Shown piece by piece: positions 1 through 64,000 of a stretch of DNA of 64,000 bases (positions within the stretch are counted from its first letter, which is position 1; each line of letters starts with the position of its first letter). Position numbers and translations under genes: made by a program. Source of the stretch: Macrostomum lignano (lineage: Eukaryota); assembly GCA_002269645.1 (NCBI GenBank), contig NIVC01000022.1, positions 484,624 to 548,623 of the forward strand, in the 5' to 3' direction. The notes beneath the pieces are model-generated. The model was not told the DNA's origin and ran no database searches. It saw only the letters and a list, made by a program, of their open reading frames with translations.

Positions 1-414
1 CATGTATGTTTGTATATGCATGTACCCATCATTGACTAAATTGCTTATATTACTAGTAGTGTAGCACTAGTGTATTTGCTATTGTAGAAATTGTAGAATC
101 AATCAGCAATCAGTGATTGACAGTGTTGAAGAACTTGCAACATGATAATTGACTAAATAATATCATTTTAATGATAATTACTAATTACTATATTAGCTTT
201 TTGTGTTCTAGTTTGACTGCGGGCTTTTAATTTGGACACAGAGTTGGGCAAAGCCCAGAGAATGCTGGCTAGTCTATGGCACAAACCAGGGAACTGATCA
301 AATTTGGATAGTCTTTTCCTTCTCCTTTCTCTTGCATCTTTTTTCTTGACTGACTTATAAGCAGTCTTGTACCAGAGGATGTCAGAGGGAGTCAGCAAAG
401 GAGGGAGGATGAAA

Positions 415-912
415 CTAATCAAAGTGGAACACCACTCTGTTATTGTCTCCAAAAGCCTTTATGCGCATTTTCTTCATAGGAGCTTGCACCTCCAGAGGAG
501 GCTAGGGCACTTGCACTTACGCTGCAGTTACCCGAGACTCACTCACCGGTTGGCCAGTTGAGGAACCACTCAATAGTGCACTTGTGCATTTCTCCATGGT
601 CACCAAGGTACTGATGTACTTCTCCACTACACTGGAGCTGTGGCCAGTCACATGGCAGATATCTGCCCATTCCATACCAGCCTCGCAGAGATGGGTTGCG
701 CAACTCTTACAGAGACTCTGATTCGAGTAGTGTCAAATGTCAGAGGGAGCAACCATGGCCACGGTGTCCTTGACAACGGTTGCCAATGAATGACATCCAA
801 TCGGTGCCCTTGTCAACCTTGTCCCCAGGCTTCAAGATGAAATCCAGTAGGTCCGGCAAAATCTCCATATCTGGGGCTTCAACAACAGCAGCAAAGATGT
901 CACCCATATTTG
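415..912 (-). pseudogene. Degenerate tyrosine-recombinase (Crypton-like) C-terminal region, interrupted by stops/frameshifts and by a MITE at 921
   Basis: My translation of the minus strand gives RAPIGCHSLATVVKDTVAMVAPSDI*HYSNQSLCKSCATHLCEAGMEWADICHVTGHSSSVVEKYIS. This follows the YR pattern NHSLRxxxATxLxxxG...I...TGH.S......Y with degenerate substitutions. A second frame ends PMKKMRIKAFGDNNRVVFHFD*. Contains in-frame stops. Confidence 0.55.
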
Positions 913-920
913 GTACCAAG

Positions 921-1218
921 CATACATGCGCAACAGTCGGCCGAGTCGGCCGATCCGGCCGACTGATTTGGCAGCCAACCAAGGAAGTCGCAAAAATGCC
1001 CACCCAAAAAAATACCCCCGTAGTAGTACTAAGTAGCTGACGAGGCATTTTTGCCTGATAAGACAGTCATAGTTACTCCCGCCGTTTACCCAAAGTTGCG
1101 TTAATTTTGCTTTGGGGTTTTTTTACATGTAAGTCGCATTTTTGGCCAAAAACTACGTCGCATTTTTGTTAAAACTAAGTCGCACGGCCGACCGAATTTT
1201 GGACGTTGCGCATGTATG
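921..1218. mobile_element. Non-autonomous hAT-type MITE (298 bp)
   Basis: Perfect 14-bp TIRs CATACATGCGCAAC (921-934) / GTTGCGCATGTATG (1205-1218). Identical 8-bp TSD GTACCAAG (913-920 and 1219-1226). Subterminal GTCGCA and CGGCCGA repeats at both ends. Confidence 0.85.
1028..1091 (-). other. 28S rRNA-derived fragment (R2 / I-PpoI target region) inside the MITE
   Basis: Reverse complement of 1038-1091 is GGGTAAACGGCGGGAGTAACTATGACTGTCTTATCAGGCAAAAATGCCTCGTCA. Canonical eukaryotic 28S, recalled from memory, is GGGTAAACGGCGGGAGTAACTATGACTCTCTTAAGGTAGCCAAATGCCTCGTCA. Ungapped, 45/54 identical, first 27 nt exact. Weaker similarity continues to about 1028. Confidence 0.8.
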
Positions 1219-1589
1219 GTACCAAGCTACATACAATTGAAGCTTTTCTGATCTTACATAGAATATTTGGCTTTATAGAGATTTGTAGCCAATAGTCTAT
1301 GACCGAGGCTTAGTCTCATTTCCTCCAGCTGGCTGCAGCAATTAAATATTATAATCCCCACTTGATTTCATTTCTTTGACCTAGGAATGGCTAAGGACTG
1401 CGCTTCTAGGCCTTGGCTTTGCCTTGGCGGAAATACTTACATATTATGATGTCTGCACTTTATAGATATCTATGGCCTAATACACTAAGTCAATACAAAA
1501 TATCTATATTATCTAATAACTGGTATGCATCTAAAGCCTGCATTCAGTCCAAGGACTAGGAGGTTGCCACAGACACCCTCAATTACCCT

Positions 1590-1748
1590 AGCCATGCTGG
1601 CACCCAATTTACAGCTGGGTGAACTGAAGCAATATGGAGTTATGTATCTTGCTCAAGGACACTTTTAAATTGTTCTAGTGGGATTGGTAATCAAACCCCA
1701 CCTGTCAAGTTGTGAGTCTTACACTCTAACCACTAGGCTACAACCCCT
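1590..1748 (+). mobile_element. Probable SINE fragment (V-domain-like)
   Basis: TTTACAGCTGGGTGAACTGAAGCAATATGGAGTTATGTATCTTGCTCAAGGACAC ... CTCTAACCACTAGGCTAC resembles the conserved central domain and tail of widespread metazoan V-type SINEs. Recalled consensus, not searched. Confidence 0.45.
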
Positions 1749-2207
1749 CTAGGGCAACAACCCCAAAATTCATAATAGCTTTCCTATAGTTTCCAAGAAC
1801 CTAATGGTAATTGTAGCATTTTCCTCTGGCTAAAACTTGACTATATATCAATATCATAGTCTATCCGATTGTTTGAAACTCACTTTTATCTACAGAAGGC
1901 TAATAATTGTACTAGCAAGCTTTGAATGGGGATGCTAATCAACTAAAGCAATAAATCTCGCTTTTTGTATACGATATTTAAAGTAAAAGCAAGAAATGTC
2001 TCACATATAAATCTAAATATACTAAATCTCTAAGTTTTGTATGCTTGATTGCTTGTCCATAATTAATACTAATAATAGTAGCGCTATCGAATTGTTTTCA
2101 CGACTCTACTTTTAGTAGTAATGCAGAGAAATTACTCAAAATAATCATTTTAACATTATTTGCTCTACTAAATGTGAAAATCTTGTTTTTTCTAATTATT
2201 CACTAAG

Positions 2208-5200
2208 CAACGCTGCTGCCCGTCACTTCAGCTGCAGTCCATCGCCATCTCGGACCCGACTGTCGCGCGCCTCGAGCGATGGCGCGTGAAGCCGGGTCAA
2301 TATGTGAACCCCACCGACTCGCTCGGCCTGTTGCGCACCTCGGCCGGCAAGGAGCTGCGCCTGTACCCGCCCAACGGCGGCCGCATTGTCCGCCTTCTGG
2401 TGTCGGACGGTTCAGCGGTGAAGCTTGGCGACGCCGTCTGCGAGCTGGAGCCGTGCGAGCACTCCATCGTGATGAAGGACCTCTGCGCGAGTGCGGCCAG
2501 AACCTGCGAACTGAAAATGGCGCGCCAGGCGAACGGCGCCAATCGGCCTTAGCAACCGTTGCTATGGTGCACTGCATCCCAGAGCTGCACGTCAGCCAGG
2601 GCCGGGCGGAATGTCTCGCTGCCGAGGACGAAGACCTGCTGCTCAAACAGAGGAAGCTGGTGCTGCTGGTCGACCTGGACCAGACGGTGATTCACACCAC
2701 CACTCAGAATGTGCCGCCCAAGCTGGCTAAAGTGCACCACTTCCAGCTGAAGCCGCCGGTGTGGTACCACACTCGGGTGCGACCAGGTGTTGAAGAGTTT
2801 CTCGCTCGAATTTCTAGGTTCGTCTGAATGTTGCTTAACCCAAAGCTAAGCTGAAATATCCCAGACTAGTAAAGTCGCTGTGACAGAATCGCCCTGACAA
2901 ATCGCCGAATCTAGAGTTGCCCAGTCCACAATTGCCTAATCCAGAATCGCCCTGACAAAATCGCCCAGTCCAGAATCGCCCAATCCAGAATCGCCCAGTC
3001 CAGAATCGCCCAATCCAGAATCGCCCAATCCAGAATCGCCCAATCCAGAATCGCCCTAAACCCCCACAGCCTGTATGAGTTGCACATCATCAGCTTCGGC
3101 AACCGGCCCTACGCCCACAAGATCGCCAGCCTGATTGACCCGGAGAAGCGCTATTTCTCGCACCGAATTCTCAGCCGAGACGAATGCTACAATCCGCTAA
3201 CAAAGACCGCCAATTTAAAGTCTTTATTCCCGCGCGGCGATCATATGATTGTCATCATTGACGACCGGGACGAGGTCTGGGACTCGATGCCTAGTCTGAT
3301 CCACGTCAAACCCTACCAGTTCTTCGAGGGCACTGAGGATATCAATTGCCCGCCGGGCTCCGCTGTCCCAGCCTCCAAAGCCGACCCAATGGACCTGGTT
3401 GAGAAGGCCATGGAGCACCAGCACCCGCAGCCGGAGAAACAGCAGGAGCAGCAGCCGCAGGATCCCAATCAGCCTATTGAGTGGCCGGACAATGACAGGT
3501 AAGTGAAACTGTGTGGACCTATCTGCCTGCAGGCATTCAGTTCTGTGTCCGATCCGGAGTACCACTGCCTGGTAGGAATTCCCTGTCCAGAATACCGTCT
3601 GGTAGGAATTCCCCTGTTTGGTAGGAATTCCACTGTCTGGTAGGAATTCCCCTGTCTGGTAGGAATTCCACTGTCTGGTAGGAATTCCCCTCTCTGGTAG
3701 GAATTCCACTGTCTGGTAGGAATTCCCCTGTCTGGTAGGAATTCCACTGTCTGGTAGGAATCCCCCTGTCTAGTAAGAATTCCCCTGTCTGGTAGTAATT
3801 CCCGTCTATCTAATTCCACTGTCTGGTAGGAATTCCACTGTCTGGTAGGAATTCCCCTCTCTGGTAGGAATTCCACTGTCTGGTAGGAATTCCCCTCTCT
3901 GATAGGAATTCCCCTCTATCGAATTCCACTGTCTGGTAGGAATTCCCCTGTTTGGAATACCTCTGACCGATCCATTTTATTGAGAATTCCCCCGTCCAAT
4001 CGCCCTGCGTTCGCATTTCTTATTGGGTATTTCCGAATTCCCTCTGTTTACGAGAGGGAATTCTCGTAGAATTATTTTTCCTGTTGTCTGATATCAATCG
4101 TGCGAGCCCCGCGCCGCGCCCACAGGTACCTGCACCGGCTGGCCGACATCCTGACGGACATCCACTCTGAATATTATAGCCGACTGGACGCGTCCACTGG
4201 CGCCGACGGTGGCGGCGGCGGCGATTCAGCGACGGCGGCGACAGCGTCAACAAAGGCGAAGCCGCCAGAGTCGCGGCAGGTGTGCACCGAGCTGCGCGGC
4301 CAGGTGCTCCGCGGCTGCCGCCTGGTGTTCAGCGGCCTGTTCCCTACCAGCCTGCCGCCGGAGAAGAGCAAAGCCTACCAGATTGCCACCGGCCTGGGCG
4401 CCGAGGTGCAGGCAGACGTGCAGCTGGGCAGCAAAGTGGCTCAGGTATTGTGCTGTCAGTTTGTGCTGTCAGTTTGTGCTGTCAGTTTGTGCTGTCAGTT
4501 TGTGCTGTCAGTTTGTGCTGTCAGTTTGTGCTGTCAGTTTGTGCTGCCAGTTTGTGCTGCCAGTTTGTGTTGTCAGTTTGTGCTGCCAGTTTGTGCTGCC
4601 AGTTTGTGCTGTCAGTTTGTGCTGCCAGTTTGTGCTGCCAGTTTGTGCTGTCAGTTTGTGCTGCCAGTTTGTGCTGCCAGTTTGTGTTGTCAGTTTGTGC
4701 TGCCAGTTTGTGCTGTCAGTTTGTGCTGCCAGTTTGTGCTGTCAGTTTGTGCTATCAGCTGTGCCATCAGCTGTGCCATCATTCAAAATGTCAGTCCTTC
4801 CTGTCAGTCAGTATTAGAAGTCAAGCGGGCCACCCGTCTCCCACCCGCAGGACAGCCGCACCACTCACCTGGTGGCTGCCAAGAGCGGTACATCGAAATT
4901 TCACCGGGCCCGCAAGGCCCAGTCGGAATCGCCTGACGGCTGCAGCATCGTGAACCCCGAGTGGCTGTGGACCTGCTACTACGAATGGCGCCGCTGCCCG
5001 GAGGCCGACTTCCCTGTCGTCGCCGACGTCGACTATCTGGGCTTGCGGCGCGACTCCCGGCAGCGCCGGGACAGCGAGGTCAAGCGGTACAAGTCGGACA
5101 GGAAGCGCCGCCGCCAGGAGTCCCTGGTGGTGACGCCGGAGGAGGCGACAGCAAAAGAGGACGGCGACGAAGAGACTGAGAATTCTGGAGCTGCGACGGC

Positions 5201-5882
5201 GGCGGCGACAGCACTCTCGGTGTCCAAGGAGGCGCCTCCAGCGGCTCCGCCGGCGGCTTCAAGCAGCGGCGGCGGCAGTAGCCAGCAGCGACGTTTTGAA
5301 CTGGCCGACAATCCGCTGCTCAGCATGTCCCCAAGCGACCTGAGGAGCCTGCAGGACGAGGTCGACGCCGAGCTGGAGGGAATTTCTTCCTCATCGTCTT
5401 CGTCCTCCTCCAGCTCGAAGTCGGAGGCCCGGCTGCGTCGCAAAGTTCTCCGGTTCAGCTCCGGCGAGGCCTCCGGTAAGTCGGTCGCTTCTGGCGGTAG
5501 CGGCGGCACTTCAAAGCGGAAGCTGGCCAAGAAGATGAAGGAGCTGAAGAGACGAGGTGGCGACGGCAAGCGGGCTGCGGCGGCTGCGGCAGATTCCACC
5601 GATGACGAAGAGGACGAAGAGGAGTCTGGCGGATCGATGGAGAACGGCGCCGGAGCGGCGGCAGCGCCCGGCGAGGACCGCGACTGGGGCGAGGGCTGCA
5701 AGGAGGGCTACGATTACGCTGATGCCGAGGCCAATTTCCACGTGCTTGGCGGCGACGTCGACTCGAGCACGGACGAGGGCGAGGATCAGGATGATGAAGA
5801 CGACGACGAAGATGATGAAGCTGACTCTATTGAGGCTGGGGAGCGGCGCCGGCGCCGGCGAAAACGGGAATGGCGCCGCTAG
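2208..5882 (+). CDS. CTDP1: RNA polymerase II CTD phosphatase FCP1/CTDP1. Exons ~2208-2817, 3070-3498, 4126-4444, 4851-5882; start codon not located
   Basis: FCPH catalytic motif LLVDLDQTVIHT; YELHIISFG; LIDPEKRYFSHRILSRDEC; IIDDRDEVW; BRCT domain (LRGCRLVFSG...THLVAAKSGT...VNPEWLWTC); acidic C-terminal tail. GT-AG junctions keep frame. One single-base loss near 2487 (LCA-ECGQ) splits exon 1 between two ORF frames. Confidence 0.95.
2885..3058. repeat. 15-bp minisatellite (CCAGAATCGCCCAAT) in CTDP1 intron 1
   Basis: Tandem units visible directly. Confidence 0.9.
3568..3955. repeat. 19-20-bp minisatellite (CTGGTAGGAATTCCCCTGT) in CTDP1 intron 2
   Basis: Tandem units visible directly. Confidence 0.9.
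4449..4765. repeat. 13-bp minisatellite (GTGCTGTCAGTTT) in CTDP1 intron 3
   Basis: Tandem units visible directly. Confidence 0.9.
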
Positions 5883-5994
5883 AGACTTTGAACCCAGGCA
5901 CCTGTTGTGAATTGCCGTCGGCTAAAGAAGTCTAAATTTTACTATTTAAAACTTTTCAATTCGGCCTATGTAATTTCGTAAAATCGCTATCCAA

Positions 5995-7462
5995 CCCAGT
6001 AGAATCGCCCCCTACAACTCGGTAGAATCGCCTCCTACAACCCGGTAGAATCGCCCCCTGCAACCCGGTAGAATCGCCCCCTGCAACCCGGTAGAATCGC
6101 CCCCTGCAACCCGGTAGAATCGCCCCCTTTACAACACGGTAGAATCGCCTCCTACAATCCGGTAGAGTCGCCTCCTACAATCCGGTAGAATCGCCCCCTA
6201 CAACCCGGTAGAATCGCCCCCTACAACCCGGTAGAATCGCCCCCTGCAACCCGGTAGAATCGCCCCCTTTACAACACGGTAGAATCGCCTCCTACAATCC
6301 GGTAGAATCGCCTCCTACAACCCGGTAGAATCGCCCCCTGCAACCCGGTAGAATCGCCCCCTGCAACCCGGTAGAATCGTCTCCTTTACAACACGGTAGA
6401 ATCGCCTCCTACAATCCGGTAGAATCGCCTCCTACAATCCGGTAGAATCGCCCCCTACAACCCGGTAGAATCGCCTCCTACAACACGGTAGAATCGCCTC
6501 CTACAACACGGTAGAATCGCCCCCTACAACCCGGTAGAATCGCCCCCTACAACCCGGTAGAATCGCCTCCTACAACCCGGTAGAATCGCCCCCTACAACC
6601 CGGTAGAATCGCCCCCTACAACCCGGTAGAATCGCCCCCTACAACCCGGTAGAATCGCCTCCTACAACCCGGTAGAATCGCCCCCTGCAACCCGGTAGAA
6701 TCGCCCCCTGCAACCCGGTAGAATCGCCCCCTGCAACCCGGTAGAATCGCCCCCTGCAACCCGGTAGAATCGCCCCCTACAACCCGGTAGAGTCGCCCCC
6801 TGCAACCCGGTAGAATCGCCCCCTGCAACCCGGTAGAATCGCCCCCTGCAACCCGGTAGAATCGCCCCCTTTACAACACGGTAGAATCGCCTCCTACAAT
6901 CCGGTAGAGTCGCCTCCTACAATCCGGTAGAATCGCCCCCTACAACCCGGTAGAATCGCCCCCTACAACCCGGTAGAATCGCCCCCTGCAACCCGGTAGA
7001 ATCGCCCCCTTTACAACACGGTAGAATCGCCTCCTACAATCCGGTAGAATCGCCTCCTACAACCCGGTAGAATCGCCCCCTGCAACCCGGTAGAATCGCC
7101 CCCTGCAACCCGGTAGAATCGCCTCCTTTACAACACGGTAGAATCGCCTCCTACAACCCGGTAGAATCGCCCCCTACAACCCGGTAGAATCGCCTCCTAC
7201 AACCCGGTAGAATCGCCCCCTACAACCCGGTAGAATCGCCCCCTACAACCCGGTAGAATCGCCCCCTGCAACCCGGTAGAATCGCCCCCTGCAACCCGGT
7301 AGAATCGCCCCCTGCAACCCGGTAGAATCGCCCCCTGCAACCCGGTAGAATCGCCCCCTACAACCCGGTAGAGTCGCCCCCTACAACCCGGTAGAGTCGC
7401 CCCCTGCAACCCGGTAGAATCGCCCCCTGCAACCCGGTAGAATCGCTCCCTACAACCCGGCA
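5995..7462. repeat. 23-bp tandem array (GGTAGAATCGCCCCCTACAACCC)
   Basis: About 1.45 kb of near-perfect units downstream of the CTDP1 stop. Confidence 0.95.
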
Positions 7463-8064
7463 GAAACACCCTAGAAATTTCACATCGTCCAGTGAGTTTC
7501 CAGCATCCCTGAGCCTCATCAGTTCACCCGATGGGCATTAGCATTGTTTTTGCTATTTTCTCGTTATCAATGAAGGACACGACGGCACTCTGCTTCACAC
7601 AATTCATTAATATGCTTTTCCTTCGTAATTTGCCGCATTTTTGATCCCTTATTCTTTGCTTCTACTTTTAGTAGTAAAAAATAGGTTAAATTAGATTAGC
7701 AGCGTCATCTAACATTTGAATTTCTACTGTGTTGTTCAGCATAGGCTAATGATGTTATTTTGTAATCAATAATTTCTACTGGTACGTTTCAAGCGCATTG
7801 AGTGACTGAATTTATACTCGTAAGTTACTTGTTGAAGCGTGTCGATAAAAAGTAATTAATTTAATATATAAATATATAACTTTATTATTTATTTATTTAG
7901 TAAACCAGTTTATCGTACGAGATAAAAACTGATTAAACAGAAATTCTGCCCTGCCCTCCTAATTTTTATTCCTAACGTGCGGCCTTTGCGTCAAAAATAC
8001 AAGCTGGGTCTTGACACGGGAACACAGGCTGCGCTTAAATTGGTTTGGGCCCAAGTATAATTAA

Positions 8065-9243
8065 GACACACTAGAAATGACTCAGGCACACTAGAAATGA
8101 CTCAGACACACTAGAAATGACTCAGGCACACTAGAAATGACTCAGGCACACTAGAAATGACTCAGGCACACTAGAAATGACTCAGGCACACTAGAAATTA
8201 CTCATGCACACTAGAAATGACTCAGGCACACTAGAAATGACTCAGGCACACTAGAAATGACTCAGGCACACTAGAAATGACTCAGGCACACTAGAAATGA
8301 CTCAGGCACACTAGAAATGACTCAGGCACACTAGAAATGACTCAGACACACTAGAAATGACTCAGACACACTAGAAATGACTCAGGCACACTAGAAATGA
8401 CTCAGGCACACTAGAAATGACTCAGGCACACTAGAAATGACTCAGGCACACTAGAAATGACTGTGACACACTAGAAATGACTCAGGCACACTAGAAATGA
8501 CTGTGACACATTAGAAATGACTCAGACACATTAAAAATGACTCAGGCACACTAGAAATGACTCAGACACACTAGAAATGACTCAGGCACACTAGAAATGA
8601 CTCAGGCACACTAGAAATGACTCAGGCACACTAGAAATGACTGTGACACATTAGAAATGACTCAGACACATTAGAAATGACTCAGGCACACTAGAAATGA
8701 CTCAGGCACACTAGAAATGACTCAGACACACTAGAAATGACTCAGGCACCCTAGAAATGACTCAGGCACACTAGAAATGACTCAGACACATTAGAAATGA
8801 CTCAGACACATTAAAAATGACTCAGGCACACTAGAAATGACTCAGGCACACTAGAAATGACTCAGACACACTAGAAATGACTCAGGCACACTAGAAATGA
8901 CTCAGGCACACTAGAAATGACTCAGACACATTAGAAATGACTCAGACACATTAAAAATGACTCAGGCACATTAAAAATGACTCAGGCACACTAGAAGTGA
9001 CACAGGCACACTAGAAATGACTCAGGCACACTAGAAATGACTCAGGCACACTAGAAATGACTCAGGCACACTAGAAATGACTCAGGCACACTAGAAATGA
9101 CTCAGACACACTAGAAATGACTCAGACACACTAGAAATGACTCAGGCACACTAGAAATGACTCAGGCACACTAGAAATGACTCGGACGCACTAGAAATGA
9201 CTCAGACACACTAGAAATGACTCAGGCACACTAGAAATGACTG
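8065..9243. repeat. 20-bp tandem array (CACACTAGAAATGACTCAGG)
   Basis: About 1.2 kb of near-perfect units. Confidence 0.95.
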
Positions 9244-9492
9244 GTTTTGAATACATGCCAAACTGTGCAGTAGATAGGCAGTTAGCCAATTAAGTAAGTG
9301 TCGCTATATTTTTGGCATTCAACGAAAACTGGCGAGTAAATAAATGAATGGTTACTCATTTTGCAGATTTTTTCATGCAGTAAGTGCTTCTGTCAATCAA
9401 ATTCGTTTTATAGCAAACGCTTAATACATTTGTAGAAAGTTGGGTAAAATAATTGAGCACATTCTCATTGCCTGCGGGTTTGCGGCACAAGT

Positions 9493-10036
9493 TTCAAACC
9501 GGACTCTCCCCAGCTGTCAAACCGGACTCTCCCAGCCCCAGCTGTCAAACCGGACTCTCCCAGCCCCAGCTGTCAAACCGGACTCTCCCAGCCCCAGCTG
9601 TCAAACCGGACTCTCCCAGCCCCAGCTGTCAAACCGGACTATCCCAGCCCCAGCTGTCAAGTTGGACTCTCCCAGCCCCAGCTGTCAAACCGGACTATCC
9701 CAGCCCCAGCTGTCAAGTTGGACTCTCCCAGCCCCAGCTGTCAAACCGGACTATCCCAGCCCCAGCTGTCAAGTTGGACTCTCCCAGCCCCAGCTGTCAA
9801 ACCGGACTATCCCAGCCCCAGCTGTCAAACCGGACTATCCCAGCCCCAACTGTCAAGTTGGACTCTCCCAGCCCCAGCTGTCAAACCGGACTATCCCAGC
9901 CCCAGCTGTCAAGCTGGACTCTCCCAGCCCCAGCTGTCAAACCGGACTATCCCAGCCCCAGCTGTCAAGTTGGACTCTCCCAGCCCCAGCTGTCAAACCG
10001 GACTATCCCAGCCCCAGCTGTCAAACTGGACTCTCC
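9493..10036. repeat. 28-bp tandem array (CTGTCAAACCGGACTCTCCCAGCCCCAG)
   Basis: Tandem units immediately 3' of the EF-hand gene stop. Confidence 0.95.
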
Positions 10037-10041
10037 GCTGC

Positions 10042-11027
10042 CTAAGCGGACTCCAGGAAGTCGGCAGCCTTAGAAAACTCCTCAACCGCGATCTGCCCAT
10101 CCTTGTCCGTGTCCAGCGCCTCAAACATTTCGTCCAGCTCGCGCTTCCCGACGCTCGCCTCAACGAACATCAGCGCCTCCCGGGCCTCCGCCCGCGTGAT
10201 CTGGCCGTTGCCGTTGCGGTCCAGCGAGTGGAAAATCTGCGACATTTCAACGTCGCGCGGCACCGGCTTGCTGGACTTCATCATCGCGCAGAAGTTCTCA
10301 AAGTTTACCCCGCCAATGTCGTTGGGATCGTGCGCCCGGATCATGGCGCAGACCTCCTTGCGGGTGGCGAATATGTTCAGCTGTTTGAGCAGCCGGTTCA
10401 GGTCCGCGAAGTCAATGAGGCCGTCTTTGTTCAGGTCCACCAGCTTGAACATCTCCGCCAGGCGGGCCGTCTCCGGGTCATCGAAGTATCTCTGGGTGGC
10501 TCGGTGAGCCCGATCGGACAAGACTGAGATCCTGGAGGGTGGCGGCGAGGAGCGGACGGGAGATGAGGAACTGCGATGAGAATCTACATGTAGGAATGGG
10601 TTGTCTGGAGATGGGGACCTGGGAATGAAGGAATAAAAAGATAGGGATCTGTGGGATAGGGTATTTGGAGTTGTGATCTGGCACTGGGGATCTGCGATGA
10701 GAACTGGGATTCGAATCTGTAAAAGAGGTTCTGGCTCAGAGAGACCGGTGATGGGGATCTTCAATTTGGCTGGGGAATCTGTATCTGCCGAACAGCAGCA
10801 GTCTCTCACCTTGTGGAGTATTTCTGCTGCTGGCCGACTTGAGACACCAAAGCGCCCGACAGCCTGGCCAATTGAGAATGGCATTGAGACGCGCCAGTGA
10901 CAAATTTAGCTTATTAAGCTGCTAAGATTTGTATCTGTATTCAGAACGCAGCAGAGTTGGCTTACCTGGTGGATGGCAGCCTTTTAGACTGCCTGTTCAT
11001 AGGAAACATTTTCACCGAGTTCCTCAT
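10042..11027 (-). CDS. Calmodulin-like protein with four EF-hands; predicted exons 11027-10966 and 10531-10042
   Basis: EF loops DLNKDGLIDFAD, DPNDIGGVNFEN, DRNGNGQITRAE, DTDKDGQIAVEE. The upstream mini-exon MRNSVKMFPMNRQSKRLPST(R) ends in AG|GTAAG and joins in phase to CAG|G at 10531. The N-terminal half of the track ORF is intronic. Confidence 0.85.
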
Positions 11028-12934
11028 GCTCGCTCGGAATCCCAGCGGCCTGCAGTTATAAGATGTGAATTATAGCTTGGCTCTTGGCGGAACTGCAGCT
11101 TATAATTAATGATACTAAACTCAGCTTCATAAATGCTTGCCTCGCCCAGGCATTTAAATGATGTCTATGTCCTGTTGATTCGGCCTTGCAGAGCCAAATG
11201 CGCCATACAAGTTTAAAAATACTACTTTTATTACTTGTAATACTACTCACAAGTAGCGAACCACGAATATAAAGTAGAAATGCTATTCACTTGTCAACAA
11301 ATCCGACAAGTGACCGCCGGAAAACCAATTTTGACACCTGTCAATCAACAATCAGTTCAATTCATGTCAGCTGGTATCCCTCCCGGTGTAAAAAAAGGTT
11401 CGTTCAGGTTCAAAAGAACATCAATTGTTCCACAAATCTACTGTATACTAAAGGAGGGAATTCTATGTATTTTGCCCAGCACAGATGTCATTATTTTCAT
11501 ACCAATTATTTCATACGTCATAGTCACGTATTGAATTTTTTACAATATGGCCATAAATGTACATTGGGAAGCAACTGTGCCCAGCTATCTCTCTTGACTC
11601 CTCAGTTGGTTAAGTAGACTCAAAAAATTAACCTTACAAGTATGAATTAATGCCCTCGCTGCGATATCGGGAGCACGAGAATTGCCTGCATTTTGCCACG
11701 CAGCAGATTTTGTCTGCATTGCCTCCCCAATATGCTTAGTAAGTCTTAATAAAGAGATTTACACGATCAAACCTTTTGATGGTAACTGCATATCAAATGC
11801 ATATTTTTTTTTTGGGGGGGGGGCATTGCAGACAGAATCTATAGCTGCCAAATTCGCTGCAGGAAAAAAGCATTGCGGGCAAATCTCGGCGGGCAATTCT
11901 CATGGACCCCACTAAATCGCATTAGAAAATCAAGAACGGAGTACTTATAGGCACGGCTATAATCATCAATATAAAAAGCGTGTTCCGTATGGCACTTATA
12001 AGCAAGTGGTGGCTTAGTGGGGATGTCGATTGCCTTGAGATTGCGAGTAGTTAGGTTCAAATCCCAAGTGGTCGGAGTTTTTTTTAATGTGAATTTTTTT
12101 AGCAAACAGAAAATTTTCCGTCTTGAACTTTTTAAGATTAAATTATTAAATTAAATTTAATTAATTTTTTCAATAAGACTAAGAGTAACACTTAAGTCTT
12201 AAACTGCGGCCGATATGTATCGAAAAATTATTGGCGGCACTTTAAAATGATTTCGTGTTACTCTTAAGAATTAATTTAATTTAATTTTAGAAAAATTTAA
12301 AATAAATAAACTCAGACGTTTTCAATCGATCGATCTTTTCATCCGATCGATGATTATATACATGGCGATGGCAGCCGTGCCTATAAGCTCCAATATTAGA
12401 GACACGGCCACCCACCGTGTCTCTAAGTGTGAACCCATTAAATATTAACGACACGGCTGCCGTGAAAGTTTCATTGACACGGCCGCCGTGTCTATAAGTT
12501 TCTGCATTATAGACACGTCGCCGTGTCTCTAAGTGTGGCGAATTAAGAAAGACTCCAGAGGAACGCGGAATTTCCACGGGATTCCCGGGGAATTTCCACA
12601 GCTTTTGAAGCAGACGACTGTATCTAAATTGTAGGTAGGCGTGCACCTGGCTGAAATGGTACGAAGCAAAACGCAATAATTGATCAATTTAGTTAAAGGG
12701 AAAGTTAGATTCAAATTTAAATCTTATGCTGTTGGCAAGTATAGCTCCATTTGTTTTCCTTACAGAAGCAGACTCTTCCGTTGGCATTTCTCACTGTTTT
12801 TATTTAACGTGTTTTAAAATTATGCTATATACTGAAGTATAAGGGTATTAAATAAAGTCAAAGTTCTTAAAGAATTCGATGGTTGGTTGCAAACGCTTAA
12901 AATACATATACCCAAGATTTAAGTCAAGAAGAGT

Positions 12935-13165
12935 GCCACTTTTGGGTGTCACTTTGGGCGTCAGGGTGCCACTTTGAGTGTCGAGGTGCCACTTTGAGTT
13001 TCAGGGTGTCACTTTGGGTGTCAGGGTGTCACTTTGGGTGTCAGGGTGTCACTTTGGGTGTCAGGGTGTCACTTTGGGTGTCAGGGTGCCACTTTGGGTG
13101 TCAGGGTGCCACTTTGGGTGTCAGGGTGCCACTTTGGGTGCCGATCGGTGCCACTTTGGGTGCCA
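12935..13165. repeat. 20-bp minisatellite (GGGTGTCACTTTGGGTGTCA / GGGTGCCACTTT)
   Basis: Tandem units visible directly. Confidence 0.85.
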
Positions 13166-13310
13166 AGTGCACGTGTTAAGTTTGCAATAAGATTCCCTCA
13201 GTAACAATGTCAATACAGCCCCGCCCATTTGCATGCTACATTTGAATTAAATATTGATTAACCGGCAGCTTCAGGCATCAGGGATCCAAAACTGAATCAT
13301 TTCACTATCG

Positions 13311-16300
13311 TCACCAGAAGATGCACTTTTTCACCGGATTCATCGGCTTGCCGCGGCGGCACTTGAAGGCCTCGGCGAATTCCGGGCTGTTCTCGGCGAC
13401 GCCGCGGACGCGCAGGTGGTGCGGGCTGTGACTCGGCCAGCCCTGGTAGATTCGGTCCAGAATGTGAGGCTCGGACTTGAAACACCACGACTGGGCAGCC
13501 TGGATGAACAGCTGCTGCTCCGGGCTGAGGCTGGCCGGAAGGTTGGGCAGCCGCGGCAACAGGCGACCGCGGCCCTGGCGCCGGGACTTCAGAAGCTTCA
13601 GCGCTCCGACTGCGGCCTGAATGAAATAGTGTGGCATCAGTGTGCACTTAGGCATCCTGAGGTGCGGCTGTGCTGACCTGTTTGCGCTGACAATTTAAAA
13701 GCCTAATCTAAATGCGAGGAATGGGAACGCCCGAGTTCCGCCTGAGCTCGTAGACTAGAAATTCAATTCAAATTCGCGCCAAAAATGACGACACCCATTT
13801 ATAAAAACGATTGTTTAGATATTCACGCAAATCGTGCCTGCGCACCCTCCCTCCCGTCCTACACCCCTCCTCCTTCCCCCAGCAGTGTACATACGCATGT
13901 ACAATGTGTAAAGAAAAAATATCGATCAATATTTAAGCCCCACCGCCTCTCTTTGCGGCCTACCCAGCCTTATCTGCCCCGCTGCCGCCAACCCCCCCCC
14001 CGCTAGCGAGGCCTGCCTCTCATTTAATTACTCCCAGAATTGGGGGTGTTTAAAATGTTTAACAACTCCCTCGTTGTTAAACAATGCCCCAAATTTACAT
14101 TGGATTTAGTTTAACGCGGAAGTTTAGCGTTTTAGTTTAAGTTTTGGTTTTATTTTAGTTTACCGAGTTTAATGTAGTTTTAGTTTAACGAGGAACTCAG
14201 CTTATTCCATTTTTTACTTTGCTTCCAGAGTTCATCACTAAACAACCGCACCCGGCCGCAGGCCTACTGGTTTTCTCAAATTTAAATTTAGAATTAAATA
14301 ACTATTCCTATTCGCAATATTACATATTAGTAGTGTAATCCACCTGAATCCCGATGATGTCGGCAATGTCGTTGCCCAGGGTGCTGTTTGACAGGTGCAC
14401 CGGGCCGCCAGGATACAGCCTGTAGTCACCATAGCGACTCCTGACGCACTCCATCCTGTCCAGGTAGTTCGCCTCAGTTTCATTGTCCCAGAAGTGTCCG
14501 ATTGCGCCCTGCTGGTCGATCTGGTGGCCGGTGTTGTCGAAGGAGTGGCCGATTTCGTGCCCGATGACGTAACCAATGCTGCCCAGGCTGATGTGGGGCG
14601 GGTAGCTGGGATGATAATATGGCGGCGCCAGGATTGCCATCGGAAAGATTATCTGGTTGCGCTCGATCCAGTTGAAAGCGTTCACCACGAGCGGGCTGAT
14701 CTCCATGAACAGCGTGACGGGGCTCAAGCCGGACATCACGTCGAAGTTCTTGTGGGCGTAGGCGCACAGGGCCAGGGAGAACAGGGTGCCAAATTTCCTG
14801 TCCAGATTAGAAGGACGCAAGTCCACGGCGCGGAACTCCTCCAAGGTGGGCGCGTAGAAAGCCTTGAACTCGGCTGTCGAGATCTTGTCCAGCCCGATAG
14901 TCTCCTTTGCCGCCCGAATCTTCTTCTCGATGGCCACCTTGGCGCTGGGGGTGATCCACGACTGTCCCCTGACCCCGGTGATGGCGGCTTCCTTGATGAG
15001 CTTCACCAGTTCGTTGACATCGCTAAAGTCCTGCTGATGGTAGGCGGTCTGGTACATCCGCTCCAGAATCGGCTGCAGCAGCGTCTTCGTCCAGAGCATG
15101 CAGCTGGCCACGCCGTCGCCTTCGATGTCTCTGGCCACCTGCGTTCTGCCGCTCTTTAAATTCTGCAGGTCGGGTGGGAAGAAACTTCGGAAGCTCAGCA
15201 GCCAGTCGAACACCAGAAAGGCGGCGTCGTCAGACAGACTGGCGCTGCTGTCGTTGCTTTTGGCGAAGACAGGGCGAGACTTGATGTCGTTGACAAAGTT
15301 GATGACTTCCTTGATGTTGGGAAGCTGCACCAGGGCGGATTTGTCCACCGGCGACTGCAGCAGCTCGTCGAAGAAGCGGCTCCAAGAGAACGGGACACCT
15401 CCCTTTGCCGCGGCCACGCAGGCGGAGAGCTCGTCGAGCTCAGACACGTTGTACTTGGCGCCGGAGTCGAGCCCGAAGCTGTACCTCTCGGGAACGGTGC
15501 AGCCACCAGGCCCGTACAGGCTGTTGTCGTTGAGCGACTTCTCGATTCGCTTGATGATCCTCTGGAAACGCGGCCGAGAGGCGTTGCCAACAAGGCTGCC
15601 GAAGTTCAGCAGCGGAGCTCCCAGCTTCCGCTCAGTCAGGAAGTCCAGCCATTCGCGGAAGAAGGCGTTCCTCTCCAGCTCGGCGCTGCCCCGCAGAAAC
15701 AGACTCAATCTATCGATGCTGACCACCGCTCTGGCCGTCTGCGTCAGGTTGAAGTCGTCATTCTCAATGACGTTTGTGGCGAATTGCCTCGGCAAGGTCA
15801 CCCCGAGCATGCTGCTGCCGCCGGTTTTCACCAGGGTGGCCAATACAGTTTCCATGGCAACCTCCTCGTTGCACAGAGTCCACAGTGTTTCATTCAGGTG
15901 GTCCAGCACTCCGGCGAAGAAGCTGGCGCTGTTTGCCGCATTCAAGCTTGCGCTTGGCTGACCGAACCCGCCACCGCTGCGCGTGTGCACCCACTGCCTG
16001 CAGCTCCGGTAGAACAGGCGGGTGAAGTTGAACAGGTCCGAGATGTCCTGGTCTGGACTGCTGGCCACCTGGAGTCGTGTTGGTCATGCATTTTTATAAG
16101 CTAGACTTGACTGAGTCAATATTGCATTGACATATTTATCCTATCGATCTATTCCATTTTTCATGTTTGCCCAATATTTTCCCCAATTGCACAATATTTT
16201 ATTCAGGGGCGTCACCACCCGGGGGAACAGGTGGACATACCAATGCTTCCCCCCTCCACCTTGTGACCCGTTATGGTAATCAATAATCTTGCTTGGGGCG

Positions 16301-18844
16301 CCAAAATGAGCGCCTGTCTGTGGCGCCGAAATGAGTGCCTGTCTGTGGCGCCGAAATGAGTGCCTGTCTGTGGCGCCAAAATGAGTGCCTGTCTGTGGCG
16401 CAAAAATGAGTGTCTTTCTGTGGCGCCAAAATGAGTGCTTGTGGCGCCAAAATGAGTGCCTGTCTGTGGCGCCAAAATGAGTGCCTGTCTGTGGCGCCGA
16501 AATGAGTGCCTGTCTGTGGCGCCAAAATGAGTGCCTGTCTGTGGCGCCAAAATGAGTGCCTGTCTGTGGCGCCAAAATGAGTGCCTGTCTGTGGCGCCGA
16601 AATGAGTGCCTGTCTGTGGCGCCAAAATGAGTGCCTGTCTGTGGCGCCAAAATGAGTGCCTGTCTGCGGCGCCAAAATGAGTGCCTGTCTGTGGCGCCGA
16701 AATGAGTGTCTTTCTGTGTCGCCGAAATGAGTGCCTGTCTGTGGCGCCAAAATGAGTGCCTGTCTGTGGCGCCAAAATGAGTGCCTGTCTGTGGCGCCGA
16801 AATGAGTGCCTGTCTGTGGCGCCGAAATGAGTGCCTGTCTGTGGCGCCAAAATGAGTGCCTGTCTGTGGCGCCAAAATGAGTGCCTGTCTGTGGCGCCAA
16901 AATGAGTGCCTGTCTGTGGCGCCAAAATGAGTGCCTGTCTGTGGCGCCAAAATGAGTGCCTGTCTGTGGCGCCGAAATGAGTGCCTGTCTGTGGCGCCGA
17001 AATGAGTGCCTGTCTGTGGCGCCAAAATGAGTGCCTGTCTGTGGCACCAAAATGAGTGTCTTTCTGTGGCGCCAAAATGAGTGCTTGTGGCGCCAAAATG
17101 AGTGCCTGTCTGTGGCGCCGAAATGAGTGCCTGTCTGTGGCGCCGAAATGAGTGCCTGTCTGTGGCGCCGAAATGAGTGTCTTTCTGTGGCGCCAAAATG
17201 AGTGCTTGTGGCGCCAAAATGAGTGCCTGTCTGTGGCGCCAAAATGAGTGCCTGTCTGTGGCGCCGAAATGAGTGCCTGTCTGTGGCGCCAAAATGAGTG
17301 CCTGTCTGTGGCGCCAAAATGAGTGCCTGTCTGTGGCGCCAAAATGAGTGCCTGTCTGTGGCGCCGAAATGAGTGCCTGTCTGTGGCGCCAAAATGAGTG
17401 CCTGTCTGTGGCGCCAAAATGAGTGCCTGTCTGCGGCGCCAAAATGAGTGCCTGTCTGTGGCGCCGAAATGAGTGTCTTTCTGTGTCGCCGAAATGAGTG
17501 CCTGTCTGTGGCGCCAAAATGAGTGCCTGTCTGTGGCGCCAAAATGAGTGCCTGTCTGTGGCGCCGAAATGAGTGCCTGTCTGTGGCGCCGAAATGAGTG
17601 CCTGTCTGTGGCGCCAAAATGAGTGCCTGTCTGTGGCGCCAAAATGAGTGCCTGTCTGTGGCGCCAAAATGAGTGCCTGTCTGTGGCGCCGAAATGAGTG
17701 CCTTCTGTGGCGCCAAAATGAGTGTCCTTCTGTGGCGCCAAAATGAGTGCCTGTCTGTGGCGCCAAAATGAGTGTCCTTCTGTGGCGCCGAAATGAGTGC
17801 CTGTCTGTGGCGCCAAAATGAGTGTCCTTCTGTGGCGCCAAAATGAGTGCCTGTCTGTGGCGCCAAAATGAGTGTCTTTCTGTGGCGCCAAAATGAGCGC
17901 CTGTCTGTGGTGCCGAAATGAGTGCCTGTCTGTGGCGCCAAAATGAGTGCTAACAATTATACAAATTCTTTAATAATGTTGCAAGTTCGTCATGCCAGAA
18001 TTCTTGGATTATCCTCCCGACCATACAATCCATTTATGACGCCCCTGATTTTGTTGCCCAAAGAGAGACCCACAGGAGCGCTGAAATATTCTATAGGACA
18101 CGAGTGTGTAGTTCCGAGTGCGTGTCCTGCGCGTGCACTTGGGGGGCTGGTTGTTAGGGTTAGCGTGCCCGTTCTTCCTTTCTCGTACGTTGTGATTGGC
18201 TTTGGCAGGAGTGACTTTCGCCAGTCGCGGATCCATGGGGGTCAAAGGGGGGTCAGCTGACCCCTTCGGGAAAAATCCTTAGATCCGGCCCTGACGTTCT
18301 CTTAAAATTATTTTCTCCCTGAGTTGCGTGGAGAAGTGATTCGAGGCGGAAAACTCATTGGAAGCCACAACATTTTTCAACACCGCCAACGGGTAGCCAT
18401 GTTGAAGTGCACAGCCATTCCACCCGAGGAGCCCCAATCTCAGAAACCGCGCACCCGATCCAGCACTAGCAGCTCGTAGATGTTCCTCTCCAGCCCGTCG
18501 GACATCAGGCTCATCCGGTCCTCGAACAGCAGGTCGCCGTCTTTAAACGACATTCCAGCCGAGGCGCGCACCGGGTCGTACCTGACCATGCTGGGAAAAT
18601 TGCCGCACGCGTAATTGTAGAAATCCTCGCAGGGATCGGCCGAGGTGTTCATGTAGCTGGCCATCTGGGAGGCCAGCGACACGCACTCGACACTCTGGCA
18701 GGTGACGGGAATGGCGGACTGGCCCGGGCCGGATCCGCTGGGAATGCCGACGATTTCAGACCGGATTGAATTGGCTAGCGGGGAGAGGAGGGCGACCGTC
18801 ACGACAGTCAGGAGACTTCTGGCTCGCAGGGCCGCAACAGACAT
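13311..18844 (-). CDS. Neprilysin-like M13 metallopeptidase; exons 18844-18455, 16068-14344, 13616-13311
   Basis: N-terminal hydrophobic leader; C..LA..M...MNTSADPCEDFYNYACG; RLFYRSC; VVNAFN; NQIIFPMAIL; HEIGH zinc motif; HSPHHLRVRG; C-terminal PMNPVKKCIFW. All three exons are multiples of 3 with phase-0 GT-AG junctions. Confidence 0.92.
16204..18047. mobile_element. Non-autonomous hAT-like TIR element containing an expanded minisatellite
   Basis: Perfect 11-bp TIRs CAGGGGCGTCA (16204-16214) / TGACGCCCCTG (18037-18047). Flanking 8-mers ATTTTATT / ATTTTGTT (7/8, TSD-like). Confidence 0.7.
16295..17950. repeat. 25-bp tandem array (GCGCCAAAATGAGTGCCTGTCTGTG)
   Basis: About 1.65 kb of units, in neprilysin intron 1. 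Confidence 0.95.
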
Positions 18845-18944
18845 GATTGTCGATCAGTCAGATGTCGATTTTTGCCTAATAAAGATGAAAATGGCAAGTC
18901 TTGAAGTTGGTTGCCAAAGTTTCTCCGCGCAAGTTTGATCCAAA

Positions 18945-21900
18945 CATCCTACAGACAACACATCCTACAGACAACACATCCTACAGACAACACATCCTAC
19001 ACACAACACATCCTACAGACAACACATCCTACAGACAACACATCCTACACACAACACATCCTACAAACAACACATCCTTCACACAACACATTCTATACAC
19101 AACAGATCCTACACACAACACATCCTACAGACAACACATCCTACAGACAACACATCCTACACACAACACATCCTACACACAACACATCCTACACACAACA
19201 CATCCTACACACAACACATCCTACACACAACACATCCTACACACAACACATTCTATACACAACAGATCCTACACACAACACATCCTACACACAACACATC
19301 CTACACACAACACATCCTACACACAACAGATCCTACAGACAACACATCATACAGACAACACATCCTACAGACAACACATCCTATACAGACAACACACCAT
19401 ACAGACAACACATCCGACAGACAACACATCCTACAGACAACACATCATACAGACAACACATCCTACAGACAACACATCCTATACAGACAACACACCATAC
19501 AGACAACACATCCGACAGACAACACATCCTACAGACAACACACCATACAGACAACACATCCGACAGACAACACATCCTACAGACAACACATCATACAGAC
19601 AACACATCCTACAGACAACACATCCTATACAGACAACACACCATACAGACAACACATCCGACAGACAACACATCCTATACAGACAACACATCCTACAGAC
19701 AACACATCCTACAGACAACACATCCTACAGACAACACATCATACAGACAACACATCCTACAGACAACACATCCTATACAGACAACACACCATACAGACAA
19801 CACATCCGACAGACAACACATCCTATACAGACAACACATCCTACAGACAACACATCCTACACACAACACATCCTACACACAACACATCCTACACACAACA
19901 CATCCTACACACAACACATCCTACACACAACACATTCTATACACAACAGATCCTACACACAACACATCCTACACACAACACATCCTACACACAACACATC
20001 CTACACACAACAGATCCTACAGACAACACATCATACAGACAACACATCCTACACACAACACATCCTACACACAACAGATCCTACAGACAACACATCCTAC
20101 ACACAACAGATCATACAGACAACACATCCTACACACAACACATCCTACACACAACACATCCTACACACAACACATTCTATACACAACACATCCTACACAC
20201 AACACATCCTACACACAACACATCCTACACACAACACATCCTACACACAACACATCCTACACGCAACACATCCTACACACAACACATCCTACACACAACA
20301 CATCCTACACACAACACATCCTACACACAACAGATCCTACAGACAACACATCATACAGACAACACATCCTACACACAACACATCCTACACACAACAGATC
20401 CTACAGACAACACATCATACAGACAACACATCCTACACACAACACATCCTACACACAACACATCCTACACACAACACATTCTATACACAACAGATCCTAC
20501 ACACAACACATCCTACACACAACACATCCTACACACAACAGATCCTACAGACAACACATCATACAGACAACACATCCTACAGACAACACATCCTATACAG
20601 ACAACACATCCTATACAGACAACACATCCTACAGACAACACATCCTACAGACAACACATCCTACAGACAACACATCCTACACACAACACATTCTATACAC
20701 AACACATCCTACACACAACACATCCTACACACAACACATCCTACACACAACACATCCTACACACAACACATCCTACACGCAACACATCCTACACACAACA
20801 CATCCTACACACAACACATCCTACACACAACACATCCTACACACAACAGATCCTACAGACAACACATCATACAGACAACACATCCTACACACAACACATC
20901 CTACACACAACACATCCTACAGACAACACATCATACAGACAACACATCCTACACACAACACATCCTACACACAACACATCCTACACACAACACATTCTAT
21001 ACACAACACATCCTACACACAACACATCCTACACACAACACATCCTACACACAACAGATCCTACAGACAACACATCATACAGACAACACATCCTACAGAC
21101 AACACATCCTATACAGACAACACATCCTATACAGACAACACATCCTACAGACAACACATCCTACACACAACACATCCTACAGACAACACATCCTACAGAC
21201 AACACATCCTATACAGACAACACACCATACAGACAACACATCCGACAGACAACACATCCTATACAGACAACACATCCTACAGACAACACATCCTACACAC
21301 AACAGATCCTACAGACAACACATCCTACAGACAACACATCCTACACACAACACATCCTACACACAACACATCCTACACACAACACATCCTACACACAACA
21401 CATCCTACACACAACACATCCTACACAAAACACATCCTACACACAACACATCCTACACACAACACATCCTATACAGACAACACATCCTACACACAACAGA
21501 TCCTACAGACAACACATCCTACAGACAACACATCCTACAGACAACACATCCTACAGACAACACATCCTACAGACAACACATCCTATACAGACAACACATC
21601 CTACACACAACACATCCTACAGACAACACATCCTACAGTCAACACATCCTACAGACAACACATCCTATACAGACAACACATCATACAGACAACACATCCT
21701 ACAGACAACACATCCTATACAGACAACACATCCTACAGACAACACATCCTATACAGACAACACATCCTACAGACAACACATCCTACAGACAACACATCAT
21801 ACAGACAACACATCCTACAGACAACACATCCTATACAGACAACACATCCTACAGACAACACATCCTACAGACAACACATCCTACAGACAACACATCCTAC

Positions 21901-24345
21901 AGACAACACATCCTATACAGACAACACATCCTACAGACAACACATCCTACAGACAACACATCCTACAGACAACACATCCTACAGACAACACATCCTACAG
22001 ACAACACATCCTACAGACAACACATTCTGTACAGACAACACATCCTACAGACAACACATTCTGTACAGACAACACATTCTGTACAGACAACACATCCTAC
22101 AGACAACACATCCTACAGACAACACATCCTACAGACAACACATCCTACAGACAACACATCCTATACAGACAACACATCCTACAGACAACACATCCTATAC
22201 AGACAACACATCCTACAGACAACACATCCTACAGACAACACATCCTACAGACAACACATCCTACAGACAACACATCCTACAGACAACACATTCTGTACAG
22301 ACAACACATCCTACAGACAACACATTCTGTACAGACAACACATTCTGTACAGACAACACATCCTACAGACAACACATCCTACAGACAACACATCCTACAG
22401 ACAACACATCCTACAGACAACACATCCTACAGACAACACATCATACAGACAACACATCCTACAGACAACACATCCTATACAGACAACACATCCTACAGAC
22501 AACACATCCTATACAGACAACACATCCTACAGACAACACATCCTACAGACAACACATCATACAGACAACACATCCTACAGACAACACATCCTATACAGAC
22601 AACACATCCTACAGACAACACATCCTACAGACAACACATCCTACAGACAACACATCCTACAGACAACACATCCTATACAGACAACACATCCTACAGACAA
22701 CACATCCTACAGACAACACATCCTACAGACAACACATCCTACAGACAACACATCCTACAGACAACACATCCTACAGACAACACATTCTGTACAGACAACA
22801 CATCCTACAGACAACACATTCTGTACAGACAACACATTCTGTACAGACAACACATCCTACAGACAACACATCCTACAGACAACACATCCTACAGACAACA
22901 CATCCTACAGACAACACATCCTATACAGACAACACATCCTACAGACAACACATCCTATACAGACAACACATCCTACAGACAACACATCCTACAGACAACA
23001 CATCCTACAGACAACACATCCTACAGACAACACATCCTACAGACAACACATCCTACAGACAACACATTCTGTACAGACAACACATTCTACAGACAACACA
23101 TCCTACAGACAACACATCCTACAGACAACACATCCTACAGACAACACATCCTACAGACAACACATCCTACAGACAACAAACACATCCTACAAACATCTAC
23201 AGTCAATTAATCCTACAGACAACACATCCTACAGACAACACATCCTACAGACAACACATCCTACAGACAACACATCCTACAGACAACACATTCTGTACAG
23301 ACAACACATCCTACAGACAACACATTCTGTACAGACAACACATTCTGTACAGACAACACATCCTACAGACAACACATCCTACAGACAACACATCCTACAG
23401 ACAACACATCCTACAGACAACACATCCTATACAGACAACACATCCTACAGACAACACATCCTATACAGACAACACATCCTACAGACAACACATCCTACAG
23501 ACAACACATCCTACAGACAACACATCCTACAGACAACACATCCTACAGACAACACATCATACAGACAACACATCCTACAGACAACACATCCTATACAGAC
23601 AACACATCCTACAGACAACACATCCTATACAGACAACACATCCTACAGACAACACATCCTACAGACAACACATCATACAGACAACACATCCTACAGACAA
23701 CACATCCTATACAGACAACACATCCTACAGACAACACATCCTACAGACAACACATCCTACAGACAACACATCCTACAGACAACACATCCTATACAGACAA
23801 CACATCCTACAGACAACACATCCTACAGACAACACATCCTACAGACAACACATCCTACAGACAACACATCCTACAGACAACACATCCTACAGACAACACA
23901 TTCTGTACAGACAACACATCCTACAGACAACACATTCTGTACAGACAACACATTCTGTACAGACAACACATCCTACAGACAACACATCCTACAGACAACA
24001 CATCCTACAGACAACACATCCTACAGACAACACATCCTATACAGACAACACATCCTACAGACAACACATCCTATACAGACAACACATCCTACAGACAACA
24101 CATCCTACAGACAACACATCCTACAGACAACACATCCTACAGACAACACATCCTACAGACAACACATCCTACAGACAACACATTCTGTACAGACAACACA
24201 TTCTACAGACAACACATCCTACAGACAACACATCCTACAGACAACACATCCTACAGACAACACATCATACAGACAACACATCCTACAGACAACAAACACA
24301 TCCTACAAACATCTACAGTCAATTAATCCTACAGACAACAGACAG
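18945..24345. repeat. 16/18-bp AC-rich satellite (ACAGACAACACATCCT), about 5.4 kb
   Basis: Tandem units. The lack of stops in this repeat produces the spurious 1850-aa ORFs. Confidence 0.97.
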
Positions 24346-25004
24346 CGTACATCATATGCGAGTAGACATTATACAGACAGCGAGCAGACATCCTCAAAGC
24401 AAACTTCGGCAAGCAAGCGACGCACTCCCAAGATGGTCCATAGGGCCATGATGCAGTAACAATTCGATCCTACCTGTTTTCTGAGCTAAGCAAGGCCTAT
24501 GCTATGCAGGTGGATCTCGGCTATCTCTGTCAGAAACGATGGAGTCACGCAGATGCAAATCACACGCATCTGCGTTTATACGAGTCAAGCCGAGAGGCTT
24601 TGTTTACCAAAGCATTTCGGCAACTTCAAAGAGCAAAACCGAAACTTTGGACGGTATCTGGTGGCAACACTCATAAACCACCGACTGTGCACTTTGATCT
24701 GAGGCCGCTGTAACTGTTGGCCTCAATATAGCCTTTGACTTCTGATGGACAATCATAAAATCAATTATGAAATTATCATATCTGATGGGCCGCAACTGAA
24801 ACAATCGCACTGTCGCATGGCGAAAGTGTTTCTTTCTAGAGAATGTTATGTGTTTACGGTTTTATTTACATGTTCCACTGCAACAGGTCAAAGGTTTGCG
24901 CTTGATATAAACAGGTGAATAGCGTATGCTGACCGCTAGCGGCAGCAGCCCAGCTACTGTAGATCTGTGAGCAGCAGTTTTCATAGGGGCATCTTTGAAA
25001 GGAA

Positions 25005-26760
25005 ACTGCCATTTTATTTGAGGGAGTGCCATTGGATTTAAGGGAGTGCCATTGGATTTGAGGGAGTGCCATTTTATTTGAGGCAGTGCCATTGGATTTG
25101 AGGGAGTGCCATTTTATTTGAGGGAGTGCCATTGGATTTGAGGGAGTGCCATTGGATTTGAGGCAGTGCCATCTGATTTGAGACAGTGCCATTGGATTTG
25201 AGGGAGTGCCATTTTATTTGAGGGAGTGCCATTGGATTTGAGGGAGTGCCATTAGATTTGACGGAGTGCCATTTTATTTCACAGGGGCCATTTGATTTGA
25301 GGGAGTGCCATTAGATTTGAGGCAGTGCCATTGGATTTGAGGGAGTGCCATTTGATTTGAGGGAGTGCCATTGAATTTGAGGCAGTGCCATTTTATTTGA
25401 GGGAGTGCCATTGGATTTGAGGGAGTGCCATTGAATTTAAGGGATTGCCATTGAATTTGAGGCAGTGTCATTGGATTTGAGGGAGTGCCATTGGATTTGA
25501 GGGAGTGCCATTGAATTTGAGGCAGTGCCATTGAATTTGAGGCAGTGTCATTGGATTTGAGGGAGTGCCATTGGATTTGAGGGAGTGCCATTGGATTTGA
25601 GGCAGTGTCATTGGATTTGAGGCAGTGCCATTGAATTTGAGGGAGTGCCATTGAATTTGAGGCAGTGCCATTTTATTTGAGGGAGTGCCATTGGATTTGA
25701 GGGAGTGCCATTGGATTTGAGGCAGTGCCATTTTATTTGAGGGAGTGCCATTGGATTTGAGGGAGTGCCATTGGATTTGAGGCAGTGCCATTGGATTTGA
25801 GGGAGTGTCATTGGATTTGAGGCAGTGCCATTGAATTTGAGGCAGTGCCATTTGATTTGAGGCAGTGCCATTGGATTTGAGGCAGTGTCATTGGATTTGA
25901 GGCAGTGTCATTGGATTTGAGGCAGTGCCATTGGATTTGAGGCAGTGCCATTAGATTTGACGGAGTGCCATTTTATTTCACAGAGGGCCATTTGATTTGA
26001 GGCAGTGCCATTTGATTTGAGGCAGTGCCATTGGATTTGAGGCAGTGCCATCTGATTTGAGACAGTGCCATTGGATTTGAGGCGGTGCCATTTGATTTGA
26101 GGCAGTGCCATCTGATTTGAGACAGTGCCATTTGATTTGAGGGAGTGCCATTAGATTTGACAGAGTGCCATTTTATTTCACAGAGGGCCATTTGATTTGA
26201 GGCAGTGCCATTTGATTTGAGGCAGTGCCATTTGATTTGAGGCAGTGCCATTGAATTTGAGGCGGTGCCATTGGATTTGAGGCAGTGCCATTTGATTTGA
26301 GGCGGTGCCATTTGATTTGAGGCAGTGCCATCTGATTTGAGACAGTGCCATTTGATTTGAGGGAGTGCCATTTGATTTGAGGGAGTGCCATTGAATTTGA
26401 GGGAGTGCCATTGGATTTGAGGGAGTGCCATTAGATTTGACGGAGTGCCATTTTATTTCACAGAGGGCCATTTGATTTAAGGCAGTGTCATTGGATTTGA
26501 GGCAGTGCCATTGGATTTGAGGCAGTGCCATTGGATTTGAGGCAGTTCCATTAGATTTGAGGCAGTGCCATTTGATTTGAGGCAGTGCCATTGGATTTGA
26601 GGCAGTGGCATTGGATTTGAGGCAGTTCCATTAGATTTGAGGCGGTTCCATTTGATTTGAGGCGGTGCCATTTGATTTGATGCAGTGCCATTTGATTTGA
26701 GGCAGTTCCATTAGATTTGAGGCGGTGCCATTTGATTTGAGGCAGTGCCATTTGATTTGT
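25005..26760. repeat. 20-bp tandem array (GAGGGAGTGCCATTGGATTT)
   Basis: About 1.75 kb of units. Confidence 0.95.
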
Positions 26761-27526
26761 TTAATGTTGAGTACAATAGAAAACTCTAAGAAGGTGAAAG
26801 AGAATTCCACAATTTATCAAAATAAGCTAGCGAAGCTCGCCGAGCGCAAAAAGTTGGAAAAAAGATCACACGTCAAGCAATGCGGTTTTGCATTCGTCAT
26901 TTGTATTTCAATGGAACCGAAAATTCTCAATTTTAGATTATAAAAATGATTGCCCAGCGCACACACAAAAAGTCCTTAAGCGCGATGACCGAAACCGAGA
27001 GCATCATAGACGGGGTGGGGGTACCAACAGCAATTATTTTGGTCGTATTGAAGTCGTTGGGCAAAAATGCATCATTATTAGTAATAATAAATAATAAATA
27101 AGCCATGACACATGCTGGGGAGAAGCCGCGTCAAAAAAATTCAGGCTAAAGCAAACAAATTTCATTTCCCATTGACTCAATTTGGCCAGGTCCGGAATAA
27201 CAGGTGAGACTCGAATTTCAAAAATGCTAATTCCGAATCGCTAAACACTTGATACCATAGTTACTGGAATAATAAGATCTGTCACTCGCAAAAATGCGTT
27301 TTAGCTTTAAGATAGAAATTTAAAAACATTTGCTTATCAAGATGTTTAAAGCTTTTAAAGTTGGAACAATCGCTTCTTCTGGCTTTCTAAAAGCAGACCC
27401 ATTAAATTAGCATCTTCACTCTGTTTGAAGCTGTACCCAAATCCAGTGCGTGTGCATTAGTGAGCAAGAGAGAAAAGGGTGGTGCCGCAGGCCCCAGCCA
27501 GATAAACAGTTGGCTTTCCGCTTGCC

Positions 27527-27755
27527 CTCTCCTTACTGCTCTCTCATTGGCTGAGCCAGATTGGGCGGCCTGTCCCCCCCCCTATCCAGGCAGCGTTTCG
27601 TCCGTCTAACTTTGACCTCTCTCCTTACTGCTCTCTCATTGGCTGAGCCAGATTGGGCCTGCCCCCCCCCTACCCAGGTAGCGTTTCGTCCGTCTAACTT
27701 TGACCTCTCTCCTTACTACTCTCTCATTGGCTGAGCCAGATTGGGCCTGCCCCTA
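27527..27755. repeat. About 90-bp unit, 2.5-3 tandem copies
   Basis: CTCTCCTTACTGCTCTCTCATTGGCTGAGCCAGATTGGG repeats at about 27527, 27619 and 27707. Confidence 0.85.
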
Positions 27756-28340
27756 GGCTGAATTTCATCCTCTTGCATTCACTTGTGTACATCGTCGAGT
27801 TAAAAGCTTGCTGTTTATTCTTAACCCTATATGCTCCTGAGGCTGCAAACCCCAAGGAAAAGGGAAATTTTAGCTGCCACATTAAATTTAAGTGACACTG
27901 CGCAAACAAACTACTGAGAAAATGAGTAGACGCTCTGCTAATCAAAACTTTAATTGCGAGTGATGTACCTAGTTACTGCAGCATATGCCTGATACAAATG
28001 TAAATTTAGCCGCATGAAAAATGCTTAGTAAAACAAAAAATTGTTGCTCAAATTTGAACGCTAAACATTATAAAGTTTAAACAAAGAATTCAATTTATTG
28101 AATTATAAAAAACGCGAAATACGAGCTATTATTAATAATAAAACAATGAATATATTAAACATTAAAACACGCGAAAATTTTGCGCTACAGTTTAACTCCT
28201 GTCATTATTTTTGTATTGACCAATTTTAAAACAATAAAAGCAACAAAAACGCACAAACCAATGCTACGCTGAAACCGTCAAGTTGATTTTTTAACAAAAT
28301 TTTCATCAGTAAGCAATACGATTCGGCACTGGAGGCCTCC

Positions 28341-49395
<21,055 letters not shown>

Positions 49396-49477
49396 CTGCA
49401 AGGTAGAGGGCGGCAGGTAGGACAAATAAGGTCGATTTTTTATTACATAGCCATACGCATTTACGAGCTAGATAACT

Positions 49478-51347
49478 GAGTGGAAAAATCCACTGCACAG
49501 ATTCCTCAATGGAAAATTCCACTGCACAGATTCCTCACTGGAAAATTCCACTGCACAGATTCCTCACTGGAAAATTCCACTGCACAGATTCCTCACTGGA
49601 AAATTCCACTGCACAGATTCCTCACTGGAAAATTCCACTGCACAGATTCCTCAGTAGAAAATTCCACTGCACAGATTCCTCAATGGAAAATTCCACTGCA
49701 CAGATTCCTCAATGGAAAAATCCACTGCACAGATTTCTCACTGGAAAATTCCACTGCACAGATTCCTCACTGGAAAATTCCACTGCACAGATTCCTCACT
49801 GGAAAATTCCACTGCACAGATTCCTCAGTAGAAAATTCCACTGCACAGATTCCTCAATGGAAAATTCCACTGCACAGATTCCTCACTGGAAAATTTCACT
49901 GCACAGATTCCTCAATGGAAAATTCCACTGCACAGATTCCTCAATGGAAAATTCCACTGCAGATCCTCAATGGAAAAATCCTCTGCACAGATTCCTCAAT
50001 GGAAAATTCCACTGCAGATCCTCAATGGAAAATTCCACTGCACAGATTCCTCAATGGAAAATTCCACTGCAGATCCTCAATGGAAAAATCCTCTGCACAG
50101 ATTCCTCAATGGAAAATTCCACTGCACAGATTCCTCAATAGAAAATTCCACTGCAGATCCTCAATGGAAAATTCCACTGCACAGATTCCTCACTGGAAAA
50201 TTCCACTGCAGATTCCTCAGTGGAAAATTCCACTGCAGATTCCTCAATGGAAAAATCCACTGCACAGATTCCTCAGTAGAAAATTCCACTGCACAGATTC
50301 CTCAATGGAAAATTCCACTGCACAGATTCCTCACTGGAAAATTCCACTGCACAGATTCCTCAATGGAAAATTCCACTGCACAGATTCCTCATTAGAAAAT
50401 TCCACTGCACAGATTCCTCACTGGAAAATTCCACTGCACAGATTCCTCAATGGAAAATTCCACTGCACAGATTCCTCAATGGAAAATTCCACTGCAGATC
50501 CTCAATGGAAAATTCCACTGCAGATCCTCAATGGAAAATTCCACTGCAGATCCTCAATGGAAAATTCCACTGCAGATCCTCAATGGAAAATTCCACTGCA
50601 GATCCTCAATGGAACATTCCACTGCAGATCCTCAGTGGAAAATTCCACTGCAGATCCTCAATGGAAAATTCCACTGCAGATCCTCAATGGAAAATTCCAC
50701 TGCAGATCCTCAATGGAAAATCCCACTGCAGATCCTCAATGGAAAATTCCACTGCAGATCCTCAATGGAAAATTCCACTGCAGATCCTCAATGGAAAATT
50801 CCACTGCAGATCCTCAATGGAAAATTCCACTGCAGATCCTCAATGGAACATTCCACTGCAGATCCTCAGTGGAAAATTCCACTGCAGATCCTCAATGGAA
50901 CATTCCACTGCAGATCCTCAATGGAAAATTCCACTGCAGATCCTCAATGGAAAATCCCACTGCAGATCCTCAATGGAAAATTCCACTGCAGATCCTCAAT
51001 GGAAAATTCCACTGCACAGATTCCTCAGTGGAAAATTCCACTGCAGATCCTCAATGGAAAATTCCACTGCAGATCCTCAATGGAAAATTCCACTGCAGAT
51101 CCTCAATGGAAAATTCCACTGCAGATCCTCAATGGAAAATTCCACTGCAGATCCTCAATGGAAAATTCCACTGCAGATCCTCAATGGAAAATTCCACTGC
51201 AGATCCTCAATGGAAAATTCCACTGCAGATCTTCAATGGAAAATTCCACTGCAGATCCTCAATGGAAAATTCCACTGCACAGATTCCTCAGTAGAAAATT
51301 CCACTGCACAGATTCCTCACTGGGAAATTCCACTGCACAGATTCCTC
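49478..51347. repeat. 29/26-bp satellite (GGAAAATTCCACTGCACAGATTCCTCAAT) in a CAD intron, truncated by the Polinton
   Basis: The 29-bp variant dominates to about 50450 and the 26-bp variant after it. The array stops abruptly at AGTAGT (51348). Confidence 0.95.
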
Positions 51348-51618
51348 AGTAGTATATAAAAAGACGCTTCTAGACCCAGAGCACTTTTTTAATGACCGTT
51401 TTAAGGGTCTAGAGGGGGGACACGGGGGGTAAATAAAAAAACACATCTAAACACCATTAATACATCTAATCACCCATAATCACCCCTAACAATAAAAATC
51501 ACTTCCCAACACTTCCAAACACTCCCCAACACCCCCCTCGCGTCCCCCCACTTAAGACCTTACAAACGGTCATTAAAATAAGGTCTGATCTAGAAGCGTC
51601 TTTTTCTATACTACTACT
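51348..51618. repeat. Terminal fold-back: imperfect inverted repeat of the element end
   Basis: AGTAGTATATAAAAAGACGCTTCTAGA...TTAATGACCGTTT (51348-~51420) recurs inverted as AAACGGTCATTAA...TCTAGAAGCGTCTTTTTCTATACTACTACT (~51545-51618). A C/A-rich repetitive spacer lies between them. Confidence 0.9.
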
Positions 51619-51837
51619 CTATAACCCCTTGCCCGCGCCGCAGGCGCGAAGGGTCGGAAAGAATAGAAGCTATTTATAGTCAGCTCACCTACCCACCCAA
51701 CATTCCATTTAGACCAGATTTTAGACCAAACAAAACTAGACTATCGTTTTGGTTTTCGTTTTCAAAAATTTGGTCCAAAATCCGGTCCAAATGGAATGCA
51801 GACAATCTTTTTTCTGTTACTAAAAATAGAACAAAAA

Positions 51838-52236
51838 ATGACACACGTTACACATATGCAAAATCTGAATGAATTGCAGGTAGGAGACCCAGTTGAATAC
51901 CGAGGTGAGGGGCTTTTTGATGTGGTTGGAACAGCAGCAAATTTCGTTAAAGACAATATGGGGCTTATAGGGCAAGCTGGCTCTGCAGCAGGCTCTATAA
52001 CAAATGCTGTAAAAGGAGGAATTGAAGCAGCTAGAGCGGCAGAAGAACTAAAGAAATTGAGAGATTTTAACGACACCCTCTCACAAATAAATGCAATAAA
52101 AGATTTAAAGCTGGCACAAGCCGCACAACCAACAGAAACCCCCACGAAAAGCGCACCAATAAGTAATAAAGATATTCAGGATTTTAATAAAATGTTAAAT
52201 ACTATTAAAGGTGGAAAAGGATTAAAGAAATTTTAA
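51838..52236 (+). CDS. Small Polinton virion core/membrane-lytic candidate protein (pVI-like by position and motifs)
   Basis: ATG in AAAAATG context (track start at 51796 also possible). YRGEG-LFDVVGTAANFVK amphipathic segment after a GxG motif. C-terminal KGGKGL protease-site-like motif. Functional call is inference. Confidence 0.5.
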   Translation: MTHVTHMQNLNELQVGDPVEYRGEGLFDVVGTAANFVKDNMGLIGQAGSAAGSITNAVKGGIEAARAAEELKKLRDFNDTLSQINAIKDLKLAQAAQPTETPTKSAPISNKDIQDFNKMLNTIKGGKGLKKF

Positions 52237-52246
52237 CAATATAAAA

Positions 52247-53233
52247 ATGGACACAGATAACGACCGCTTATATTTTATAGGAGAAATTGTAGATACTTTA
52301 GATCTAGATGATAATAAACATAGCCACACAATGTTAAAAAGATTGGATCGATTAGGTAAAAAGTTTGACTACGACATCGATACATTTAAACTCGCAGCAA
52401 AATATGCACAAGAAGGAAGGCCAATATCCTTTAAGAATCGCGGCAGAAATTATAGGTTAACAGACTCCGATGTGAAATTTTTAATGGAGACTCACACTAA
52501 AAAGGACGGCGGATTACTACCCATTCTACCGCTTCTTTTAGGACTTGGCGCAGCTGGAGCAGTCGGTTTAGCCGGAAAAAGAATTCATGATAATGTAAAA
52601 CAGCTAGGAGAGTTAAGAGCGAAACAGGGGGGAATCTTGCCCCTTGCAGCTTTGCTCCCAATAATTTTTGCAGGAATTGGAGCAGCTGGAGGAGTTGCTG
52701 GCGGAGCAGCTGGAATTGCAAAAGCAGTAAATGACAAAAAAGCTGCGGACGAAAAAGCTAAAAGAGAGGCCGAATTTCAAAGACAGCAAATAACGCAGGA
52801 CGCACAATTTAAACAGAAACTTATTGATACCATTAATAGTAGTTCAGCAACAGCAGAGCAAAAAAGAAATGCAGAAGCTAGGTTAGCAGCCGGAAAAGGT
52901 TTACTCTTGCAAGGAACAAATCACGGGAATGGTTTGGTACTAAAAGGAACAACCCAAGGAAGTGGAGTTGTCGCAGATAAACTACATGAATTTGGCCAAA
53001 CTTTAGAAAAAACGGGTGAGAAAGCTAAAGGATTTTTTGACAATATTGGATCCAATTTTAGACCAGCTGTTCAGAAAATTTTTAATAAATTAGGAAAAGA
53101 TTTTAACATCATTGAAAAACACGACGGAAGCGGATTATATCTCGAAATGAGACCAAAAGCAGGTTCAGGAATTTTCTTAAATTCAAATGTTATGGGAAAT
53201 GGATTGCTATTACCAAAAGCAGATCTCGAATAG
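52247..53233 (+). CDS. pX-like ('gasderminX'-type) core protein with two adenovirus-pX-like hydrophobic segments
   Basis: DGGLLPILPLLLGLGAAGAVGLAG and QGGILPLAALLPIIFAGIGAAGGVAGGAAGIA resemble the adenovirus pX C-terminus (GGILPLLIPLIAAAIGA). Six GxG(L/V/I) motifs in the C-terminal third. Confidence 0.7.
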   Translation: MDTDNDRLYFIGEIVDTLDLDDNKHSHTMLKRLDRLGKKFDYDIDTFKLAAKYAQEGRPISFKNRGRNYRLTDSDVKFLMETHTKKDGGLLPILPLLLGLGAAGAVGLAGKRIHDNVKQLGELRAKQGGILPLAALLPIIFAGIGAAGGVAGGAAGIAKAVNDKKAADEKAKREAEFQRQQITQDAQFKQKLIDTINSSSATAEQKRNAEARLAAGKGLLLQGTNHGNGLVLKGTTQGSGVVADKLHEFGQTLEKTGEKAKGFFDNIGSNFRPAVQKIFNKLGKDFNIIEKHDGSGLYLEMRPKAGSGIFLNSNVMGNGLLLPKADLE

Positions 53234-53317
53234 GCTCCTGGGGAGAGGTTCTGGACACCAAAAACACAAAATTAAAAAATCAATAATTCAAACATTATAT
53301 AAATTTTATTCTATAAA

Positions 53318-53503
53318 ATGGAAGCAATTTTAGCTCAAATCGACAACCCTGAACTTAGAGCGCAATTAATAGCTCAAATCGATGCACAACGAATTGCCGA
53401 TAGGGCTGAAATAGAAGCAAGAATTAGGGCAGAAAATGAGATACGTTTAGAAAGACAATTAAATGATATTAATAACCCCAACCACAAGGACAAAATGGAG
53501 TGA
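53318..53503 (+). CDS. Short coiled-coil ORF, possibly the frameshifted N-terminus of pPolB
   Basis: TATAAAATG start. Overlaps the first pPolB fragment (53463) in another frame. Confidence 0.4.
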   Translation: MEAILAQIDNPELRAQLIAQIDAQRIADRAEIEARIRAENEIRLERQLNDINNPNHKDKME

Positions 53504-56500
53504 AGTAATATATATAGATATAGATATAAATACAAATTATAAAGAATATTTTAAACAAATGAAAGATAAATTAAAGACCATATTAAACAATTATACTATA
53601 AGGCCAAATAACAAACGACAGCCAATTAAGTATAAAATAGAAGTTGAAACAGAATTTAAAAAACCAAATATTCTTAATGCAAATTCAGAAATTGAAGTAA
53701 TAAATAACTTTTCACAAGAATCATATAAAACATTATTATCACTGGGAAATTACAACAATCAATTCGATCAAATAGAAGCTGAGTTTGATGAATGGATAGA
53801 TAAGATGACAGAAAACGGATCTGGGTTTATATTTGTTTCATGCAATTCAGCAACAGTAAAGATTGCACCATAGAAATTCTTAAAGGACGATCACATATGA
53901 AGCTCAAATTTAAATCACCTATGATTATAAATCCAGACAATAAAGATAATAAATGTTTATTATGGTGTTTATTAATTCATAAATATCACAATCAAGTAGA
54001 ATCACACATTAATAAAATATATAATTATAGACAATATGAGGATGAAATAATAATGAAAAACATATCATACCCAGTAGCAATAGATGATATATATAAGATT
54101 GAAAAAATGAATGGTTTAAATATTAATGTGTTTACAATTGAAGAACCAAAAGATCTAGAAGAAATTCAGCAGGTCGATCCAGAATGGTATAAGAAAAACT
54201 GTTATCTTGTTAAGCCAGCAACTGATATAACAGCACCAGATCAAATCGATCTTTTGTACATGCAGCGCGAAAATGAAACACATTATATATACATAAAAGA
54301 TATTAGTTCTTTTTTAAGAGAAAATAGAAATAGATATCCACTATGTAGAAATTGTTTTACATTTAAAAAGGATGAAACAGCTCTTAAAAACCACCAACGA
54401 TTTTGTTTAGATCACAAATTTACTAATGCTATAATGCCAGCATCTGAAGATGCAACCCTAATGTTCCAACAACATTATATGGCAGTTAAAAAACCAATAG
54501 TAATATATGCTGATTTTGAAGCAACAAATGTTCCCTTAAAAGAATCACAGACGGTATCTGATGACGGTCATGCAAAGCATGCGACCCTACGGGACGGTGA
54601 ATGCACAAAAAAATTGGCACAACAGTTTCCGAATAGTTATTGTATATATGTACACTCTGTAGCTGATCATATATTTAAATCAAGGATGATTACTTACCAC
54701 GGTAATGATGCAGCTAAGCACATGGCAGAATCATTAGTAAATGTATTTGAATATATTCAAAATCAATATGATAAATTATCAAAAAATATTAATATGACAA
54801 ATAAGGATAGAGACAATTATAAAAATGCAACAAATTGTTTTATGTGCAAAAGATATTTAAGTAAGAAAATAAGATACGAGAACATTGTCATCTAACAGGA
54901 AATTATCGAGGGGCAGCATGTAGATCATGTAATGCAAAAGAAGGAAAAGGATGTAAGGAAATACCAGTATTTTTTCATAATGGTTCCGGATATGATTTTC
55001 ATTTCTTAGTTCGAGAATTGCTTCATTTAGGAAAGGATGAATATGAAATAAATATATTACCTAAAACATCAGAAAATTACATATCAATAACATATGGTAA
55101 GAAATACTCCCATCTAGTTTTTCTAGATTCCTTGAGATTCTTATCAACATCTTTAGCAAATGTTGTTTCATCATTAGTTCCAAAACCATGGGATTTAGAA
55201 ATAGTAAAGAAAAACTTTCCAATACTATTGAATCGTTTCAAAAAAGAAAAACTATCCGAGGAAGAACTAATGCTATTAACTCGTAAGGGCATCTATCCAT
55301 ATGAATATGTAACATCTGAAGACGTATTTTTTCATACCGAATTACCCCCAATTGAAAAGTTTTATTCAACATTATCACAAACAAACATAAGTGAATCGGA
55401 TTATGAACACGCTCAAAAAGTATGGAAATACTTTAATTGTAAAACATTTAAAGATTATCATAATCTATATCTTAAAGCAGATGTTCTCCTATTAGCTGAT
55501 GCATTTGAAAACTTTAGGAATCATACATATGAGAATTTTAAAATTGATCCCGCATATTGTTTCAGTGCACCGGGATTAACATGGGCTTGTGGTTTGAAAT
55601 ACACAGATGTTAAGATTGATTTACTAACTGATCATGATATGTTGTTAATGATTGAGAGAGGAATTCGCGGCGGATTCTCGGGTGTACTAGGAGATAGATA
55701 TACTAAAGTAAATAATAAATATCTACCAAATTATAATAAAAAAGAAAAATCATCATATGTATTATATCTAGATGCAAACAATTTATACGGTGGTTGTATG
55801 AAACAAAAATTACCAATAGCTGATTTCCAATGGGAAGATGACCCCGATTATTACAAAAATATTCCCGAAGGAAGGGGCTGTATCGTAGAAGTGGATTTGC
55901 AATATACTCGGGAAGCAAAAGCAAAAACATATAAATATCCTTTAGCTCCAGAGCATTGTTCAGTTAATGAAGATGATTTATCACAAACACAAAAAGATTA
56001 TCTTAAAGCAGATAATGCAAAACATCTAGCAACAAAAAAATTAATATTAAATTTACATGATAAGAAAAACTATGTAGTGCATTATAAGCTTCTACAATTT
56101 TATGAAAACAGGGATTAAAAGTGTCTAAAGTACATCGAACAATATCGTTTATTGAGGAAGATTGGTTAGCTAAATATATTGACTTTAATTCAAATCAGAG
56201 ACAGATGTCAAAAACAAATTTTGAGAAAGATTATTGGAAATTAATGAATAATGCTTTTTATGGAAAAACGGTTGAAAATATTAGAGATAGAACCCAATTC
56301 CATTTAGAAAAGGATATTGATAAAGCAAAGAAATATTTCTCAAAACCTAACTTTAAAGACTTTATAAAATTTGATGATAACTTTATGGGTATTCATATGA
56401 GAAATAAAACAACAAAATTTCTTAAACCAATATTTATTGGAATGGTTGTTTTAGATTATGCAAAGCTGGTAATGTATGAATATTATTATGATGTTATAAA

Positions 56501-57299
56501 TAAAACATGGCCAGATAACTATCCAATATATGCAGACACCGACAGTTTGGTATTTAAGGTTGAAACAGATGATCGGGCAAAGCCCACGAACCAAAGGTTC
56601 GATGTCTATAAAGATATGGAAAAAATTAAGGATACACTGGATACCTCCGACTATCCGGATAACCATCCTTTAAAATCAGATCAAAATAAAAAAGTTGTAC
56701 TTAAAATGAAAGATGAATTAAATAGCAAAATCATAACCGAGTTTATAGCAATAAGATCAAAATGCTATGCATTTAAGGTTTTAGGACAGGAGGGAGAGGT
56801 AAAAAAAATAAAAGGGGTATCAAGAGCAGCAGTAAAAAAGATAACATTTGATGATTATAAAAACGTACTTTTAGATTACCTTAATACAATTGAAAATTAT
56901 CATGCTCCACAATATCGATTAAATTCAGATAAGCATCAGATGTTTGTCATCGAGACAGATAAAAAAACATTAAGTCCATTTGATGATAAAAGATATTTAG
57001 ATGATAAAATTAAAACATATCCATATGGTTTAAAAGAAGAGATAAAAAATATGATAAAAGATAAAAAACAAAAAGAAGATATAATAAGTAAATATAATGA
57101 ATACAAAGCGGCAATAAATAATTATTATTACGATTGTGATTGTGAATCCGAATGTGATTGTGAATATAATACATTTCTAGAATATGAAAAAGATATAGAT
57201 AATTATTATTCAACATTTCCAAAAGAACTTAAAAAATTAAATAAGGAAAAAGTCTTGAATAACTGGAAGAGATTAACAGAAAAATTACTTATCGGATAA
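53463..57299 (+). CDS. polB: Protein-primed family B DNA polymerase (pPolB) with an inserted endonuclease VII-like Zn finger; split by three single-base frameshifts (~53870, ~54870, ~56108)
   Basis: ENGSGF; IINPDNKDNKCLLW; ExoI IYADFE; C..C...IREHCHLTGNYRGAACRSCN (second frame across 54870-54930); ExoII FFHNGSGYDFH; KGIYPYEY; ExoIII YLKADV; IRGG; motif A YLDANNLYG; motif B KLMNNAFYGK; motif C YADTDS; KCY. Confidence 0.95.
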
Positions 57300-57314
57300 A
57301 ATCCGCGAAAAAAA

Positions 57315-57650
57315 CTAAAGCATGTAATTGTTTAAGCATAATATCCATTTCGATTTCATATAATATTGAAGGCCAATTTCCTCGCAGTCATCAGGGTAAC
57401 TTAAACAATCCTTTATTTTTTTCCTAAGTTTTTTTATTTTTCTAACCAATCTATCTATTTCAATTTCAATTACTATTTCAGCATAAACAATATCTTGTCT
57501 TAAAAAACGTTTTCTTTTATCTATCTCATATCGGATGGGAAACATATCGTCCCCATACTCATGATATTTCTGAGATATAATTATATTTATTTTTTTATTA
57601 ATATCATTAAGTTCACGCTCTTTAGTGATAAGGATTTTTATCGTATCCAT
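57315..57650 (-). CDS. Hypothetical Polinton protein (basic, coiled-coil)
   Basis: 111-aa ORF with AAAATG start, converging on the polB stop. No recognised motif. Confidence 0.5.
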   Translation of the reverse strand: MDTIKILITKERELNDINKKINIIISQKYHEYGDDMFPIRYEIDKRKRFLRQDIVYAEIVIEIEIDRLVRKIKKLRKKIKDCLSYPDDCEEIGLQYYMKSKWILCLNNYML

Positions 57651-57701
57651 TTTCTTATAAAAAATTTACTTATTCGTCATCCTCCCAAACCGAAGCCAAT
57701 T

Positions 57702-57995
57702 TTACAGTCCTATCACTCTTTTTATTTTTTGTTGTTTTAGTTTAAATTGCAATCCACCCTCGTTGCTGTATTTCATAACAAACGCTTTAGGTTTATTAAT
57801 AACTAAAACAGGAAAATTTTTAACATCATCTCCGCTTAGACATAAAATTTTTTGCCCATCTAATTGTAAAAATATTGATTGAAGCCCAATAAATTTAACC
57901 TGTCTCAAACATATAATATTATATTCTTTATTCTCCAACATATTGGGTGTGAGATAATTAATCACATTAGAATCGGTTTTGAACCAGCTCTCCAT
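57702..57995 (-). CDS. Hypothetical Polinton protein
   Basis: 97-aa ORF with TTAAAAATG start. No recognised motif. Confidence 0.5.
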   Translation of the reverse strand: MESWFKTDSNVINYLTPNMLENKEYNIICLRQVKFIGLQSIFLQLDGQKILCLSGDDVKNFPVLVINKPKAFVMKYSNEGGLQFKLKQQKIKRVIGL

Positions 57996-58021
57996 TTTTA
58001 ATCTAAAAAAATAACAAAAAA

Positions 58022-58531
58022 ATGAAAGACATTTATGTTTGTAATAAATGTAATGTGACTATGCACAGAGCAAACAGCAAACGGAGATATATATCATATG
58101 TGTTATTCATGTTCTAAAATATATCAATTTGAAAAAACAAAAAAGATTGAAAACTCATATTACTATTTTAAAAACACAATTTTAAGAAATCTTACAAGAG
58201 ACATTCTGATCCAATTTTAATTCCCGGAAATAATGTTTATTTATATAATAACTTTTTCCATTTAAATAAAGGAAAGGGATTAAGTTCGAAAGACTCCGAA
58301 AGGATTTTAATTTTAGTTGGATATTATTTCAATTTTCTTATTCGAGAGAATACAAAGTTTATAAGGATAGGTAACATACCTAACGAAATGTTACTGAAAA
58401 AGTCATTGGAATTTTTATGTATTGATAAAAAATTTAAACCTAGGATCAGAAGAGAGTTACCACTTTGGGAAGAATATATAACATATGCATTAAATAAACT
58501 AAACAACCTGAAGTTCTACAGCACTTCCTGA
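58022..58531 (+). CDS. Zinc-ribbon protein, possibly VLTF3-like late transcription factor; frameshifted and absent from the ORF track
   Basis: Joining three frames gives MKDIYVCNKCNVTMH-EQTANGDIYHMCYSCSKIYQFEK...SYKRHSDPIL...NIPNEMLLKKSLEFLCIDKKFKPRIRRELPLWEEYITYALNKL*. Two CxxC pairs and a C-terminal layout reminiscent of VLTF3. Confidence 0.4.
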
Positions 58532-58579
58532 CCGCGGCTTTGTGCCCGTAGCAATAGTTTCAGGTTCGTATTAATGTTT

Positions 58580-59143
58580 CTATCGGAGGAGCTTTGGGTT
58601 TGTCCAAACGCAATTCTTCAATTCCATATCGGTAAAAGTTTCAACATCTAAAATTCTATTTCTATCTTTTAAATATTTTTCATATAACTCAACCGCGGTT
58701 GATAATTCATGAATCGTTATCTCTCCATCATCCAATATTTTTTGCACATATAAATATAATGATTTTTATATTGTTTTGCAACATCTCTTAATGATTTATA
58801 TTTTTCCTTTCTTTTTTAAGATATAATTTAATTGCTAAAAGTATTGATAAGTTTCTGATCATTCAAAACCTGATATTGAGCCAATTGAAATACCTAAAAA
58901 TAATTGAGATAAATTAAGAGTTGGAATAGATTGTAAAATACCTAAAACGATTACACATAACATTGATAAGCTTCCAAATCCAATATTGAAAAAATCCATA
59001 TTTCTTATATGGTTTGAAACTCTTCTTACTTTTTTAGTATATAAATCATAATCATAATTTATTCGATCAACATTACTTAACATCTGACCTTTACGTTGGT
59101 TGAACCGGTCGCGTTCCCATTTATCTGCTTCAGATACCGACAT
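58580..59143 (-). CDS. Conserved Maverick-type membrane protein, frameshifted near 58860
   Basis: N-part ORF has two hydrophobic segments. It continues in another frame as KYKSLRDVAKQYK...KKILDDGEITIHELSTAVELYEKYLKDR, matching the recalled Maverick pattern K.L.D..IS.EEF..I..E...Y...K. Confidence 0.55.
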
Positions 59144-59469
59144 TCTCGTCTATTTTTAATAGCACCAAAATGAATTCCCCACGCTCTTTGGGGATTTGTC
59201 CCGAGCTCAATAGGTATTGTATTGGAGTTATTCTTTCTTTTTTCTCCCATTTAAATCCTATTTTCCAAAACTCTTGAAGTATAATATGATTTTTTAATAA
59301 TTTAATTAATTCTTGAAGTTTCTTATTATCCTGAACATTTACAGTACTAAATAAAAATTTGGTATGAGATTTGAATGTTTTTATATTTGATTCTTGTTTA
59401 GGAATAGGAATAATAACATTATTTTGTCCATCGATGGGTTCTACTAAAAGCCATTTTATATATAAATAT

Positions 59470-61454
59470 TTAAGTTATTTCGGTTTGTGGCCGTTCCAAA
59501 TATGCGGTCGCAGCAAAATCATATCCTGCTGATGTGCTACCACAAACGGCTGCACCACGAATAAAATGTGCAGCATCCGATCCTCCAGTTCGAGCACCAA
59601 AACCCATAAGAGATCCCGTTTTATCTAAAGTTCCCCAAGTTCCACTATCATATGTAAAAAAGTTTTGCCCAATTAGCGTATATGTATTAGCTGATACATT
59701 GTATGTGCTTATTTGATACCAAACTCTTTGATTTAAAATATTAATTTCAAAAAGATGCCAATCGCCGTTATCAATATTAGCATAGGTTATAGTTTGATCT
59801 GCGTCATTAAGAACATCATTACGAACTGTTGCTCCGTCTGATTTTATATTGCTCCAAACAACCCCAACTCTATCATGCCATTCACTCGCAAAACTATCAA
59901 GCCGGCGCGGGTTGTTAACCCGGATCCAAATTCAGTTGTTGGACGTTCGTGACAATATGCATAAAACCAAACCGCATCAGCACCATCTCCTGTAGCATTA
60001 GCAACTCGGAAATAGAAGGAGGCGGAGATATTACGAAAATGGGTGAAATTAAATTGCAACGCTCCAGACTGACCACTTGCTTCATCAGTAATTCTAGCTC
60101 CATTTTGATAATCAATATATACAGCATCTCCAACAAAACTTCCAGTTGGAAAAATATCACCGGCGTGGTTGGGTTTTGATATCCAGTCCAATTGCAAATT
60201 ACAGGCTCGTACAAAGCGGCATCGATTGCAGGTATTCCATCCAATTTTATTTTATCGTTAAAAGACATTCGGCCATCCGCCGTTTGTGTTACTCGCGTAT
60301 CAACATAACCTTTAGTAACAACAGAACTGTTATTGTTTATAGTAGAGATATTAGTAATTGTATTACCTCCCATATCAATTGATTGATTAACCACTCCCAA
60401 ATTTAAATCAAGAATTGTAAACGTCTGTCTATAAATCTGGAAGGTTGACAGACCCGGGTTGGTTGAACCCGAGGTTGATGTAAGACAGAACAATCTGAAA
60501 TATGAATATGTTTTATCAAAATTTTGTGTGACATTAATTGTTTGAGTTGAGTTATTTATTGCTACAGAACTATCCGCAGGTATTAATACGTCCCAACTTG
60601 TATTGTCATTACTTCCCTCAAATCGCCATGATGCTGGGTGCTCGGTTGAAGGTGATGGCCTACCACGTAAATCAATTTTATAACACATTATTGCGGAAGG
60701 GCATTGACTTGAATCCAATAATCGGTTTGAGTATTATTTGTTGCCCAATCTGTTGAATCATTACCATCAAACGCTTTCCAACTTGCAAAATCAGTTGTAT
60801 TAAATGCTGTGCTTGCGGTTATTGCAAAACCATTTCCACTCCAATCTGCCATGGTAGGTATGTGACCAGTTTCAACCGTTTGGAATCGATCCTGCTTTAA
60901 GGCTCCACCTCCAACTAAATTATCAACCTCCGTTTTGGTATAGGAATCAGTTATATCTCTTTTTAAATTTAAGGAATTATCAACTTCAGTTTTGCTATAA
61001 GAATCAGTTATATCTCTTTTTAAATTTAGGAATTATCAACTTCAGTTTTGGTATAGGAATCAGTTATATCTCTTTTTAAATTTAGGGAATTATCAACTTC
61101 AGTTTTGGTATAAGAATCGGCCGTATTGCGTTTTAAATTTAATGAATCATCTATTTGAGTTCGAGAATAAGAATCAGTTATATCTCTTTTTAAATTTAAC
61201 CCATTGTCAACCTCTGTTTTTGTATATGAATCGGCTACGTTCCGTTTTAAATTTAGGGAATTATCTATTTGAGTTTTGGTATAGGAATCTGCAACATTTC
61301 TTTTTAAATTTAGTTTAGTATCAACTTCACTTTTTTTATAACCTTCATCTTCATTAATATATCGGTTATCTCCGAATGTAACACTTATTCCACCAGAAGT
61401 ACCACCACCAGTACTTGATGTTCCGTTCCATGAGGGTGTTCCAGAAAATAACAT
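59470..61454 (-). CDS. Fibre/receptor-binding-like protein: 19-aa shaft repeats, F5/8 type C (discoidin) domain, TKGYVD motif and C-terminal L-type (ConA-like) lectin domain; several frameshifts
   Basis: About 7 copies of LNLKRDITDSYTKTEVDNS. SWKAFDG...W...YWIQ...P.SWRFEGSNDNTSWD...YSYFRL (discoidin). RITDEASGQSGALQF...FYFRV...GDGADAVWF...MGFGARTGG...HFIR (legume-lectin fold pattern). Reconstructed across track ORFs 61026-61454, 59915-60718, 59844-60197 and the downstream frame. Confidence 0.75.
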
Positions 61455-61464
61455 TTTTTACTGT

Positions 61465-61905
61465 CTATTTTATAGAGTCTAAAATCATCTTAAATACTTC
61501 GGGGTTTACACGAGCTTCATTCGAAAGTCGATATAAAAAATACAACGCTGCTTGCCCGCAATAACTTTTATCAAATGTTTGAAATTGTTCGTGATAATCT
61601 CCACATAAACGATTTTTAGTATGATTAAATTTATCTTTTATTTCCTGTAACGGAGGAAGCGCGTATGAATCAAAAAAATAAACAAGTTTTGGTTTTGAAT
61701 AAACTGCTGACCAATGAACACCATTTTCTTTTGTTGTTTCAATATTAACAATGAAAGATCCATATTGTGGTAAGTCTTTTATCTCATCCCGCATAACACA
61801 TCTGAATGGTTTTATTTTTAACTGCCTCGCCCAATTTGTTAATTCGATATTGCTTGTTGTGTCTGTTCCATATCTTTGTTTAAAATCATCCCACGTCATG
61901 GTCAT
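61465..61905 (-). CDS. Adenain-like cysteine (maturation) protease
   Basis: Intact ORF with His (GVHW), Asp (YFFDSY), oxyanion Gln and Cys (QTFDKSYCG) in the Polinton/adenovirus protease order. Confidence 0.92.
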   Translation of the reverse strand: MTMTWDDFKQRYGTDTTSNIELTNWARQLKIKPFRCVMRDEIKDLPQYGSFIVNIETTKENGVHWSAVYSKPKLVYFFDSYALPPLQEIKDKFNHTKNRLCGDYHEQFQTFDKSYCGQAALYFLYRLSNEARVNPEVFKMILDSIK

Positions 61906-62115
61906 TTTATGTTCCTGAAAAACTCTTGGTTTTAGTTAGTTTCGTAGGTGTGGGTTTTAACAATTCCTTTCTTATTTTATCAGCTTGTAACTGCCTTAAT
62001 TTTGCTAGTTCTAGTTCGTAATTATCTTCAGCTTTTTTAACTTTTTCTGATTGTTTTTTTAGTAAATTATTATTATTATCGTGCTTTGCACGCGAACATG
62101 TTTTCGATTACCCAT
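61905..62115 (-). CDS. Small basic ORF between penton and protease, frameshifted
   Basis: ATG at 62115 (CTATAGTAAAAATG): MGNRKHVRV..., continuing in another frame as LKKQSEKVKKAEDNYELELAKLRQLQADKIRKELLK...SGT*. Its stop abuts the protease start. Confidence 0.35.
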
Positions 62116-62156
62116 TTTTACTATAGGAAACGGACAAAGTCCTCGAACCGGTTCGG

Positions 62157-62937
62157 CTAAACCTGTTTTATACGTAAAATTACTGTTATTGATTGCCCAC
62201 CAAAACTTATTAATCTATCGCTTTCATCTACAATCCTAATATAAATTGATTGAACATTATATTGATTTAATGGGTAATATATTGGGGTTTGAGGTGATAC
62301 AATCATTTTCTCTCCAATTGGAACAGCAAGAAATGGGATTGAATAAATAATTCCACGTTGAACCAAAACTCCATTATTATCTGTTATATAACCACCGTTT
62401 GAATGTCGGTTGTTATATTAATTGTATTACTCCACCCTCAATATTTCCACTGTATCACCGGTGCTTGATGTGGTAACTATTCGGGAATTAAATCCAAGTA
62501 TGGTTCTGAGTGAATTTGCAATTGTGAAATCAACCTGATATCCGGATCCTAGTGATAGTGTGAATCTGCCAGATGGTAAATCAACCCTATAACAATCGCG
62601 CCTGCTACCCAATCGCCGTTAGATGTTAATTCTCCTTCTATATAAGCATTCAAATCAGTATAGCTATACGCTCCTGGGTTAACGCTAAATGTTGTCCAAT
62701 TGGCTCCGGAATCTTTAGAATATCTAAATTGATTATTTGTTGCATTAATTAATTGAGGCATGTTAAAAACCGAAAATAATATCAAACCATTTGATAACTT
62801 AGGCTTTGATCAAGTTGTAATGGATCGCGCAATTGAATCCGTTGCTCGCTGGTTGTCATTATAAACTGTAATGTTGTACTAAATTTTGAATTAGTTCGAT
62901 CTACCAATTGTTTTATAGTATCTAAATTTGTAGCCAT
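62157..62937 (-). CDS. Minor capsid protein (penton, single jelly-roll), frameshifted
   Basis: Start CTATAAAAATG at 62937. NNQFRYS...PGAYS..DLN..I; SLRTILGF; IIYSIPFLAVPIGEKMIVSPQTPIYYPL...IYIRIVDESDRLISFGGQSITVILRIKQV matches the Polinton penton C-terminal pattern. Confidence 0.85.
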
Positions 62938-62964
62938 TTTTATAGTGGGAATTATTCTTCTTCC

Positions 62965-63757
62965 TCATCGTCTTCTTTTATAAGATCTTTTAAGATTCGA
63001 TTTTTCCTTTCTAACCTCGGATTGATATAAATATGTTTTATTGGCTATCATCCCAAATTTTTTTACACATACTTTTAAATGGTTTTGCATCCAACCCGGG
63101 ATTAAATCTAGCGTGATATTTTGTAAATCATAATTATCTAAATCAAACATTACACAACAACTTGCATTCTTTTATAATCGATTCTAATTCTCTAAAGGAC
63201 TGTGTTAGATAAAAGCTCCAATTCCATCTCCTCTACCACTAACAAAAATTTCCTTTTGCAATTCTTGATCACCGTCATTAATACAATCATCAAAAATAAT
63301 TAGTGTTTTATCATGTTTTGGAATTTGATCATAGGCTAATCGGGTTGATACTCTAACAGTTGGGGCTCGTTCGGTGATGTTTTCTGGCTGTTGTGCCATT
63401 GTTTTACATAAATCCTCAATGTCATCGAGTGTAAATCGCGGTTCGTCATCATCCTCATATTGCTCATATGCTCTTAACATTCTAAACAAGACATCTTTTT
63501 TTAATTTGTTTTTTAATCCATGTTTAAGAAATTCATAATATTTTATTCTAGGTTTATTAGTATAAATTATTAAATTATTATAGTCTAGCATTCCATCTGT
63601 TGTTAATAAATCGTAAACAAAGTGTGTTTTTCCTTTACCTGATCCTCCGATTACTAAACAAAGAAAAGGATCATTTGGAAATATCTTATGTGTTTTGCCT
63701 TTACCATTTTTAAAGAAATAATTTAAATAGGTGCGACGGTCGGAGACCTGCACTCAT
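62965..63757 (-). CDS. A32/FtsK-like genome-packaging ATPase, frameshifted
   Basis: Walker A LVIGGSGKGKT; Walker B TLIIFDD; SGRG...(Y)LTQSF after a frameshift at ~63208; then KNASCCVMFDL. The likely ATG at 63757 overlaps the upstream TGA (ATGA). Confidence 0.9.
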
Positions 63758-64000
63758 TTACAGGGCGTCCGAACAATCGTGCCATCAGCTTTAGCAATTG
63801 ACATATATTCCTCTAGAAACAATACGTGGGCGTCAAGTGCCTGATTGCCGGTTTTATTAATCTAACATATAATTAAGTCCAATATTGGCTACGTTTTCTT
63901 TCTGTGCCGTAGATCATAAACAACCACTGGATGAATGTTTGAAACTCTGTGGGTGTGTACTGAGGGACGGCATACGCTTCATTTTAGCATAATCTTGATA
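63754..64000 (-). CDS. Probable C-terminus of the double jelly-roll major capsid protein (partial, frameshifted)
   Basis: Fragments HPVVVYDLRHRK and TGNQALDAHVLFLEEYMSIAKADGTIVRTPCK* resemble Polinton MCP C-termini (P..VFDL.....; A..LI..D....). Position upstream of ATPase and penton fits. Confidence 0.55.

Follow-up and report, generated by a model that had tools for sequence, protein, structure and literature searches.

Organisation of the locus

On the minus strand of the 64,000-nt stretch of DNA analysed here (the window) lies a fibre-like gene at 59470..61454, spanning 1985 nt or about 661 codons. It is read as one cistron made up of five overlapping ORF pieces, all on the minus strand: A (61026-61457, with an ATG at 61454), B (60688-61032), C (59915-60733), D (59844-60251) and E (59470-59931). 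The frame changes four times, near 61030, 60690-60735, 60165-60190 and 59885-59915. The modules from the N to the C terminus are a Gly/Ser/Thr-rich tail, 19-aa repeats, an F5/8 type C (F5/8C, discoidin) domain, a neck with a TKGYVD motif and an L-type lectin fold.

A single modular gene of about 660 codons had been proposed in a preliminary description of this DNA, and the results agree with it. The search with piece E yielded one match among 548 candidates, a protein of 332 aa (P0001), whose alignment with the end of C (57% identity), with D (56%) and with E (54%) is unbroken and thus runs over the last two breaks. Identity to D and E reaches 66-70% in another relative (P0003). The first break (A/B) lies inside the repeat array, which continues across it, and the second (B/C) inside the discoidin domain, with F5/8C profiles that are collinear across it. 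We therefore take the five pieces as one gene and reject a set of separate, unrelated ORFs, the finding which according to the preliminary description would have spoken against its proposal.

No full-length intact copy was found, and no protein that contains both the discoidin domain and the lectin-fold head. Piece C gave one weak match among 1077 candidates when compared with longer proteins. F5/8C was absent in the 30 of 34 head relatives scanned (four short ones were left out) and in the 16 of 37 ORFs scanned from GTDB head loci, and the 37 loci themselves gave no discoidin match. The best 120 of 425 repeat relatives showed no match to D, to E or to the in-frame part of C. As all these searches were word-limited, the absence of an intact discoidin and lectin protein is weak evidence.

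Judged by sequence, the fibre gene sits inside a Maverick/adintovirus-like element. The left end of the element (51348..51615) has an AGTAGT terminus with an inverted internal copy and a long hairpin (inverted repeats I1 and I4), whose fold reaches a z-score of -14.3 with none of 200 shuffles as stable; beyond this end the GC content drops to about 0.3. It is the sole element terminus inside the window. The hairpin is imperfect, and the inverted AGTAGT that recurs about 270 nt inside may serve as an additional priming site or reflect a rearrangement of the terminus. Another small inverted repeat is located at 51701-51798. A protein-primed PolB in four frame pieces follows on the plus strand (53463..57299; PF03175, E 6e-13), with an endonuclease VII-like domain (PF02945, E 2e-5) at 54865-54980 (+), ahead of the PF03175 match. 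On the minus strand lies a putative piece of an A32-type packaging ATPase (63205..63753; Pox_A32, E 0.005, below the cut-off). Two further minus-strand genes gave no library match: an ORF at 61465..61935, which we take to be an adenain-like maturation protease from the order of its His/Asp/Cys motifs, and at least four frame pieces at 62157..62964, presumably a penton (minor capsid)-like gene by its motifs. The protease-like ORF ends 10 nt upstream of the fibre ATG, and the fibre gene overlaps the next ORF. No rve integrase and no major capsid gene were found in the 64-kb window; the element runs off at 64000.

Three further ORFs lie within the element. The one at 52226-53233 (+) has a weak Adeno_PX match (E 0.01) and Gly/Ala-rich hydrophobic stretches; ahead of it, the ORF at 51667-52236 (+) contains an amphipathic-looking segment. 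The two are reminiscent of adintovirus entry proteins of the pX-bearing and cupiennin-like kinds (PMC8502044). The third, at 58580-59149 (-), is small and hydrophobic, possibly continues downstream and matches SLATT_1 weakly (E 0.26); SLATT genes have been reported in PLVs (PMC12220804) and on adintovirus maps (PMC8502044).

The host is probably an animal, as the flanking genes suggest: a neprilysin-like M13 gene, C-type lectins, a fused GATase-CPSase that is closest to eukaryotic CPS in the PDB, an EF-hand gene and NIF phosphatase exons, with minisatellites between them. Positions 1-51347 are gene-dense host DNA with introns made up largely of minisatellite arrays; in the whole window TRF reported 59 rows with up to 331 copies. 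The element insertion abuts a 29-nt array upstream of a CAD-like gene, and two intron-poor C-type lectin ORFs (41684-43625) lie on the opposite strand within the span of that gene. No tRNA genes were found.

N-terminal tail and repeat shaft

The gene product starts with a tail of 30 aa (61365..61454, minus strand), of which 19 residues are G, S or T. No hydrophobic 19-residue window above 0.97 is present in any of the five pieces, so neither a signal peptide nor a membrane anchor is evident. The tail would serve as capsid-vertex anchor and linker.

The shaft of YTKxEVD-type repeats covers 60918..61345 (-). TRF finds a 57-nt repeat in 7.5 copies (60918-61341, score 456), corresponding to seven anchored units and one partial leading unit of 19 aa each, in line with the roughly seven repeats behind a Gly/Ser/Thr-rich N-terminus noted before. 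Among the six complete in-frame units pN/pS is 0.25 (15 non-independent pairs, the off-register unit left out), which argues that the array evolved as protein.

The resemblance to phage fibres that had been suggested for the shaft is well reflected in the searches. By tblastn, piece A matches 29 phage records (best E 1e-12), T5-like LtfA and SPO1-like tail fibres among them, with the repeats 37-47% identical to T5-like LtfA (DT57C, DT571/2) and SPO1-like gp1.4/tail fibre; PHROG 10305 (tail fibre) matches as well (E 6e-8). A large protein set contains 425 repeat relatives; the best of them, P0036, has 63% identity and an S74 chaperone at its end. Among the informative domain matches in 30 scanned proteins (29 repeat relatives and P0002) were S74 chaperone (3), phage tail repeat (2), LamG3 (3) and tail tip (2), along with collar, T7-fibre and collagen domains. 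Proteins bearing the labels of the protist Streblomastix and of Nostoc contain repeats of this kind too, which are therefore not diagnostic of virions.

The shaft is predicted to be homotrimeric, as the preliminary description had supposed. A three-copy model of residues 30-142 scored 0.81, versus 0.00 for the best of three controls, with pLDDT of at least 94 and at least 96% of contacts shared between runs. Among microbial proteins, 21 of 30 solved homo-pairs attained the mark used, as against 0 of 23 single chains; among eukaryotic ones it was 17 of 29 homo-pairs and 0 of 30 single chains. Of the 7 eukaryotic pairs that lack an older solved relative, just 1 passed. This calibration applies to two copies, while the shaft was run at three, with the custom alignment unused. 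The pass may reflect memory of solved phage fibres.

Discoidin domain and neck

Mid-chain, at 60430..60885 (-), lies the F5/8C (discoidin/CBM32-like) domain, which is split by one of the frame breaks. Pfam PF00754 (profile length 127) matches piece B with profile positions 2-40 (E 0.0019) and piece C with positions 49-117 (E 0.0037) in collinear order; as halves of a split domain they score 18.8 and 17.8 bits against a cut-off of 28.2. PHROG 17517 is likewise collinear on B and C (E 8e-6 and 1e-10), as are PHROG 10667 and 33548. In the ESM Atlas the features of the start of C indicate F5/8C with 0.94 (180-182 shared features), and the 10 best family-bearing matches all fall into one family/clan. 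There is in addition a weak match to the F5/8C domain of P0002. A single-sequence structure model of piece C was unusable (pLDDT 34), and PDB sequence searches with pieces C and E gave nothing significant. Taken as sequence evidence, the discoidin assignment of the B/C region is well supported, although it stays below the Pfam cut-off, and the earlier call stands.

Behind the discoidin domain follows a fibre neck (60224..60415, minus strand; PHROG 6907, 26630 and 19567) with the previously noted TKGYVD motif at 60299-60316. Its PDB matches to phage tailspike chains are sub-threshold (E 0.21). PHROG 16348 spans discoidin and neck together (C 11-153, E 3e-9), and for this reason the two may have come in as one cassette. 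The protein had been described as carrying two glycan-binding heads. Both domain calls are supported, but only the lectin is terminal, with the discoidin domain placed between shaft and neck.

A C-terminal head with an L-type lectin fold

The head (59470..60200, minus strand) belongs to a family without a Pfam model and has a legume/ERGIC-53-like L-type lectin fold according to its relatives and the P0001 model. Pieces D and E themselves have no match in Pfam or PHROG, hence the lectin call for the window rests on P0001; this protein and P0003 are 54-70% identical to the head. Nor do D, E or P0001 match the Pfam L-lectin families PF00139, PF03388 and PF18483, which distant head relatives match solely below the cut-off. 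A PDB search with head family profiles returned just LamG strands and VIP36 at E 0.1.

Structure is more informative. For the ESM Atlas model of P0001 residues 85-332 the closest structures are L-type lectins (TM about 0.70). An AlphaFold model of P0001, built on a 25-row alignment (pLDDT 72.5, pTM 0.70, residues 1-63 unresolved), matched pea lectin and ERGIC-53 in a Foldseek search (E 3e-10). Compared with 48,161 representative chains (VIA), it is closest to ERGIC-53 (Z 20.5, rmsd 3.0 over 207 residues), VIP36 (Z 19.7) and peanut lectin (Z 18.7). Ranks 1-10 are all L-type lectins (Z 17.1-20.5), with non-lectin ConA-like chains at no more than 15.8, while the identity to solved lectins is 8-17%. 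Predicted viral proteins, many from uncultured phages, have the same fold at low identity. By way of the relative of about 55% identity rather than the window sequence itself, the modelled structure supports an L-type lectin fold for the head and so the C-terminal lectin domain described earlier.

Three motifs, Gly-Ala-Asp, Ser-Glu and Arg-Thr-Gly..His, vary hardly or not at all within the head family; the window keeps all of them, and in the P0001 model they sit in loops or strand ends. The metal-binding loop presumably diverges from the legume pattern. Sugar contacts of legume lectins are made by a loop-A Asp, a loop-B Gly, a loop-C Asn and loop D (PMC13086875); by its position in the model, the near-invariant Ala-Asp of the head would correspond to the loop-A Asp.

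Distribution of the head family

Among 1.84 billion proteins the head family comprises 34 clusters at E <=0.001, query included. These are varied multi-domain proteins, several of them with domains that mark fibres or tailspikes (S74, BppL_N, DUF2793, K1-lyase C or T4 gp9/10). In GTDB we obtained 37 head loci with patterns derived from a 10-row alignment, which favour its kin; 15 are labelled Patescibacteria, the top 10 among them. In 15 of the 25 head-locus ORFs examined the length is 2000-4300 aa, and the head is usually internal. At the Patescibacteria-labelled loci (L001-L010, L014, L015, L017, L022 and L025) it occurs in proteins of mostly 2000-4300 aa that are largely free of Pfam domains, with two head copies at L008. 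The unnamed L-lectin-fold module is a candidate host-attachment module of Patescibacteria episymbionts.

A Deianiraeaceae locus (L016) encodes P0012, which combines DUF2793, repeats, neck and terminal head in one bacterial fibre-like protein. This DUF2793 protein (L016 5316-7316) is set among housekeeping genes. The L016 ORF 256-747 looks to us like a phage prohead protease, which suggests a scattered gene-transfer-agent or prophage set.

Capture of the modules from bacteria or phage had been proposed. The modules are of prokaryotic type, and the sequence relatives of the head with known source are prokaryotic, not ERGIC-53; a phage donor for the tip finds no backing, as neither head nor discoidin matched any of 50,697 cultured-phage records. 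The suggested search for donors by per-domain phylogeny was carried out for the head. In a quick tree of 57 rows, with window pieces, duplicates and short matches left out, P0001 and P0003 pair up on a long branch within an open polytomy. The tree points to no particular donor or direction of transfer, and a prokaryotic module pool is the likely source on sequence grounds.

Comparison with known fibres and lectins

Phage-like fibres with LamG3, H-lectin and discoidin modules have been described in protist PLVs (PMC12220804), where discoidin and ConA-like fibre modules are already on record (PMC12220804; bioRxiv 2025.10.09.676808), and Tetraselmis PLVs carry tail-fibre and discoidin genes (bioRxiv 2025.10.09.676808, TsV tail fibre and FA58C; PMC9356565). 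These fibres share with the window gene a modular repeat shaft and carbohydrate-binding modules, and have been proposed to be penton-anchored trimers for host attachment. In the accounts given there, their discoidin domains are single, paired, patatin-fused, YadA-head-flanking or encoded in a separate gene, and many of the fibres end in S74. The window fibre, in contrast, joins discoidin and L-type lectin in one chain, has no S74 match and comes from an animal-looking host. In PgVV/Gezel-14T an Ltf-like fibre was found in purified particles (bioRxiv 2022.07.28.501842). It is a PLV protein resembling the T5 L-shaped tail fibre, and the window repeats in turn match T5-like LtfA. It differs in its T4 gp36-like repeats, algal host and virophage lifestyle, and the word 'lectin' is absent from the main text of that report.

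Adintoviruses and animal Mavericks (PMC8502044) have in common with the element pPolB and, presumably, an FtsK/A32 ATPase, adenain-like and penton-like genes and a pX-like protein. Section 3.2 of that paper, in contrast, lists no fibre among the accessory genes, nor a discoidin/L-lectin architecture. Among the animal maps of its Supplementary Fig. S2, panel A shows a single 'Fiber' label, placed in a row of labels and not tied to a particular map, and Fiber and Lectin genes are labelled in non-animal MELD viruses. Beta-helix fibres are known from oomycete Polintons and fusogens from nematode Polintons (bioRxiv 2023.08.22.554363), and fibre genes are mentioned in a discussion of adomaviruses (bioRxiv 2024.03.25.586562). 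No discoidin and L-lectin fibre in an animal Maverick was found in the literature covered, which was mainly open-access and stopped short of the supplementary fibre catalogue of PMC12220804, where a tandem could be held. The earlier suggestion that the tandem may be undescribed accordingly holds for the combination, which we did not find elsewhere, and not for the fibre concept, which is known from protist PLVs (PMC12220804).

Regarding the single modules, T5-like LtfA (DT57C, DT571/2) and SPO1-like gp1.4 match the shaft alone, with discoidin and head unmatched. L-type lectins (ERGIC-53, VIP36, legume lectins and the SraP/Aap/YwfG adhesin domains) share with the head the fold (Z 15.1-20.5) and, presumably, the Ala-Asp loop and the C-terminal Thr-Gly..His loop; it differs from them in its low identity, the lack of a Pfam L-lectin match and its own family of at least 34 clusters. 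The giant proteins of Patescibacteria and P0012 of the Deianiraeaceae carry the same head at about 25-45% identity, in P0012 with repeats and neck before it. They are, however, encoded in cellular genomes by ORFs of up to 4300 aa, with the head usually internal and no discoidin domain seen.

Interpretation and rival readings

We consider it probable that the gene encodes the vertex fibre, the attachment protein, of an endogenous Maverick/adintovirus-like virus. Three chains would wind their 19-aa repeats into the modelled shaft, while the flexible N-terminal tails would dock on the penton. A ring of three discoidin domains would sit above the shaft, and the TKGYVD neck would bear three terminal L-type lectin heads. 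Discoidin and lectin domains would both most likely bind host-surface glycans with avidity and so tether the particle before uptake. Such a fibre would have been assembled from modules common to prokaryotic and phage fibres and adhesins. Glycan binding, location on the virion and infectivity are what we infer from this arrangement.

The protein may instead be a virion fibre or spike in which one or both globular domains do something other than bind host glycans, acting as spacers or stabilisers, binding a protein or lipid receptor, or attaching to mucus or to another organism. ConA-like folds include many non-lectins (ranks 11-50 of the P0001 structure comparison), F5/8C domains are functionally diverse (PMC9356565), the identity of the head to solved lectins is low, and the family-invariant Glu and Arg could be structural. 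Yet the best-scoring structures are without exception L-type lectins, ahead of the non-lectin ConA-like chains, and the near-invariant Ala-Asp loop is what one would expect for the legume loop-A Asp (PMC13086875), if our mapping holds. We regard this version as unlikely. A non-structural lectin with a role inside or at the surface of the infected cell, such as that of a decoy or immune modulator, would fit the ER cargo receptors that are the nearest solved folds, and is very improbable in view of the fibre-type shaft and neck, the missing signal or membrane segment, the placement in a morphogenesis block and the prokaryotic source of the known relatives.

Alternatively, the gene could be a dead passenger, a fibre-like gene that was taken up from a prokaryote or another virus, never served this lineage and is now decaying in a defective provirus. 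Four frame changes in 2 kb of the fibre gene and three in PolB fit this picture, as do the missing full-length relative and six host coding stretches without a break (5.6 kb, picked as stop-free ORFs). But all seven breaks are frame changes between overlapping pieces, with no same-frame stop, and homopolymer runs are 17x denser in the element (8.9/kb) than in host exons (0.5/kb), all of which fits read errors. If substitutions are assumed to outnumber indels 3, 5 or 10 to one, the probability of finding no nonsense change is 0.29, 0.13 or 0.016. Host ORFs free of breaks are improbable when the breaks of the element are counted per base (0.0014), but to be expected when they are counted per homopolymer run (0.67); element and host sets were both picked as stop-free stretches. 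Depending on the assumed ratios and on this choice of stretches, the evidence leans towards read errors rather than decay, and either may account for the breaks. The long-branched clade of P0001 and P0003 suggests a maintained, lineage-specific gene, repeat divergence falls mostly on silent sites, and the gene is tightly packed between its neighbours, so that we think a dead passenger improbable.

The vertex-fibre reading can be carried further, to an active animal Maverick whose breaks are read errors, with a penton-anchored trimeric fibre, two glycan-reading tiers and a tip lectin from a family otherwise found in surface proteins of Patescibacteria and Rickettsiales-related bacteria. As a whole this is tentative, and we hold it to be rather less than likely.

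Significance

What appears new is the tandem of discoidin and lectin, the host, probably an animal, and a lectin-fold family without a name that the element has in common with Patescibacteria. The weight of this is limited by the concept already existing for protist PLVs, by the broken copy and by the architecture having been seen once. Views on the formation of infectious particles by animal Mavericks, and on its mechanism, have been based largely on capsid genes. With an attachment protein whose binding folds can be recognised, the binding target of an animal Maverick becomes testable on isolated natural domains, and its head defines a lectin-fold family that Pfam misses and that the element shares with giant proteins of Patescibacteria. 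Should the element indeed represent an active Maverick, the gene would be a candidate receptor-binding protein drawn from the adhesin pool of host-attaching bacteria, and would point to a non-enveloped entry route distinct from that of the nematode Polinton fusogen (bioRxiv 2023.08.22.554363).
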